Source of the DNA: Terriglobia bacterium
Lineage (GTDB): Bacteria > Acidobacteriota > Terriglobia > JAJPHL01 > JAPKYU01
Direction of reading: 5' to 3'
NCBI GenBank assembly: GCA_965206645.1
Contig: CBDBKE010000002.1
Span: forward strand, 288,001-352,000
DNA: 64,000 bases
The position numbers and the translations under genes were made by a program. Below, in pieces: positions 1 through 64,000 of this stretch (the first letter of the stretch is position 1; every line of letters starts with the position of its first letter). The notes beneath the pieces were generated by a model. The model was given only the letters and a program-made list of their open reading frames with translations, was not told the DNA's origin and did not search any database.

Positions 1-1663
1 CCACGTCCTGGCCTTCGGGGCTCTCATAAATGACCGTGCCGTACTCTTCTCCTCTGCCTCCCACCAAGTCCTTGCGTCCGAAGAAAGCAGTCAGCCCCCA
101 GAACTGGTCCTGGCTCCAGGCCTCAAAGGGGTGATTGTGACACTGAGCGCAATCGAACCGCCTCCCCATAAGGACTCGGAACTCTTCGGCCATTTGGGCT
201 TCGGGATGTCCGACGTCCGCGTTATTCAGGAAGTGGCGGGAGGCAGGGCTGTAGCCGATGGCGGTCAGCCTCTCCCGGGCCACCTGATCATAAGGCTTAT
301 TCGTGACCACGTTGTCTCGCAGCCACTCCCTGTACGTCTCTGCCCACCTGGCGTTATTTCCATTTGCGTAAAACGCGACACGGAACAGATCGGCGAAACG
401 GAACGTCCAGTAGTCCACGAATTCCGGCGTGTTCAGCAGAACTTCGACCACTTTCTGCCGTTTCTGCCGATTCTTGCTCGCCGCAAACTTGCGCACCCGC
501 GACGGCGGCGGCAGGGTCCCGGTCAGGTCCAGGCAGACACGACGCAGGAACTCCGTATCACTGGAAAGCTTGGAAGGGATGATGTTGAACTTCTTCAGTT
601 TGGCGAACACATGGTCGTCGATGAAGTTGTGGCGCGGCACTTTCGGATACCGCGCGATGGGCTTGGCCACCACGCCCACCCGGGCGCTCACCGCAAACCC
701 CGATGCCCGAACAATCACCGAAGTTTCCCCCGTCCGCACCGCAGCCACCTGGCCTTGCTCATCCACCTTCACCACCTCGGAGTTGTTCGAGGCGTACAGG
801 ACCTGATCGCTGATGTCCTCCTGTTGGCCATTCGACAGATGCGCGGTCACCAGCAGCCGGTGCTTGCCCTCCGGAGCCAGCACCACTTCGTCGGGCTCCA
901 CCTCGACCCGCACCACCCGCACACTCTCCTTGTCGCCTTCCTCGCCGAACGGCGCGCCGCTCCGCACCCAGTTCAGGATCGTTTCGTAGTCGGCCGAGTT
1001 CGGACGCAAGGGCTGCCCGCCTCCGTGCGGAACCGCCATCGTCGGTTTCGTCAACAGCAGGCTCTTCTCGGGCTCCTTCAGGTTGATCCGCGGAATCTTT
1101 TCACCCGTCTCCGTCGTCAGGACTTGGTAGGTTCCGCCCTTGACAATCCACTTGTAATCATCGCGCGGATACACCGCGTTGAGAGAGAGCTTGAATCCGC
1201 CCTGCCCCTTCACGCCCCCATGACAGGAGCTGTCACTGCAGCCGCGCTTGGTGAGGATTCCGCCAATATCCCGGGCGAAGCTGAACGGGCGGGTCTCCTG
1301 CGAACCCGCCACCCGGACCTTGGTCTTGATCGACCGCCCTCCCAACGAGGCCGTCAAGACTACGCTTCCGTCGGCCAGCGCCACCACGCGCCCCTCCGCA
1401 TCCACCTGCGCCACCTTGGCATCCGAGACCGAGAAACGGCTCTCGGCGGTAACGTCTCGCTCCAGACCGTCGCTGTATTTCCCAATGACCAGGAAATGCT
1501 GGGATGCCTTCGCTCTCCACAGCGTTCGATCCTGGGGGACCAATCGCAAGGACCGCAGTTTGGGAGGGGCCGGCCCGGCCTGCGCAGAGCTCGACAGGCC
1601 CAGAACGGCAGCAACCACAAGGACCGCCCATCGCCTTTTCTTTTCGCCAAACACTCTATTCAC
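1..1663 (-). CDS. DUF1549/DUF1553-type secreted protein with N-terminal Ig-like (Big_2) region; 3' end runs off the window
   Basis: Not in ORF track. GTG at 1663 with GAGGAGG upstream; signal peptide (RRWAVLVVAAVLGLSSSAQA); SFARDIGGILTKRGCSDSSCHG and FDCAQCHNHPFEAWSQDQFWGLTAFF motifs in the same frame. Confidence 0.85.
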   Translation of the reverse strand, partial: MNRVFGEKKRRWAVLVVAAVLGLSSSAQAGPAPPKLRSLRLVPQDRTLWRAKASQHFLVIGKYSDGLERDVTAESRFSVSDAKVAQVDAEGRVVALADGSVVLTASLGGRSIKTKVRVAGSQETRPFSFARDIGGILTKRGCSDSSCHGGVKGQGGFKLSLNAVYPRDDYKWIVKGGTYQVLTTETGEKIPRINLKEPEKSLLLTKPTMAVPHGGGQPLRPNSADYETILNWVRSGAPFGEEGDKESVRVVRVEVEPDEVVLAPEGKHRLLVTAHLSNGQQEDISDQVLYASNNSEVVKVDEQGQVAAVRTGETSVIVRASGFAVSARVGVVAKPIARYPKVPRHNFIDDHVFAKLKKFNIIPSKLSSDTEFLRRVCLDLTGTLPPPSRVRKFAASKNRQKRQKVVEVLLNTPEFVDYWTFRFADLFRVAFYANGNNARWAETYREWLRDNVVTNKPYDQVARERLTAIGYSPASRHFLNNADVGHPEAQMAEEFRVLMGRRFDCAQCHNHPFEAWSQDQFWGLTAFFGRKDLVGGRGEEYGTVIYESPEGQDV

Positions 1664-1686
1664 GAACGCCTCCTCAGCTTGTCCCG

Positions 1687-3486
1687 CTATAGCCCTTTTC
1701 TGGCCAACTCCGTCGAACTATCCGGCTTCAACACCGGCTTCAACACCATCAAGGGAATCTCCTGAACCAAGAGCGGCGCACCCACACGCCCCTCAACAAC
1801 CGGCCGTGCGACCAACCGGGCTACCTGCGGCAGCGGGGTGGCCGCAGCATCCGGGCTCCCCATCACCAGGATCACAATCTTTTGCGTCTTGGGAACGTAT
1901 TGCTCTTTCCTGCCCAAGTCAAGTTCAGCCTCTCTGATCGGCGGCTCCTCGGCGCCGGCGGAGGCCTGCACGCCCGCCGGTAGATTTTCGAGGCTGAGGG
2001 CAACGTCGCCGGAAAAGCCTTCCTGATGCTCCACGGTAACCGACAGCTTCCTGGCTTCCCCGGGCGCCACGTTGATGATGTCTTCCTCGACTTTGATTTT
2101 TCCTGCATGAGGGATCTGCGGCCGAATCAGAATCCGATACTTGAAGGACTGATTGCCGAAGCGGGAAATCAGTTCGCGAATGCGAAGGACGTATTCGCCG
2201 TCCCGCTCAAGGGTGTATATCGTTTTTGCCTGTGGGAGCTTCACCCAGTAATTGTTGTCGCCCCCGACCCTTCTCCAGAAGTTGTTGCAGATATCCCGCC
2301 CGCTGGCGTCCACCAGCTCCAGCCGGGGATTGAATTGCGGGAGCGTTGCGTCGGGCGTCTCCAGCTCAAATGCCAAACGCTGCCCGGCCTTGAGCTTCAG
2401 GTTGTAGATGTCGACTTTCCCCGGACGGTCGATCGCCCCTTCCAAAAAAACCGGCTCGAAGGGCTCCGGTGCGCCGTCGGCTTCAGAGGACGCGCTTGGG
2501 GCGGCCCCTTTCTCCGGCTGCGGCATCGGAACGCTCCTTCCATGAAGCTCCTCGATGCGGTTCAGCTCCAGCTTTCGCACAAACGGTTTTCTGAGCAGAT
2601 CAATGAGTGTCTCGTGGAGTTCAGGAAGGTCTGCCGTCTGGCTGGAGGCAGTTGAAGGCAGGGCGGGAGCGATACGGACCGGAGCGATACGGAGAAGATA
2701 GACAATGTCCGGACCGTCAATTCCGGCATAGGTCCCAACACGCAGCAGGTAGCGGCCTCCCTTGCTGAACGTATACGTCAGCCGCGGCTCCTCAGCGAAC
2801 GCCAGCCGCGTCGGCCGCTTCGGGTCGAACCAAGTGCCGCCCGGTTCATACAGCGTCAGCTGTATAACATCGAACTTGCCTGAGTTGGCTACTGTGTTCG
2901 AGGCAGCGCGAAACTCGATTTCTTCTCCCGGGAGTGCGTCAAAGGAATAGTAATCAGCTTCCCCTTTTTTCCAGATCTTGCCGCCCAGCAATGCCGGCGT
3001 CTGGAGCAGCTGCGGGTTCGGCGGATCGTTATGCGGTGTCTGGCTCTCCAACACAACCGAGTCCGCCGTCACCAGGAACGGGTGAGCATTCGACAGCCCT
3101 CGCGGCGAGACCAGCCTCAGAGAGTGGCGCCCCAGCTTGGCCGAGGAACCGATTTCCAGGTCGACCAAGACCCGATGGCCCAATGTCTCTTCTTTTTTCG
3201 CGAGGATTTGTGCATCTGCCTTCAGCCGCAGCAGCGTAATCTGCTCGACCTTCTTGATCCGCCCCTGAATCCCCTCACTGCCGGACCAGACAGCATAAGC
3301 CCCCTCCAGATTGCTTCCCCGGATCTCAATCTCCGAGACAGCCCCACGTGTTGCTCCTAAGGGGTATACCGAGATTATTTCCGGAGTCGAATTGGCCTTG
3401 GGCTTCTCGGCGGGCAAACCTGCGACTGGGGACAATACGAATATGAATGCCGCCATCAAGAGCCACGTCACACTCACCCTCGTCAT
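1687..3486 (-). CDS. PPC (pre-peptidase C-terminal) repeat-containing secreted protein
   Basis: Signal peptide, SVYPLGATRG, EADYYSFDA and VDIYNLKLKAGQRL PPC-like motifs; typical partner of DUF1553 genes. Start uncertain (3486 or 3531). Confidence 0.7.
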   Translation of the reverse strand: MTRVSVTWLLMAAFIFVLSPVAGLPAEKPKANSTPEIISVYPLGATRGAVSEIEIRGSNLEGAYAVWSGSEGIQGRIKKVEQITLLRLKADAQILAKKEETLGHRVLVDLEIGSSAKLGRHSLRLVSPRGLSNAHPFLVTADSVVLESQTPHNDPPNPQLLQTPALLGGKIWKKGEADYYSFDALPGEEIEFRAASNTVANSGKFDVIQLTLYEPGGTWFDPKRPTRLAFAEEPRLTYTFSKGGRYLLRVGTYAGIDGPDIVYLLRIAPVRIAPALPSTASSQTADLPELHETLIDLLRKPFVRKLELNRIEELHGRSVPMPQPEKGAAPSASSEADGAPEPFEPVFLEGAIDRPGKVDIYNLKLKAGQRLAFELETPDATLPQFNPRLELVDASGRDICNNFWRRVGGDNNYWVKLPQAKTIYTLERDGEYVLRIRELISRFGNQSFKYRILIRPQIPHAGKIKVEEDIINVAPGEARKLSVTVEHQEGFSGDVALSLENLPAGVQASAGAEEPPIREAELDLGRKEQYVPKTQKIVILVMGSPDAAATPLPQVARLVARPVVEGRVGAPLLVQEIPLMVLKPVLKPDSSTELARKGL

Positions 3487-3848
3487 GGCGATCCAGTTCT
3501 CCTCAGGGGACGCGCCGGTCTGGACCAGCATCAGTACTCACAGTTGCTAAGGATGTATTGTACTACGATCACTGCGCCGTGGTTACCACGATTATCAAGC
3601 CTTTTCTGTCGTGGCAAGTGTGCGGAACGTCGGTGCACGAAGACGGCTTGGGGGCCCCTAGGAATAAAAGCTTCTTATTGCTAAGATAGCGTAGAGCTGC
3701 CAATAGCATAACCTCTTGTATTAAAACACGTTACCGTTTGGAGGCCGTTCCGCCAAGCGTTTTCATCCATGCCCAGTACTGGAGACCACCATTGTCACGC
3801 TACGGGCCGCCACCGAAGACATAGGGAACTCCGATCTTGTCCCGGGCT

Positions 3849-5303
3849 TTAGGCCAGAAGCTGCTTCAAGACGTCGCCGTGCACGTCGGTGAGGCGGAAG
3901 TGGCGTCCCTGGTATTTGAAGGTCAGTCGGGTATGGTCAATCCCCAGGCAGTGGAGAATGGTGGCGTTCAGATCGTGGACATGCACCGGGTCGCGCGCGA
4001 TGTTATAACAATAATCGTCCGTTTCGCCGTAGCTGATGCCCGGCTTGATTCCGCCCCCGGCCATCCAGATCGTAAAGCAGCGCGGATGATGGTCGCGCCC
4101 ATAGTCGTTGGCTGTCAACTTCCCCTGACAGTATACGGTTCGTCCGAATTCCCCGCCCCACACCACCAGCGTGTCTTCCAGCAGACCTCTTTCTTTCAAG
4201 TCCTGTATCAGCGCAGCCGAGGGCTGGTCGGCATCGCGGCACTGCCCGCGGATCTGTTTGGGTAATTTCTGGTGTTGATCCCAGCCCCTGTGGAACAGCT
4301 GGATGAAGCGCACGCCTCGCTCCGCCAGGCGGCGGGCCAGGATGCAGTTGGAGGCAAATGTTCCGGGCTTTCTGGAATCCGGTCCGTACAGCTCGAAGAT
4401 CCGCGGCGGCTCTTTGGAAAGATCCGTCAGCTCAGGCACCGAAGTTTGCATTCGGTACGCCATCTCATATTGCGCTATGCGCGTGCGGACCTCCGGGTCT
4501 CCGAATTCCTCGATGGTCAGCTGGTTGAGTTTGACCAGGTCGTCAATAAAGCGGCGGCGGGAGCTGCCGTCGAACCCCGGAGGGTTGGACAAATAAAGGA
4601 CCGGATCGCCCACCGAGCGGAACTTGACTCCCTGGTACTTGGAGGGAAGGAAACCACTGCCCCACAGGCGGTCATAGAGTGGCTGGTCGTCCGGGTTTCC
4701 GGAACCCTGGGAAACCATCACCACAAACGACGGAAGGTCCTTGTTCTCGCTGCCCAATCCATAGGACATCCAGGCGCCGATACTGGGGCGGCCCGCAAGC
4801 TGCGCACCGGTTTGGAAGAAGGTAATAGCCGGGTCGTGATTGATCGCCTCGGTGTGCATCGATCGAACAAAGCACAGCTCGTCAACGATCTTGGCGGTGT
4901 ACGGCATCAGGTCGCTCACCCAGGCACCCGACTCGCCGTGCTGCGCAAATTTGAAAATCGAGGGCGCCACCGGGAAACTCGACTGGCCGGCAGTCATGAC
5001 CGTCAAGCGCTGCCCCTTGCGAATGGAGCTCGGCAACTCCTCTCCCTGCATTTCGGCCAGCCGGGGCTTGTAGTCGAATAGGTCCATTTGCGAGGGGGCG
5101 CCCGACTGAAACAGGTAGATGATCCGTTTCGCTCGGAGCGGGAAGTGAGGAAGACCCGGGAGCCCGCCGTGCGCACTGGCGTCTTCCCCGCGCATGTCTT
5201 CTTTCAGAAGCGTGGCCAGTGCGCCAATGCCGATTCCCGTGCTGCAGCGGCCGAAAAAGTGCCGGCGGGTCAGCTGCAACCTGCGTTCAAGCCGTGGGTC
5301 CAT
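3849..5303 (-). CDS. DUF1501 domain protein (sulfatase-like fold, Tat signal)
   Basis: TRRHFF twin-arginine motif; [46 protein letters not shown]. Confidence 0.92.
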
Positions 5304-5321
5304 CAGTGATTCTCCGTGCGG

Positions 5322-8300
5322 TTACTGTTTGGTGACGGTTTCATCCAGGTTCAGAATCAGGCTCGCCATTGCCGTGTATGCGGCCAGTTCGCTGACGTCC
5401 AGCTTCTCGTTGCGCGGGTGCTCTCCGATGCTGAGCAGCTTGAGCGCTGCTTTCCGGTCAGCCCGGTACTGTTCCAGGTAATGTCGGAAGCTGCTCAGCA
5501 GAATCTCAGCCCTTGGGCGGGATAGCCCGCGCGCGGTAGCCAGGCGGAAGGCGTAGCCGATCCGCTCCTCAGGAGTGCCTCCCCCCTTGGTCAGCATTCG
5601 TTCGGCAAGGACACGGGCCGCCTCCAGGTAGGTGACGTCGTTCATCAGATTGAGCGCTTGAAGCGGCGTATTGGTCCGGTTTTCAAGCACCACGCAGGTC
5701 TCGCGGCCCGACGCGTCGAAAATCATCATTGAGGGAGGCGGGACAGCTCGTTTCCAGAAGGTGTAGAGGCTGCGGCGGTAGAGGTCCTCTCCCTTATCTG
5801 CTTCATATTCGTTCGTTCCCGACAGTTCCTTCCACAAGCCGGCAGGTTGGTAGGGCTTGACCGAAGGTCCGCCAATTTTCTCGACCAGCAGCCCGGCCAT
5901 CGCAAGCGCCTGGTCGCGGACCATTCCTGCCGACAGGCGGAACCGCGGTCCGCGAGCCAGCAGGAGATTCTGGGGGTCCCTCTGCAACCCTTCAGGGGTT
6001 ACCCGGGAGGACTGGCGGTAGGTCGCGCTGCTCACAATCAGCTTCTGCATCGCCTTGACATCCCAACCCGTCCGGACGAATTCCGTGGCGAGCCAGTCGA
6101 GCAGCTCGGGATGAGTGGGCCATTCCCCTTGTAAACCGAAGTTTTCGGCAGTCTTGACCAGCGCGGTGCCAAAGTACATCTGCCAGAAGCGATTCACGAC
6201 GACACGCGCGGTCAGTGGGTTGGACGGGTGCACCAGCCAGCGCGCCAAGCCCAGGCGGTTGTTTTCCCAGCCCTGCGGCAAGGGGGCAAGAACCGCAGGA
6301 ACTCCAGTCGTCACTTTCTCTCCCGGACGGTCGTAAGCGCCCCGGATCAGCACATGCGTCGGGCGCGGTGTCTCGCGCTCCTGCATGACCATGACGGTGG
6401 GGATGCTCTCCCAAAACTTCTGCTTCTGCGCTCGCAGATCTCGCACCTGCGCCCAGGCCTGCCGAATCTCCGCAGGGGCCTGCTCCTCCAGGAAATACAA
6501 CTTGATTTTTTCCGACTGCAGCCGCGATCTCTTCTCGCTCCGAAGAGCCAGGATCTCCGCAATCAAGGAAGAGGTGGCGACCACTGCCGCCTCGTCGGGC
6601 CGCAGGACCACCTTGTAGACGCGCACGTCGTCCACATAGCCGCGGAAGCGGTTCTCCAGGCCGCCGCCTGCGCCGATGCGCAGCAGGTGTCCTGGGAAAT
6701 GGAACCCTTGGCTTAGCTCGTCAAGCAGAACCTCCAATTCCTGAGGTTCACCGTCCACATAGATCCGGACTCCGTCGGCCAGGTGGGAGGCGTCATAGGT
6801 CGCAAGAACGTGGTGCCAGCGGTTCAGTTCTAGCGCCCTCTCGGTTTGCACGCGCAACGCGTCATCCAGCCAACGTGAAACGAGATTCAACTGGACCTTT
6901 CCCTCCTTCAAGTACAGCCCATAACCCAAAGGCTCCGAGACGTCTTCGCCGTTAGCGACTATAGCCCCCTGCGCCGCTGTGGGATAAACCCAGGCCGCAA
7001 GGGTGAACTTGTCGTAGAAGCCGAACCTCGCGATATCGCCGGCGTGGAGGAAATGTTTGCCGTCAAAACTGGCCGCCTGTCCAACCCGGCCGGTGACGAA
7101 TGCTGGCTCTCCTTCCTGTGGGAGGGCACAATCGGGCTTTCCGCCTAGATCGCCGTCCAGGCGGTAGTGCACCACCAGTCCCCGCGCAACGGACCAGTCC
7201 GCCGGTTGTGTCCTGGTAAACTCTTTTTCCCAGCTTCGCTGCGCTTCGGCCATTGCAGTCTCTAGCTTCGCAAACTTCTTTTCGGCGGCCTCCAGCTTCC
7301 TCTCCAGATCCTGCACTCGAGCTTTCTGAGCGTCGGTGGGAGCTTTGATCATGGGCGCCGAATTGCCGTATTTATTCGCCCTTCCCTTTTCCGGGACGTT
7401 GTTGAAGTAGGCGAACAGCCGGTAAAAATCTTTCTGGGTAAAGGGATCGTACTTGTGGTCGTGACACCGGGCGCAGCCCAGGGTCAGACCTAGCCAGACG
7501 GTGGAGGTTGTCTCCAGCCGGTCCACTACATACTCCACCGCATATTCTTCAGGGATGATGCCACCCTCGCCGTTGCCGCGGTGATTCCGATTGAAGCCAG
7601 TGGCGATTCTCTGTTCCAGCGTGGGATTCGGCAGCATGTCACCCGCGATCTGCTCGATGGTGAACTGATCGAAGGGCATGTTGCGATTGAAGGCGTCAAT
7701 GACCCAGTCGCGCCACCGCCACATGCTGCGCTCGGCATCCGTCTGATACCCATTGGTATCCGCATAACGCGCCGCGTCCAGCCATCGTGTTGCCATCCGT
7801 TCGCCGTAGCGCGGAGAATCGAGCAGCCGGTCTACTACCTTCCCGTACGCGTTGGGCGAAGGGTCCTGCAAGAAGCCGTCAATTTCGGCGGGGGTGGGCG
7901 GCAACCCGGTCAGGTCCAGGCTCACCCGGCGAATCAGGGTAGCCTTGTCGGCTTCGGGAGAAGGACGGAAGCCATCCCGCTCCAGTCGTTCCAATACGAA
8001 GAAATCGATCGCAACGCGCGGCCAGCTTCGGTCGCGGACCTCGGGAAGGGCCGGAGCGCGGGGCGGGATGAAAGACCAGTGCTGCGTTTGCCACTTGGCG
8101 CCCTGCTCGATCCAGCGGCGGATCAGTTCGATCTCCGGAGCAGCGAGCGTTCGACCGGAAAACGCGGGAGGCATTTTCACCGCTGGGTCGGAGGAGGAAA
8201 TGCGCCGGTACATTTCACTGCGGGCCGGCTCGCCCGGCACAACGGCAAACTTCTCCCCTAGGTCAGCGAACGCACCCGCTTCGGTGTCGAGCCGTAACTT

Positions 8301-8495
8301 GCTCATGCGCTGTGACGGATCGGGGCCGTGACAAGTGAAACACTTGTCGGAAAGGATGGGCCGGATGTCTCGATTGAATTCGACGGCCTGGGAAACCGAG
8401 TCGGCAGGCGAAGCGGCGGCCAAGCCAAGGAGAAGCCAATGCCCGAAAACACCAAGCCCCAGGTAATCGAGCAAACGCCAGCGCCCTTTCGTCAT
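5322..8495 (-). CDS. Planctomycete cytochrome c + DUF1549 + LamG + DUF1553 protein
   Basis: FNRDIRPILSDKCFTCHG, CARCHDHKYDP, central LamG-like region, HPELLDWLA, NTPLQAL. Confidence 0.92.
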   Translation of the reverse strand: MTKGRWRLLDYLGLGVFGHWLLLGLAAASPADSVSQAVEFNRDIRPILSDKCFTCHGPDPSQRMSKLRLDTEAGAFADLGEKFAVVPGEPARSEMYRRISSSDPAVKMPPAFSGRTLAAPEIELIRRWIEQGAKWQTQHWSFIPPRAPALPEVRDRSWPRVAIDFFVLERLERDGFRPSPEADKATLIRRVSLDLTGLPPTPAEIDGFLQDPSPNAYGKVVDRLLDSPRYGERMATRWLDAARYADTNGYQTDAERSMWRWRDWVIDAFNRNMPFDQFTIEQIAGDMLPNPTLEQRIATGFNRNHRGNGEGGIIPEEYAVEYVVDRLETTSTVWLGLTLGCARCHDHKYDPFTQKDFYRLFAYFNNVPEKGRANKYGNSAPMIKAPTDAQKARVQDLERKLEAAEKKFAKLETAMAEAQRSWEKEFTRTQPADWSVARGLVVHYRLDGDLGGKPDCALPQEGEPAFVTGRVGQAASFDGKHFLHAGDIARFGFYDKFTLAAWVYPTAAQGAIVANGEDVSEPLGYGLYLKEGKVQLNLVSRWLDDALRVQTERALELNRWHHVLATYDASHLADGVRIYVDGEPQELEVLLDELSQGFHFPGHLLRIGAGGGLENRFRGYVDDVRVYKVVLRPDEAAVVATSSLIAEILALRSEKRSRLQSEKIKLYFLEEQAPAEIRQAWAQVRDLRAQKQKFWESIPTVMVMQERETPRPTHVLIRGAYDRPGEKVTTGVPAVLAPLPQGWENNRLGLARWLVHPSNPLTARVVVNRFWQMYFGTALVKTAENFGLQGEWPTHPELLDWLATEFVRTGWDVKAMQKLIVSSATYRQSSRVTPEGLQRDPQNLLLARGPRFRLSAGMVRDQALAMAGLLVEKIGGPSVKPYQPAGLWKELSGTNEYEADKGEDLYRRSLYTFWKRAVPPPSMMIFDASGRETCVVLENRTNTPLQALNLMNDVTYLEAARVLAERMLTKGGGTPEERIGYAFRLATARGLSRPRAEILLSSFRHYLEQYRADRKAALKLLSIGEHPRNEKLDVSELAAYTAMASLILNLDETVTKQ

Positions 8496-8591
8496 GGCTC
8501 CCTGCTCCAGTCGCGGGTTCCTAAATTCTGACTCCCTACGCTTTCTGAGTCAAGGGGCAGACGGAGGGGGAATTGAAACTATCTTGTCCTC

Positions 8592-8657
8592 CGGAAGAAC
8601 CGGATGGGCGGAAGAACCGGATGGGCGGAAGAACCGGATGGGCGGAAGAACCGAATG
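8592..8657. repeat. 17-bp tandem repeat CGGAAGAACCGGATGGG, about 3.9 copies
   Basis: Three exact units plus one degenerate unit, no spacers. Confidence 0.9.
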
Positions 8658-8688
8658 CGGCTCGCGCCGGTTGCCGAGTTTTGCACTG

Positions 8689-11600
8689 TCAAAAGCTGAT
8701 CTTTAGTGCGAACTGTCCCTGTCTGTTCCCACCTGCCCCGGTAACTCTGCCGAAATTAAAAGGATCGCCCACATTATTCCGGATCCCCCCCAGCGATGGC
8801 GGTTGAAGGCGTTAAACACCTCAAAACGAAACTCTACGTTGACTGTTTCAGTAATGTAGGTCCGCTTGGCTATCCCCAGGTTCTCGTTTAAACGAGCGAA
8901 CCCTCGGATGCCAGTAATCCTGGGCGCGTTCCCAAAGGTGAAGGGCGGGGGCACCGCAAAAGCCTTTGGGTTGAGGTACTGGGCGCCGGGTTCGTCGGCG
9001 TCCAGGGTCTGAGGCACTCCCGAAACCACGTCGGGCAAATTGAGATTGTTGAACAAGGGCAACGTATTTTCGATTCCCACTGTGATTGGGTCACCGGACG
9101 AGTAGTCCAGAACTCCGTTGAGGTGCCAGCCCCCAAGAAGCTTCCCGACAGGTCCTGTCGCCTTTCCCACAAAAGGCTTGCCCGGGCCAATCGGCAGCTC
9201 GTAGTTAAACGCTATAGCCAGCCGTTGCGGCAAGTTGCCCGGCGACAGCGATTTTTCCAATCGCCGGTTGTAATGGTCACGCGCGGTGATGCCGAAGAAG
9301 CCGCCCATGCTGGAACTGGCGTCGCTGATGTACTTGGACCAGGTATAGGAAGCCAGCAGGAACAAGCCTTTGGAAAACTGCTTTTCTAGCTTCAGCTGCA
9401 AGGAGTGGTAAGTGGAATTTCCAATTTGGGCGCCGCCCAGTAAGGGAATCGAGACCAGATTTGCGCTTGTTCCCACGAACAGATACTGCGGGAAAGGTCG
9501 CAAGGCCTGTGCGAGGCTTCCCTCGAAACCGGGGTATGGAGGGCGAAAACCGGCAGCCGCCACCTCCGAGTTATCGATCGGCTTGGTCAACAAGTTCCCC
9601 AATGCAAGGAAAGAGGGGTGAACCTGATTGGCGTTAATCGCCCCACTATTGAGCCTTGTTCCTTTGGAAGCTACGTAGGCGGCATCGAGCAGCCAGCCTG
9701 GCGTCAGCTGTCTTTGAACCGTGAAGTGCCAGTTCTGCGTATAGGCAGGCTCGGAAGCGTTCGGGTCCCACAGGGAGGTTTGCCCGCCGTTCGCAGTGAC
9801 AGGGTCGATGAAGGGTGGCCTCACAAAGAAAGGAAATCCATCGTCCCAGGAGAAAGCCGGTGTGACCCCATTATCCGTCGACCGAACCAGAGGCTCGGCA
9901 GCGAATCCTACGTTGTACTCACGGATGGATCCGGTTCCCGCTGAGGCGGGGCCAAAGTAGCTAATGCCGTAACCGGCGCGCAGGACCCAATTCGGCGTCA
10001 TCGACCAGGCAAGACCGAGGCGGGGCGCGAAATTGTTCCACGAGATCGGGGGCGTGAGCCGCCGCCTTCCGGCACGACCCGGCCCAAATCCTGCAAAAAT
10101 CATAGCTCCCGGCAACCCCCCGGCACCAGGATTGGGAACCGAGGGATCCATGATGGAGTAATTATCGTGAACCCCGTACATGGGTAGGTAGAGATCCCAC
10201 CTGATTCCTAAGTTCCGCGTGAATTTGATGTCATCCTGAAAGTAGGCGCCATAGTAGCCAAATCGGGATGCACCAGCAAACTCCTGAACATGGTGATCGG
10301 CCCGATCCACCCACCCCAGCAGAAAACTGGCAAAGGAGTTACCCGTCACCGATCTTCCGTCAGCGAGCGCCCCAGTGATGGGATTCCTAATTTGTCCGGG
10401 GAACGCGGTCTCATTCCGGAAAAAAAAGAACCTGCCGCTGTTGGTCGGACGGCGGTGATCCGTGCGCAGGTAGCGTTGCTCTGCGCCGAACTTGAAATTG
10501 TGCCGTCCCCTAACCAAGGAGAGGCTTTCTGTGTAGTGCAGGTTGGTTCCCTGGAGGGCATCATCCGTGCCCAGGCCCCTGTTCCCCAGGTGGATAAAGG
10601 GGGGCATCTCTATCGTCGGAAAGGGGCCATTACCGAGGATACCTTTGAGCCCCAACTGCTCCGCCCACATGAATCCGGTATGCCGAAAGATGGAGATGAA
10701 GCCCTGCCGGTTCACTCCCGCAGTCAGATGCAACAGTACCGTTGGGCTGACGATCCAGTCGTACGTAGCCCGGGCAAGGCTTTGATTGAAATCGAAGTCA
10801 CGGATTGAAGTTGCTCCGACATCCTCAGGGGAAAAGCAAGGATTGGAGCATTGAACGGTGGGGTTGTGCTCTCGATTTAACGTGACACTCACGCTGTGGA
10901 CGGAAGTAATCCTATGGTCAACTTTAATCGTGAAATTATCCTTGTTGGTTTGGTTCACCACCTTCTCCAGGAAATTGTCGACGATTCCCGAACGCTCAGG
11001 ATCCGGATAGAATCCGACTGCCTTTCTGGATATCGCGCTAAAACGATCCTTGGGGATAATGTTCCCGGGGAAGGGGTCCCGGGTGAATCCTCCCCTGCCA
11101 TCCGCACGCGTGGTGGCCGGGTCGTAAATCGGGATCAGATTTCCCGTCCGGTCCCTCAGCCCGGATAAGTCACCTCTTTTGAAGGCAACCGAGGGAATGG
11201 AAATGAAGCGGCTCTGAGGCGCCCGTCGCACTACGAATCTGTTGAGGTTGAAGAAGAAGAACGAGCGGTTCTTGCCGTTATACAGTCGTGGAATGATGAT
11301 CGGTCCACCGACACTTCCCCCGTAATCATTCTGACGATTGATCGACCGCTCCGCAGGGAAGAACCCTCGCGTATCGAGCTTGTCATTGCGGAGAAACTCA
11401 TAGACGTTCCCATGAAGCGCATTGGTTCCAGACCGCACGGAAAAGCTGAGGATGCCCCCGCCCGTATTGCCGAACTGGGCCGAAGCGTTGCTGGTGACCA
11501 GCGTGAATTCCTGGACAGCCTCCGGCGGCAGCGTCAAGGGACGCGTATCGCCGGGGGTCGCAAGCACGCCACTCACGTCGAGGCCATCGATCAGAATCTG

Positions 11601-12155
11601 GCTGGAGAGCATCTGGCCGCCGTTGATGTTGAAAGAAAAGTGTCCAGTCGCCACCCCGGGGGCAAGAGCCACGAAGTCTGCCAAGCGTCTCCCTCCACTC
11701 GCATTGAGTGGCAAAGCGAGGAAGGTTCGTGGGTTAATGTTTGTGGCCAGTTCGGATGTCTCGGGTTTGAACTGCGGAGCGAGGGCCTCGACAGTTATGA
11801 CTTCAGTTGTCGCTCCCACTTCCAACGTGAGATCAAGCGCCTTAATTCCGTTCACATTGACCTTGACGTTCTCACGAACCAATTTTTTGAAACCAGGATG
11901 CTCCACTTCCACCTGATACGTACCGGCGCGAAGACTCGTAATATTGTAATTGCCGACGGTTGTGGATTCGGTGCTGAAGCTAACGCCGGTGGCTACGCTT
12001 ATGGCTCCGACATTGGCCCCGGGGATGACCGCCCCCGTGGGATCCAAGACTGTTCCACGGATGCCTCCCCGATCGGTTTGGGCCGGCATCATTGTCGGAA
12101 TTGTCGACACTGCCAGAAGTAGCAAGCTTGCTCTCAGGATGGGGCCTGAAGCCAT
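8689..12155 (-). CDS. TonB-dependent receptor, acidobacterial Oar-like, with carboxypeptidase-regulatory-like N-domain; apparent frameshift near the C-terminus
   Basis: GGIRGTVLDPTGAVIPGA, YEFLRNDKLD, NNFAPRLGLAW, FRFEVFNAFN; adding one G to the G7 run at 8785-8791 restores ...FGRVTGAGGNRQGQFALKISF* ending at 8689. Confidence 0.88.
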
Positions 12156-12440
12156 GTCCCGTTTTGGGATTCCTCTTTTGGGCTTGTACTGCGATTCGTG
12201 TCAAGAAGGAGGTGAGGTGACATGAAAAATCCTTATGATAAAACTAAAGACATAGAATGTATGGTAGCCGACAGAATATTCATGGTGATAATACGAACTA
12301 GCCTGGAAGGGAGCCGAAGCGAGTGGCCGGCCGATCGACGTCTAATGGACTATGATTTCTTGCAACTCCTCTGGTAGCGTAAATGGGTTTCCTGCGCTGG
12401 GCTGACCTGGCCAGCCATACCCTACGGTTCGGGAAATATT

Positions 12441-13361
12441 ATGCTGATCATCGACACGCACACGCACATTTACTCTCCTGACGAGAAGCGCTATCCGCCA
12501 GCCAAAGAGCGATTGGAGCACGGTTGGAAGGGAGAACCGATGTCCAAGCCGCTCCGGCCGCCCGGAAAGGCGTCTCTGGAGGACTTGCGCCAGGAGAGCC
12601 GGGCCAACGGAGTGGCCGCCGTCTGCGCCATCCAGACGGCTACGTTCTACCGTTGGGACAACCGTTATATCTGCGACAGCGCGCGCAGCAATCCGGATTG
12701 GGTCGCGGGGGTGTGCACGCTCGACCCGGATGATCCCCACAGTCTTAGCATCTTGACCCACGACACCGAAGTTTACGGGCTCCGCGGACTGCGAAGCTTC
12801 CCTGGCAAGGACGGTTTAGACAGCGATGGAGTGAGAGCCCTGTGGAAGACTGCCGCCGATCTCGGGATCGTCGTGAATGTTCTGGTTTGCATTGGGCCGA
12901 CTCCGGAGGGCGGCTGGGATTCGGGGAAGGATTATCTGCCCGCTCTGCACCGCATGTTGAAGGACTTTCCGGGGCTCCTCGTCGCCCTCGATCATTCTCT
13001 GTGCATGGGGGCCGGGCATCCCGGTACTGGCGAGGCTCTAGAGGCATTGCAGCGACTTGCCGAACACAAGAATCTCCACACAAAGATGAGCTGGGTGGCC
13101 TCTGGCAGCAAGGAGCCCTATCCCTGCAGGGATACACATCCTCTTTGCTACAAAATCATTGATGCCTTCGGCCCCGAACGCTGCGCTTGGGGCAGCTCGT
13201 ATCCATCCGCGCTGTGGACGCCGAAACTGGGGTACCGCGACCACCTCAAGATTTTTACCCACGAACTCAAGTTAAAGAGTGAGGCGCGGGCAGCGGTGCT
13301 CGGCGAAACTGCACGAAGGCTGTGGTTTAAGGATTCCCGTCTGAAAGCCTTGGAAGCTTAG
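12441..13361 (+). CDS. Amidohydrolase family protein (Amidohydro_2)
   Basis: IIDTHTH metal motif, LDH, FGPERCAWGSSYP. Confidence 0.88.
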   Translation: MLIIDTHTHIYSPDEKRYPPAKERLEHGWKGEPMSKPLRPPGKASLEDLRQESRANGVAAVCAIQTATFYRWDNRYICDSARSNPDWVAGVCTLDPDDPHSLSILTHDTEVYGLRGLRSFPGKDGLDSDGVRALWKTAADLGIVVNVLVCIGPTPEGGWDSGKDYLPALHRMLKDFPGLLVALDHSLCMGAGHPGTGEALEALQRLAEHKNLHTKMSWVASGSKEPYPCRDTHPLCYKIIDAFGPERCAWGSSYPSALWTPKLGYRDHLKIFTHELKLKSEARAAVLGETARRLWFKDSRLKALEA

Positions 13362-13482
13362 GAGTCGGCACCGATCCGTCGAAAACCCGGTCGCCAAGCG
13401 CCCGCTCGTCGAGAGCTCGATAGGCGAATGCGCCTTCAATAGGTAGGGGTATAATCGGTGAAGACACCAAAGTGATGGTTCT

Positions 13483-15072
13483 GTGACGAGCTTGTTCCTC
13501 AGTTTTCTGATTTCGGCATCCGCTGCGCCAACAGATGCGTGTGCCATCTGCCATCCGAAAGAGGTAAATGAATATGCACGTACTGGGATGGGCCGATCCC
13601 TGTCCCGACCCAATGAGCAGCCTGCCGGCAGTTTCACGCACTCGGCCTCTGGCACCAAGTTCACGATAGTCTCCAGTCCATCGGGGATGCGGCAGCGAAT
13701 CGAGCTGAAGGGCGTACGGGCCGAGCATGAAATCGCCTACGTTGTCGGCTCGGGAAATCACGGTTTTTCTTACCTGGTACGTGTTGGCGACTCTCTTTTC
13801 CAGTCACCGCTCGCTTATTACACGCGGCGGCAGAAGTGGGATATGGCGCCGGGCTTCGAAAAACACCCGTATCCGGATTTTGACCGTCCGGTGACGCTGA
13901 AGTGCTTGCTGTGTCACTCCGGGCGGCCCATGCCGGTCCGCGGCACGCTGAATCGCTACGAGCAGCCGGAGTTTGCCGCCGAGGCGATCTCGTGTGAGCG
14001 ATGTCACGGCCCTACTGAGGCTCATCTCCAACAGCCTTCATCAACTAACATTGTTAATCCTCGAAAGCTTCCACAGCGGGCGCGCGACAGCGTCTGCGAG
14101 CAATGCCATATCGCGGGCGAGACCCGAATCCCCAATCCAGGTCTTTCGATCGCCGACTTCCAACCCGGCCAACGGCTGGAAGACGTATTCTCTGTATACG
14201 TCTTCGAGCGCACGCGCGCGACTTCCGAGGATGACGAGCTTAAAGTGGTAAGCCACGTCGAACACCTCTCACTCAGTGAATGCTTCCGAAAGAGCGCGGG
14301 GAAGATGTGGTGCGGTTCCTGCCATAACCCGCACGAAAACCCGACAAGTCCCCAACCGTACTACCGCGCCAGGTGCCTCGCCTGCCATGGCGCAACGCTG
14401 GCCAAGCAGCACGCCGCTGCTTCGCGCAACTGCATAGGCTGCCATATGTCGAAGCGGGAAGTCAGCGATGGGGGCCACACGGTCTTTACCGACCACCGCA
14501 TCTCAAGACTTCCAGGAAAAACCGGCACAGGAGGACAAGGCCAGAAGCTCGTCGCCTGGCGTAAGCCGGCCGGCCGGTTAGCAATTCGGAACCTGGGCCT
14601 TGCCAACATCTCAGTTGGACGAGATGACCTATCCGCCTATCACTACAAGGAAGGCGCCCGGCTGCTCTCCCTCTACCAGAAGTCGTCGCCTGGGGACCCA
14701 GCGGTCTTGGAAGCCCGTGGCTGGGCCTATCACTTCGCTCGCTCACATTCCCTGGCACTGCGGTTCTTCAGGGAGGCGCTTCGCTTGCAACCAGGGTCCG
14801 CTTCCGCCCATCGGAGCGTCGCCATAGCCTGGGAGAAGGTGGGTGATCGGGGCAAGGCAATTGCCGCTCTGGATCGGGCCATCAAGCTTGATCCTTCCTA
14901 TTCCCGCGCCTACATCGAATTGAGTAGAATTTATTCGGAAGCCCGCCAGTTAGACAAAGTTCACGAGACTATTTCCCGATTTCTCAAAGTCATGCCGAAC
15001 AGCCTTTCGGCGCGCAGGGCCCTGCAGCGAGCTAAGAACCAGGCGGCCAAAAAAGATCGCCTGCCCGAGTAG
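13483..15072 (+). CDS. Multiheme cytochrome c-like protein (7 CxxCH) with C-terminal TPR repeats
   Basis: CAICH, CLLCH, CERCH, CEQCH, CGSCH, CLACH, CIGCH; signal peptide; TPR-like C-terminus (ALRLQP, AIKLDPSYSRAY). Confidence 0.88.
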   Translation: MTSLFLSFLISASAAPTDACAICHPKEVNEYARTGMGRSLSRPNEQPAGSFTHSASGTKFTIVSSPSGMRQRIELKGVRAEHEIAYVVGSGNHGFSYLVRVGDSLFQSPLAYYTRRQKWDMAPGFEKHPYPDFDRPVTLKCLLCHSGRPMPVRGTLNRYEQPEFAAEAISCERCHGPTEAHLQQPSSTNIVNPRKLPQRARDSVCEQCHIAGETRIPNPGLSIADFQPGQRLEDVFSVYVFERTRATSEDDELKVVSHVEHLSLSECFRKSAGKMWCGSCHNPHENPTSPQPYYRARCLACHGATLAKQHAAASRNCIGCHMSKREVSDGGHTVFTDHRISRLPGKTGTGGQGQKLVAWRKPAGRLAIRNLGLANISVGRDDLSAYHYKEGARLLSLYQKSSPGDPAVLEARGWAYHFARSHSLALRFFREALRLQPGSASAHRSVAIAWEKVGDRGKAIAALDRAIKLDPSYSRAYIELSRIYSEARQLDKVHETISRFLKVMPNSLSARRALQRAKNQAAKKDRLPE

Positions 15073-15143
15073 ATTGTTCCCGCGACTGCTGTTTCGTGCA
15101 CACAATCATCAGGGTCGTTCCTTCGCAGGGTCTCCTGGGCGGA

Positions 15144-15237
15144 ATCGCGGCGGCCTCTGCCGACCTGGACAACGACGGTGACATTGAGATCGTGGTCTCG
15201 AATGTCGGCCAAAACTCCTATATCCTAAGAGAATGAG
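15144..15237 (+). pseudogene. Short remnant of an FG-GAP/CRTAC1-like gene
   Basis: Translates as AASADLDNDGDIEIVVSNVGQNSYILRE*, paralogous to ALGDLDNDGDLEIVVVNM in the next gene. Confidence 0.6.
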
Positions 15238-15248
15238 TAGAAGGGAGA

Positions 15249-17180
15249 ATGGGGAAAAGGAATAAGCCATTCGTGCCTCCTCAGGTTCGAATTCTCCGAT
15301 TCTTCTCACGATCTGCGAGCCGAAAACCTGGCGGCTGGGCGGCGGGTTCATTGCCCCTGCTGCTTGGGCTTGCCGTCGCTTTACTGGTGGGCGGTCTTCC
15401 GCGTCAGGCTCTGCCGCAGGGCGTCGCCGTGAGTTCACGGAAGGCCCAGCCGGCCAGGCCGCTCCCTCCGGGAATGAAGCCGCCGCAGGTGAACTATAAA
15501 GACTTGGCCCGGGAGGCTGGCCTTACCGGAAGGAACATTTCCGGCGCCGAGCAGAACAAAACCTGGATTGTGGAAACCACAGGCACGGGCCTCGCGCTGA
15601 TCGACTACGACAACGATGACCTGCTGGACATCCTGCTGGTGAACGCGGATCGCTTTGACGACTCTGGGCCGCAACCGCGCCACTACCTCTACCGCAACCT
15701 CGGAAACTTGAAATTCGAGGACGTCACCAAAGAAGCTGGCTTGGTCCACACGGGCTGGGCGCAAGGTGTTTGCGCCGGCGACGTAGACAACGACGGCCAC
15801 ATGGACCTGCTGATCACTCACTGGGGCCAGAACGTATTGTTCCGCAACCAGGGCACCGGGACTTTCCGGGATGAAACCAAGGCTCGGGGGTTGTCCGTAC
15901 CGGCGCGGCGCTGGAGCACCGGCTGTTCGTTCTTCGATTACGACCGCGACGGGGACCTGGATCTGTTCGTTGCCAACTATGTGGAGTTTGATCCCGCCTC
16001 AACGCCGCGTCCGGGCGAGAATTCCAACTGCAGGTGGAAAGGTTTCCCGGTGATCTGCGGGCCGCGCGGGCTGCCCCCGGAGACCATGTCGCTCTACCAG
16101 AATGACGGCCGCGGCTCTTTCACCGATGTCTCAGAGAAAGCCAACGTCGCCGGGCCAAAAGAGTTCTACGGATTCACAGCGCTGAGCGGAGACTTTGACG
16201 ACGACGGCTGGCCCGACATGTACGTAGCCTGCGACTCCACTGCCAGCATGCTCTATCGCAACCGCCGCGACGGCACCTTCGAAGAGATCGGCGTCTATTC
16301 GGGCGCGGCCTATAATGAAGACGGCCAGATGCAGGCTGGCATGGGCGCGGCAGCCGGCGATTATGACGGCGACGGTCACCTCGACATCCTGAAGACCAAC
16401 TTCTCCGGCGACGTCCCGAACCTGTACCGCAACCTCGGAGACGGCACCTTCTCCGACGTGACGGTGCCAGCCGGGTTGGCAATCCACACGAAATTTCTCG
16501 GCTGGGGGGCGGCCTTCCTGGACTTCGACCAGGACGGCTGGAAGGACATTTTCTTAGCGAACGGGCACGTCTACCCGGAGGTGGACCAGTTGCCGATCAA
16601 CGAGAAGTTCCACCAGCAGCGATTGCTCTTCTGGAACAGGCGCGACAAACAGTTCTATGACATCTCCCCACAGGCCGGCGAGGGAATCCAAGCGAAGCAC
16701 TCCTCCCGGGGCGTCGCGCTAGGCGACCTGGATAACGACGGGGATCTGGAGATCGTCGTCGTCAACATGCACGAACCCCCGTCGCTGCTGAAGAATTTCG
16801 GGGAGAAAGGCAACGCGTTGCTGATTCGCGCCCTCCATCGTTCCGGCCGCGACGCGGTCGGAGCGCGCCTGACGCTGACCTCAAAAGGAAAGAAACAGGT
16901 CGAAGAGGTGCGCAGCGGCGGCTACCACATTTCGCAGGGCGATTTCCGCGTCCACTTCGGACTTGGGACTGAAACCAAAGCCAATCTCACCATCCGCTGG
17001 CCGCAGGGCAAGGTCGAGACCTTTCGGGATCTTCTCGCCAACCACCTGATCGTGATTCAGGAAGGCAAGGGGATCGTGAAACGCAGATCTCACGGCCGAG
17101 AAAAGCGAGTTAGTCAATCTCCGCTTGGCTTCGATAGGGTTTCGGCTTCGGGTCCAACCACTCAACGACCTTGTCCTTGA
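15249..17180 (+). CDS. CRTAC1-family protein (FG-GAP/VCBS repeats + ASPIC/UnbV domain)
   Basis: Repeated DxDxDGxxD motifs; C-terminal GGYHISQGDFRVHFGLG and IRWP. Confidence 0.92.
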   Translation: MGKRNKPFVPPQVRILRFFSRSASRKPGGWAAGSLPLLLGLAVALLVGGLPRQALPQGVAVSSRKAQPARPLPPGMKPPQVNYKDLAREAGLTGRNISGAEQNKTWIVETTGTGLALIDYDNDDLLDILLVNADRFDDSGPQPRHYLYRNLGNLKFEDVTKEAGLVHTGWAQGVCAGDVDNDGHMDLLITHWGQNVLFRNQGTGTFRDETKARGLSVPARRWSTGCSFFDYDRDGDLDLFVANYVEFDPASTPRPGENSNCRWKGFPVICGPRGLPPETMSLYQNDGRGSFTDVSEKANVAGPKEFYGFTALSGDFDDDGWPDMYVACDSTASMLYRNRRDGTFEEIGVYSGAAYNEDGQMQAGMGAAAGDYDGDGHLDILKTNFSGDVPNLYRNLGDGTFSDVTVPAGLAIHTKFLGWGAAFLDFDQDGWKDIFLANGHVYPEVDQLPINEKFHQQRLLFWNRRDKQFYDISPQAGEGIQAKHSSRGVALGDLDNDGDLEIVVVNMHEPPSLLKNFGEKGNALLIRALHRSGRDAVGARLTLTSKGKKQVEEVRSGGYHISQGDFRVHFGLGTETKANLTIRWPQGKVETFRDLLANHLIVIQEGKGIVKRRSHGREKRVSQSPLGFDRVSASGPTTQRPCP

Positions 17181-18417
17181 TGGCCCAGGCACTGAAAAAG
17201 TTGCCCGACGGGTTGTAGTGCCCGATATAGTAGCGCTTGATGTAGGTATCGACGTCCAAGTTGAAACTCTTGAATTCGGCGAGATGCCATTCCCTCAAAT
17301 CCACGAACGGGTACTCCTGAGTCTTCAAGTAATCGACCAAAACTTGGTCAAAGCGATTCTCGCCCAGCAGGTGACGCTTCATATTCGCAGGACTATAGGA
17401 AAGAATGACGAAAAGTTTCTTGCAAGTCTCTCCGACGTATCTCTCCGTCATCTGGAGGATCTTGATGGTGGAGAAAAGAGCCGCCTGAGTGTGAATCTTC
17501 TCCAGGTCTTCTGCACCCACCGTGGCTCGGCCCCCGGGCGAGTAGGGCACTCCAAAATTTGCCGCCAGATTCGAGACCGCCTGGGCGGGAATGGGCCCTG
17601 CTTTCGCAGCCAGGACAGCTCGATGCAAGACCGGATCGTCCCCGAAAGTTTGTAAGACCCAGTTCAGGTCGCGGAGTTTGTACACGTACTGTGGCGTGGG
17701 GCAAAGATTCGGGACCTCGACAATGTGGTTCTTGGTCACGTTGACTCGAACGTGCGGGAGCGTCCCTTCACGGACATCGTGTCGGCCGATGCTCCGCCAA
17801 GAGTCGAGGTTGCGATAGTGGTCATCGTCGTAAATATTGAGGACAATGTATTCGGCCGGATGCGTCTTTTCGACAACTTTCATCCGTTTGTACGCTTGAT
17901 AGACGCTGTAGCCTCCAACGCCGAAATTTTCAATGGGCTCCCTCAAGTGGGCCGCTAAATATTCCTGCCACGTTTCACCGTCGCTAACCTGATCGCAGTG
18001 CGTGAAGCTGTCACCGTAGGTGTGGATCCGGGCCGTGGTATCGGCGAAATGCACTCTCCTCCGGGCGCCACTTTTTTCATAACGATAAAAAGTCCGCGAT
18101 CCATCAACACCCTCATCCTTTCGAATGGTATCCCGCAACACCCAACCCAACTCTGAATCATAGGTCCACCCCGCATTTGGATGGTAACCGGAGGCCGGCG
18201 CTTCTCCTATGTCGATGAAGTTCTGGATCTTCTCGATGGAGGGTAGAAGAGTCCTCAGATAATCGGTTTTTCGTTTCTCGAACGTTGTCGCGAAGTTCGG
18301 CTTCGCCGGAGGTTTGCCCTGCCCCAGCAAGAATGGTGGGTACATGCAGAGGGCTATCCAGCAGGCTAGTGAAGCTTTGAAAGCGGCAAGCATTCGGTGA
18401 GGACACATACAAATCAC
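17110..18417 (-). CDS. SGNH/GDSL-hydrolase-like secreted protein
   Basis: YGDSFTHCDQV, NFGVGGYS, GHYNPSGN blocks. Confidence 0.7.
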   Translation of the reverse strand: MICMCPHRMLAAFKASLACWIALCMYPPFLLGQGKPPAKPNFATTFEKRKTDYLRTLLPSIEKIQNFIDIGEAPASGYHPNAGWTYDSELGWVLRDTIRKDEGVDGSRTFYRYEKSGARRRVHFADTTARIHTYGDSFTHCDQVSDGETWQEYLAAHLREPIENFGVGGYSVYQAYKRMKVVEKTHPAEYIVLNIYDDDHYRNLDSWRSIGRHDVREGTLPHVRVNVTKNHIVEVPNLCPTPQYVYKLRDLNWVLQTFGDDPVLHRAVLAAKAGPIPAQAVSNLAANFGVPYSPGGRATVGAEDLEKIHTQAALFSTIKILQMTERYVGETCKKLFVILSYSPANMKRHLLGENRFDQVLVDYLKTQEYPFVDLREWHLAEFKSFNLDVDTYIKRYYIGHYNPSGNFFSAWAIKDKVVEWLDPKPKPYRSQAEID

Positions 18418-18523
18418 TCCTTGGCTAGATCATTCTAGCTCGACGGACACAATCTGGAGGCGACCGTTATGGGATAGAATCTTAACCTCGAAAGCGAACC
18501 TACTCATTGCCGTTAGGTATGGA

Positions 18524-20215
18524 GTGCTCCACATGAATAGGAAATCCAAACCTACCATCCAAGGCTATACCGATCAACTCAGTGTCAAGGCCGGCGATCA
18601 GATCGGGCTCCACATTTCAACCGACGCCGAGAGGTACTCGGTTGAGATCGCCCGGGTGGGCGCGAAAAGGGAGGTGGTCTGGACCAAAGAAGGTCTGCCA
18701 GGCGAGGAGTGTCCGGTTCCAGAGAATTGTGTCTCGCATGGATGCAACTGGCCACTGGCGCTGAAAGTGCCGGTGCCGGAGCATTGGAAGTCTGGCTACT
18801 ACAGCGTGACCTTGCACGGTTCCGGGCTTGGGTCCGGGCACGGTTCCGGCCGCAGCAACCAGAGTGCAACAGGCCAGAGTGCGACAGGAGAGATGTCCTT
18901 TGTGGTCCGAGCGGCGCATCCCGGTCGAGACTCAAAGATTCTGCTGCAGCGGAGCACAAACACCGACAACGCTTACAACACCTGGGGCGGCGCGGATCTG
19001 TATCGAGGTGCGGATGGGCCCGCACGGCGGGTTTCCTTCGACCGCCCCTTTGCGGGCTTTGCCGGATTCGAGGGAAGGTTCTTGTTTAGCATCGGAGCCG
19101 AGTGCCAAGCCGATCTGGAGGAAGGAACGATCTCGCCTCGGCTTCGGACAGAATTCTCAAAGCACGGTGTCTCATTCACGGACCTTGCAACCATTACCAC
19201 CAAGAGCGGCCAAGCCGAGGGTGCGTCTGACGAGCAGACCGGCACCCAATGGCATATCCTCGAACCCGCAGTGACTTTCCGGATCCAAAAGGGCCGGATC
19301 CAGAAAGGGAAAAAGGAGCTTCAAGTCTTCGACGGGTTTAGCACCTTTCAAAGCTGCTGGGCAAATTGGGAACGGCCGTTCGTTGAGTGGGCCGAGAGGG
19401 CCGGGTATAGGTTTGACTATGCCGTCAACTCGGACCTGGAGTTCCACCCCGAAATCCTTCAACACTATCGGCTCGTTTTGAGCGTCGGACACGACGAGTA
19501 CTGGTCATCGCCCATGCGCGATCACTTGGAGGCGTTCATTGCCGGTGGAGGCAACGTGGCTTTCCTCAGCGGCAACGTCGTTTATTGGCAGGTCCGTTCC
19601 GAAGACGGCGGCCATGCTCTGGTGTGCTGGAAGGAAGCCTACAAGCAGGACCCTTATTACAAAAGCAACCCCAAGCTGCTGACCACACTGTGGTGTAGTC
19701 GCCTGATCAACCGGCCCGAGAATCAACTCACTGGAGTCAGTTACGCCTATGGAGGCTACCATCGCTTTTTCGATCAGTTCCGGGATGGGTCGGGAGCTTA
19801 CACAGTCCATCGGCCCAACCACTGGATTTTTGAAGGGACTGGTCTGAGACAAGGAGATCTTTTCGGCGCAGCGAACAAGATCGTTGGTTATGAGTGCGAC
19901 GGCTGCCTTTTCGAGCTGCAGGATGGACTTCCTGTCGCCACCCATCGTGACGGCACCCCCGATGGCTTTCAAATCCTTGCTACCGGTCCTGCGGGGCTGT
20001 GCGCCGGCGATGGCTCGCTCGGCTGGATTCAGGAGGCGCTGTACGGCGACAGCTCGGCGCAGCACCCCCAACCGGGCGCGGCAGTCCTTGGTGCCTACAC
20101 CCGCGGGGGCACTGTAGTCACCGCGGGCTCAACGAACTGGTCCGATGGCCTGCGCGGTGGGGACAAAGTGGTGGAAAGGATAACTCGTAATATTCTGGAC
20201 CGGCTCTCGTCGTAA
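18524..20215 (+). CDS. N,N-dimethylformamidase beta-subunit-like protein (DUF6605)
   Basis: AYNTWGGADLY, RVSFDRPF, LSVGHDEYWS, FLSGNVVYWQVR, VGYECD. Confidence 0.82.
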   Translation: MLHMNRKSKPTIQGYTDQLSVKAGDQIGLHISTDAERYSVEIARVGAKREVVWTKEGLPGEECPVPENCVSHGCNWPLALKVPVPEHWKSGYYSVTLHGSGLGSGHGSGRSNQSATGQSATGEMSFVVRAAHPGRDSKILLQRSTNTDNAYNTWGGADLYRGADGPARRVSFDRPFAGFAGFEGRFLFSIGAECQADLEEGTISPRLRTEFSKHGVSFTDLATITTKSGQAEGASDEQTGTQWHILEPAVTFRIQKGRIQKGKKELQVFDGFSTFQSCWANWERPFVEWAERAGYRFDYAVNSDLEFHPEILQHYRLVLSVGHDEYWSSPMRDHLEAFIAGGGNVAFLSGNVVYWQVRSEDGGHALVCWKEAYKQDPYYKSNPKLLTTLWCSRLINRPENQLTGVSYAYGGYHRFFDQFRDGSGAYTVHRPNHWIFEGTGLRQGDLFGAANKIVGYECDGCLFELQDGLPVATHRDGTPDGFQILATGPAGLCAGDGSLGWIQEALYGDSSAQHPQPGAAVLGAYTRGGTVVTAGSTNWSDGLRGGDKVVERITRNILDRLSS

Positions 20216-20272
20216 GAGATTGGACCCTGTTTCGCTTGACGGACTGAGTCCGCAAGCCAGAAGGTGTGAACC

Positions 20273-21082
20273 ATGAGTTTGTCGAAGATCGTTGCGCTGG
20301 GCACCGGGATTTACCATCACTATGGCCTGGAGGCTGCACTGAAAGGGATTCGGCGGGCCGGGTGCGGCTATGTGGAGATGGCAGCCAACCCACCACACGC
20401 AGAACACGTTTCCCCCGACATGGACGACGCTGCAGTCGAGGCTCTGCTGGCCAAGCTTCAGCAGTACAGTCTCAAGGTCGTGGCTCTAAACGGCAACATC
20501 GGCATGATGAGGAAAAGCGACGTCGAGCGATCCAAAAGACTCATCAGCCTTGCTCCGAAGCTTGGCGCCGCCATTATGGTGAATACAGTCGGCGGAGCCG
20601 GCCTGGAAGAGGATTTACCCCCGTTTCTGGCCAACGTCGGTGAAGTGGCGGACCATGCCCGAAAAAACGGTGTCACGATTGGCCTGGAAGTGCACGGCAA
20701 GCACACTGCCAACGGCAAACTCGCTTTGGATACGGTTCGCGCGGTCAATGATCCAAACGTGAAGATCAACTACGACACCGCCAACTGCATCTATTTCGGC
20801 GATACCTTGCCCTACGAAGACCTGCAGGTTGCTGTCCCCGAAATGGCGCACATCCATTTGAAGGATAAGATCGGCGGCAAGGGAGTATGGAACTTTCCGC
20901 CCATAGGGACGGGCGAAATTGACTTCGAAAAGGTGCTTAACATCCTGGACGACGGGGGCTATCGAGGTGCGTTGAGCGTGGAGATCGAGTTCGACGACCG
21001 GGGCTGGCCTCCTGTTGCCGAGGTGGACGAAGCTGCAAGCTCCGCCTACCGCAACCTCATGCGATTGCTGGAGGCGCACTAG
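20273..21082 (+). CDS. Sugar phosphate isomerase/epimerase (xylose-isomerase-like TIM barrel)
   Basis: LEVH, NYDTAN, HIHLKD, GTGEIDF, SVEIE metal ligands. Confidence 0.88.
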   Translation: MSLSKIVALGTGIYHHYGLEAALKGIRRAGCGYVEMAANPPHAEHVSPDMDDAAVEALLAKLQQYSLKVVALNGNIGMMRKSDVERSKRLISLAPKLGAAIMVNTVGGAGLEEDLPPFLANVGEVADHARKNGVTIGLEVHGKHTANGKLALDTVRAVNDPNVKINYDTANCIYFGDTLPYEDLQVAVPEMAHIHLKDKIGGKGVWNFPPIGTGEIDFEKVLNILDDGGYRGALSVEIEFDDRGWPPVAEVDEAASSAYRNLMRLLEAH

Positions 21083-21133
21083 CAGTGGCCGCGGGTTTCT
21101 GCCCACGGCCTGGGAGCAACCCTTGCTGGCGTG

Positions 21134-21907
21134 TCAGGCGTTCAGGTCTTTGAACGTCTCCTTCATCCGGCGATATCCGCCGACCACGACGGCCTGGTCG
21201 TTCTCTCCTTGCATAATGCGCGCGCCGCGCTTCAGCGCCTTCTTAGCATCCTCGCGACCGCCAACGGGCATTCCCCACCACTTGCCGTGCTTCGCGCAAG
21301 CCGCAGCTATTTTATCGGTCGCCTGCCGGATCAGCTTGTGGTCCATTTGACCGATGATGCCATAGCTCTGAGACAGGTCGCCCGGGCCTAGCAAGAGGAT
21401 ATCGATCCCCTCGGTCCCGGCGATCGCGTCCACCTCGTCAACCGCCTCTTTGTCTTCGATTATGACGGCGATCAAGATCTCGGTGTTGGCATGCTTGATA
21501 TATTCCGAACGATCGCTCGTGCCATAGTCGGAGTCAGAGCTGCCGCCGGATCCACGCAATCCCATGGGGGAAAACCTGGCGTCGCGAACAATGGAGCGGG
21601 CATCCTCGCCGCCCATGCAGTGGGGGACAATGATTCCGGTGGCGCCCGCTTCCAGCGGTTTGATGATCCCGGTGTATCCGGTGCGCGCGACCCGGACAAT
21701 GGAATCCATATCGTGGGCTCGCGCTGCCAGGATCATCTGCGACAGCTCGCCGTAGCTAAAGTCGCTATGCTCGTTTTCGAGCCAGACGCCATCGAAACCA
21801 ACGAAACCCATCATGTCCACCATCTTCCAGTAGGGGACGATCCAAGACTGCGTCATGACCACGTATTCTCCGCGTCTCAACTTTTCCAACATCAAGCTTC
21901 GTCTCAT
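21134..21907 (-). CDS. HpcH/HpaI aldolase family protein (copy 1)
   Basis: GFDGVWLENEHS, GIIVPH, IEDKEAV, LLGPGDLS. Confidence 0.9.
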   Translation of the reverse strand: MRRSLMLEKLRRGEYVVMTQSWIVPYWKMVDMMGFVGFDGVWLENEHSDFSYGELSQMILAARAHDMDSIVRVARTGYTGIIKPLEAGATGIIVPHCMGGEDARSIVRDARFSPMGLRGSGGSSDSDYGTSDRSEYIKHANTEILIAVIIEDKEAVDEVDAIAGTEGIDILLLGPGDLSQSYGIIGQMDHKLIRQATDKIAAACAKHGKWWGMPVGGREDAKKALKRGARIMQGENDQAVVVGGYRRMKETFKDLNA

Positions 21908-21965
21908 CGGGCTCCAAGTGGTTTACGTGCTGTTCAATTCGGAAGTGGTTCAGCGACCATGCGTG

Positions 21966-22739
21966 TCAGGCGCTGAGGTTTTTGAACGACTCCTTCATCT
22001 TGCGAAACTCAGACACCAGGATGTCTTGCTCGTTGGCTGCTTGCATGACGCGCGCGCCGCGCTGAAACGCTTTCTTGGCAGCATCCCGATTGGCTACGGG
22101 CATTCCCCACCACTTGCCGTGCTTCGCACAAGCCTTCGCCATCGCGTCGATGGCGTCCTCGACAACCTTGTGGCGCGACTGCCCCACGAGGCCATAACTC
22201 TGAGACAGGTCCCCCGGGCCGAGCAGGAGCACATCAATCCCCTCGGTGCCGGCGATCGCGTCCACGTCATCAACCGCCTCTTTGTCTTCAATGATGACGG
22301 CGACCAAAGTCTCGCGGTTGGCATGCTTGTAATACTCCATTTCAGGGACCGTGCCGTATTCCGCGTCGACGCTGCCGCCGGAGCCACGCATTCCCATCGG
22401 CCCATACTTGGCTTCGCGGACAATGGCCTTCGCATCCTCGCCTCCCATGCAGTGGGGGACAATGATTCCAGTGGCACTGGCTTCCAGCACCTTGATGGTC
22501 CCGGTGTACCCGGTGCGCGCGATTCGGACAATCGAATCCATATCGTGGGCTCGCGCTGCCAGGATCATCTGCGACAGTTCGCTGTAGTTGAAGTCGCTAT
22601 GCTCGTTTTCAATCCAGACGCCATCAAAACCAATGACACCCATCATGTCGATCAGCTTCCAGTGAGGGAGGATAAAGCACTGGGCCATGACCACGTATTC
22701 TCCGCGTCTCAACTTTTCCAACATCAAGCTTCGTCTCAT
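21966..22739 (-). CDS. HpcH/HpaI aldolase family protein (copy 2)
   Basis: Same motifs and same length (257 aa) as copy 1. Confidence 0.9.
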   Translation of the reverse strand: MRRSLMLEKLRRGEYVVMAQCFILPHWKLIDMMGVIGFDGVWIENEHSDFNYSELSQMILAARAHDMDSIVRIARTGYTGTIKVLEASATGIIVPHCMGGEDAKAIVREAKYGPMGMRGSGGSVDAEYGTVPEMEYYKHANRETLVAVIIEDKEAVDDVDAIAGTEGIDVLLLGPGDLSQSYGLVGQSRHKVVEDAIDAMAKACAKHGKWWGMPVANRDAAKKAFQRGARVMQAANEQDILVSEFRKMKESFKNLSA

Positions 22740-22879
22740 CGGTTCGCTCCAAGTGGTTTACGTGCTGTTCAATTTGGAAATGGTTCAGCGACCATGCGTG
22801 TCAGACGGCTCATCCTACTCGTCCCTCACCCGATTCTGCAAACGGAGACAGTCCGATCGCGGCGCAAATGACTCTATCT

Positions 22880-23842
22880 CTAGAAACCGGCTTTCTTGTC
22901 GCAGACATAAACCAACTGCTCGCCGGCTAAATAACGGCGCAGATTATCCTTGCAGATTTGCTTGCGGCGTTCCCACATTTGCGATGAATCCGCTGAGACA
23001 TGAGGCGAAATCAATACGTTGGGCGCGTCCCACAGAGGACTGTCGGCGGGAAGCGGTTCCTGGGCAACCACGTCCAGGCCAGCTCCGGCGACGTGCCCGG
23101 ACCGCAGGGCCTCAATCAGAGGTTCTTCCTCGACGATCTGACCTCTTGAAACCACGACAACTACTGCACCCTTCTTGAGCAGTTCCAGGCGCTTTCGATT
23201 AATGATGCCGCGCGTCTGGGCCGTCAGTGGGGCAGTGACAACGAGGTAGTCGGAGAGCGCCATGAGATCATCCAAACGGTCGAGCGTCCACACTTCGCGC
23301 ACACCTGGAGGCGGGGGCATTTTCTGGATGTCGACTCCGTAAACCTCCATATCGAATCCCCGAGCCCGTTCGGCGACGGCTTTGCCGATATCCCCCATAG
23401 CTACGATCCCCATCGTCGTGCCCGCCAGTTCTCTCATTCGTCCGAAATACTTCAAGGTGTCCCAGCGATGCGCCCGCTGGTCCTCGATCAATTGAGGAAC
23501 GTTGTGAGCAAAAGCCAGGATCATGGCGAACGCATGGTCTGCCATGGAGACGACATGCGTCTTGCGACAATTGGTCATCACCACGTCGCTTTCCACTAGT
23601 TCAGGAATGCTTTCGACGATGTGGTCGAATCCAATGCCGATGTACTGGAACCAGCGCAGGCGTTTTGCCGCCAGGAACACGTCCCGGGCAATTTCGCCAA
23701 ATTGGACCTCAGCGTCCGGGACCTCCCGTAGTTGTTCTTCCTTGGTGTAGGCAACTCGAAACTCAACCTTGGGAAAGGTCGCTCGCAGATCTTTTACGAA
23801 CTCCTCGCCCATATCGTAGGCCAAGACCACTTTCATAACCAC
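22880..23842 (-). CDS. D-2-hydroxyacid dehydrogenase
   Basis: GIVAMGDIG nucleotide-binding motif, SRGQIVEE, AGLDV, EPLP, ISPH. Confidence 0.92.
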   Translation of the reverse strand: MVMKVVLAYDMGEEFVKDLRATFPKVEFRVAYTKEEQLREVPDAEVQFGEIARDVFLAAKRLRWFQYIGIGFDHIVESIPELVESDVVMTNCRKTHVVSMADHAFAMILAFAHNVPQLIEDQRAHRWDTLKYFGRMRELAGTTMGIVAMGDIGKAVAERARGFDMEVYGVDIQKMPPPPGVREVWTLDRLDDLMALSDYLVVTAPLTAQTRGIINRKRLELLKKGAVVVVVSRGQIVEEEPLIEALRSGHVAGAGLDVVAQEPLPADSPLWDAPNVLISPHVSADSSQMWERRKQICKDNLRRYLAGEQLVYVCDKKAGF

Positions 23843-24054
23843 CTCAGTTTACGCGAGATCTCCATGGCCAAAAATGTCAAAGCAACAGGTCACGGGGGTC
23901 GGATTGTACCACGCGCTTCTCACCCGGCTCGCACATTTTATTTGCCCGCCGCCTCCCAGTGCGCAGCTCCCCGTTAAGGAATAGTTAAGGAATACAAATA
24001 AGGCTTGGCAGTAGGTTGGGCTAAGGATCAAGCCCCAATTGGGAGCGACGGATT

Positions 24055-24118
24055 GGCCTCATCATTGGCCTTATCATTAGGCCTTATCATTAGGCCTTAT
24101 CAGGCGGCCTTATCAGGC
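24055..24118. repeat. 12-13-bp tandem repeat GGCCTTATCA(TTA/GGC), 5 copies
   Basis: Visible directly in the divergent intergenic region. Confidence 0.85.
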
Positions 24119-24261
24119 GGGAAGAACAGGGCCTCAGCGAGCCTCGAACCGCTCGCCTCCTCTTTGCATGCGGCGAAATCATTGCGTGTCAGTGGCCGGG
24201 GGTGTACAGTCGGGGCAGGAGAGTGAAATCGGAAATCCCCGGTTGGAACAGGAGGGCAACC

Positions 24262-26013
24262 ATGCGGTCAACTATTCGCAGGATAGGCACTTGTGGAGTC
24301 ATTGTGTGCGCGTTGACCCTGGCGTTGGCGCAGCAGCCCGCCAGCCGAGTGGTCATTTACCTCCCGCAGGGTCAAACCTTTTGGCCGGACTTGTCGATTT
24401 CACCCGATGGCACACAGGTCGCTTACATCGCCCGCACGGGCGACATCCTGCAGCTCTACGTTCGTCGCTTAAACGAACGGGAGAGCAGGCCAATTCCCGG
24501 CACTGCGGGGGCCTTCCATGGTGCTTTTTCTCCCGATGGGAAGTGGCTTGCCTTCGGCGGACTTGACGGACTGCTAAAGAAGGTGTCGGTTTCCGGCGGA
24601 GAGATCCAGACCCTGTGCACGTACAGCGAAATAGCAGGTGGGGGGTATCTAGGTCAAAGCTGGACTCCGAACGGGGACGCTCTCATTTTCGCAGGCCCGT
24701 CCGGTCTGTTCCGAGTTTCGGCCGCCGGGGGTACCCCTAAGGTGATCGCCACTGTGATCGAGGCAACCAAAGACTTTCATGCCTGGCCGCAGGTCCTCCC
24801 AGACGGCAAGGCAGTGCTGTTTACTGTGGGGCAAAAAAGCGGTCCATCAGTCGCTGTGCGTTCACTGGAAACTGGCGAGCAGCGGACCCTGATCGAGCAC
24901 GGCTCCCATGCTCGGTATGTACCAACCGGCCACCTCGTCTTTGCACGGGATGACAAGTTGTTGGCGGCGCCTTTTGCCCTCGACCAGCTTCAGTTAACAG
25001 GATCGCCCGCCGTCGTCCTCGCGGGGATCGCGAATTATTCTGCAGAACTGGGAGAGACACCGTTCAGCGTGTCTGAGAGCGGATCGCTCGTCTATGTCCC
25101 GGGTTCTCCTTCTGTGAGTAAGCGCACGCTGGTCTGGGTAGATCGCCAGGGAGCGGTTGAGTCCCTGGCGGCACCTCCACGCAACTATGACAACCCCCGC
25201 CTCTCACCCGATGGCCAGCGGCTGGCCGTCCAGATCGGGCCCGAAACCGGCAACTCCGACATCTGGATTTACCACATCCCGCGGGGGACATTGACCCGGC
25301 TGACGATTGAGGGAGACGACTTCGGTCACCTCTGGGCGCCGGATGGAAAACGGGTGGCATTTGGTTCGGCCAGGGGCGGCGGAGCTGCGAACCTGTTTTG
25401 GAAACCTGCCGACGGCAGCGGCCCCGCAGAGCAGCTCACGGAAAGTGAACGCTTCCAGATGCCTTCGTCCTGGTCCGCGGACGGGAAAGTCGTGGCCTTT
25501 TTTGAACGTCATCCCGCCACGGGGTGGGACATCTGGGTTCTTCCGTTGCAGGGGGAGCGCAAGCCGCGCCCCTTCCTCCAAACCCGATTTGGTGAAACCG
25601 GGGCGGTGTTCTCCCCGGACGGTCACTGGCTCACGTATGTCTCCAATGAGTCCGGCCGGCGGGAAGTCTATGTCCAGGCGTATCCCGGCCCCGGCGGCAA
25701 GTGGCAGATCTCCACCGAAGGCGGCAATGGGGCGGTCTGGGCGAAGAACGGGAAGGAACTGTTCTACCGCAACGGCGACAAGATGATGGCCGTTGAGATT
25801 ACAACGCAGCCAACCTTTCGTGCGGGCGCCCCCACCCTACTGTTTGAGGGACAGTACGTTCAGTCGGGCCCGGGGCGTGCAAACTACGACATCACGCCCG
25901 ACGGCCAGCGGTTCCTTATGATCAAGCTAGGTAAGCCAGGCGCAACACAAATCAACGTCGTGCTCAACTGGTTTGAAGAGCTGAAGCGCCTCGTTCCCAC
26001 CGAAAAAAACTGA
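24262..26013 (+). CDS. Secreted TolB-like/PD40 beta-propeller protein
   Basis: GGAGG SD, signal peptide, repeated SPDG motifs, WQISTEGG, INVVLNWFEELKR. Confidence 0.85.
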   Translation: MRSTIRRIGTCGVIVCALTLALAQQPASRVVIYLPQGQTFWPDLSISPDGTQVAYIARTGDILQLYVRRLNERESRPIPGTAGAFHGAFSPDGKWLAFGGLDGLLKKVSVSGGEIQTLCTYSEIAGGGYLGQSWTPNGDALIFAGPSGLFRVSAAGGTPKVIATVIEATKDFHAWPQVLPDGKAVLFTVGQKSGPSVAVRSLETGEQRTLIEHGSHARYVPTGHLVFARDDKLLAAPFALDQLQLTGSPAVVLAGIANYSAELGETPFSVSESGSLVYVPGSPSVSKRTLVWVDRQGAVESLAAPPRNYDNPRLSPDGQRLAVQIGPETGNSDIWIYHIPRGTLTRLTIEGDDFGHLWAPDGKRVAFGSARGGGAANLFWKPADGSGPAEQLTESERFQMPSSWSADGKVVAFFERHPATGWDIWVLPLQGERKPRPFLQTRFGETGAVFSPDGHWLTYVSNESGRREVYVQAYPGPGGKWQISTEGGNGAVWAKNGKELFYRNGDKMMAVEITTQPTFRAGAPTLLFEGQYVQSGPGRANYDITPDGQRFLMIKLGKPGATQINVVLNWFEELKRLVPTEKN

Positions 26014-26034
26014 TCTCGCCCAATACCACTAAGC

Positions 26035-26661
26035 GTGGAAATCCAGGGTGGCGGGTCCGGCAAGAACGCCAAGCAGAACCGCAACACGGTTACTGTCCGC
26101 CTGAAACGAGGAGTGAAGCTCGATTGGGACCGGCTGGAACGCCACTTCTACCTCAGCTCCAGTTGCGGGGTCTGCGGGAAAGCCTCGATCGAGGCGCTAC
26201 AGGCCACCGGCTGCCCCACTCTGCCCTCGGCCAAGCCTCTCATTGATTCCTCGGTGATCCACCGCCTGCCCCAGACTCTGCGGAGTTCCCAGGCCCTTTT
26301 TGACCGCACCGGCGGCCTGCACGCCGCCGCTCTGTTTAACTCCACGGGAAAACTGCTGAGCATGCGAGAGGATGTGGGCCGGCACAATGCCCTGGATAAA
26401 TTGATCGGCGCTGAATTCCTGAAGAATCGCTTACCTCTTTCCAACAGGCTGGCCGATAGGCTGCTGCTGTTGAGTGGACGCACCAGCTTTGAGCTGGTGC
26501 AGAAGGCGTTGATGGCGGGGATTCCCGTGCTCGCCGCTGTAGGCGCGCCTTCCAGCCTTGCCGTCGAGCTTGCCTTAAGATTCCAGATGACGCTGGTGGG
26601 ATTCGTGCGCAACGACCGGTTCAATATCTATTCCGGGGGCTGGCGCATCCAGGGAGTCTAA
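26035..26661 (+). pseudogene. fdhD: FdhD sulfurtransferase, N-terminally truncated
   Basis: SSCGVCG, TGGLHAAAL, EDVGRHNALDKLIG, SGRTSFELVQK present; usual N-terminal EEP/TMRTPG region absent, in-frame stop 21 nt upstream of the GTG. Confidence 0.75.
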
Positions 26662-26662
26662 G

Positions 26663-28321
26663 CCGGAATTTCCATTTTGAGCTTCCCCTTCACCCGAAAA
26701 CCTATGCCTCTTACCCTGTCGTGTCAATCGCAAATCGCCCGGGCCTCTTTGAGGTGGTAGTGCGGCACATTTTGGCTGTTCTTCGGAGTCGCTGTGCGGG
26801 TTTCGCCTGCCCAGCCTGCCTCGCCGCTGACACTTGTCCGGCCCGACCACTTCTGAGCACCTAAAATTACCCTCTCTCCTGGGTCGCTAGCCGTCTGGCA
26901 GCGGCAGTGCCGAGATCGTTCGCAGCATGCTGCTGAACAGCCTCCGGCTCAAGTGCCCTTCGGCCAGCAAAAGCCAGTAATATCGCGCATGTTTCACCAG
27001 CCGTCCTCCCGTTTTCACCAGCCGCTGCTGCAAACTCGTCAGCGACCAGTTGTTGATCCTCTTCGGTAGCACCAGCCGCCGCCACAGGTTTCCCAAGTTG
27101 TAGGCGATCAGGCTCAGCCATAGGCGCACCTCGTTCGACCGAAACCGATGGCAACTCAGCCGGGTCATCTTTACCGCCTGCTTGCCTTCCTTGATCCATT
27201 GCTCTGCGGTGCCCCGCTTGTTGTAGAACCGGACCACCGCCCGGCTGTCGGTCTCCAGATTGGTGACGATGAACTCCACGCGAGGGAACAGTTCGCCAAA
27301 GTGGAACTCCACCTTCGCCACCACCCGCCGCGCCTTTTTCCAACTGGCTGCCTGGTAGAGAAAGCTCTTGTACCAGACCACCGGCTTGTGGCTCGGTCGC
27401 CCCACTGACCGCGTCAACAACTCCGCGATGTCCCTCTCCAGACTGTCGTTGGCCGGGATGCGAATCGCATACTTCACGTCCCGCTCCTCCAGTGCGTCGT
27501 AGATCTCCGGCTTGGCGAAGGCGGCGTCGGCGCGAAACACCACTTCCTTGCCCAGCTTCTGCTGCCGTTCGATCTCTGGCAGGAGAAGTTCTTCCCAATC
27601 CTCGGCGCTGTGCACGTTGCCGGGTCGCAGCTTGGCCGCCAGACAGTCACCCTCGCGACTGAACAGCAACAACGGGTGATAGCAACTCGACTCGAAATGC
27701 CCGTTGTAGGCGCTCTGCTCCTGTTCGCCGTAGACCGGGATCTCGGTGCTGTCCATGTCCAGCACCACCCGGCGCGGCGCATCCATAGCTTCCGCCCTGG
27801 CGATCAAATCCCGGTTGATCGCTGCCAAACCAGCAAGGTTCTCGTCTTGCGTCAGCAGTTCTGTCTCGAACGACTGTAACCGGGAAGTCAGGGCTGCGCC
27901 ACGTTCCCAGATCTTCTCCGAACCGATCAGCCGGAACGTCGGATCTTGGGAAAGCCGCTCGGCGTCGTTGACGTCTTCGTATCCTGCCAAGCGGCTGTAG
28001 ATGGACTGCCGCAGCAAGTCAGCGAGGGGCAACCGGGTGTTCTTCCCCCGAGAGTCGATCAAGTGCTGTTCGATAAGTTCGCCGAACCCCAAACGTTCGT
28101 CCAACTCGCGCACCACAATCAGACCGCCGTCGGAAGTGATTCGCGATCCCTGAAATGTGACCCGCAGAAACCGGTTGAATGACAGTTGAAACGCCTGTTT
28201 TTGGCTCTCACCCATTCGGTGTACACCTCCGGAAGGCAATGTTGATGCTGGAACCCGCATCAATACTGACGTTGGAGTCATTCAGAAGGTTGCCGCCGAT
28301 AGTTCATAAAGGAAATCCGGG
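26663..28321 (-). mobile_element. IS1380-family insertion sequence, copy 1 (1659 bp)
   Basis: Termini CCGGAATTTCC / GGAAATCCGGG; CTAAG duplication at 26658-26662 and 28322-28326. Confidence 0.95.
26887..28215 (-). CDS. IS1380-family transposase
   Basis: TSDGG, AGYEDVND, LDMDST, RADAAF, YNKRGTAEQWIKEGK. Confidence 0.95.
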   Translation of the reverse strand: MGESQKQAFQLSFNRFLRVTFQGSRITSDGGLIVVRELDERLGFGELIEQHLIDSRGKNTRLPLADLLRQSIYSRLAGYEDVNDAERLSQDPTFRLIGSEKIWERGAALTSRLQSFETELLTQDENLAGLAAINRDLIARAEAMDAPRRVVLDMDSTEIPVYGEQEQSAYNGHFESSCYHPLLLFSREGDCLAAKLRPGNVHSAEDWEELLLPEIERQQKLGKEVVFRADAAFAKPEIYDALEERDVKYAIRIPANDSLERDIAELLTRSVGRPSHKPVVWYKSFLYQAASWKKARRVVAKVEFHFGELFPRVEFIVTNLETDSRAVVRFYNKRGTAEQWIKEGKQAVKMTRLSCHRFRSNEVRLWLSLIAYNLGNLWRRLVLPKRINNWSLTSLQQRLVKTGGRLVKHARYYWLLLAEGHLSRRLFSSMLRTISALPLPDG

Positions 28322-28438
28322 CTAAGAGCAGTTATCGCAGGATATGGCCGTATGGGTTTTCGCATACTTGTGGCAAAATGGGCAGGCCTATTGGCTTGCT
28401 GGGCCGTTCCTGAAAATCTATGACGGGGAGAAGAGAGT

Positions 28439-29275
28439 ATGGAGCTGCGCCGTCCGTCCCTCCTGGGCGAATGTTCGGCTGAATTCATTGGCACCTACAT
28501 CTTGGTCTTGCTCGGTGATACGGCGGTAGCAGTGGCCGTATTCACCGGAGGCTACGACCTGGCTGGAGTGGCCATGATGTGGGGTGTGGGTGTCGCGCTG
28601 GGCGTTTACGTAGCGGCAGGCGTATCGGGCGCGCACCTGAATCCTGCTGTGAGCGTTGCTCTTGTGGCTTGGCGGAAGTTTCCCGTACGGAAATTGTTTC
28701 CCTTTATTTTCTCTCAGGTAGCCGGCGCTTTCACCGCAGCGCTCACGATTTATCTGTGCTGGCGCGGAATGTGGGAGCCAACCGCGGCCCGCTTAGGCGT
28801 CAGTGTGGGTGAGCCCGGCAGTCAGAAGCTGATGATGGTGTTTTCTTGTTTCTATCCCAATCCGGGCATGGTGGGCATCGGCCCTGAGGACCTGGCGAAG
28901 GTTACTACCGGCGCGGCTTTTTTGACGGAAGCGGTTTTGACCGCAATCTTAGTGCTTGCCATTCTCGCTTTGATAGACGATCGGAACCCCGCAGCTCCCA
29001 AGTCGAACCTGGCACCCTTCTTTATAGGTCTCACTGTCATGGGCCTCATCGCCATTGGCGCGCCCCTGACGATGGTGGCGATCAATCCAGCCCGTGACTT
29101 CGGCCCCCGCCTGTTCGGATATCTGGTGGGTTACGGTGACGTTGCCTTCCCTGGCCCGCGCGGCCATGAATGGTGGCTCTATATTGTGGCTCCAATGACA
29201 GGCGCCCTGCTAGGAGGCCTCGTCTACGAGGCTGGACTCCGCCGCTTCTTGCCTGCCAGCAAGGACGCGTCCTGA
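28439..29275 (+). CDS. MIP family channel (GlpF-like aquaglyceroporin)
   Basis: SGAHLNPAV and INPARDFGPR motifs; hydrophobic segments. Confidence 0.92.
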   Translation: MELRRPSLLGECSAEFIGTYILVLLGDTAVAVAVFTGGYDLAGVAMMWGVGVALGVYVAAGVSGAHLNPAVSVALVAWRKFPVRKLFPFIFSQVAGAFTAALTIYLCWRGMWEPTAARLGVSVGEPGSQKLMMVFSCFYPNPGMVGIGPEDLAKVTTGAAFLTEAVLTAILVLAILALIDDRNPAAPKSNLAPFFIGLTVMGLIAIGAPLTMVAINPARDFGPRLFGYLVGYGDVAFPGPRGHEWWLYIVAPMTGALLGGLVYEAGLRRFLPASKDAS

Positions 29276-29611
29276 CCGGGACCGCTTGCTGAGGCGCGCG
29301 GCTCTGTATTTTTGACGCGCTTCCGAGCCACGAGCGTGAGCGAGTGGTCATGAACTTTTGTAGCGAATTCCTGGGACCCAACACTAGATCCATCAGCGGA
29401 ATGGCCGAGGCCAGCCATGATGTCACCCGGGAGAGACCGCGGCAATCTGAGCTTGACTCGACAGGACTGCGGGCGTACGCTTCCGATGCTTTTGGGCGCC
29501 GGTAGTGGGCTACTTTGATTCCGAAGGAAAAGCTCAAATAGGGAATCCCAGTCCAATAGGCTCTCTTCCACCGGTTATGATCAGATTCCACGCAAAGGAG
29601 GGTTTCTCCCA

Positions 29612-30760
29612 ATGGAGCGAGTGACACCAATGGGGCAAGTGATAAAGGTTGTGCTTTGGAGTTTCGTCATCGTAGTTGCAATGAGCCCGTGCGTAGCGCC
29701 AGTTCATGCGCATCACGCTCCTGGTTTTGCAGCTTTGGCAAAGGCAGCGCCCGCATCTTCGGCGGCCGCTACATCACACGCTGCTGGAATCAGCGGTCAA
29801 GGAGAGATGAAATTCAAGGTTTTGTACACCTCCGATCATCTGCCGAAAGAAGCCCAGAAGGTGTTGAAGGCCGCCCACGGCGGCTTCGCAGTCGATCGCC
29901 GCCCGGGAAAAGGGGAAATCTACTTCGCACTGACTGGGGCGGGAATTATGCAGATCAGCGGTGATCTCAAAACGATTCGACTGCTAAAGACGCCAGACGA
30001 AGTGAACAACACGAACATGCACAATACCACCATCTGGTATGCTCCCGATGGCACCGCATATTTAACTTTTCCAGCGAACGATACTGGCCACGTCTTCACG
30101 ACAACTCTCGATGGAAAACTTGTTCACACCCTGAACGCACCGACCGCAAAGGACGACTTCGATGAACCGACAGTCAACCAGTATTTCTCCGCGCTGGGCA
30201 ACTTCGTGCCGACCGATGTGGAGCAGCTGGACGGGCTTTTTTATGTGACAACAGGCTATTCCAGCCTGGACTTCGTATTGACCGCCCGGATTCTGAGCAC
30301 GAATCCTTTCCGGACGGTTTGGCACCACCTGGCGTTTGGCGGCAAGGGGGGCGGAGTCGGCCAGTTCGGCTCGGCACATGGCATTACCGTGCCCCAAGGA
30401 ATAAAGCGGCTGGATGTTTCGGACCGACCGAACGCTGAGATAGATCGCTTCACTCGCTACGGCCATCATCGCGCCACGGTGAACTTCCCCAACGGCACCT
30501 ACCCTGGTGATATCGATTATGAAGGGGACTATGCCGTGGCAGGTTCTCTGCATGGGCCTGACCGGAGCAAAGGCGCTCCTATCCACATCCTGAAGAATGA
30601 CAAATTGATTTCGACCCTCATGCCCAAGGAGGATCTGGGCCTGAAGAACTTTCAGCACATCCACAATGCCGTGATTCTCAAGGTTGGCGGTAAGTTCTAT
30701 GTGATCGCGCAGGCGTGGAACCCCGGTGATTTCGCCATCCTAGAGCAGGTGACGGATTAG
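29612..30760 (+). CDS. Secreted hypothetical protein, probably NHL-like beta-propeller with His motifs
   Basis: Signal peptide; AHGGFAVD, GQFGSAHGIT, QHIHNAV. Confidence 0.55.
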   Translation: MERVTPMGQVIKVVLWSFVIVVAMSPCVAPVHAHHAPGFAALAKAAPASSAAATSHAAGISGQGEMKFKVLYTSDHLPKEAQKVLKAAHGGFAVDRRPGKGEIYFALTGAGIMQISGDLKTIRLLKTPDEVNNTNMHNTTIWYAPDGTAYLTFPANDTGHVFTTTLDGKLVHTLNAPTAKDDFDEPTVNQYFSALGNFVPTDVEQLDGLFYVTTGYSSLDFVLTARILSTNPFRTVWHHLAFGGKGGGVGQFGSAHGITVPQGIKRLDVSDRPNAEIDRFTRYGHHRATVNFPNGTYPGDIDYEGDYAVAGSLHGPDRSKGAPIHILKNDKLISTLMPKEDLGLKNFQHIHNAVILKVGGKFYVIAQAWNPGDFAILEQVTD

Positions 30761-30865
30761 CAAAATCGCTTTTGGCCGTCCTGCTGACATAGGGCCGCGG
30801 CGGCCCAGATGGCAGGAACCCCACCCCTGGGGCGCGGTCAGGGCTTTCGAGCCGCGGAGGGCATC

Positions 30866-31777
30866 ATGAGCCAAGCGGAACGAATCACTCGCCGGTCCGC
30901 GTTGGCCCGCGTGGCGGCCGGCGCCACAGTGGCGGCGACCGGAGCACTGGCGGAACCGGAAGCCGTAGCAGCGATCGCAAAGCCCGACCATCACGGCGAG
31001 GTCGGCCGGCAGAAGCTGAAGGGCAACATCCAGCAGTCAGTGTGCAAATGGTGCTATCCGAAACTGTCGGTCGAAGAGCTGGTGCGCGAATCGGCCAAGA
31101 TGGGCATCGTAGGCATAGACCTGATCCGGCCGCCCGACTGGGACACCGCGTTCAAGTACGGGATTCGACCGGTGATGGGATACGTCGCGAGCGGAAACCC
31201 TCCCGACGGAATCAACAGCAAAGCCGACCACCCCAAATTCGAGAAAGAGTGCCGAAAGAACATTGACCTGGCCGACAAGGCCGGCGTGCCCAACCTGATC
31301 TGCTTCTCCGGCAACCGCCGCGGCATGACCGACGAAGAGGGCCTGGAGAACTGCTACATTTTCCTGAAAAAAGTCACCCCCCAGGCCGAAGACAAAGACA
31401 TCATGATCTGCATGGAGCCGCTGAACAGCAAGGTCGACCACCCCGATTACCAGTGCGACCGCACGCGGTGGGGTGTGGAACTGGTGAAGCGGGTGAACTC
31501 GCCCCGGTTCCGGTTGCTCCACGACATCTACCACATGCAGATCATGGAAGGCGATGTGATCCGAACGATCCGCGACAACATTCAGTACATCGCCCACTTC
31601 CACACGGGCGGTGTCCCTGGGCGCAACGAGATCGACAGCACGCAGGAACTCAACTACGCCACCGTCACCCAGGCCATCATCGAGACCGGGTTCAGCGGCT
31701 ACATGGCGCACGAGTTCGTCCCCAAGCGTGACCCGATGGCTTCACTGCGAGAGGCCGTGCTGCTCTGCGACGTCTGA
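30866..31777 (+). CDS. Hydroxypyruvate isomerase-like TIM barrel with Tat signal
   Basis: TRRSAL; ICFSGNR, EPLNSKVDHPDY, DIYHMQIMEG, GRNEID. Confidence 0.88.
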   Translation: MSQAERITRRSALARVAAGATVAATGALAEPEAVAAIAKPDHHGEVGRQKLKGNIQQSVCKWCYPKLSVEELVRESAKMGIVGIDLIRPPDWDTAFKYGIRPVMGYVASGNPPDGINSKADHPKFEKECRKNIDLADKAGVPNLICFSGNRRGMTDEEGLENCYIFLKKVTPQAEDKDIMICMEPLNSKVDHPDYQCDRTRWGVELVKRVNSPRFRLLHDIYHMQIMEGDVIRTIRDNIQYIAHFHTGGVPGRNEIDSTQELNYATVTQAIIETGFSGYMAHEFVPKRDPMASLREAVLLCDV

Positions 31778-31903
31778 GCCTCAATCTCAGCAACGAAGCG
31801 ATCTCACTCTGTTGACATCCTCGACTCCCTAGCCTTCGGCATCGAGAGCCTGATTCTCACAGCGCATCAAGGGTCCAAGGGTCGCTGCCCATCCGGTCTG
31901 CGC

Positions 31904-31931
31904 TTGACACGGAGGGTGGCTGACGTATGCT
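31904..31931 (+). promoter_or_regulatory. Putative sigma70 promoter TTGACA-N16-TATGCT
   Basis: Consensus -35, near-consensus -10, 60 nt before a gene with GGAGGA SD. Confidence 0.5.
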
Positions 31932-31991
31932 GCTGAGCGAAAAGGGAAGCTCGAATCGGAAATTGCAGCTCCAGACGAAGGAGGAGGAACA

Positions 31992-32837
31992 ATGTCAAGC
32001 TCTGTGAAACGAGTCCTCGTGGTTGTCCTGGCGGTTGTAGCGGCGTTCGCTGTGTCAGTTTCACGCCTTCATGCGCAACAAACCTCTATCAATTGCGATA
32101 CCAAGGAGCACGGCCTCCAGCGGCAAATCAATAGTGCGGCGGATGCGGAGATCTTCGTTATCGGGACCTGCGAGGGACCTTTGCGCATTACCAGGAATTT
32201 CACGTTGACCGGTCCCGCAACACTGTCGGCGCCTGGCAGCGAGAGTGTTCTTTTGATAAGTGGGGCTGCTGTGGAACTTCGCGGTCTCACGGTCGATGGC
32301 AGTGGCGCCAATGTGGCGATCAAAGTTGCTAGCGGCTCGGTCAGCCTCAACAACGTGACTGTCCGGAATGCTTCCACCGCAGGTGTGTTTGTCGGAGACA
32401 CGAGCTTTGCCGACATTCGGCAGAGTACGATCAACAGCAACGGCGTGGGAGTGTTCGTGACGAAGAGTTCGAGTGCAAACGTGGTTGAAAATACAATCCA
32501 CAACAATTCTGGCAGTGGGATTGCCATAGATCTGAATAGCTCGGCCAAAGTTCGTGGCAACAAGATCAAAAACAACAAAAACGGACTGTGGGTGACCACG
32601 ATGTCATCCGTTACCATTGGGGGGAACACAATCAAAAATAATTCCGCCAAGGGGGTTTGGGTCGGGCAGCAGTACGCGTACGTCGGAACATTGGGTCCGC
32701 CAAACACCATTCAAAACAACAAGGTCGACGTAGAGTGCGGCAATAGAGGCATCTTTGAGTCCCCGCTAGCGCAGAAAAGCACCACAAAAACCGTAGCGAT
32801 CACCGGTGGTTGCGCAGTCCTTGGCAGAATGTTTTGA
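31992..32837 (+). CDS. Secreted right-handed parallel beta-helix repeat protein
   Basis: Signal peptide; repeated NxIxNN...G(I/L/V) motifs. Confidence 0.82.
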   Translation: MSSSVKRVLVVVLAVVAAFAVSVSRLHAQQTSINCDTKEHGLQRQINSAADAEIFVIGTCEGPLRITRNFTLTGPATLSAPGSESVLLISGAAVELRGLTVDGSGANVAIKVASGSVSLNNVTVRNASTAGVFVGDTSFADIRQSTINSNGVGVFVTKSSSANVVENTIHNNSGSGIAIDLNSSAKVRGNKIKNNKNGLWVTTMSSVTIGGNTIKNNSAKGVWVGQQYAYVGTLGPPNTIQNNKVDVECGNRGIFESPLAQKSTTKTVAITGGCAVLGRMF

Positions 32838-33380
32838 TCTGTATTTGGCCAACGCACGCAGTGGCGCTGTTGACATCTTCGTCGGATGCTGCCGCTTCCT
32901 GCGCACCAGATACGGCTTGACTTCACTACGCTGGGAACACATGATCCCAGGTAAAACACCGGCAGCAGGAGGACCGTCATGAGAAAGATGGGGATATTAT
33001 CAGTCGCTCTCTTCTTGGCAACGTGCTCGATCCCTGCCTGGGCACAGGTCACGTTTGACAAAGTTCAAATCCGGACGAACTTCCTCGAAGCGAAGGAGGG
33101 CGACAAAGGCAAGCTGGTCATCAACAGTGAACGGATTCAGTTTACGAAAAAAGACGCAGTGACCGAATACTTCTCGATACCGGCGAAGGCGGTGACGGAA
33201 GTGCTCTACTCGAGTGTTTCCGGGAGGCGGAAAGGTACGTTCCTGTTGACCAAAGGTCGCAAGCACTACATGGCTCTGTCGTTCAATGACGGCGCGGACC
33301 TGGTTGGTAAGGTCGAGTTCAAGCTCCACAAGAGCAACTACCAAAGTGTGCTTGGGACTGTCGAGGAAGTGACCGGCCGG

Positions 33381-33503
33381 ACCGTGGCATCCCAAGAGGA
33401 GGGCGTGGAGGACACTGAGCAGACCGTCGCATCCCAAGAGGAGAGCGTGAAGGAAACTAAGCAGACCGTCACATCCCAAGAGGGGGGCGTGAAGGACACT
33501 AAG
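33381..33503 (+). repeat. 42-bp coding repeat (TVASQEEGVxDTxQ) x3, continuing after the IS at 35168
   Basis: Visible in DNA and in translation. Confidence 0.85.
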
Positions 33504-35162
33504 CCCGGATTTCCTTTATGAACTATCGGCGGCAACCTTCTGAATGACTCCAACGTCAGTATTGATGCAGGTTCCAGCATCAACATTGCCTTCCGGAGGT
33601 GTACACCGAATGGGTGAGAGCCAAAAACAGGCGTTTCAACTGTCATTCAACCGGTTTCTGCGGGTCACATTTCAGGGATCGCGAATCACTTCCGACGGCG
33701 GTCTGATTGTGGTGCGCGAGTTGGACGAACGTTTGGGGTTCGGCGAACTTATCGAACAGCACTTGATCGACTCTCGGGGGAAGAACACCCGGTTGCCCCT
33801 CGCTGACTTGCTGCGGCAGTCCATCTACAGCCGCTTGGCAGGATACGAAGACGTCAACGACGCCGAGCGGCTTTCCCAAGATCCGACGTTCCGGCTGATC
33901 GGTTCGGAGAAGATCTGGGAACGTGGCGCAGCCCTGACTTCCCGGTTACAGTCGTTCGAGACAGAACTGCTGACGCAAGACGAGAACCTTGCTGGTTTGG
34001 CAGCGATCAACCGGGATTTGATCGCCAGGGCGGAAGCTATGGATGCGCCGCGCCGGGTGGTGCTGGACATGGACAGCACCGAGATCCCGGTCTACGGCGA
34101 ACAGGAGCAGAGCGCCTACAACGGGCATTTCGAGTCGAGTTGCTATCACCCGTTGTTGCTGTTCAGTCGCGAGGGTGACTGTCTGGCGGCCAAGCTGCGA
34201 CCCGGCAACGTGCACAGCGCCGAGGATTGGGAAGAACTTCTCCTGCCAGAGATCGAACGGCAGCAGAAGCTGGGCAAGGAAGTGGTGTTTCGCGCCGACG
34301 CCGCCTTCGCCAAGCCGGAGATCTACGACGCACTGGAGGAGCGGGACGTGAAGTATGCGATTCGCGTCCCGGCCAACGACAGTCTGGAGAGGGACATCGC
34401 GGAGTTGTTGACGCGGTCAGTGGGGCGACCGAGCCACAAGCCGGTGGTCTGGTACAAGAGCTTTCTCTACCAGGCAGCCAGTTGGAAAAAGGCGCGGCGG
34501 GTGGTGGCGAAGGTGGAGTTCCACTTTGGCGAACTGTTCCCTCGCGTGGAGTTCATCGTCACCAATCTGGAGACCGACAGCCGGGCGGTGGTCCGGTTCT
34601 ACAACAAGCGGGGCACCGCAGAGCAATGGATCAAGGAAGGCAAGCAGGCGGTAAAGATGACCCGGCTGAGTTGCCATCGGTTTCGGTCGAACGAGGTGCG
34701 CCTATGGCTGAGCCTGATCGCCTACAACTTGGGAAACCTGTGGCGGCGGCTGGTGCTACCGAAGAGGATCAACAACTGGTCGCTGACGAGTTTGCAGCAG
34801 CGGCTGGTGAAAACGGGAGGACGGCTGGTGAAACATGCGCGATATTACTGGCTTTTGCTGGCCGAAGGGCACTTGAGCCGGAGGCTGTTCAGCAGCATGC
34901 TGCGAACAATCTCGGCACTGCCGCTGCCAGACGGCTAGCGAACCGGGAGAGAGGGTAATTTTAGGTGCTCAGAAGTGGTCGGGCCGGATAAGTGTCAGCG
35001 GCGAGGCAGGCTGGGCAGGCGAAACCCGCACAGCGACTCCGAAGAACAGCCAAAATGTGCCGCACTACCACCTCAAAGAGGCCCGGGCGATTTGCGATTG
35101 ACACGACAGGGTAAGAGGCATAGGTTTTCGGGTGAAGGGGAAGCTCAAAATGGAAATTCCGG
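33504..35162 (+). mobile_element. IS1380-family insertion sequence, copy 2 (1659 bp)
   Basis: Same termini as copy 1; CTAAG duplication at 33499-33503 and 35163-35167. Confidence 0.95.
33610..34938 (+). CDS. IS1380-family transposase
   Basis: Near-identical to copy 1. Confidence 0.95.
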   Translation: MGESQKQAFQLSFNRFLRVTFQGSRITSDGGLIVVRELDERLGFGELIEQHLIDSRGKNTRLPLADLLRQSIYSRLAGYEDVNDAERLSQDPTFRLIGSEKIWERGAALTSRLQSFETELLTQDENLAGLAAINRDLIARAEAMDAPRRVVLDMDSTEIPVYGEQEQSAYNGHFESSCYHPLLLFSREGDCLAAKLRPGNVHSAEDWEELLLPEIERQQKLGKEVVFRADAAFAKPEIYDALEERDVKYAIRVPANDSLERDIAELLTRSVGRPSHKPVVWYKSFLYQAASWKKARRVVAKVEFHFGELFPRVEFIVTNLETDSRAVVRFYNKRGTAEQWIKEGKQAVKMTRLSCHRFRSNEVRLWLSLIAYNLGNLWRRLVLPKRINNWSLTSLQQRLVKTGGRLVKHARYYWLLLAEGHLSRRLFSSMLRTISALPLPDG

Positions 35163-35321
35163 CTAAGCAGACCCTCGCATCCCAAGAGGACGACAGATCC
35201 GGAGACATGCAAGGTGTCCTGAAGTTAACTTGCGACCCTGCTTGGCTTGAAGTCCGGATCGACGGAATCTACGGAGGAGTCTGTGACCAGACCGATTTTT
35301 TGTACCAACCGTAGTGAGAGT

Positions 35322-36270
35322 TTACATCGCAGCCTGGGGCTGTGAAACTGGTTTCAGTGGCAGGGGAGGGCTATAGGCCCCCGGCGCCGGGGGCCTATAG
35401 CCGAGCGCCGAGTGCGGCCGCACCGTGTTGTATTGCACCCTCCACTGTTCAATCACCACCTGTGCCTCCTTAGGCCCCCGGCGCCGGGGGCCTATAGCCG
35501 AGCGCCGAGTGCGGCCGCACCGTGTTGTATTGCACCCTCCACAACGAGTAGAAGATCTCTCCATTCAGGCATTCGTCCCGCAGCTTCCCATTGAAACTCT
35601 CGCAGTACCCGTTCTCCCAGGGACTGCCCGGTTCGATGTACAGTGTCCCGGTCCCTAGATTTGCCAACCACTGGCGCAGTTGTTTGGCGATGAACTCGGG
35701 ACCATTGTCGGATCGAATCTGTTCCGGTATCCCTCGCCACAACATCACGTCCGACAACGCCTCAATGATTTGTTGGCTGCCCATCCTCCGCTCCACCCGG
35801 ATCGCCAGGCATTCCCGCGTGTACTCATCCAGCAAGGTCAGCAGCCGCAGCGTTCTCCCCTCGTGCGTTCTGGCACTCATGAAGTCGTAGCTCCACACGT
35901 GGTTCGGTCGCTCCGGCCTCAGTCGTACACAGGAACCGTCGTTCAGCCACAGCCGTCCTCGCGGCCTTTGTTTTTGCGGCACTTTTAGCCCTTCCCGCCG
36001 CCAAATCCGCTGCACCCGGTCCTTGCCCACTTCCCAGCCCGCACTCCGCAGCAACGCTGTGATCCTCCGGTAGCCATATCGCCCGTACTTCGCTCCCAGG
36101 GCAATGATCGCTCGGGTCAGAGCATCCTCGTCCACCCGATGAATCGGCTCGTATCGTTGTGTCCCTCGCCATTGCCCCAGCAGCCGGCAGGCATGCCGTT
36201 CCGACAACCCGTGTTGCTCCCACGCACGCTCCACCGCACAACGCCGCCGCTCAGGGCTCAGAAGTTTCCC
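35322..36270 (-). pseudogene. IS3 transposase OrfB (DDE core), C-terminus disrupted by a 70-bp internal duplication
   Basis: WSYDF, RSDNGPEF, PWENGYCESFNGKLRDECLN; premature stop at 35470. Confidence 0.8.
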
Positions 36271-36536
36271 TGTGCCACATCCCGCAGCACCTGCTTCTCC
36301 AGAGAAAGCTCCGCTACCAACCGCTTCAGCCGCGTGTTTTCCTTCTCCAACTCCTTTAGCCGTTTTGCCTGCACCACCTTCAGCCCGCCGTATTCCTTCC
36401 GCCACCGGTAGTAGGTTTGGGTGTGGATTCCAGCTTCTTTGCAGGCTTGGGGCGCAGTCTTCCCGTTCCCCATCTGCACTTCTATCTGCCGTAGCACCGC
36501 TACAATCTGCTCCGGCTTGTAACTCCTTGTCGGCAT
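36258..36536 (-). CDS. IS3 transposase OrfA (HTH)
   Basis: QTYYRWRKEYGG, LKELEKENTRLKRLV; ends over slippery G GGA AAC. Confidence 0.9.
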   Translation of the reverse strand: MPTRSYKPEQIVAVLRQIEVQMGNGKTAPQACKEAGIHTQTYYRWRKEYGGLKVVQAKRLKELEKENTRLKRLVAELSLEKQVLRDVAQGNF

Positions 36537-36768
36537 GACCTCACTTCCTCCTCAAGTGGATTCTCTCTCTTTCCACTTGGTACAAAAAGTGCCGGTCAGG
36601 TCATCTGTCCACAGTCCAGAGCATTGGCACCGGGCCAGTACAAGGTCAAGCTGCAAAAGTATGGTTTCAAGGATTGGGAGCGCACGATTGCAATCAAGGC
36701 TGGTGAAACGTTGGAGGTTCGCGTGGAGATGGAGGAGAGCAAGTATTGAAACGAGTGGGCGGCCTGGG

Positions 36769-37245
36769 TTACTCGGGGCGAATCTTGATGAACCATCGAA
36801 TACTGCGGGCTACCTCCTCAAATCCTTCAGTGCGATAGAGCGTGTTCCCAACATGGTTCTCAACCAAGCAGTCCAGGTAGGCGTGCTCAGCGCCACGATC
36901 CAAAAAGGTACCGAGCATAGCGTTCAACAGCCGTCGCCCATGGCCTTTGCCCTGAGCCTTGGGATCGATGGCCAAAAGGTCCACATAGCCCAGTCGAAGT
37001 TCGGGGTCGATGGTCCCACTGGAGAATCCCACGATCTCCCCGTTGGTTTCGCCCAGCAGGATGATTTGGGTCTCGAAGATCCTCTGCATCCGTAGCCTCC
37101 AGTGGTCCTTCCAGTCCTTACCGTTCAAGGAGCCAAACTTCTCGTCAACAAGGCGGAACCAAGTAATGGACTCGAAGCTGCTGATGGCTATCTCTTCAAC
37201 GCGCGGATGATCAGCGGGTGTGGCAAAACGAAAAGTTAGAGGCAT
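36769..37245 (-). CDS. GNAT family N-acetyltransferase
   Basis: LAIDPKAQGKGHGRRLL motif A; LYRTEGF. Confidence 0.9.
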   Translation of the reverse strand: MPLTFRFATPADHPRVEEIAISSFESITWFRLVDEKFGSLNGKDWKDHWRLRMQRIFETQIILLGETNGEIVGFSSGTIDPELRLGYVDLLAIDPKAQGKGHGRRLLNAMLGTFLDRGAEHAYLDCLVENHVGNTLYRTEGFEEVARSIRWFIKIRPE

Positions 37246-37450
37246 GAGCAGGTCGCCCTCTCTGAATCATGTGTGTTCGCCGGTAGGCCGTGATAGGCCA
37301 TGATCCCCATGTTCAGAACCAGGCAGCACACAATAGGGAGCATTTGAATTGTAATACGGTGACGGCTAATTCCTACTACCGCCTCATAGCACCGCTAGCC
37401 AGAACGCAGCCCACTACCCCGGGAAAGCACTACTTCAGCAGGTTAGGGCA

Positions 37451-38164
37451 CTAGTCGAGGCGTACCACGAAAACGGAGAGGCGGTCCTGCCGGAGCCGTC
37501 CGGCGATCAAAGCGGCTCGTTGCTCGCTGGGCTCATTGCCCACCCAAACGCGGTAGCGGTGCCCGCTGGGGGTCGGGTTCAGGAGCACCGGATACTGGGG
37601 ATAGCTGCGGGCGAGCCGGTCGCGCAATCGGTCGGCATTGCGCCTGTCGGCAAAGGCGCCCACCTGGACAGTGTAGCGGCCGTTGCGAGTCCTCGCGCCA
37701 CCTTCAATACCGGCGGAGGAAGTGGCGCCGTTCCCCGGAACGCGAAGGATTTTTACCCGTACCAGGGCCGTCCCGGGGCCAACCAGACGGATGGCTTTGG
37801 CAGCCTTCAGCGACAGGTCAATGATGCGACCGTCCACAAACGGGCCGCGATCGTTGATGCGCACCTGCACCTTCCGCTCATTCTCCCTGTTGGTCACTTC
37901 CACCTCGGTGCCGAAGGGCAGGGTGCGATGGGCAGCCGTCAGCTTGTGCATGTCGTAAGTTTCGCCGCTGGAAGTCCGCCGGCCGTGGTAGGGATGGCCG
38001 TACCAACTGGCGTACCCGTACTCGAAGTCTCCTGGTTGCACCGCGACAGGGGAAGGAAGTCGCGGCGCGCGTTTCCCGGCACTTCGTTTCTTGCCACACC
38101 CGGCGGCGCCCACCACCAGCACCAGCGCCGCGACCAGGATCAGCCGAGCGTGCCGAGAATCCAT
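37451..38164 (-). CDS. rlpA: Septal ring lytic transglycosylase RlpA-family lipoprotein with SPOR domain
   Basis: Lipobox AAGC; GYASWYG, TAAHRTLPFGT, RINDRGPF, VQVGAF. Confidence 0.92.
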   Translation of the reverse strand: MDSRHARLILVAALVLVVGAAGCGKKRSAGKRAPRLPSPVAVQPGDFEYGYASWYGHPYHGRRTSSGETYDMHKLTAAHRTLPFGTEVEVTNRENERKVQVRINDRGPFVDGRIIDLSLKAAKAIRLVGPGTALVRVKILRVPGNGATSSAGIEGGARTRNGRYTVQVGAFADRRNADRLRDRLARSYPQYPVLLNPTPSGHRYRVWVGNEPSEQRAALIAGRLRQDRLSVFVVRLD

Positions 38165-38252
38165 GGCTTATTGAAACACACTCTGCAGCGGATTCCGGGA
38201 CGGGCCATTCGGCGAGCACGGTACTATAACGGTACTATAATGGAATCGGCCG

Positions 38253-39173
38253 ATGCCTCTCTCGCCCCACATGAAGTGGAAACTGGAGCGGTACCGCCGC
38301 TCGTTGAGGGACCGGTTGGACAGGCTCAGCTGGCTCTTTAAGACCAGCATGGTGAAGCAGAAGGTTTGCCCGGCCTGTCGCGCCTTGGTGAGTGCGAAGG
38401 AGTCGCGGTGCCCGTACTGCAACGAGTCGCTGTCAGCCCTCCATCGGGCTGGCATCCGACGCTTGCTCGCCGGGTTGGTGCCCGAAAGAGCTCGCTACAC
38501 TACGCTGCTGCTTGGGGCGAACTTTTTCCTGTTCGGGATTGCCCTGCTGGCGGCGGCCCGCAGCGGCGTCGGTCTGGAGGCACTGTGGAGCATGCCCGGT
38601 CGGACGCTGGTGGAGTTGGGCGCACGCGACTACCACGTTGTAGAAGGTGAGTGGTGGCGTCTGGCGACCGCTGTCTTCCTTCATGGCAATCTGATCCACC
38701 TGTTGTTTAACACCCTGGTTCTGTTCGACCTCGGCCCAGCCGTTGAGGAAATGTACGGCACCGCCCGCTACCTGGTGCTCTACTTTCTGGCGGGCATTGC
38801 CGGCAGTCTGGCCAGCTTGCTGTGGCACCCGTTTGCCGTCTCGGTTGGCGCATCAGGCGCCCTGTTTGGCTTGATTGGCGTGATGATCGCCTACGGCTAC
38901 CGGCACCGTACGGCTCTCGGCGCGCAGGTCAAAACGATGTACATGCGCTGGGCCATCTACGGTCTAGTTTTCGGATTCTTCATTCCCGGAATTGACAACG
39001 CCGCCCACATCGGCGGGCTGCTGGCAGGCCTAGTGTTCGGCGCGCTGGTTAGCGACACTCCCTCGTTCCAACGCACCTCCATTCTGGCCTGGCGGTTTGC
39101 CAGTTACACCGTGCTGCTGATGATTGCCATTTCGTTCCTGCTGGTCGGTTGGAACTTCGGCCGGCTGGGCTAG
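38253..39173 (+). CDS. Rhomboid intramembrane serine protease with N-terminal zinc ribbon
   Basis: CPAC/CPYC; WWRL, HLLFN, GASG, AHIGG. Confidence 0.92.
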   Translation: MPLSPHMKWKLERYRRSLRDRLDRLSWLFKTSMVKQKVCPACRALVSAKESRCPYCNESLSALHRAGIRRLLAGLVPERARYTTLLLGANFFLFGIALLAAARSGVGLEALWSMPGRTLVELGARDYHVVEGEWWRLATAVFLHGNLIHLLFNTLVLFDLGPAVEEMYGTARYLVLYFLAGIAGSLASLLWHPFAVSVGASGALFGLIGVMIAYGYRHRTALGAQVKTMYMRWAIYGLVFGFFIPGIDNAAHIGGLLAGLVFGALVSDTPSFQRTSILAWRFASYTVLLMIAISFLLVGWNFGRLG

Positions 39174-39207
39174 CCGGATTTCCCACGTTCGCCAACTGAC
39201 TCGGGGT

Positions 39208-40002
39208 TCAAGGCTTCTCCCTGCCCGACCGGTGCGGATCCCCGGAGACTACATCCTCGTGCGGCGGATTGTATCTCCCCCGGAAGTCCATCCAACGAAT
39301 GCGCCACAGGTCGGCAAACATCCGCGCGCTGGCACTGAACATGGGAACTTTGGTGTCTTGATCATGGCTCCAGAGAACCGGCACCTCTGCAACCTGGTAT
39401 CCAAACTTGCGTGCCAGGTAGAGCACTTCTACGTCGAAGCCAAAGCCATCAATTTGCTGGCGGCTGAAGACGGCGCGCGCTGCCTCGCGCCGGAGCAACT
39501 TGAAACCGCACTGGGTATCCCGGAAAGGAAGTCCGGTAAACGCCCGCACGAGCAGATTAAAAATCCGTCCCGCCGTTTCGCGCATCCGTGACTGGTGCAC
39601 CACGATCAGCTCGGGCCGCAGGGCGCGGGAGCCAATCGCGACGTCGTGGCCGGCTTCGAGCGCCGCCAGCAGCCGGTCAGCTTCCTCGATGGGCGCGGCC
39701 AGGTCGGCGTCGGTAAACAGCGCAACCCGTCCGGCCGCTTCCAGCATTCCGTGGCGCACGCTGTAGCCCTTGCCGCGGTTGCCAGGATTACGCAGCAAGC
39801 GGACGGCCGACCAGTTCGCGGCCGCACGCGTTGCCGCCGCCGCAGTGCCGTCGTGTGAGCCATCGTCCACCACCAGCACCTCCACCGGGAAACTCTTCGA
39901 GGCTGCATAGGCGCCGATGGACTCCAGCGCCCGCGGCAGCCGGGTTTCTTCGTTGTATGCCGGGATGACGATGCTGAGAAAGGGTTCAGGCGATCGGGCC
40001 AA
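39208..40002 (-). CDS. Glycosyltransferase family 2 (dolichyl-phosphate glucosyltransferase-like)
   Basis: IVIPAYNE, VDDGS, DAD, DTQCGFK, FGFDVE. Confidence 0.9.
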   Translation of the reverse strand: MARSPEPFLSIVIPAYNEETRLPRALESIGAYAASKSFPVEVLVVDDGSHDGTAAAATRAAANWSAVRLLRNPGNRGKGYSVRHGMLEAAGRVALFTDADLAAPIEEADRLLAALEAGHDVAIGSRALRPELIVVHQSRMRETAGRIFNLLVRAFTGLPFRDTQCGFKLLRREAARAVFSRQQIDGFGFDVEVLYLARKFGYQVAEVPVLWSHDQDTKVPMFSASARMFADLWRIRWMDFRGRYNPPHEDVVSGDPHRSGREKP

Positions 40003-40080
40003 TCAAGACTCCCCCCGCATTATAGCGCCATGCGCTCAGGCACCCTGGCACCGAGCATGGATTTCCTATAACCTGTTGCC

Positions 40081-40302
40081 ATGACCTGCTGTACGGAGAT
40101 GGAGGACGCCCTGGACCGCGAATTCCTGGCGCACGGCTCGATCCAGCGCCTGCCGGGAGGGCGGGTGCTCAATGAAATCGATTCGGAGTACTTCCTGCGC
40201 AACGCCGAGGCGGGCCGCGTCTCTTACATGGCGGTCAATTACTGCCCGTTCTGCGGCCGAGCAATCTCGCGCGGCCTGTGGATCGCGGAAAAGAAAAAGT
40301 AG
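40081..40302 (+). CDS. Small hypothetical protein with CC and CPFCG motifs (possible zinc binding)
   Basis: MTCC...NYCPFCG; fills the gap between two genes. Confidence 0.65.
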   Translation: MTCCTEMEDALDREFLAHGSIQRLPGGRVLNEIDSEYFLRNAEAGRVSYMAVNYCPFCGRAISRGLWIAEKKK

Positions 40303-40382
40303 CGGCAGCCTTTTCTCCTTTCTGGTGTCCAGTGGTTGTAGCGCCGGGATTGTAGCCAGAGGACGCGGCCTGCTTTGGGCAA

Positions 40383-40910
40383 TTACGCCCCGGTGGTCAG
40401 TTCCCGGAAGAAAACAAGCAGGTTGGGATCACCCCAGTCGGCGGGACCAACCAGCTTCCGCAGCAGCCGCCCCTGCCGGTCCAGGATGTAGGTTTCCGGG
40501 TACATATAGGTCTGGTAAAGGGTGGGGACCTGGCGGCCGGGGTCGCGCAGGATGATCATCTCCAGTTGATGGTCGGCCACGAACCGGCGCAAGGCTCGCT
40601 CATCATCGTCCACGCTGACCGCCACCACCACCACTCCACGGGAAGCAAAAATCCGCGCGAAGCGGTTGAGCGAAGGCATCTCCTCGACACACGGAGGGCA
40701 CCAGGTGGCCCAGAAATTCAACACCACCACCTTGCCCCGGTACTTCGAGAGCCGAACCACTTGCCCTTGGAGGTCCGAAAGCTCGAAGTCCGGTGCAACT
40801 TTTCCCACTGCCGGCGGAGCATCGCCGGGATTCAGGATGGCGAAGATGAACGCGACGACCAACACCACCAGGAGTGCGCGTGCCACAGTTTGGGGCTGCA
40901 AAGAAATCAT
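40383..40910 (-). CDS. TlpA/ResA-like thiol-disulfide oxidoreductase
   Basis: N-terminal TM segment; [10 protein letters not shown]; YPETY. Confidence 0.92.
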
Positions 40911-41071
40911 GTCCCGTCGAATGCGCTCTGCCCGACCTGCGGGCGATCTATGCCGTATATGATGATAAGCTCGGAGTCCCCACTCAGTTTACAACAGGAA
41001 GGAAAGGGACTGGGATGCAGCGGTCGCTGCAGCCGGGACGCCCAGGGCCGGGGCGGCGAAATGAGACATCC

Positions 41072-41695
41072 ATGACGAACTCCGCAGTGAAAACACCGGC
41101 CGGGAGCTCGGCTACCGGGGCCACTCCCGACACTCAGCCGTTGCAGGACTTGGTGCGCGAACTGCTGATCCGGCTGGGAGAAGACCCGGAGCGGGACGGC
41201 CTACGGGACACACCCAGACGCGTCGAGCAGGCGCTGCGCTTCCTCACCGGGGGATACCGGAAGAGCCTGGAGGATACGCTGAACGGAGCGCTGTATAGCG
41301 TCACCTACGACGAAATGGTCATCGTGAAGGACATCGAGGTGTTCAGCCTGTGCGAACACCACCTGCTGCCTTTCTTTGGCAAGGTCCATGTGGCCTACAT
41401 CCCCAACAAGAAGGTGATCGGGTTGAGCAAGATCCCCCGCCTGGTAGACATTTTTGCCCAACGTCTCCAAATTCAGGAGCGGCTTACCATGCAGATTGCG
41501 CAGGCCATCGAAGAAAAAATCCAGCCGCAAGGGGTGGGGGTGGTGATGGAAGCACGCCACCTTTGCATGATGATGCGCGGCGTGGAAAAGCAGCATTCCC
41601 AGGCCGTCACCAGCGCCATGCTCGGCTCGTTCCGGGCACAGAAGCAGACCCGGGACGAGTTCCTGGTCCTGGTCCAGCGCGGCAACAATAGCTGA
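41072..41695 (+). CDS. folE: GTP cyclohydrolase I
   Basis: [31 protein letters not shown]. Confidence 0.96.
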
Positions 41696-41766
41696 GTGCG
41701 CCGAGCCCGCAAGGGGCTGTCACACACCAGCGGCAGAAAGTTAGTACCGCGATCGGCTAATTCCTT

Positions 41767-43611
41767 TCAGTCTTTCTTACGGATCTGGAGGCCTAGCTCG
41801 CGGAGCTGCGCTTCGCTGATCGGAGTGGGCGCGTCCACCATCAGATCCACCGCGCGCGCCGTTTTCGGGAAAGCAATCACCTCGCGGATCGAGGTCTCGC
41901 CTGCCAATAGCATCACCACGCGATCCAGCCCCAGCGCCATGCCACCGTGAGGCGGCGTCCCGTACTCGAGCGCTTCCAGAAAAAACCCGAACCGAGCGCG
42001 CGCTTCCTCTTCGCTGAAGCCCAAGGCGCGAAACACTTGCAATTGCACATCTCGGCGGTGAATTCGGATCGAGCCAGAGCCCACCTCAGTCCCATTCAGC
42101 ACCAAGTCATAGGCGCGGGAGCGCACTGCGCCTGGAGCGCTTTCCAACCTGCCCAGGTCTTCCTCGTGGGGCGAGGTAAAGGGGTGATGCGCTGCCACCC
42201 AGCGCCGGTCCTGCTCGCTCCATTCAAACATGGGGAAGTCGGTGACCCACAGGAAACGGAAGTCGAGGGGCTTCAGCAGCCGGTGGCGTTCGTTGTACTT
42301 CTGTCCCAGGTGCAGGCGCAGGGCGCCTGCGGCGTTGAAAATCGGCGTGTCGTGCGGAGTCACCGCCGGACCCGCCGGAGGAATCGGCTCACCGCGCGCC
42401 TCCGGGCCCAGCGGTGCAGCCATGATGGGGATCAGGTCCCCGACCTCAGCGGCCACGGCGCCGGCAACGCGGCGCGCCGTTTCCGGCAAGCTCCGGGCCA
42501 GCGAGCCCTCCAGCCCTTCGCCTGACAGGCGAAGGTCAGCAAAGCCGCGTGCGTTCCGCTCAGCGATGAACTGGTCAATCTCCTCCCGCTCCTTTCGCGA
42601 CAGGCCGGCGCATTGAGGCACGCGGAAAGCCACCAGCGGCAATTCCGGGTCAAAGCGCAGCTTGGCGGTCTCCTCCGGGGCGAACAGTTGGTTGACGCGC
42701 ACGAGCGGCGGCAGGCGCAGATCGGGCTTGTCGCTCCCGTAGAGGCGGATGGCCTCGTCGTAGGTCAGGCGCGGGAACGGCCTGGGCGCTTCCACTCCGG
42801 CCAGCGCGGCCAGACCGAGCATCAGCGGCTCAACCAGCTCGAAGAGCCGATCCTGCTGGGCAAAGGCCATCTCGATGTCCAGTTGGGTGAACTCGGGCTG
42901 GCGGTCGGCGCGCAGGTCCTCGTCGCGGAAGCACCGGACGATTTGGAAGTAGCGGTCAAAGCCGGCGATCATCAGAATCTGCTTGAACAACTGGGGCGAC
43001 TGCGGCAGCGCGTAGAACGAACCGGGCTGGATGCGGCTGGGTACCAGGTAATCGCGCGCTCCTTCGGGAGTCGAGCGGGTCAGGAACGGAGTTTCGATTT
43101 CGAAAAAGCCCTGCTCGGTCATGTACCGGCGAATCTCAAAGCAGATGCGGTGGCGCAACGCGAGGTTCGCTTGCATGCCCGGCCGCCGCAGGTCGAGAAA
43201 GCGGTAGCGCAGCCGGGTGTCCTCCTGAACGGTGGTGTTGTCTTCGATGGGGAAAGGCGGCGTGCGGGCATCATTCAGCACGAAGAGCTGCGCGGCAACC
43301 AGTTCAACGGCGCCGGTGGCCAGTTCCGGGTTGACGGTTTTCGGGTCGCGCTCGACCACCTGCCCGCGCACTCCCACGACAAACTCCCGGCCCAGCCTGC
43401 TAGCGCGCTCGTGGACCTGGGGAAGAAGATCCCGGTTGAAAACGACCTGGGTGACGCCGGCGCGGTCGCGCAAGTCAATGAAGATGAGGCTGCCCAGGTC
43501 GCGCTGTCGCGCCACCCAGCCCGTCAGCACCGCAGTCTGCCCGGCGTGTTCTGAGCGCAGCTCGCCGCACATGTGGGTGCGGCACAGGTCGCCCAGGAAG
43601 TCGAGTTTCAT
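41767..43611 (-). CDS. aspS: Aspartate-tRNA ligase
   Basis: [43 protein letters not shown]. Confidence 0.97.
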
Positions 43612-44969
43612 TGGTCCATGCCGCGGGCCTTGCCGCGAGCCGCCGGGCTGGCGCTGGTTGGCTCAGCCGTCTCGCGGGAGCGCCCCGGCGGCGGCAGTTC
43701 CTTGAGTAGCTCAGCTTTGCTCAGCTCCCGCTGTTCGCCCCGGGCCAGATCCCTCAGTGGATACCGACCTTGCCGGATTTCGTCTTCCCCCACGATCAGC
43801 GCGAACCGCGCCTTCTGCTTGCTGGCCAGCTCTAACGCGCGGCGCAGCTTCAAGGCTTCCGGTTGCAACTCCACGACCAGCCCGCGCGTCCGCAGCTCGC
43901 GAGCGAGTTCGGCCGCGTGGCGATAGGCGGGCCCAACCGGGCTGGCCGAGGCCGCGGCGGCTCCGGGCTCCGAAATCCAGGCTACGTATACGTCGAGTGC
44001 CAGCCCCGGTATCTCCACCCCCGAAGCCGCCAGAGCCAGCACAAAACGATCCTCGCCGATGGAGAAGCCAATCCCCGGCGCTTTCGGCCCACCCAGCGCC
44101 TCCGAGAGGCCATCGTAGCGGCCGCCGCCTAGCACCGCGTCTTGGGCGCCGAGGCCGCGATGCACAAACTCAAAAGTGGTGCGGGTGTAGTAGTCCAGAC
44201 CACGCACCATGCGCGGGACGACAGTGTATGCCACCCGGCGATCCTCTAGAGCTTGCTGGAGGGCTTGGAAGTGCTCGCGGCAGGGGTTGCAGAGCGAGTC
44301 CGCGACCGCCGGCAGCTTCTCAATGATGGGCTGATCGGCAGGCACCTTGCAGTCCAGCACACGCAGGGGGTTGGTGACGGCGCGGCGCTGGCAGTCGCCA
44401 CACATTTGGCCGCGCACCGCCGCCAGTTCCTGCCGCAGGCGTTCCAGGTAGCGAGGGCGGCAGCTCTCGTCGCCGATCGAGTTCAGTCGCAACTCGTAGG
44501 CCTTGAGTCCGGCACGGTCCAGCAGCTCCACCAGCATTTCCAGCATCTCGGCATCCACCGCCGGGCTTTCCGAACCAATGGCTTCCGCGCCGATCTGCGA
44601 GAACTGCCGGGAGCGGCCTTTTTGCGGCCGCTCCCGCCGGAACATCGGCCCCATGTAGTAGAGCTTGGTCAATCCGGGGCGCTGCCACATGCGGTGCTCG
44701 ATGTAGGCGCGGACGACCGACGCGGTCGCTTCCGGGCGCAGCGTCAGCGAGCCGCCGTCGCGGTCCTCGAACGTATACATCTCTTTGCGAACGATGTCGG
44801 TCTCCTCGCCCACGCTGCGGGCAAACAACTGGGTCTCTTCAAACAGGGGAGTGCGGATCTCCCCGTAGTTGTAGCTCGAAAATAGCTCGCGGGCCAGCGC
44901 CTCCAGCCGGTTCCAGAGCGCGGTTTCGGGCGGCAGGATGTCCCGGGTGCCTTTGACGGCGCGGATCAT
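43608..44969 (-). CDS. hisS: Histidine-tRNA ligase
   Basis: [31 protein letters not shown]. Confidence 0.97.
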
Positions 44970-44996
44970 AAGAGGTCTTGGGTCTTTCCCCGCGTA

Positions 44997-45521
44997 CTAC
45001 TTCCTGCCGCTGTGTTCTGCCAGATAGGTCGCGGCATGCTCAACGTAGTTCGATGCGTGGCGGCGAATCACAGTGAGGTCTTCCGGGCCCAACTGACGCT
45101 TGAACCTGGCCGGGGTGCCCAGGAAAAGGCTGTTGGGGGGCACGACGGTGCCTTCCGTCACCACGGCGCCGGCGCCGACGATCGAGCCCGAGCCAACCTG
45201 CGCCCCGTTCAACACGATGGCGCCCATCGCAATCAGGCAATCGGATTCGATCCTACAGCCATGCAGGGTGACGCCGTGGCCGACGGTGACCCGGTCGCCT
45301 ACGAGCAGCGGGTGGAGGTCCCTCATCACGTGCAACACCGAGTTATCCTGGAGGTTGGTTTCGGCGCCGATGCGGATGTAGTTCACGTCGCCCCGAACCA
45401 CCGTGCCCATCCAGACGCTGGACCGCTCGCCGATCTCCACGTCGCCGATCACCTGGGCGCTTTCGTCAATGTAGGCATTGTGGGCGATGCGCGGCAGCGC
45501 GCCGCGGAAGCTGCGGACCAT
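44997..45521 (-). CDS. Gamma-class carbonic anhydrase family protein (YrdA-like)
   Basis: Hexapeptide repeats; RGDVN, QDNSVLH, GH..LHGC. Confidence 0.92.
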   Translation of the reverse strand: MVRSFRGALPRIAHNAYIDESAQVIGDVEIGERSSVWMGTVVRGDVNYIRIGAETNLQDNSVLHVMRDLHPLLVGDRVTVGHGVTLHGCRIESDCLIAMGAIVLNGAQVGSGSIVGAGAVVTEGTVVPPNSLFLGTPARFKRQLGPEDLTVIRRHASNYVEHAATYLAEHSGRK

Positions 45522-46114
45522 CGATCTCCTCGCTGGTGAAATTCGCCGAGAACAGGATAAGCGAGAAACCTAGCACAGCGAGCAGAGGCAGGCAAGCCGC
45601 ACCGGACCGCGGTAGTGGGTCATTTTCCGGGAAGCCGACCATTCGCCCAACTGAAACCGGGATTGATAAACGCTAGCCCGTTAGTAGAGACCTACCCTGC
45701 ATTTGCTGGTGACAAGAGGGTTTGCACCAGCAACCCGAGGCGCGCATAGCTCGGCTAAAGTGCTGTGGCTTGACACGGAGGATGAGCGACCGGTCAAATT
45801 GAGGTTTCCAGAGACCGGAACTGCTGGGGATTCAGTGACCCGTCTCTTGAATGATGCTAAAGCCCGCCTGCTCTGCCACCGGGTGAGTAGCCCCCATCAC
45901 GGATGGAGGACGCGGATGCCAACCTATACCGTATGCGTGAACGACAACTTCCATTACATGGATGAGAGGGAGCACGAAAATCGTTGAGTGGGAACCGGTA
46001 CTTTGGCTATCCTCTCGTTACGAGTAAGACCAGAACGAAAAGCTCGGTTGAGCGAAGCGGGCTAGCAAGGCTCAGTGCCTTAGGAGAAATTACAGACGAA
46101 AGGAACAAGGGAGC

Positions 46115-46890
46115 ATGTACATCCGGATCATCTTGGCAATGGCAACATTATGCTGCGTAGTGCCTGTAGCCACGTTAGGACGGCAGCTTGATGTGGCCGG
46201 ATCGGCCGATCACGAGGCAATCACGCGCTACAAAGGTTCTGTGTTGCTCTTCTACGACGAGCAGGAGTATGACGCTTACCTGCTTCCACTCGGAAACTGG
46301 ACTCGGGCCAAACGAGGTTTTGAGTCTTCGCGGACGGTCGAGGGTGAAGTCACTCGGCGATCTTATGTCGCCCCCGAAGGCCCCTCGGTTCTGGCGGTTT
46401 ACCGCAACTTCGAAAGGGCGGTTCAGAATAGCGGCCTGAAAATCCTCTATGGCTGCCTCGAGCAGAACTGCGACCGCAGGTTTGCAAGGAGCTTCATTGG
46501 GATGATGCCATACCGGCTCATCCCGAAGGATCACTATCACAACTTTCACGGACTTTCTCAGATGGCGTATATCGCCGGTGAAGGAGAGCACAAGGGGCGA
46601 CCTATATGGGTTTCCATTGGCATAGGCACGGTGACGGTAGCAGGATCCCGTTACAGGGATACAGACAATCGACGTCGCAGATTTGCCACCAACCGGGTTG
46701 TGTTCTTCGTTGATACGGTCGAGGGCGCCGAGATGGCGACGGACATGGTAACCATCTCCCTTGACAAACTGGCTCAGGCGCTAGCGAACGAGGGCAAGAT
46801 GGTTTTAGATGGCATTTTCTTTGATACCGGCAAGGCCGTTGTGAAACCGAAATCCGACGAGGCCCTCGCCATTATCGCGGATTACCTGAA
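46115..46890 (+). pseudogene. Secreted DUF4892/OmpA-like protein truncated by IS1380 copy 3
   Basis: GSADHEAITRYKGS start; OmpA domain begins (GIFFDTGKAVVKPKS) and is cut at 46890. Confidence 0.78.
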
Positions 46891-46995
46891 CCCGGATTTC
46901 CGTTTTGAAACTCCAAAGCTAACCTTATACTGACCTCTGACGCCAATATTTATGCCGGTTCCAGCGTCAATACAGCTTCCGGAGGTAGAAACCGA

Positions 46996-48324
46996 GTGGG
47001 TGAGAGGCAAAATCAGCCCTTTCAGTTCTCTTTCAATGCTGCATTGAAGGTCGATTTCCAGGGGTCGCGGGTTACTTCCGACGGCGGCCTGATCCTCGTG
47101 CGCGAATCAGACGAACATTTGGGATTCGGAGAACTCATCAAACAGCACTTGGCCGATCCTCGGAGAAAGAACACACGGTTGCCCTTTGCTGACCTCCTGC
47201 GCCAGTCCGTGTACAGCCGCTTGGCGGGTTACGAAGATATGAATGACGCGGAACGGCTCTCTCAAGATCCGACGTTCCGGCTGATCGGTTCAGAAAAGAT
47301 CTGGGAGCGAGGAGCCGCGTTGACTTCCCGGCTGCAATCGTTCGAGACAGAACTACTGACGCAAGATGAGAACCTGGCTGGTTTGGCAGCGATCAACCGG
47401 GATTTAATCGCCAGGGCGGAAGCTATGGATTCCCCGCAACGGGTGGTGCTGGACATGGACTCGACCGAGATTCCGGTCTACGGCCAGCAGGAGCAGAGTG
47501 CCTACAACGGGCATTTCGAGTCGAGCTGCTATCACCCGTTGTTGCTGTTCAATCGCGAGGGTGACTGTCTGGCGGCCAAGCTGCGACCGGGCAACGTGCA
47601 CAGCGCCGAGGACTGGAAAGAACTTCTCCTGCCGGAGATCGAGCGGCAGCAGCAGCTGGGCAAGGAAGTGGTGTTTCGTGCCGACGCGGCCTTTGCCAAG
47701 CCGGAGATTTACGAGGCTCTGGAGGAGCGGGAGGTAAAGTACGCCATCCGCATCCCGGCTAACGACAGCCTACAGCGGGACATTGAGGAGTTGCTGACTC
47801 GGCCGGTGGGGAGACCCAGCAAGAAGCCGTTGGTGGAGTTCAAGGGCTTTCTATACCAAGCGGCCAGTTGGAAGACAGCCCGCAGGGTGGTGGCCAAGGT
47901 GGAGCATCATCCAGGGGAGCTGTTCCCGCGAGTAGGGTTTATCGTTACGAACTTGACTCTGCCAAGTCGGGCGGTGATGCGGTTTTACAACAAGCGGGGG
48001 ACAGCGGAGCAGTGGATCAAAGAAGGAAAGCAAGCAGTGAAGATGACGCGGCTCAGTTGTCACCGGTTCCGGTCGAACGAGGTCCGGCTGTGGCTCACCA
48101 TCATTGCCTATAATCTCGGCAACCTGTGGCGGCGACTGGTGCTGCCACAGAGAATCGGGAACTGGTCCCTGACGAGCTTGCAACAGCGGTTGGTGAAAAC
48201 GGGAGGACGGCTGGTGAAACATGCGCGATATTACTGGCTTTTGCTGGCCGAAGGGCACTTGAGCCGGAGGCTGTTCAGCAGCATGCTGCGAACGATCTCG
48301 GCACTGCCGCTGCCAGACGGCTAG
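46996..48324 (+). CDS. IS1380-family transposase
   Basis: Same motifs as copies 1 and 2. Confidence 0.94.
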   Translation: MGERQNQPFQFSFNAALKVDFQGSRVTSDGGLILVRESDEHLGFGELIKQHLADPRRKNTRLPFADLLRQSVYSRLAGYEDMNDAERLSQDPTFRLIGSEKIWERGAALTSRLQSFETELLTQDENLAGLAAINRDLIARAEAMDSPQRVVLDMDSTEIPVYGQQEQSAYNGHFESSCYHPLLLFNREGDCLAAKLRPGNVHSAEDWKELLLPEIERQQQLGKEVVFRADAAFAKPEIYEALEEREVKYAIRIPANDSLQRDIEELLTRPVGRPSKKPLVEFKGFLYQAASWKTARRVVAKVEHHPGELFPRVGFIVTNLTLPSRAVMRFYNKRGTAEQWIKEGKQAVKMTRLSCHRFRSNEVRLWLTIIAYNLGNLWRRLVLPQRIGNWSLTSLQQRLVKTGGRLVKHARYYWLLLAEGHLSRRLFSSMLRTISALPLPDG

Positions 48325-48483
48325 CGAACCGGGAGAGAGGGTAATTTTAGGTGCTCAGAAGTGGTCGGGCCGGATAAGTGTCAGCGGCGCGGCAGGCTGG
48401 GCAGGCGAACCCCGCACAGCGACTCCGAAGAACAGCCAAAATGTGCCGCACTACCACCTCAAAGAGGCCAGAGCTGTTTGCGG

Positions 48484-48512
48484 TTGACACGACAGGGTAC
48501 GAGGCATAGCTT
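48484..48512 (+). promoter_or_regulatory. IS-borne outward-facing sigma70 promoter TTGACA-N17-TAGCTT
   Basis: Conserved in all three copies (35098-35126 +, 26699-26727 -, with -10 TAGGTT). Confidence 0.6.
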
Positions 48513-48589
48513 TTCGGGTGAAGAGGAAGCTCGAAATGGAAATTCCGGATGAGTCCTATTCGCAGTTGCAGGACTTGCGCTTGAGGAGG

Positions 48590-51500
48590 ATGTCGGTGAC
48601 TCTGAAACCCCTGAGCACCTCTCTGATCATCGCGCTCATACTGAGCGCGGCGGCGCGAGCAGAGGTGAGCTTCAATCGCGACGTCCGCCCAATCATGTCG
48701 GACACCTGCTTCCGTTGTCACGGTCCGGACGAGAATGCCCGCATGGCGGGTCTGCGGCTTGACATCCGGAAAGAAGCTCTGCGGTCCACCAAGTCCGGCC
48801 GCATTCCCATTGTTCCCGGCAAGCCGGAAGCGAGCGAGATTGTCAAACGCATCTTTTCGGATGACCCCAGGGTCATGATGCCACCGGCTTTCGCCGACAA
48901 GGAACTGACCGAGAGCCAGAAGGAAACCATTCGGCAGTGGGTGGCCGAAGGGGCGAAGTACGAGGGGCATTGGAGCTTCCAGCCCGTCCGGCGGCCGGCA
49001 GTGCCGGAGGTTGCGGAAAGAGGAGCCGCCATTCGCAATCCGATCGATTCGTTCATTCAGAATCGTCTGGCGAAGGAGGGATTGCAGCCGTCCCCCGAGG
49101 CGGATCGGCGGACGCTGATTCGGCGGGTCGCGCTAGACCTCACAGGTCTGCCGCCCACGCCTGCCGAGGTGGAAGCGTTTCTCAAGGACACATCGCCCAA
49201 TGCCTACGAAAAGCTGGTCGAGAAGCTGCTGGCTTCTCCGCGTTATGCGGAAAAGCAGGCGATGCATTGGCTCGACGCGGTCCGCTATGCAGACACGCGC
49301 GGGTTCCATGGGGATAACGACCAGCCGGCGTGGCCCTATCGAGATTACGTGTTGCGGGCGTTTCTCGACAACAAGCCGTTCGATCAATTCACACGGGAGC
49401 AGATTGCGGGAGATCTCTTGCCGGATGCCACCGTGCAGCAGCGAGTTGCCTCAGCATATAACCGCATCCTTCGCACCTCGCGGGAGGGCGGCCTCCAGGA
49501 AAAGGAGTACCTGGCCAAGTACGCCTCCGACCGCGTGCGGACAACGTCCAGCGTCTGGCTCGGTCTGACAATGGGCTGCGCGGAGTGCCACGACCACAAA
49601 TTCGATCCGGTGAAGACGAAGGACTTCTATTCGATGAAAGCCTTCTTCGCCGACATCAAAGAGAAGGGTCTTCTACCCGGTTCCGGCCCGGAAGCCTGGA
49701 TTGCAACCCTGTCGTTGCCAACCCCAAAGCAGCGTACGCGATTAGCCGAGCTGAATGAAGCGGTCAAGGCGGCCGAGCAGGCGCTCCAGGAAAAGACGGC
49801 GAGCCTGGCACCACAGCAGGCGGAATGGGAACAGCAACTGTTGGCTGACTTTGAAGCAGGCCGGCTAGAGTGGCGCTATCAGCGACCCTTCTCGGCTAGC
49901 TCCAGCAATGGCGCGCACCTCACCATCTACGACGACGAGCTCGTCGAACGCACCTTCCATGTCGACGCGAAGGCGACGCTGGTCACACAACGAGAGCCCG
50001 GAAATGGTCTGGTGGTGGTCAGCGGACCGAATCCGGACAACGAGACTTACACGATCAGCTTCAAGCCAGGGCTCGGTACATGGACGGCGCTCGGGGTGCA
50101 GGCAATCCAGGATGAAAGTCTGCCTGGCAAGCGGCTGGGGCGAGGCGCGGATCGCTTAGTCCTGACCGAGGTCGAGGCCGCATTGTCGGCCAATGGGAAG
50201 ACGCCAGAGCGGAAACTCTCGTTCGTTCTGGCGACCACCCGCGGATCTAGAGGACCCCTGGAGCAGCCGCCAATGGCCGCCATTGACGGCGACCCGGCCA
50301 GCGGTTGGGCTGGCGATTCGGGAAGTCCAGTCGACGAGGGCAGGAGCCCGTTTCTCGCGCTCCGTTTCGCTGAGCCTGTCAAGACGGACGCAACCTCGGT
50401 GATCACGGTCCGTCTCCGGCACGATTTCTCGCTTCGCCGTGCAACGATCGGCCGGCTGCGCCTTGCGCTCTCCTCCGGCCGATACTCCTGGCCGCTGGAT
50501 GATTTAGATACCGCAGAGGATGACCCAGAAGTTAGCGAGCGGCGCTCCAGTAAAGGTGGCGCAGGTGATGGTATGCCCAGCGAGGTGCTGGAGGCCCTCA
50601 AAGTTGCCCCCGAGGCGAGGTGCGACAACCATCTCAAGGCCCTCAGGGAGCATTTCCAATGGTCCTCTCCCGGGCTGCAGCCGCTTTTTGTCCAGCTGGA
50701 ACGCCTGAAAGCTGCCCGGGCTTTGCTGGAAACTGAGATTCCCACGGTGATGGTTACCGAAGCGACCAAACCACGGGAAACCCGCGTTCTCCCACGAGCG
50801 AACTGGATGGATGAGTCGGGCGAGATTGTGCAACCGTTGATTCCCGGCTTCCTCGGCCAAATGGAAACCAACGGCCGCCGAGCGAATCGTCTGGATCTGG
50901 CAAACTGGATTGGCTCCCGTAAGAACCCAATGACGGCGCGGGCGTTCGTCAATCGCCTATGGCGGCAGTTCTTCGGCATGGGGTTGTCCAAGGTGCTCGA
51001 CGATCTGGGCTCGCAGGGCGAGTGGCCAACACACCTTGAGCTGCTCGACTGGCTCGCCGCCGAGTTCATGGGGCCGAGTTGGAGGGCAGACGGCACACAC
51101 CCCTGGGATGTGAAGCACGTTATCCGGACGATTGTTACGAGCCACACCTATCGTCAGTCCTCCATGAGCAGCCCCCAATTCGACGAGCGAGACCCAGGCA
51201 ACCGGCTTCTGGCGCGCCAGAGCCGCTTCCGGGTAGATGCGGAAGTCGTCCGCGACGTCGCGCTGGCTGTGTCCGGTTTGTTGGTCGAAAAGTTCGGCGG
51301 CCCAAGCGTCCGACCGTATCAACCGGAAGGCTACTTAACGGCGATGAATTTCCCCATGCGCGCATACTCGGCAAGCCATGGCGAAAACCTGTACCGTCGA
51401 GGCGTCTATACTCATTGGCAGCGGACGTTCTTGCATCCCAGCTTGTTGACCTTTGATGCGCCTTCGCGTGAGGAGTGCACGGTGAGCCGGATGAGTTCCA

Positions 51501-51850
51501 ACACGCCGTTGCAGGCATTGATCCTCCTGAATGATCCCGTCTTCGTCGAAGCCGCGCGGGTGTTTGCGCAGAACATCCTGAAGAAAGGAGGTCCCACGCT
51601 CGATGCGCGCATCGGCTGGGCCTTCCTACAAGCCCTCAGCCGGAAGACGACTCCTGCCGAGCGAAAAATCCTCGCCGACCTACACAAGAAGAGCCTGGCG
51701 GAGTTTACTGCGCATCCGCAGAAGGCGCGAGAATTCGTTCGTGTGGGAGAATCGCCACTGGCGACGGATGTAAGACCAACCGACCTGGCGGCGATGACAA
51801 CCGTGGCGCGGGCGATCCTGAACCTCCATGAGACCATTACGAGGAACTAG
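48590..51850 (+). CDS. Planctomycete cytochrome c + DUF1549 + DUF1553 protein
   Basis: FNRDVRPIMSDTCFRCHG, CAECHDHKFDP, LLDWLA, NTPLQAL; the track start at 48518 lies inside the IS, so real start is 48590 or 48596 after GAGGAGG. Confidence 0.92.
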   Translation: MSVTLKPLSTSLIIALILSAAARAEVSFNRDVRPIMSDTCFRCHGPDENARMAGLRLDIRKEALRSTKSGRIPIVPGKPEASEIVKRIFSDDPRVMMPPAFADKELTESQKETIRQWVAEGAKYEGHWSFQPVRRPAVPEVAERGAAIRNPIDSFIQNRLAKEGLQPSPEADRRTLIRRVALDLTGLPPTPAEVEAFLKDTSPNAYEKLVEKLLASPRYAEKQAMHWLDAVRYADTRGFHGDNDQPAWPYRDYVLRAFLDNKPFDQFTREQIAGDLLPDATVQQRVASAYNRILRTSREGGLQEKEYLAKYASDRVRTTSSVWLGLTMGCAECHDHKFDPVKTKDFYSMKAFFADIKEKGLLPGSGPEAWIATLSLPTPKQRTRLAELNEAVKAAEQALQEKTASLAPQQAEWEQQLLADFEAGRLEWRYQRPFSASSSNGAHLTIYDDELVERTFHVDAKATLVTQREPGNGLVVVSGPNPDNETYTISFKPGLGTWTALGVQAIQDESLPGKRLGRGADRLVLTEVEAALSANGKTPERKLSFVLATTRGSRGPLEQPPMAAIDGDPASGWAGDSGSPVDEGRSPFLALRFAEPVKTDATSVITVRLRHDFSLRRATIGRLRLALSSGRYSWPLDDLDTAEDDPEVSERRSSKGGAGDGMPSEVLEALKVAPEARCDNHLKALREHFQWSSPGLQPLFVQLERLKAARALLETEIPTVMVTEATKPRETRVLPRANWMDESGEIVQPLIPGFLGQMETNGRRANRLDLANWIGSRKNPMTARAFVNRLWRQFFGMGLSKVLDDLGSQGEWPTHLELLDWLAAEFMGPSWRADGTHPWDVKHVIRTIVTSHTYRQSSMSSPQFDERDPGNRLLARQSRFRVDAEVVRDVALAVSGLLVEKFGGPSVRPYQPEGYLTAMNFPMRAYSASHGENLYRRGVYTHWQRTFLHPSLLTFDAPSREECTVSRMSSNTPLQALILLNDPVFVEAARVFAQNILKKGGPTLDARIGWAFLQALSRKTTPAERKILADLHKKSLAEFTAHPQKAREFVRVGESPLATDVRPTDLAAMTTVARAILNLHETITRN

Positions 51851-51860
51851 GGAGACTCCG

Positions 51861-53297
51861 ATGGACCCAGAATCATTGGCCTTGCAGATTCACCGGCGGA
51901 CGTTCCTGCGCTACGGCATTTCAGGACTGGGCCTGGTGGCGTTGAATTCATTACTCGATGCGAGGCTCTTGGCTTCGGAAGCGGCCCTGGGAACCCAGGG
52001 GTCGCAAGGAGCTGTGGACCCGCTACATCATCCGGCGAAAGCCAAGCGCGTTATCTTTCTTTATCAGGCAGGCGGACCATCGCACCTTGAGACCTTCGAT
52101 TACAAGCCAAAGCTCGCCGAAATGAACAGTAAACCAATGCCCGAGTCCTTCACCAAGGGCCAACAGCTGGCCCAGCTGCAGGGCAAGCCACTGGTTTGCT
52201 TTGGACCGCAGCACGAGTTCAGCAGGTTTGGCAAATCGGGGCTCGAGATCTGCGGGTTGTTTCCACACATCGGCAGCGTCGCAGATGATGTTTGCATTAT
52301 TCGCTCGATGTGGACGGAACAGATTAACCACGATCCGGCCCATACCTTGATGAACACTGGAGCGATCGTCGCGGGCCGGCCGAGCATGGGATCATGGTTG
52401 TTGTATGGGCTCGGGTCGGAAGCCAGCGATTTGCCGGGTTTCGTGGTGCTCGCCTCAAAGGGCAAGGGTGGGCAGATGCAGCCGATTGCGGCACGGCAAT
52501 GGGCCTCCGGATTCCTGCCCGGGAAATTTCAGGGTGTAAAGTTCAACTCCATCGGGGACCCCGTACTATACATCCAGAACCCGCAGGGCTTGAATGCCAG
52601 CATCCAGCACGCTTCCGTGCAGGCGATTCAGGCCATCAACAAGATCCAGCACGAAGCGCGGCGGGATCCGGAGGTTCTTACGAGGATTTCGCAATATGAG
52701 ATGGCGTTCAAGATGCAGACCAGCGTGCCGGACCTCATGGACATGAGCAAGGAGCCACCCCATATCCTGGAAATGTATGGTGCCAAGCCAGGGGATGGCT
52801 CTTTTGCGTCCAATTGCATGCTGGCGCGGCGCCTGGCAGAGCGCGGCGTGAGGTTCATCCAGCTGTATCACCGGGACTGGGACCACCATGGCGCGGTCAA
52901 AAACAACGTTGCCATCAAGGCGCAGGAAACGGACCGGGCTACTGCCGCGCTGATCAAAGACTTGAAGCAGCGAGGCATGTTTGAGGATACGTTGGTTGTT
53001 TGGGGAGGCGAATTCGGTCGGACACCCATGTCGCAGGGGGACAACGGGCGCGACCATCACATCAAGGGCTTCTCGTTCATGCTGGCGGGTGGTGGGATTA
53101 AGGGCGGCATCACGTACGGGGCCACCGACGAGCTGGGCTATGCGGCGGTGGAAAAACCCGTCAGCGTCCACGACTTTCATGCCACTATGCTGCACCTACT
53201 GGGGATCGATCACCTGCGCATGACGGTCAAGTTCCAGGGCTTGGACGCACGGCTGACGGGGGTTTCTGGTGAGGTCCTGAAAGAAATTCTGGCTTAG
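51861..53297 (+). CDS. DUF1501 domain protein (Tat signal)
   Basis: RRTFL; [38 protein letters not shown]. Confidence 0.92.
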   Translation: MDPESLALQIHRRTFLRYGISGLGLVALNSLLDARLLASEAALGTQGSQGAVDPLHHPAKAKRVIFLYQAGGPSHLETFDYKPKLAEMNSKPMPESFTKGQQLAQLQGKPLVCFGPQHEFSRFGKSGLEICGLFPHIGSVADDVCIIRSMWTEQINHDPAHTLMNTGAIVAGRPSMGSWLLYGLGSEASDLPGFVVLASKGKGGQMQPIAARQWASGFLPGKFQGVKFNSIGDPVLYIQNPQGLNASIQHASVQAIQAINKIQHEARRDPEVLTRISQYEMAFKMQTSVPDLMDMSKEPPHILEMYGAKPGDGSFASNCMLARRLAERGVRFIQLYHRDWDHHGAVKNNVAIKAQETDRATAALIKDLKQRGMFEDTLVVWGGEFGRTPMSQGDNGRDHHIKGFSFMLAGGGIKGGITYGATDELGYAAVEKPVSVHDFHATMLHLLGIDHLRMTVKFQGLDARLTGVSGEVLKEILA

Positions 53298-53384
53298 TCG
53301 GGCCAGCCATATACCTCAATCTCAAAGGGCAAAGCCAATACAGCTTTACAATTCCATTGGCCAATCCCATTGGACAGAAGGTCC

Positions 53385-53414
53385 TTGACAGCGGTGGAAG
53401 CCCCAAGGGAGAAT
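53385..53414 (+). promoter_or_regulatory. Putative promoter TTGACA-N18-GAGAAT for the leader/sulfite reductase unit
   Basis: Consensus -35; -10 ends 10 nt before the leader GTG. Confidence 0.45.
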
Positions 53415-53424
53415 CATTATCACG

Positions 53425-53520
53425 GTGCAGTTCGGTCGGAGAGAGTTAAGGCTTTGTTGCCCTACGCCGGGATGTTGTTGCCCGTGCGGGCGGCTCTCCG
53501 GCGGACGGTTCGTCTCGTAG
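53425..53520 (+). CDS. Putative Cys-rich leader peptide MQFGRRELRLCCPTPGCCCPCGRLSGGRFVS
   Basis: 6 Cys codons within 11 codons, upstream of a terminator and a sulfur-assimilation gene. Confidence 0.7.
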   Translation: MQFGRRELRLCCPTPGCCCPCGRLSGGRFVS

Positions 53521-53547
53521 CTTGTAGCCTAAGTTATCATCCAGCTG

Positions 53548-53586
53548 ACCCGCCGTCGAGAGATCGAGCCTCTCGGGCGGGTTTTT
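53548..53586 (+). terminator. Intrinsic terminator (attenuator) in the sulfite reductase leader
   Basis: ACCCGCC/GGCGGGT plus CGAGAG/CTCTCG stem followed by a T run, 46 nt before the ATG. Confidence 0.75.
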
Positions 53587-53632
53587 CGTTCCGCGCGATT
53601 GATCTGAGCGGAAGCAGACGGAGTACGGAATT

Positions 53633-55894
53633 ATGAAAGTCTCCAGCGCACTCTGGAAAGAACGGCTTGTCGGGAAGCTGCCGGATAGCTTGGCCCGCGA
53701 AGTGGACATCTTCGAAACGGAGATAGATTTGCGAAGACAGGGCAAAGTGGAAGAAAAACTCTTTGCGGAAACTCGGCTTCGCAGAGGTGTCTACGGACAA
53801 CGCTATGACAACGGCCAGCGGCACGATGGGCAGAAAGTCCAGGATCTCGCCTATCCTTCCAGACAACTGACCAAGGGGCCAAATGCGGTGTGGGATGCTC
53901 CCGGCATGCAGCGTATCAAGGTCCCTTACGGAGGACTCAATGCGGAGCAACTGGAGACCCTAGCGGATTTGACCGAGGAATATTCCGACGGCATTGCGCA
54001 CGTCACGACCCGGCAGGACTTCCAACTGCACTATGTGCAGATTGACGATACGCCCGCTTTGATGCGGCGGCTGGCCGCGGTCAAGATCACCACCCGCGAG
54101 GCTTGCGGCAACTCGGTGCGCAATGTGACCGCTTGCCCCTACGCCGGTGTTTGCCCGGACGAGGCTTTCGACGTCACCCCGTATGCCCGCGCCCTTTCCC
54201 GATTCTTGCTGGGACATCCCGACGCGCAGAACTTCGGCAGGAAGTTCAAGCCGGCCTTCAGCGGCTGCCGGGACCATGGCTGTGGCCTCACCAACATGCA
54301 CGATCTGGGTTTGATCGCAGTCAAACGGAACGGTGGCGGAAAAGAAGAACGAGGTTTTGAAATGTACGTCGGCGGTGGATTGGGGGCCGTTCCCTATCAG
54401 GCGAAGCTGTTTGACTCCTTCCTGCGGCCGGAGGAGCTTCTGCCGACAGCTCAGGCAATTGCCAGGGTCTTCGCGCGGCAGGGGGAGAAGAAAAACCGCA
54501 ATCGGGCCCGTATCAAATTCCTGGTCCATGACCTGGGGATTGAGAAATTTAAGGAGCTGGTGCTTGAGGAGCGCAAGAATCTTCCTCCAGATGTCCGATG
54601 GAACGATTCCCTGGAGGGCGCCGAGCAGGAGTCGGAAGGAGCTCTCCGACCCGGAGGGAAGCTGCCGGCCGGAGGCTCGGAAGACTTCCGGCGCTGGGTG
54701 GAAACCAATACTCGCCGGCAGAAGCAGGAGGGATATGTCGTGGCCACGGTGGCGCTCCCCCTGGGAGATCTCACCTCGCTACAACTTCGTGCTTTGGCCG
54801 ACATCGTCCGCCGGTTCACAAAAGAAACTATCCGCACCACTGTGGAACAAAATTTCGTTCTCCGCTGGATCAGTCAAAGCGATTTGCCCGAACTCTATCG
54901 AGCATTAAAGGAGGCCGGCATGGCAGAGCCGGGCGCGGGCACGCTCGTGGACATTGTTGCCTGCCCAGGCACAGATACCTGCAAACTCGGGATTTCCTCC
55001 TCGCGCGGGCTGGCCGCCGAGTTGCGGAAACGACTGGCCGAGAAATGCTTTCAACTGGATGAGGCCGTTCGAAGCCTGCACATCAAAGTCAGCGGCTGCT
55101 TTAACAGCTGCGGGCAGCACCACGTCGCCGACCTGGGCTTTTACGGCGTCAGCCGCAAGCTGGCTGGCCATGCCGTACCGCACTTTCAGGTTGTTCTCGG
55201 CGGTGAGTGGACCCACAATGCGGGCTCCTATGGCCTGGCCATTGTAGCGATTCCCTCCAGAAGAATTCCGGAAGTGGTCACCCGCATTACCGAACGCTAT
55301 GTCTCCGGCCGAAAGAACGGAGAAGGCTTTCAGGACTTCATTAAGCGAATCGGCAAGGTGGAATTGAAGAAAATGCTGGAAGATCTTGCCCAGCCACCCG
55401 ACCCCGCGACCGATCGCTCCTTTTTCCAGGACTGGGGTGACCCCCGGGAGTACAGCCTGGGCGACCTCGGCGTCGGCGAATGCGCCGGGGAGGTGGTGAG
55501 CTCGGTCGAGTTCGGCCTAGCGGCCGCGGAACGCGAAGTCTTCGAGGCGCAGGTGGCGTTGGAAAATGGCGAAACAGAGAAGGCCAGAGAGACGGCGTAT
55601 CAATCCATGCTCCATGCTGCCAAGGCGCTCGTCCGAATCGAGCACCTGGATATTTCCGACGACTCGGATCAGATTGTCCAGCAATTCCGCACCCGTTTCT
55701 ACGATACGCAGAAGTTCTTCGATCCTTTTGCCGGCGGTAAGTTCGCCCATTACCTGTTTGCCGCTCACCGAAAGGCCGAGGACCCATACACACCGGAGGC
55801 CACCCACCACTTGATCGAGGAGGCGCAACTGTTCATCGAGGCCTCGCACAGTTGCTACAGCCGCATGGCCACCCCTGCAGGCGCCAGGGCGTAG
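53633..55894 (+). CDS. Siroheme-[4Fe-4S] sulfite/nitrite reductase with C-terminal HEPN-like extension
   Basis: GVYGQR, HVTTRQDFQ, CGNSVRN, CPGTDTC, SGCFNSCGQH; YQSMLHAAKAL. Confidence 0.9.
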   Translation: MKVSSALWKERLVGKLPDSLAREVDIFETEIDLRRQGKVEEKLFAETRLRRGVYGQRYDNGQRHDGQKVQDLAYPSRQLTKGPNAVWDAPGMQRIKVPYGGLNAEQLETLADLTEEYSDGIAHVTTRQDFQLHYVQIDDTPALMRRLAAVKITTREACGNSVRNVTACPYAGVCPDEAFDVTPYARALSRFLLGHPDAQNFGRKFKPAFSGCRDHGCGLTNMHDLGLIAVKRNGGGKEERGFEMYVGGGLGAVPYQAKLFDSFLRPEELLPTAQAIARVFARQGEKKNRNRARIKFLVHDLGIEKFKELVLEERKNLPPDVRWNDSLEGAEQESEGALRPGGKLPAGGSEDFRRWVETNTRRQKQEGYVVATVALPLGDLTSLQLRALADIVRRFTKETIRTTVEQNFVLRWISQSDLPELYRALKEAGMAEPGAGTLVDIVACPGTDTCKLGISSSRGLAAELRKRLAEKCFQLDEAVRSLHIKVSGCFNSCGQHHVADLGFYGVSRKLAGHAVPHFQVVLGGEWTHNAGSYGLAIVAIPSRRIPEVVTRITERYVSGRKNGEGFQDFIKRIGKVELKKMLEDLAQPPDPATDRSFFQDWGDPREYSLGDLGVGECAGEVVSSVEFGLAAAEREVFEAQVALENGETEKARETAYQSMLHAAKALVRIEHLDISDDSDQIVQQFRTRFYDTQKFFDPFAGGKFAHYLFAAHRKAEDPYTPEATHHLIEEAQLFIEASHSCYSRMATPAGARA

Positions 55895-55932
55895 CCAGGG
55901 CGTTAACCCAGGGCGTTAGCAAAGAGGCCCTT

Positions 55933-56508
55933 ATGGAACTCCAGCACGTCAACGTAAAGCTCTACGTGGAGAATCCAAAGGGAACCGACCTAGAGGTGTT
56001 GATTCCAGTCTTTCACAACTGGATCCAGGATCAGGTGTGTGAGGAATTGTTGATCGATGTGGCCGATTACCGGCACGTTCATCAAGGTCCGGGAGTGGTC
56101 CTGATCGGCCATGAAGCCAATTACAGTCTGGACAATGCAGATAACCGGCTGGGCGTTCGCTACAACCGCAAGGCTCCCTTAGCAGGCGGCAATCAAGACC
56201 GCTTCGTGCAAGCCACCCGGGCGGCGCTGACCGCCTACAGACGTCTGGATTCCGATCCGCGGATTCAGGGAAAATTTCTCCTGAACGGTCAGGAGCTGGA
56301 GCTATTTGTGAACGACCGACTGCTGGCTCCGAACCTTGAGAAAACCTACCAGGCTGCGAAGCCGGAACTGGAAGGCTTTTTCGGGAAACTCTTTGCGGGA
56401 AGTGGTTACTCGGTCGCGCACAATGGCGACCCTCGGAATCTGTTCTCGGTCGAAGTCCAGGCTTCCAGGCCCTTCACAGCAAGCGAATTGCTCAAGAACC
56501 TATCCTGA
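55933..56508 (+). CDS. Hypothetical protein, probably co-transcribed with the reductase
   Basis: GAGG SD, 191-aa ORF (IPVFHNWIQ, IDVADYRHV). Confidence 0.75.
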   Translation: MELQHVNVKLYVENPKGTDLEVLIPVFHNWIQDQVCEELLIDVADYRHVHQGPGVVLIGHEANYSLDNADNRLGVRYNRKAPLAGGNQDRFVQATRAALTAYRRLDSDPRIQGKFLLNGQELELFVNDRLLAPNLEKTYQAAKPELEGFFGKLFAGSGYSVAHNGDPRNLFSVEVQASRPFTASELLKNLS

Positions 56509-56622
56509 CCATTTGACACACGCCCTCAACGATTCTCCACGGGGAGAATCGTCCTCTGGTCCCGCGTCAGTTCGGGATGCCAACCAGGAAACGCCATGGC
56601 GATGTGACCTTGAGTTGACTAC

Positions 56623-57288
56623 TCAAGGCTTACGAACGACAACGCAAAAGCGTTGCTCAGGCCAGGACCACCAGGTATCTATGGCGCGCTCAAGTTGGAA
56701 CCCTGCGTCTCTGAGCTCCTGGATGAGAATATCCAACGGCATCCCATGTCCACCACGGTTTTCCGGCACTCCATCCGGCGTCGAAAGCCAGAATCGCCAA
56801 ACGCGCGGCTCAAAGTCGATGACCGCAAGCTGGCCACCGGAACGAAGCGCTTCGTAGATACTGCGGTTCATCGCCGTGGGGTCAGTGAAGTGATGATAGA
56901 CCTTCGACATGAAAATCGCGTCACAGCATGCGGCCGGCAGATTCGTGTCCGCCTCCTCACCGCCAACGACGGTCATGTTCGCAAAGCCGGCTGTCGCAAT
57001 ATTGTTCCGAAGTTCTTCCAGGATAGTTCCCTCCAGCTCTGTAGCGTAGACGTAACCAGCGGGGCCCACGTGCTCGGCCAACCGGACAGTCATTCGGCCT
57101 TTGCCGGCACCAATTTCCGCTACTGTGGTGCCGGGCTTCAACTCCAGCAACTCGATCAAGCGCGTCACCTCAGGGCGGGGATAAGCATCGCGGTAAGCGC
57201 CTATCGCGTAGAGTCCTCCAGCCAGAGCGACCAGCAGCAACAGCGGCCAGCTCAGCTTCTTTAGGATGTGTGCAGGTTGAACTCTCAT
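56623..57288 (-). CDS. Class I SAM-dependent methyltransferase with N-terminal signal/TM
   Basis: VAEIGAGKG motif I; VYHHF; LRSGGQLAVID. Confidence 0.88.
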   Translation of the reverse strand: MRVQPAHILKKLSWPLLLLVALAGGLYAIGAYRDAYPRPEVTRLIELLELKPGTTVAEIGAGKGRMTVRLAEHVGPAGYVYATELEGTILEELRNNIATAGFANMTVVGGEEADTNLPAACCDAIFMSKVYHHFTDPTAMNRSIYEALRSGGQLAVIDFEPRVWRFWLSTPDGVPENRGGHGMPLDILIQELRDAGFQLERAIDTWWSWPEQRFCVVVRKP

Positions 57289-57365
57289 CGGCGGCGACTG
57301 GACTTCGAGCGATCTGAGCTATCCTTCGACGTTGGAGCTCCCCGACGCCTCGCTTCTGACGGACC

Positions 57366-59102
57366 TCAAATGACCGGGGTCTCCCGGTACGTGCCCCAGA
57401 TCTGCCTGAGCGTCTCCACGATATCGCCCATGGTGGCGCCTGTCTTCACCAGCTCGATCGTGATCGGCATGATATTTTGGTTCTCGTCCCTGGCCACCCG
57501 CTGCAACTCCTCTAAGAGCTGCGCAACCTCCTGATTGTCGCGCTCGCAACGAACCTTTTGAAGGGCCTGGATCTGGCGGTGCTCGGTTTCTGGATCATAG
57601 GGATGGGCGTCAAGATCCAGCTTCTCGTCCTCCTCTACGTATTTATTGACGCCAATGACGTTGTGCTCACCCCGGGCCTTTTTCAGCGCCGTCCGATAGG
57701 CCGTGTCGGCGATTTCTCGCTGGAACCAACCATCCTCGATCGCCTGAACCGCGCCACCCATGGTGTCTACTTTGTCCAGGACCGTGAAAATTTCCCGTTC
57801 CATTTGCGTGGTCAGGCTCTCCACAAAATAGGAGCCCCCTAAAGGGTCGACCACCGAGGTGATGTTGGTCTCGTCGGCAATGACCTGCTGCGTTCGCAAA
57901 GCCAGCTTCATCGCCTCCTCGGTGGGGATGGTGAACGCTTCGTCGAATCCATTTGTATGCAGACTTTGCGCACCGCCCAGAACGCCAGCTAGCGCCTGGA
58001 AGGCGGTACGGAGCAGATTGACCTTGTACTGCGGCTTGGTGAGCGTCGCCGCCGAAGTCTGGCAGTGGAAGCGCAGCCGCATGGACTCGGGCTTCTTCGC
58101 TCCGAACCGATCCCTCATGATCTTGGCGTACACGCGGCGCAGCGCACGGAACTTGGCGATCTCCTCGAAAAAATCCGCCTGGCTGACAAAGTAGAACGAG
58201 AGCCGCGGCGCGAAGCTGTCCACGTCCACTCCGGCTTTGACCACCTCCTCCACGTAGGCCACAGCGTTCGCCAGGGTGAAACCACTTTCCTGCACTGCGT
58301 TGGCTCCGGCCTCGGAGATGTGGTAGCCGGAGATGTTGATCGGGTTGTAGCGCGGCAGGTGGCGGGTGCTGTAAACAATGGTGTCTCGCACAATGCGCAT
58401 CGAGGGACGAACAGGATAAATCCACTCTTTCTGGGCCACATACTCCTTCAGGATGTCGTTCTGGATGGTCCCGGAGAGCTGGCCTGGGTCATAGCCGTGC
58501 TTTTCCGCCAGCGCGATGTACATGGCGAACAGGATCCAGGCCGTAGGGTTGATGGTCATGGACACCGAGATCCGGGTGAGATCAATCCCCTCGAACAGAG
58601 CCTCCATGTCGGCCAGTGTGTCAATGGCCACACCCTCGCGCCCCACCTCTCCATGCGACATTGGGTGGTCGGAGTCGTAGCCCATGAGCGTCGGCATGTC
58701 GAAATCGGTCGAAAGGCCTGTCTGTCCTTGCGAGATCAGGTACTGAAACCGAGCATTCGTATCCGCACCTGTGCCGTAGCCAGCGATCTGCCGCATGGTC
58801 CACAGGCGACCTCGGTACATGGTCGGATAGGGTCCGCGGGTGAAGGGGTATTGCCCCGGCAGCCCAATATCTTCCAGTGAAGTTTGCTTGAGATCCAGGG
58901 CAGTGTAGACCCGCTGGAGGGGCGACCCGGCCAGAGTCCGGTACTCAGCGCGGCTTTCCGGCTGGCGATTCAGGAAAGCCGCAAGCTCGCCCTCCTCCCA
59001 CCTGCGCACGCGCTCCTCCCACCGCGCGATTTCCGCCCCTGCCTTGGCGTCTTTGCTGTCGGCTACAGCGCGCCTATCGTTGCGGTCTTCCTTGCCTGCC
59101 AT
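57366..59102 (-). CDS. hcmA: B12-dependent acyl-CoA mutase large subunit, 2-hydroxyisobutyryl-CoA mutase type
   Basis: WTMRQIAG (Ile in place of Tyr/Phe) and GLSTDFDMPT (Asp), the HcmA specificity signature; TIQNDILKE. Confidence 0.85.
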   Translation of the reverse strand: MAGKEDRNDRRAVADSKDAKAGAEIARWEERVRRWEEGELAAFLNRQPESRAEYRTLAGSPLQRVYTALDLKQTSLEDIGLPGQYPFTRGPYPTMYRGRLWTMRQIAGYGTGADTNARFQYLISQGQTGLSTDFDMPTLMGYDSDHPMSHGEVGREGVAIDTLADMEALFEGIDLTRISVSMTINPTAWILFAMYIALAEKHGYDPGQLSGTIQNDILKEYVAQKEWIYPVRPSMRIVRDTIVYSTRHLPRYNPINISGYHISEAGANAVQESGFTLANAVAYVEEVVKAGVDVDSFAPRLSFYFVSQADFFEEIAKFRALRRVYAKIMRDRFGAKKPESMRLRFHCQTSAATLTKPQYKVNLLRTAFQALAGVLGGAQSLHTNGFDEAFTIPTEEAMKLALRTQQVIADETNITSVVDPLGGSYFVESLTTQMEREIFTVLDKVDTMGGAVQAIEDGWFQREIADTAYRTALKKARGEHNVIGVNKYVEEDEKLDLDAHPYDPETEHRQIQALQKVRCERDNQEVAQLLEELQRVARDENQNIMPITIELVKTGATMGDIVETLRQIWGTYRETPVI

Positions 59103-59301
59103 GGCTTCACCCTCGCTTCCGATCACTAGCTCGACACCATCCCCCAGCTTCAACCCGCGCCCGCAATATTCGTACAATTAATACCGCTACCGGGGACTTG
59201 AGTTCAGACAAAAAGTTTGGCCACCACCTGCAGATCAATGTCCCGTAGGAAGGCACGATCCATCCCGCCTGCGAGTGCCGGAATGGATCCCGCACGGCGA
59301 T

Positions 59302-60723
59302 TCACCCGGTTTGGCTTTCATATTTTCGAAACAGGTCACGGTCGTCGATGACGCGCCGTGCCTTGAAGTCGGTCCGCGCAATGGTGTTGGGCTCGACCAC
59401 ATCCACCTTCGCCCGGACCCCCAGGACCCGCTGCAAGTCGCGTTCCGTCCACTTGCGAAAGCCCGCCACTGCTTGGCCCCCTTGCTCGTAGACGGACGGC
59501 TGAACCTCGACTCGCACCACCAATTCGTCCATTGAGGTTTCCCGAGTAATGACGATGCGGTGCTCGCCGCCGTATCCAGGCAGCTCGTTGAGCACGGCGT
59601 CGATGGCGCTGGGATAAATGTTCTCACCGCGAATAGTAAACATGTCGTCAATTCGCCCATACATGCCGCGAGGCAGCTGCGGGTAGGTTCGCCCGCACGG
59701 TGTTTGCCCGTCCACCCACCGGGTGAGATCCCCGGATAACAGGCGGATCATCGGCTGCGAGGTGCGTTCCAAGTGCGTATAGACAGGGGTGCCTTCCTCG
59801 CCGTACGGAACGCGGCGAAAGCTTTTCGGGTCGCACACCTCGGTGTAGACAAAGTCCTGCCACAGGAGCATGCCTTCGTGACTTTCCCAGCTTCCCGCGC
59901 CGTTCATCCAGGGCGTCATTTCAGCCATCGTACCGCAGTCGATCACTCGGGCCCCATAGACGTCCTCGATGCGTTTGCGAATGCCGGGAATCGAGGCTCC
60001 TGGCTCACCCGAAAAGAACATCAACTTCAGCCGAAAATCGAGCGGATTGTAGCCCTCCTCCTCAGCCACCTCAGCGAGGTGCAAGGCGTAGGAGGGTGTG
60101 CCGTAGAAAGCCGTCGGCTTCACCAGCTTCATCCACATCGCCGCCCGAGCCGTCATCCCTGGCGCACCCGCCCCGAACGGGAAACACTTCGCCCTCAGCC
60201 GCTCCGCCCCCGCTAGCGTGCCCCATGAGCCCATGTACAGGCTGAATACCCCAGCAATGAACACCGTGTCGCCCGGGCGAATGCCCATCCCCCACATCAC
60301 CCGAGCCTGAGCGTTGGCGATGGCGTCCCAGTCGCTGCGGCCGATGGCGAAGGCCGTGGGCCGACCGGTCGTACCTGACGTCCCATGAATGTGATGGATC
60401 TCTGACTCCGGGATGCATAGAAAATCACCGAACGGCGCGGCGCGTTCCTGAGATTCTCTGAGCTCTGTCTTGGTGACAACCGGCACGCGCTCGAAATCCT
60501 CCAGGCTTCGAATGCGGTCCGGATGGACGCCGGCTTCATCCCATTTTCGCCTGTAGAAGGGCGCCTTCCCGTAAGCGTAGCGCATGACCTGCCGGATGCG
60601 CCCGAGGATCGCCTGTTCCCGCTCCTGCGGATCCATCGTTTCCCGCACGGGAAACCAATACCGGCTCCCCGGCTCAGGAATATATTTGGGATCATATTGC
60701 GGGGGGAAGGACCAGTATTCCAT
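59302..60723 (-). CDS. Phenylacetate-CoA-ligase-family protein, likely 2-hydroxyisobutyrate-CoA ligase
   Basis: GTSGTTGRP, GEPG, GRIDDMF; lies between the two mutase subunits. Confidence 0.85.
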   Translation of the reverse strand: MEYWSFPPQYDPKYIPEPGSRYWFPVRETMDPQEREQAILGRIRQVMRYAYGKAPFYRRKWDEAGVHPDRIRSLEDFERVPVVTKTELRESQERAAPFGDFLCIPESEIHHIHGTSGTTGRPTAFAIGRSDWDAIANAQARVMWGMGIRPGDTVFIAGVFSLYMGSWGTLAGAERLRAKCFPFGAGAPGMTARAAMWMKLVKPTAFYGTPSYALHLAEVAEEEGYNPLDFRLKLMFFSGEPGASIPGIRKRIEDVYGARVIDCGTMAEMTPWMNGAGSWESHEGMLLWQDFVYTEVCDPKSFRRVPYGEEGTPVYTHLERTSQPMIRLLSGDLTRWVDGQTPCGRTYPQLPRGMYGRIDDMFTIRGENIYPSAIDAVLNELPGYGGEHRIVITRETSMDELVVRVEVQPSVYEQGGQAVAGFRKWTERDLQRVLGVRAKVDVVEPNTIARTDFKARRVIDDRDLFRKYESQTG

Positions 60724-60760
60724 TCCTTGTCTACCGGGTGGAGGCTTCCAAAGACAGCTC

Positions 60761-61159
60761 TCAACGCGGGCGGCGGTCGGTGACCAGCCGCCGGACCGTG
60801 TTGACAATCGTCTCGGGCGGCGTATCCTGGAGCAGGACCTCCGCCACCCCCATTTTCTTGAGCGCTGTCAAGTCCCCTTCCGGCATAACGCCGCCCGCCA
60901 CAAGGATGATGTCCTGTGCCTTTCCGGCCTTCAGCAGGTCGAGGATTCGCGTCAGGATCGTCATGTGCGCTCCGGACAGTACGCTGACGCCCAGCACGTC
61001 CACGTCCTCCTGAATCGCCGCGGAGACTACCTCTTCGGGCGTTCGGTGCAGCCCCGTGTAAATCACTTCCATGCCGGCGTCTCGAAGGCAGCGGGCAACG
61101 ATCTTCACCCCGCGATCGTGACCGTCAAGCCCAACTTTGGCGATTAGGACGCGGATCAC
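60761..61159 (-). CDS. hcmB: Cobalamin-binding mutase small subunit
   Basis: KVGLDGHDRG (DxHxxG), SVLSGAH, GG motif. Confidence 0.88.
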   Translation of the reverse strand: MIRVLIAKVGLDGHDRGVKIVARCLRDAGMEVIYTGLHRTPEEVVSAAIQEDVDVLGVSVLSGAHMTILTRILDLLKAGKAQDIILVAGGVMPEGDLTALKKMGVAEVLLQDTPPETIVNTVRRLVTDRRPR

Positions 61160-61508
61160 ATCAGTCTCTGGAGTGTTTCATCACGCTGCACAGCGGTTCT
61201 TTTGCGCGCAAAAGACCCGAAAGAACTGAATTGCTGGCAAAGCTCCGACGAACGCAAGCTCCTAAAGCCCTTTTCACAATTGCGAAGCAACAACTGCGAG
61301 GCAATAGATACGCAAGCATCCGTCTCACCGGTGTCCCTCCAAACTCTATGCGAACTACATCCTCGACTCCTTGAGAGGTTTGGTCAATAGCAAATGTTGC
61401 CCATATGATCCGCACAGCACATTGCATGTACATGGTCCAGGTTCTATCTCTGTCTAGGCGTCGTCTTTCGAGCACGCGCGGCACGAAAGGCGCCGGGCCT
61501 TGCTTCGG

Positions 61509-61690
61509 CTCCCTCCGGACTTCGTGGTACACTCATTGAGGCATACGTTGCTGACCCTTTTGGGCGAAGCTGGGGCGGACGCCTTCACAATCACGCGGAT
61601 CCTGGGACACAGCAGGGCGGCCAATATTTCAGAGGTACGTACACCCCAGCCCGGAATCGCTTGAAGGCGCCTTCGCCCGGCTGCATGCTC
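61509..61690 (+). pseudogene. Tyrosine recombinase C-terminal remnant, frameshifted
   Basis: LPPDFVVHSLRHTLLTLLGEAGADAFTITRILGHS, then after a shift QRYVHPSPESLEGAFARL. Confidence 0.75.
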
Positions 61691-61813
61691 CGAACGAAAG
61701 GGCCACCAAGGGACTATCTGAGGCGTAGGAACTGCAGCTACGCGCTACAGTTTTCACTAGAGTCTGGGCAGGGGCAGAATGCGCAATCAGCTAAGTGCCT
61801 TGTCTTGAAGCTT

Positions 61814-61900
61814 GCGGAAGTGGCGGAACGGCAGACGCAGCGGACTCAAAATCCGCCGCCCCTCGCGGGCATGAGGGTTCAAATCCCTCCTTCCGCACCA
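61814..61900 (+). tRNA. tRNA-Leu(CAA)
   Basis: Acceptor stem GCGGAAG/CTTCCGC + ACCA, anticodon loop CTCAAAA, long variable arm, GTTCAAATC T loop. Confidence 0.97.
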
Positions 61901-61925
61901 TCTTTCTCTCTTTCTTTTCATTGAA

Positions 61926-63047
61926 TTACTGCCAGTTTTTCTCGTGTCCCCCAGATATCCCCGAGTACACGGCCTGCAACAGAGCATTGATGCGTTCCTG
62001 CCGAGCCTGTGACCACTTGGCGTAATGCTTCCGCGCAACGTGCTCACCGATGCCAAGCACATCGGCAACATCCGCCATCGAGCCACCGCGTGCCAAAATG
62101 TCGGTGGCAAGAGTATGCCTGAAACGATGGGCGTGGGCGCCTTCTACCTTGGCCTTCTCGAACACAGCACCAAGTAGCCGTTCTGCAATGCCTCGGGCCG
62201 AGCTTTTCTTCCCCGACCCACTCCAGAAGAAATATCCGCTGTCCACCTGGCTACCGTTCTCGCGCATCGGGAAGGGTAGGGCATCCAGTGCGTTTTTCAG
62301 TTCCACGGGAATCGGCAACGTCACGTGACCCTTGGTTTTTTGGGTGAACAGTTGTATCTGCCAGCCGCGCCGGCCATCTGGTCTAATGCGGTCCTTGTCC
62401 AGCGTGACTGCATACATAATCCTCAGTCCGGTAAACCTGAGCAAAAGCACCAAAGTCCGCGCACGAAGCCGCTCATAGGAATTCTGGCCGATGGCGTCAC
62501 AGCTCGCTAGCATCTCTGCCGCCTGTTGCGGCGTGTACGGGACAACCTCTTTTGGTTGCGCCTTCGGTGTTTTGATTTTTCTCGCGTAGTTTTCTTTCGC
62601 CCACCCGCGCTCAAAACAGAAGGAGAAGAACTGCCGAAGTGTTTGCAGCTCTTTCGCTGCCGGCATGCGTGACACCTTCCGACCGACGCGAAAGGCATCC
62701 AGTTGCTCCAACCCAAGGGCGCTGACTGTCTCAATGCCGTTCCGCTCGCAGAAGTCACGGAGCTGACGCATCAGGCGCTTGTACTTGAGCAGGCTTGGTT
62801 CCTGCACGCTCAGTTGTGATTCCCAAGCAGCGATAGCTTCGGCAACGAGTTTCTGGGGTTTCGCGTCAGGGTCCTCGATTTGGGCGAGCTTGCGGATAGC
62901 CCGTTGCCAATCTCTCAGCTTCAGCGAAACGCGAAACTGGCGTCCATTGCGATCGCCGTCTGCCCAAATGGGGCAGTTGCAGCCGGTGTACTTGCGGCCT
63001 TTCTTCCGGTGTGAACAATTCTTCCTGTGGCGTCGGTAGAGATTCAT
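61926..63047 (-). CDS. Tyrosine-type integrase
   Basis: TGLRI, QKT, HRFRHT, KHY; N-terminal RRHxxxCxH...CxCP motif. Confidence 0.92.
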   Translation of the reverse strand: MNLYRRHRKNCSHRKKGRKYTGCNCPIWADGDRNGRQFRVSLKLRDWQRAIRKLAQIEDPDAKPQKLVAEAIAAWESQLSVQEPSLLKYKRLMRQLRDFCERNGIETVSALGLEQLDAFRVGRKVSRMPAAKELQTLRQFFSFCFERGWAKENYARKIKTPKAQPKEVVPYTPQQAAEMLASCDAIGQNSYERLRARTLVLLLRFTGLRIMYAVTLDKDRIRPDGRRGWQIQLFTQKTKGHVTLPIPVELKNALDALPFPMRENGSQVDSGYFFWSGSGKKSSARGIAERLLGAVFEKAKVEGAHAHRFRHTLATDILARGGSMADVADVLGIGEHVARKHYAKWSQARQERINALLQAVYSGISGGHEKNWQ

Positions 63048-63072
63048 GGTGCCTCCTGGTCGGCGCATTCTA

Positions 63073-63306
63073 CTACCGGCACCTCCGTTCGTACACTCGC
63101 TGAGCTACGGATTCTGGGATCCGTAGGGTGATGTGGTCCCGCTTGCTTCTCCGGCCTTCCTGCCCGATCTTCAGCACGCCAGGCTCGTCCCGGAAAATGT
63201 CCCGTATGGTGCGCGAGTTCAGCACCCACACCTTGGCCAGTTCTTGCGGGCTGAAATGCCGCTCAAACGCGCTTGGGAGTGTTCCGGGTTGGAGGTTGTG
63301 GTTCAA
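63073..63306 (-). CDS. Excisionase-like small HTH protein
   Basis: HFSPQELAKVW...TIRDIF...LRIPES; immediately upstream of the integrase. Confidence 0.65.
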   Translation of the reverse strand: MNHNLQPGTLPSAFERHFSPQELAKVWVLNSRTIRDIFRDEPGVLKIGQEGRRSKRDHITLRIPESVAQRVYERRCR

Positions 63307-63361
63307 AGGTCAGTCCCTACGGGCCATTCCGTTCCTCATGGCTCTTTCGTACTCGCTCCCT

Positions 63362-63853
63362 TCACGTGTTCGAGGTGTTTAATTGCTCTGATTCCGGTGG
63401 GGACGACCCAGGAGCCGTCCCCGGCCCTTCCCATTGAAAATTCGCCTCTGAACGACCCTCTCCCAAGTGATTCCAGCGATTCTGGAGGGCCGTCGCCCTC
63501 ATCCTAGCCAACTGCTCCCGTTGCTTCGGGGAGGCAGTACGACGGGGCCTCACTCCCGCCAGCTTCAGAACCGTTTTTACCTGAGCGGGGTTCAGCGGAT
63601 CGAACAGCGCCGATCCCTCTCCATCCGCGTCCTGCCAGATTTCGCACCCCACTGCTTTCCACCTCCGGCGGATGCTGTTCCACCTCCTCGGCGTCAGGTT
63701 CAAGAACATCACCCCGAGACGCTCGTCTCCGTGTTCGTACAGGTGGCCAAAGCGCCCATGCACGACCGGATCCCCTCACTCGTCGTGGCGCGTTTTGAGG
63801 TTGTGGTGCTTCGCGAACTCGCGAATCGTCGCCTCTTCTTGCCCACTTCTCAC
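63362..63853 (-). pseudogene. Element-borne hypothetical protein with in-frame TGA at codon 26
   Basis: GTG at 63853 overlaps the upstream stop (GTGA) and has a GAGGTG SD; frame continues through TGA at 63776-63778 into ORF 63362..63763. Confidence 0.55.
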
Positions 63854-64000
63854 TGTCTTCTTGCACCTCTGTTAAAAGCATCCGCAGGCGTTTGGTAACT
63901 CGGCCTCACCTCCGGGATGAAGCCACCTTCCTCAAGCCGCAAGGAAAACTTTGACTCTTCGGCAAAGCGATTCTTGAGGCAGCGTAAATCCACAGCGCGC
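63850..64000 (-). CDS. 3' end of a gene entering from the right edge
   Basis: Open frame AVDLRCLKNRFAEES...RRQ* coupled to the next start. Confidence 0.4.
   Translation of the reverse strand, partial: RAVDLRCLKNRFAEESKFSLRLEEGGFIPEVRPSYQTPADAFNRGARRQ

Follow-up and report, generated by a model that had tools for sequence, protein, structure and literature searches.

Judging from its sequence, the leader upstream of a NirA-family reductase gene (sir) in a Terriglobia bacterium is very likely a ribosome-mediated transcription attenuator. It would respond to charged tRNA-Cys and govern an operon of two genes, sir and one encoding 191 amino acids. The leader lies in a stretch of 64,000 nucleotides, hereafter the window, and was compared with the closest 80 of at least 581 matching sir loci, with flanks of up to 4 kb each. 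A short ORF, a run of Cys codons, an intrinsic terminator and a mutually exclusive antiterminator are all present in the leader. We infer that the ORF is translated, that ribosomes stall on it, and that termination takes place and responds to cysteine. The strength of the case comes from the relatives and not from the window alone.

Layout of the leader and its operon

An initial annotation of this region had described a promoter-like site, a 31-codon Cys-rich ORF, a terminator and an antiterminator pairing ahead of sir, and every one of these elements was found in its place. The attenuation architecture it had proposed is also conserved in relatives and behaves as the model predicts, with a near-leaderless ORF, an antiterminator after the Cys codons and a terminator. 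The elements of the window are as follows.

53385..53414, forward strand: sigma-70-type promoter-like site, TTGACA (53385-53390), an 18-nt spacer and GAGAAT (53409-53414), matching at 10 of 12 positions
53425..53520, forward strand: leader short ORF of 31 codons, MQFGRRELRLCCPTPGCCCPCGRLSGGRFVS, from GTG (53425) to TAG (53518-53520)
53440..53446, forward strand: possible region 1, AGAGAGT, which could pair with GCTCTC at about 53493-53498 and is weak in the window
53455..53487, forward strand: predicted regulatory Cys codons, TGT TGC (53455-53460), TGT TGT TGC (53473-53481) and TGC (53485-53487)
53493..53509, forward strand: antiterminator 5' strand (region 2), with core CTCTCCGGCGG at 53494-53504
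53548..53586, forward strand: predicted intrinsic terminator, stem-loop 53548-53581 and T-run 53582-53586, -23.1 kcal/mol
53548-53562, forward strand: terminator 5' arm (region 3), followed by the loop (53563-53569)
53570-53581, forward strand: terminator 3' arm (region 4), followed by the T-run
53620..53623, forward strand: Shine-Dalgarno-like GGAG, clear of the terminator stem and 9 nt ahead of the sir ATG
53633..55894, forward strand: sir, encoding a NirA-family siroheme/[4Fe-4S] nitrite/sulfite reductase of 753 aa with a C-terminal extension of about 165 aa
55933..56508, forward strand: conserved partner gene downstream of sir, 191 aa, of no known family

Under the proposed mechanism, transcription would start a few bases ahead of the short ORF and a ribosome would load at or near the 5' end. 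With abundant Cys-tRNA, translation would proceed as far as the TAG stop, where the ribosome covers 53493-53509, so that the terminator arms pair and transcription ends at the T-run (53582-53586). A shortage of Cys-tRNA would instead make the ribosome stall on the Cys codons at 53455-53487, leaving 53494-53504 exposed. The exposed segment would pair with 53550-53562 once the latter is transcribed, no terminator would form, and transcription would continue into sir.

The sir product contains the domains PF01077 (3.3e-57) and PF03460 (4.4e-39). Its relatives of 751 aa share 75-80% identity with it and are named sulfite reductase (ferredoxin) by one source. Sulfite reductase is linked to cysteine synthesis. 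On the basis of the Cys leader, a rhodanese leader of the same type described below, and a nearest solved structure that is NirA of M. tuberculosis (1zj8), it is reasonable to hold that the reductase serves sulfur rather than nitrogen assimilation. The partner gene follows sir in 73 of the 80 loci (six of the seven misses are truncated contigs) and probably belongs to the same operon. Its protein has no Pfam or NCBIfam family, and Atlas lists hypothetical proteins only.

Terminator, antiterminator and the effect of ribosome position

The detailed leader statistics on geometry, terminator and folding rest on 49 leaders. Across these, 89.3% of cells in the terminator stem were paired, compared with 29-52% when the partner was slid by 1-3 columns, and RNAalifold run on their alignment returned the terminator alone. 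The initial annotation had pointed to orthologs as the place to look for conserved Cys codons and compensatory stem changes, and both are there: runs of TGY (Cys) codons precede sir in 52 of the 80 loci, and 7 of 11 terminator pairs have changed on both sides, with a covariation score reached by none of 500 shuffles. Comparing the fold of the whole leader with shuffles in the window was uninformative (z = -0.55).

Region 2 begins 11 nt past the CCC run, and its 3' end is 11 nt short of the last base of the stop codon. In the window, its core CTCTCCGGCGG pairs with CCGCCGTCGAGAG (53550-53562) in a duplex of -19.7 kcal/mol; for region 2 as a whole, the duplex takes in 53549-53562. In all subfamilies the terminator 5' arm finds a partner in the 3' part of the ORF, and a change in one sequence is accompanied by a change in the other, as in CCGACGTGTGG with CCCACCGTCGG, GTTCTGGCGCGTGG with CCACCGCCAGAGC, and CTGGGGATGGGG with CCCACCGCCAG. 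Covariation of the antiterminator in one fixed MAFFT register was weak (4 of 10 pairs changed on both sides, equaled by 232 of 500 shuffles) because the pairing register differs between subfamilies, and we therefore relied on duplex tests that need no alignment. Cognate duplexes had a median of -17.1 kcal/mol, and for 31 of 49 terminator arms the leader's own segment ranked in the best quarter when set against the segments of other classes. No more than 5% of a leader's own shuffles reached its duplex in 21 of 49 leaders, where about 2.5 would be expected by chance. The window alone is marginal in this respect, as shuffling the 45-nt G-rich stretch concerned gives an equally strong duplex with the arm in 6% of cases. 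Pairing between regions 1 and 2 is clear in relatives such as L034, L044, L015 and L047, and weak in the window, where it was read from the minimum free energy fold of the stalled state.

Folding was used to ask how the position of the ribosome affects these pairings. In equilibrium partition-function folds of full leaders with ribosome footprints masked, the terminator formed with a median probability of about 0.95 in every state and no switch was seen. As these folds could not discriminate between states, we turned to transcripts ended before the terminator 3' arm, with the ribosome placed either at the first Cys codon of the run or at the stop. The 5' arm was then paired with a median probability of 0.75 when the ribosome was stalled and 0.46 when it was at the stop (Wilcoxon p = 5e-12). 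Of the 49 leaders, 33 showed a difference of 0.2 or more, none showed one of that size in the opposite direction, and 8 stayed below 0.05. Relative to the ribosome-free state, 14 of 49 leaders gained 0.2 or more in 5' arm pairing on stalling. The window itself responded modestly, with the 5' arm paired at 0.66-0.81 when stalled compared with 0.53 at the stop. The control for this analysis was weak, since the 5' arm was still paired with a probability of 0.60 after the upstream sequence had been shuffled. The response to ribosome position was seen in the truncated, kinetic-style folds and not at equilibrium. Given that the terminator wins equilibrium folds in every ribosome state, the switch would have to be kinetic.

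The absence of a terminator switch in equilibrium folds would also suit a leader in which the poly-Cys ORF senses Cys-tRNA but the output is translational, or acts via Rho or mRNA stability as in mycobacteria, the hairpin being remodeled rather than serving as a terminator. Indeed, the only experimentally studied poly-Cys leaderless ORFs free a sequestered ribosome-binding site, as far as the available text describes (10.1101/834739). We nevertheless regard this reading as unlikely for the present leader. The hairpin is always followed by a T-run, and its distance to the sir ATG varies widely, from 17 to 143 nt. What is conserved is instead the spacing from the ORF stop to the first T of the T-run (median 64 nt, interquartile range 62-67, in 49 leaders), not that from the hairpin to the ribosome-binding site, and in the window the GGAG at 53620-53623 stands outside the stem.

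The short ORF and its Cys codons

In the window, the short ORF of 31 codons includes 6 for Cys, among them the CCC run. Among relatives we counted stretches of three or more TGY codons in a row in the 350 nt ahead of sir, and used the remainder of the 80 loci on both strands (1.39 Mb) as background. The 52 loci with upstream runs correspond to 1.90 runs per kb, compared with 0.042 per kb elsewhere in the loci, which is an enrichment of about 45-fold. A covariance model of the leader, R1, found a match immediately ahead of sir in the window and in 57 of the 80 closest loci; 9 of the 57 matched loci were outside its training set. The same operon occurs without the leader in the other 23.

Other TGY runs in the window, at 26462 (+), 57242 (-) and 47654 (-), are all in short stop-to-stop frames, that at 26462 lying under an ORF of 208 aa, and none has a terminator-like site within 130 nt. 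Separately, 53200-53800 was searched against Rfam with an E cutoff of 10, and the one match, to an lncRNA model (E = 2.8), was irrelevant and fell within the coding part of sir. With no relevant Rfam match in this interval, we set aside riboswitch and T-box readings.

Promoter hexamers also lie directly 5' of the short ORF in relatives, with at least 9 of 12 matches in 36 of 52 leaders. The start codon, which may be ATG, GTG or TTG, follows shortly after the promoter-like site: it is no more than 15 nt past the -10 hexamer in 34 of the 36 leaders with good promoters, 6-7 nt past it in 11 of these, and 6-14 nt past the promoter hexamer in most loci. Such distances suggest that the ORF is leaderless or nearly so, and the hexamers immediately upstream of the start leave no room for a Shine-Dalgarno site. 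In the window, GTG begins 10 nt past the end of the -10 hexamer, and the predicted 5' UTR is therefore about 3-4 nt. The closest relative, L001 (97% identical), has an ATG 6 nt after the -10 hexamer, which is a truly leaderless spacing. Because this position reads ACG in the window and its GTG lies 10 nt past the -10 hexamer, initiation is less certain here than in relatives.

Conservation of the leader is strongest at the nucleotide level, at TGTTGTTG and in the terminator arms, as might be expected of an untranslated RNA element controlling the terminator, whether a riboswitch or a protein-binding site that recognizes UGU repeats. We consider such an element very unlikely. Runs of Cys codons are always in an open frame, just past a promoter and at a fixed distance from the terminator. 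No Rfam family reaches E = 1 in the leader, and apart from the mutually exclusive helices, RNAalifold found the terminator but no conserved structure resembling a ligand pocket.

Runs of 2-6 Cys codons are the sole feature common to all leader peptides. Among the 49 leaders, the run comprises 3 codons in 29, 4 in 11, 5 in 3, 6 in 3 and 2 in 3, and it ends a median of 11 codons before the ORF stop. Codon choice within leaders is distinctive: Cys codons there are 190 TGT to 77 TGC (71% TGT), whereas sir in these genomes uses 32 TGT and 501 TGC (6% TGT; Fisher p = 1e-84). In the nearest relative after L001 (L020), the run has decayed to C-Y-C-Y and the ORF extends into the terminator. Two other leaders (L060 and L063) have an ORF that stops early, with the antiterminator nucleotides still kept past the stop, which implies that selection acts on the RNA.

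These patterns make it highly improbable that the ORF encodes a functional Cys-rich micropeptide, for example one that is metal-binding or redox-active, followed by a hairpin that is an ordinary partial terminator after a small gene. Conservation of an open ORF in about 50 species would agree with a functional product, as would the synonymous nature of both substitutions that separate the window from L001 inside the ORF. However, peptides of different subfamilies share little outside of a Cys run that itself varies in length, and their conserved C-terminal residues coincide with the antiterminator strand. The downstream nucleotides outlast the early stops, and the preference for rare TGT is the opposite of selection for efficient expression. 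A chance ORF with chance complementarity beside an ordinary terminator, which the weak statistics of the window alone would allow, has next to no probability and is contradicted by the comparative data, namely the enrichment of Cys runs, the recurrence of the leader at 57 of 80 loci, covariation and codon bias.

Related systems and wider occurrence

Classical attenuators, such as those of trp, his, leu, thr, pheA and ilv in Enterobacteria and of trp in Corynebacterium and Streptomyces, share with the present leader a short ORF containing a run of end-product codons, as well as mutually exclusive antiterminator and terminator hairpins with a T-run. Many relatives add the 1:2 pairing, which gives the full 1:2, 2:3 and 3:4 logic of those systems. 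Unlike them, the present leader would sense cysteine, precedes a sulfite-reductase-like gene, belongs to the phylum Acidobacteriota, and has an ORF that appears leaderless or nearly so, without a Shine-Dalgarno site. It bears no sequence relation to any Rfam leader family.

The initial annotation had cited poly-Cys attenuators of mycobacteria as known, and they are, although in the available text they act on translation and not via a terminator: polycysteine leaderless ORFs unmask a ribosome-binding site, with no terminator route (Canestrari et al. 2020, 10.1101/834739). Cys leader peptides were predicted earlier in Mycobacterium, Propionibacterium acnes and Bifidobacterium longum, with no terminators found according to the accessible part of that study (Seliverstov et al. 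2005, PMC1262725). As far as these sources describe them, the mycobacterial ORFs, which are leaderless where the present one appears leaderless or nearly so, share with it consecutive Cys codons, cysteine or sulfur genes downstream and, by the mechanism proposed here, ribosome pausing as the signal. The present leader differs in having a covarying intrinsic terminator and an antiterminator, and in coming from another phylum, with no homology implied. The mycobacterial ORFs are an analogue, not the same device.

The sensing-and-output logic is the same in the uORFC-8-2 motif upstream of cysS in Rhodobacterales, where an intrinsic terminator and tandem Cys codons are predicted to form a ribosome-mediated attenuator (Brewer et al. 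2021, PMC8632094). As presented in the available text, it regulates cysteinyl-tRNA synthetase rather than sulfur assimilation, is found in alpha-proteobacteria, has two Cys codons, mostly UGC, at positions 14-15 where the present leader has 3-6, mostly UGU, and is not described as leaderless. A transcriptional Cys-codon attenuator therefore has a precedent (PMC8632094), so the present case is not categorically new. The initial annotation had noted no description of such an attenuator in Acidobacteria, and the literature searched contained none for that phylum or for sulfite reductase. Lopatovskaya, Seliverstov and Lyubetsky (2010, Mol Biol 44:128) reportedly surveyed attenuators in several phyla, which may bear on novelty.

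A second leader of the same type was found in one relative (L041) before a tandem-rhodanese gene, with an R1 score of 50.3 bits, which hints that several operons are under this control, a further likeness to the mycobacterial case. In the flanks, which contain 45 other poly-Cys runs, it was the one that stood up among those examined individually. In a different locus (L038), an ORF with Trp, Phe and Tyr codons, followed by a terminator, precedes a DAHP-synthase-like gene.

Acidobacteria are abundant in soil and hard to culture, and very little is known of their gene regulation. It is conceivable, though somewhat doubtful, that transcription attenuators with leaderless leader peptides serve Terriglobia as a general means of sensing amino acids, with a Cys 'ribulon' and sister leaders. 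If so, several sulfur operons would be under the joint control of a ribulon that has real terminators, sir with its partner and the rhodanese gene being those identified to date, and sister leaders would sense other amino acids, the ORF with aromatic codons being one candidate. Such a system would give this major soil phylum its first described regulatory logic for sulfur assimilation. It would also be the first family of classical (terminator-type) attenuators to rest on leaderless translation. Additional regulon members can be sought with the covariance model R1.

For the operon itself, the leader suggests what a vaguely named NirA-family enzyme and its partner gene are for: both would be cysteine-related, and the enzyme by implication probably reduces sulfite rather than nitrite. 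The extreme preference for wobble-decoded TGT in the sensor bears on the tuning of regulatory codons. With the proposed attenuator, sulfur assimilation gains a concrete mechanism of cis-regulation in no fewer than 57 species-level genomes. The attenuator would also be a natural example in which leaderless translation and classical terminator/antiterminator attenuation, themes studied separately, are joined.

Anatomy of the leader and the genes behind it

The initial annotation proposed an attenuator upstream of sir, a NirA-family nitrite/sulfite reductase gene (53633..55894, +). We read window positions 53000-54000 and listed the ORFs, and every proposed element was found in place.

Elements of the sir leader in the window
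53385-53390 and 53409-53414, +, promoter-like site: TTGACA, 18-nt spacer, GAGAAT; 10/12 matches
53425 to 53518-53520, +, leader ORF, GTG to TAG, 31 codons, encoding MQFGRRELRLCCPTPGCCCPCGRLSGGRFVS
53455-53460, 53473-53481 and 53485-53487, +, six Cys codons
53494-53504, antiterminator segment CTCTCCGGCGG, complementary to CCGCCGTCGAGAG at 53550-53562 in the terminator 5' arm; best duplex -19.7 kcal/mol
53548-53581, +, GC-rich terminator hairpin, then TTTTT at 53582-53586; -23.1 kcal/mol
53620-53623, +, GGAG upstream of the 753-aa gene's ATG at 53633

The GTG lies 10 bases downstream of the -10 hexamer GAGAAT. The statistics of the window by itself are not convincing: the whole leader folded no better than its shuffles (z = -0.55), and shuffling the G-rich 45-nt segment gave equally good binding to the terminator arm in 6% of cases. 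An Rfam scan of the leader matched no family, even at E = 10. The region upstream (48518-53297, +) holds a 1110-aa ORF and a 489-aa DUF1501 protein (PF07394, E = 1.1e-156), both unrelated to the attenuator.

A domain search of the 753-aa Sir found NIR_SIR 4Fe-4S and ferredoxin-like half domains, and the nearest NCBIfam model, 'NirA family protein', matched below its cut-off. The closest solved structure is M. tuberculosis NirA (1zj8, E = 2.3e-50), an enzyme reported to act as a sulfite reductase. Many 751-aa relatives with 75-80% identity occur in Terriglobia, under the name sulfite reductase (ferredoxin) in one source. The C-terminal extension of ~165 aa (55400-55891, +) is absent from solved NirA/SiR structures, and its sole match, to HEPN, fell below threshold (E = 6.4e-4; 20.3 bits, cut-off 22). 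In one source, relatives carry a label describing a fusion to a UPF0332-family protein. A 191-aa gene (55933-56508, +) follows sir in 73 of the best 80 of 581 loci, with six of the seven misses on truncated contigs, and the two therefore probably form one operon. Its product, probably functionally partnered with the reductase, matched no Pfam or NCBIfam family, and its Atlas entries were exclusively hypothetical proteins, mostly from Acidobacteriota.

Conservation of the leader among relatives

Relatives' loci were fetched with an alignment of 20 proteins, taking one genome per species. This matched 585 stretches; after confirmation 581 remained, of which we used the best 80. Most of these best 80 of 581 loci had a short ORF bearing a Cys run within 450 nt upstream of sir (e.g., MRYCVHPACVAQACCCCCTTPSACVG; VSHRIKIGACICCCCNSAPLCGGIAR; MGKGLHSGDLMCCCTSVPACGG; MAMCCCCACRVSSGDGVQSS). 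The conservation of Cys codons upstream of orthologs, named in the initial annotation as a check, was borne out: runs of at least three consecutive TGT or TGC codons occurred in 52 of the 80, amounting to 52 runs in 27,434 nt (1.90 per kb) versus 59 in 1,392,214 nt (0.042 per kb) across both strands of the rest of the loci. Leader peptides of different subfamilies shared little except this run.

The terminator was similarly widespread, with a strong hairpin and T-run downstream of the ORF in 50 of 54 leaders (53 loci plus the window). Among 49 aligned leaders, the ORF stop preceded the first T of the T-run by a median of 64 nt (interquartile range 62-67), and the T-run lay 17 to 143 nt from the sir ATG. 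The helix was paired in 89.3% of alignment cells, compared to 29-52% when the partner was slid by 1-3 columns, and RNAalifold independently recovered it. Compensatory stem changes, also anticipated by the initial annotation, were evident in that 7 of 11 pairs changed on both sides, and the covariation score was reached in 0 of 500 shuffles.

In every subfamily, a segment of the ORF pairs with the terminator 5' arm. This antiterminator segment starts 7-16 nt past the final Cys codon of the run; in most leaders, 0-14 nt separate its 3' end from the last base of the stop codon. Both strands co-change between subfamilies (CCGACGTGTGG/CCCACCGTCGG; GTTCTGGCGCGTGG/CCACCGCCAGAGC; CTGGGGATGGGG/CCCACCGCCAG; CCGGTGTGTGGGG/CCCACCTCGG; CTCTCCGGCGG/CCGCCGTCGAGAG in the window). 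The peptides' C-terminal residues (...ACGG, ...SGDG) look conserved because the antiterminator strand encodes them, and two loci with an early ORF stop (L060 and L063) retain the antiterminator nucleotides downstream of it. Counting in a single register gave a weak signal, since the pairing register differs between subfamilies: 79.9% of cells were paired and 4 of 10 pairs were two-sided, which 232 of 500 shuffles matched. Alignment-free tests on the 49 leaders were clearer. The cognate duplex had a median of -17.1 kcal/mol, 31 of 49 arms placed their own segment within the top quarter when ranked against segments of other arm classes, and at most 5% of a leader's own shuffles reached its duplex in 21 of 49 cases.

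A covariance model (R1) built from 49 leaders and the terminator structure placed the leader before sir in 57 of the best 80 of 581 loci, plus the window. Nine matched loci were outside the training set (L064, L065, L019, L076, L041, L055, L069, L020, and L010). We mapped the leader onto a FastTree phylogeny of Sir with 73 rows, excluding eight loci with translated lengths below 600 aa. It was present in 52 rows and absent from 21, requiring at least four gains or losses; 0 of 500 label shuffles required as few. Absences comprised a branch with records titled Planctomycetota, Myxococcales, SAR324, Acidimicrobiia, and Lambdaproteobacteria; a second Acidobacteriota group (L042, L043, L045, L053, and L080); and a Versatilivoraceae group (L016, L018, L021, L022, L032, and L036). 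The Versatilivoraceae loci instead have a TATAGAAT promoter, with a conserved CTGACTATAGAATAG promoter-like box ~100 nt upstream of sir, and a ~85-nt untranslated leader in place of the Cys leader. The locus nearest to the window after L001 (L020) kept the terminator, with its Cys run decayed to C-Y-C-Y. A record titled Anaerolineaceae (L073:234-376, +) has its own Cys-rich ORF, MKTVAMTSACVACMCMCCLTTQRALNA, starting 19 nt downstream of a perfect TTGACA-16-TATAAT site, and a terminator 202 nt upstream of sir. This leader did not match R1 and may be an independent invention or reflect a mis-binned contig.

Ribosome position, translation signals, and codon choice

Equilibrium folds of the complete leader showed no switch, with a terminator probability of ~0.95 without a ribosome, with one stalled on Cys, or with one at the stop. 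Classical attenuators, with antiterminators less stable than the terminators, are likewise not known to switch at equilibrium. Any switch must therefore be kinetic. Accordingly, we folded transcripts ending just before the terminator 3' arm, the moment of decision, and measured the pairing probability of the 5' arm.

Median pairing probability of the terminator 5' arm
Ribosome stalled on first or second Cys of run: 0.75
Ribosome stalled on last Cys of run: 0.66
No ribosome: 0.65
Ribosome at stop codon: 0.46
Control, upstream sequence shuffled: 0.60

Of the 49 leaders, 33 paired the arm more when stalled than with the ribosome at the stop, by 0.2 or more, and none showed the reverse by that margin (Wilcoxon p = 5e-12). 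The difference was below 0.05 in 8 of 49. The folding response anticipated by the initial annotation appeared in truncated transcripts but not at equilibrium. In 14 of 49 leaders, ribosome-free pairing was at least 0.2 below the stalled state; there, the antiterminator strand pairs with an upstream ORF segment, 'region 1', which completes the 1:2 (upstream), 2:3 (antiterminator), 3:4 (terminator) design. The window responded in the right direction with modest size (0.71 free, 0.66-0.81 stalled, 0.53 at the stop).

Promoter-like hexamers directly upstream of the leader ORF scored at least 9 of 12 in 36 of 52 cases. The first in-frame start codon was at most 15 nt past the -10 hexamer in 34 of these 36, and in 11 it was 6-7 nt past, such that the first transcribed base would be the A of ATG. 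With no space left for a Shine-Dalgarno site, the ORFs would be leaderless or nearly so. The window's start is less certain because the ATG of the 97%-identical L001 is ACG there, making the following GTG the start.

Leader Cys codons were 71% TGT (190 TGT and 77 TGC; 48 loci plus the window), compared to 6% (32 TGT and 501 TGC) in sir of the same genomes (Fisher p = 1e-84). The window had 3 TGT and 3 TGC in the leader versus 1 and 11 in sir. This preference for a rare codon read by wobble is consistent with selection for a sensitive response to Cys-tRNA supply, and selection against GC-rich pairs in this segment could account for it as well.

Related leaders and precedents

L041, which has a sir leader, carries a second on the opposite strand (8044-8193, -), with a 28-codon poly-Cys ORF MMVCRQRVADSCCCTCCRTFLWCGQARV followed by a segment resembling an antiterminator and by a terminator of matching type. 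It matched R1 (50.3 bits, E = 1e-10) and precedes a 298-aa tandem-rhodanese (sulfurtransferase-like) gene (7150-8046, -). Use of the device thus extends beyond sir, and it points to sulfur metabolism. Separately, L038:2486-2628 (+) matched R1 weakly (21.5 bits, E = 0.0027). Its short ORF MRTRWAISFSSTCTWSGYAPTG begins 9 nt past a TATAGT hexamer and contains 2 Trp, 1 Phe, and 1 Tyr; a terminator follows, and then a 351-aa gene (2647-3702, +), judged by eye to be a putative DAHP synthase. This may be an aromatic-amino-acid attenuator of the same leaderless build.

In published work, polycysteine leaderless ORFs of M. smegmatis were shown to relieve a sequestered ribosome-binding site, with Canestrari et al. 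stating that transcriptional versus translational action at other loci is undetermined (10.1101/834739). Cys leader peptides were predicted in Mycobacterium, P. acnes, and B. longum, where terminators were not found (Seliverstov et al. 2005, PMC1262725). Brewer et al. 2021 called uORFC-8-2, upstream of cysS in Rhodobacterales, a ribosome-mediated attenuator, and it features tandem Cys codons and an intrinsic terminator (PMC8632094). Passages of PMC13236596 and PMC4833913 added nothing on the sir leader. Among the papers that our literature searches covered, none described a Cys attenuator in Acidobacteria or before a sulfite reductase.

Taken with the leader's anatomy, conservation, and modeled folds, the mechanism put forward initially is the best-supported reading: the sir leader would be a classical ribosome-mediated transcription attenuator sensing Cys-tRNA on a leaderless or near-leaderless ORF. 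From these lines of evidence we infer translation of the ORF, stalling, termination, and a response to cysteine. Because close functional analogues are already published, the leader is not categorically new. It is instead a new family, widely conserved in Terriglobia, within a textbook kind of regulator.
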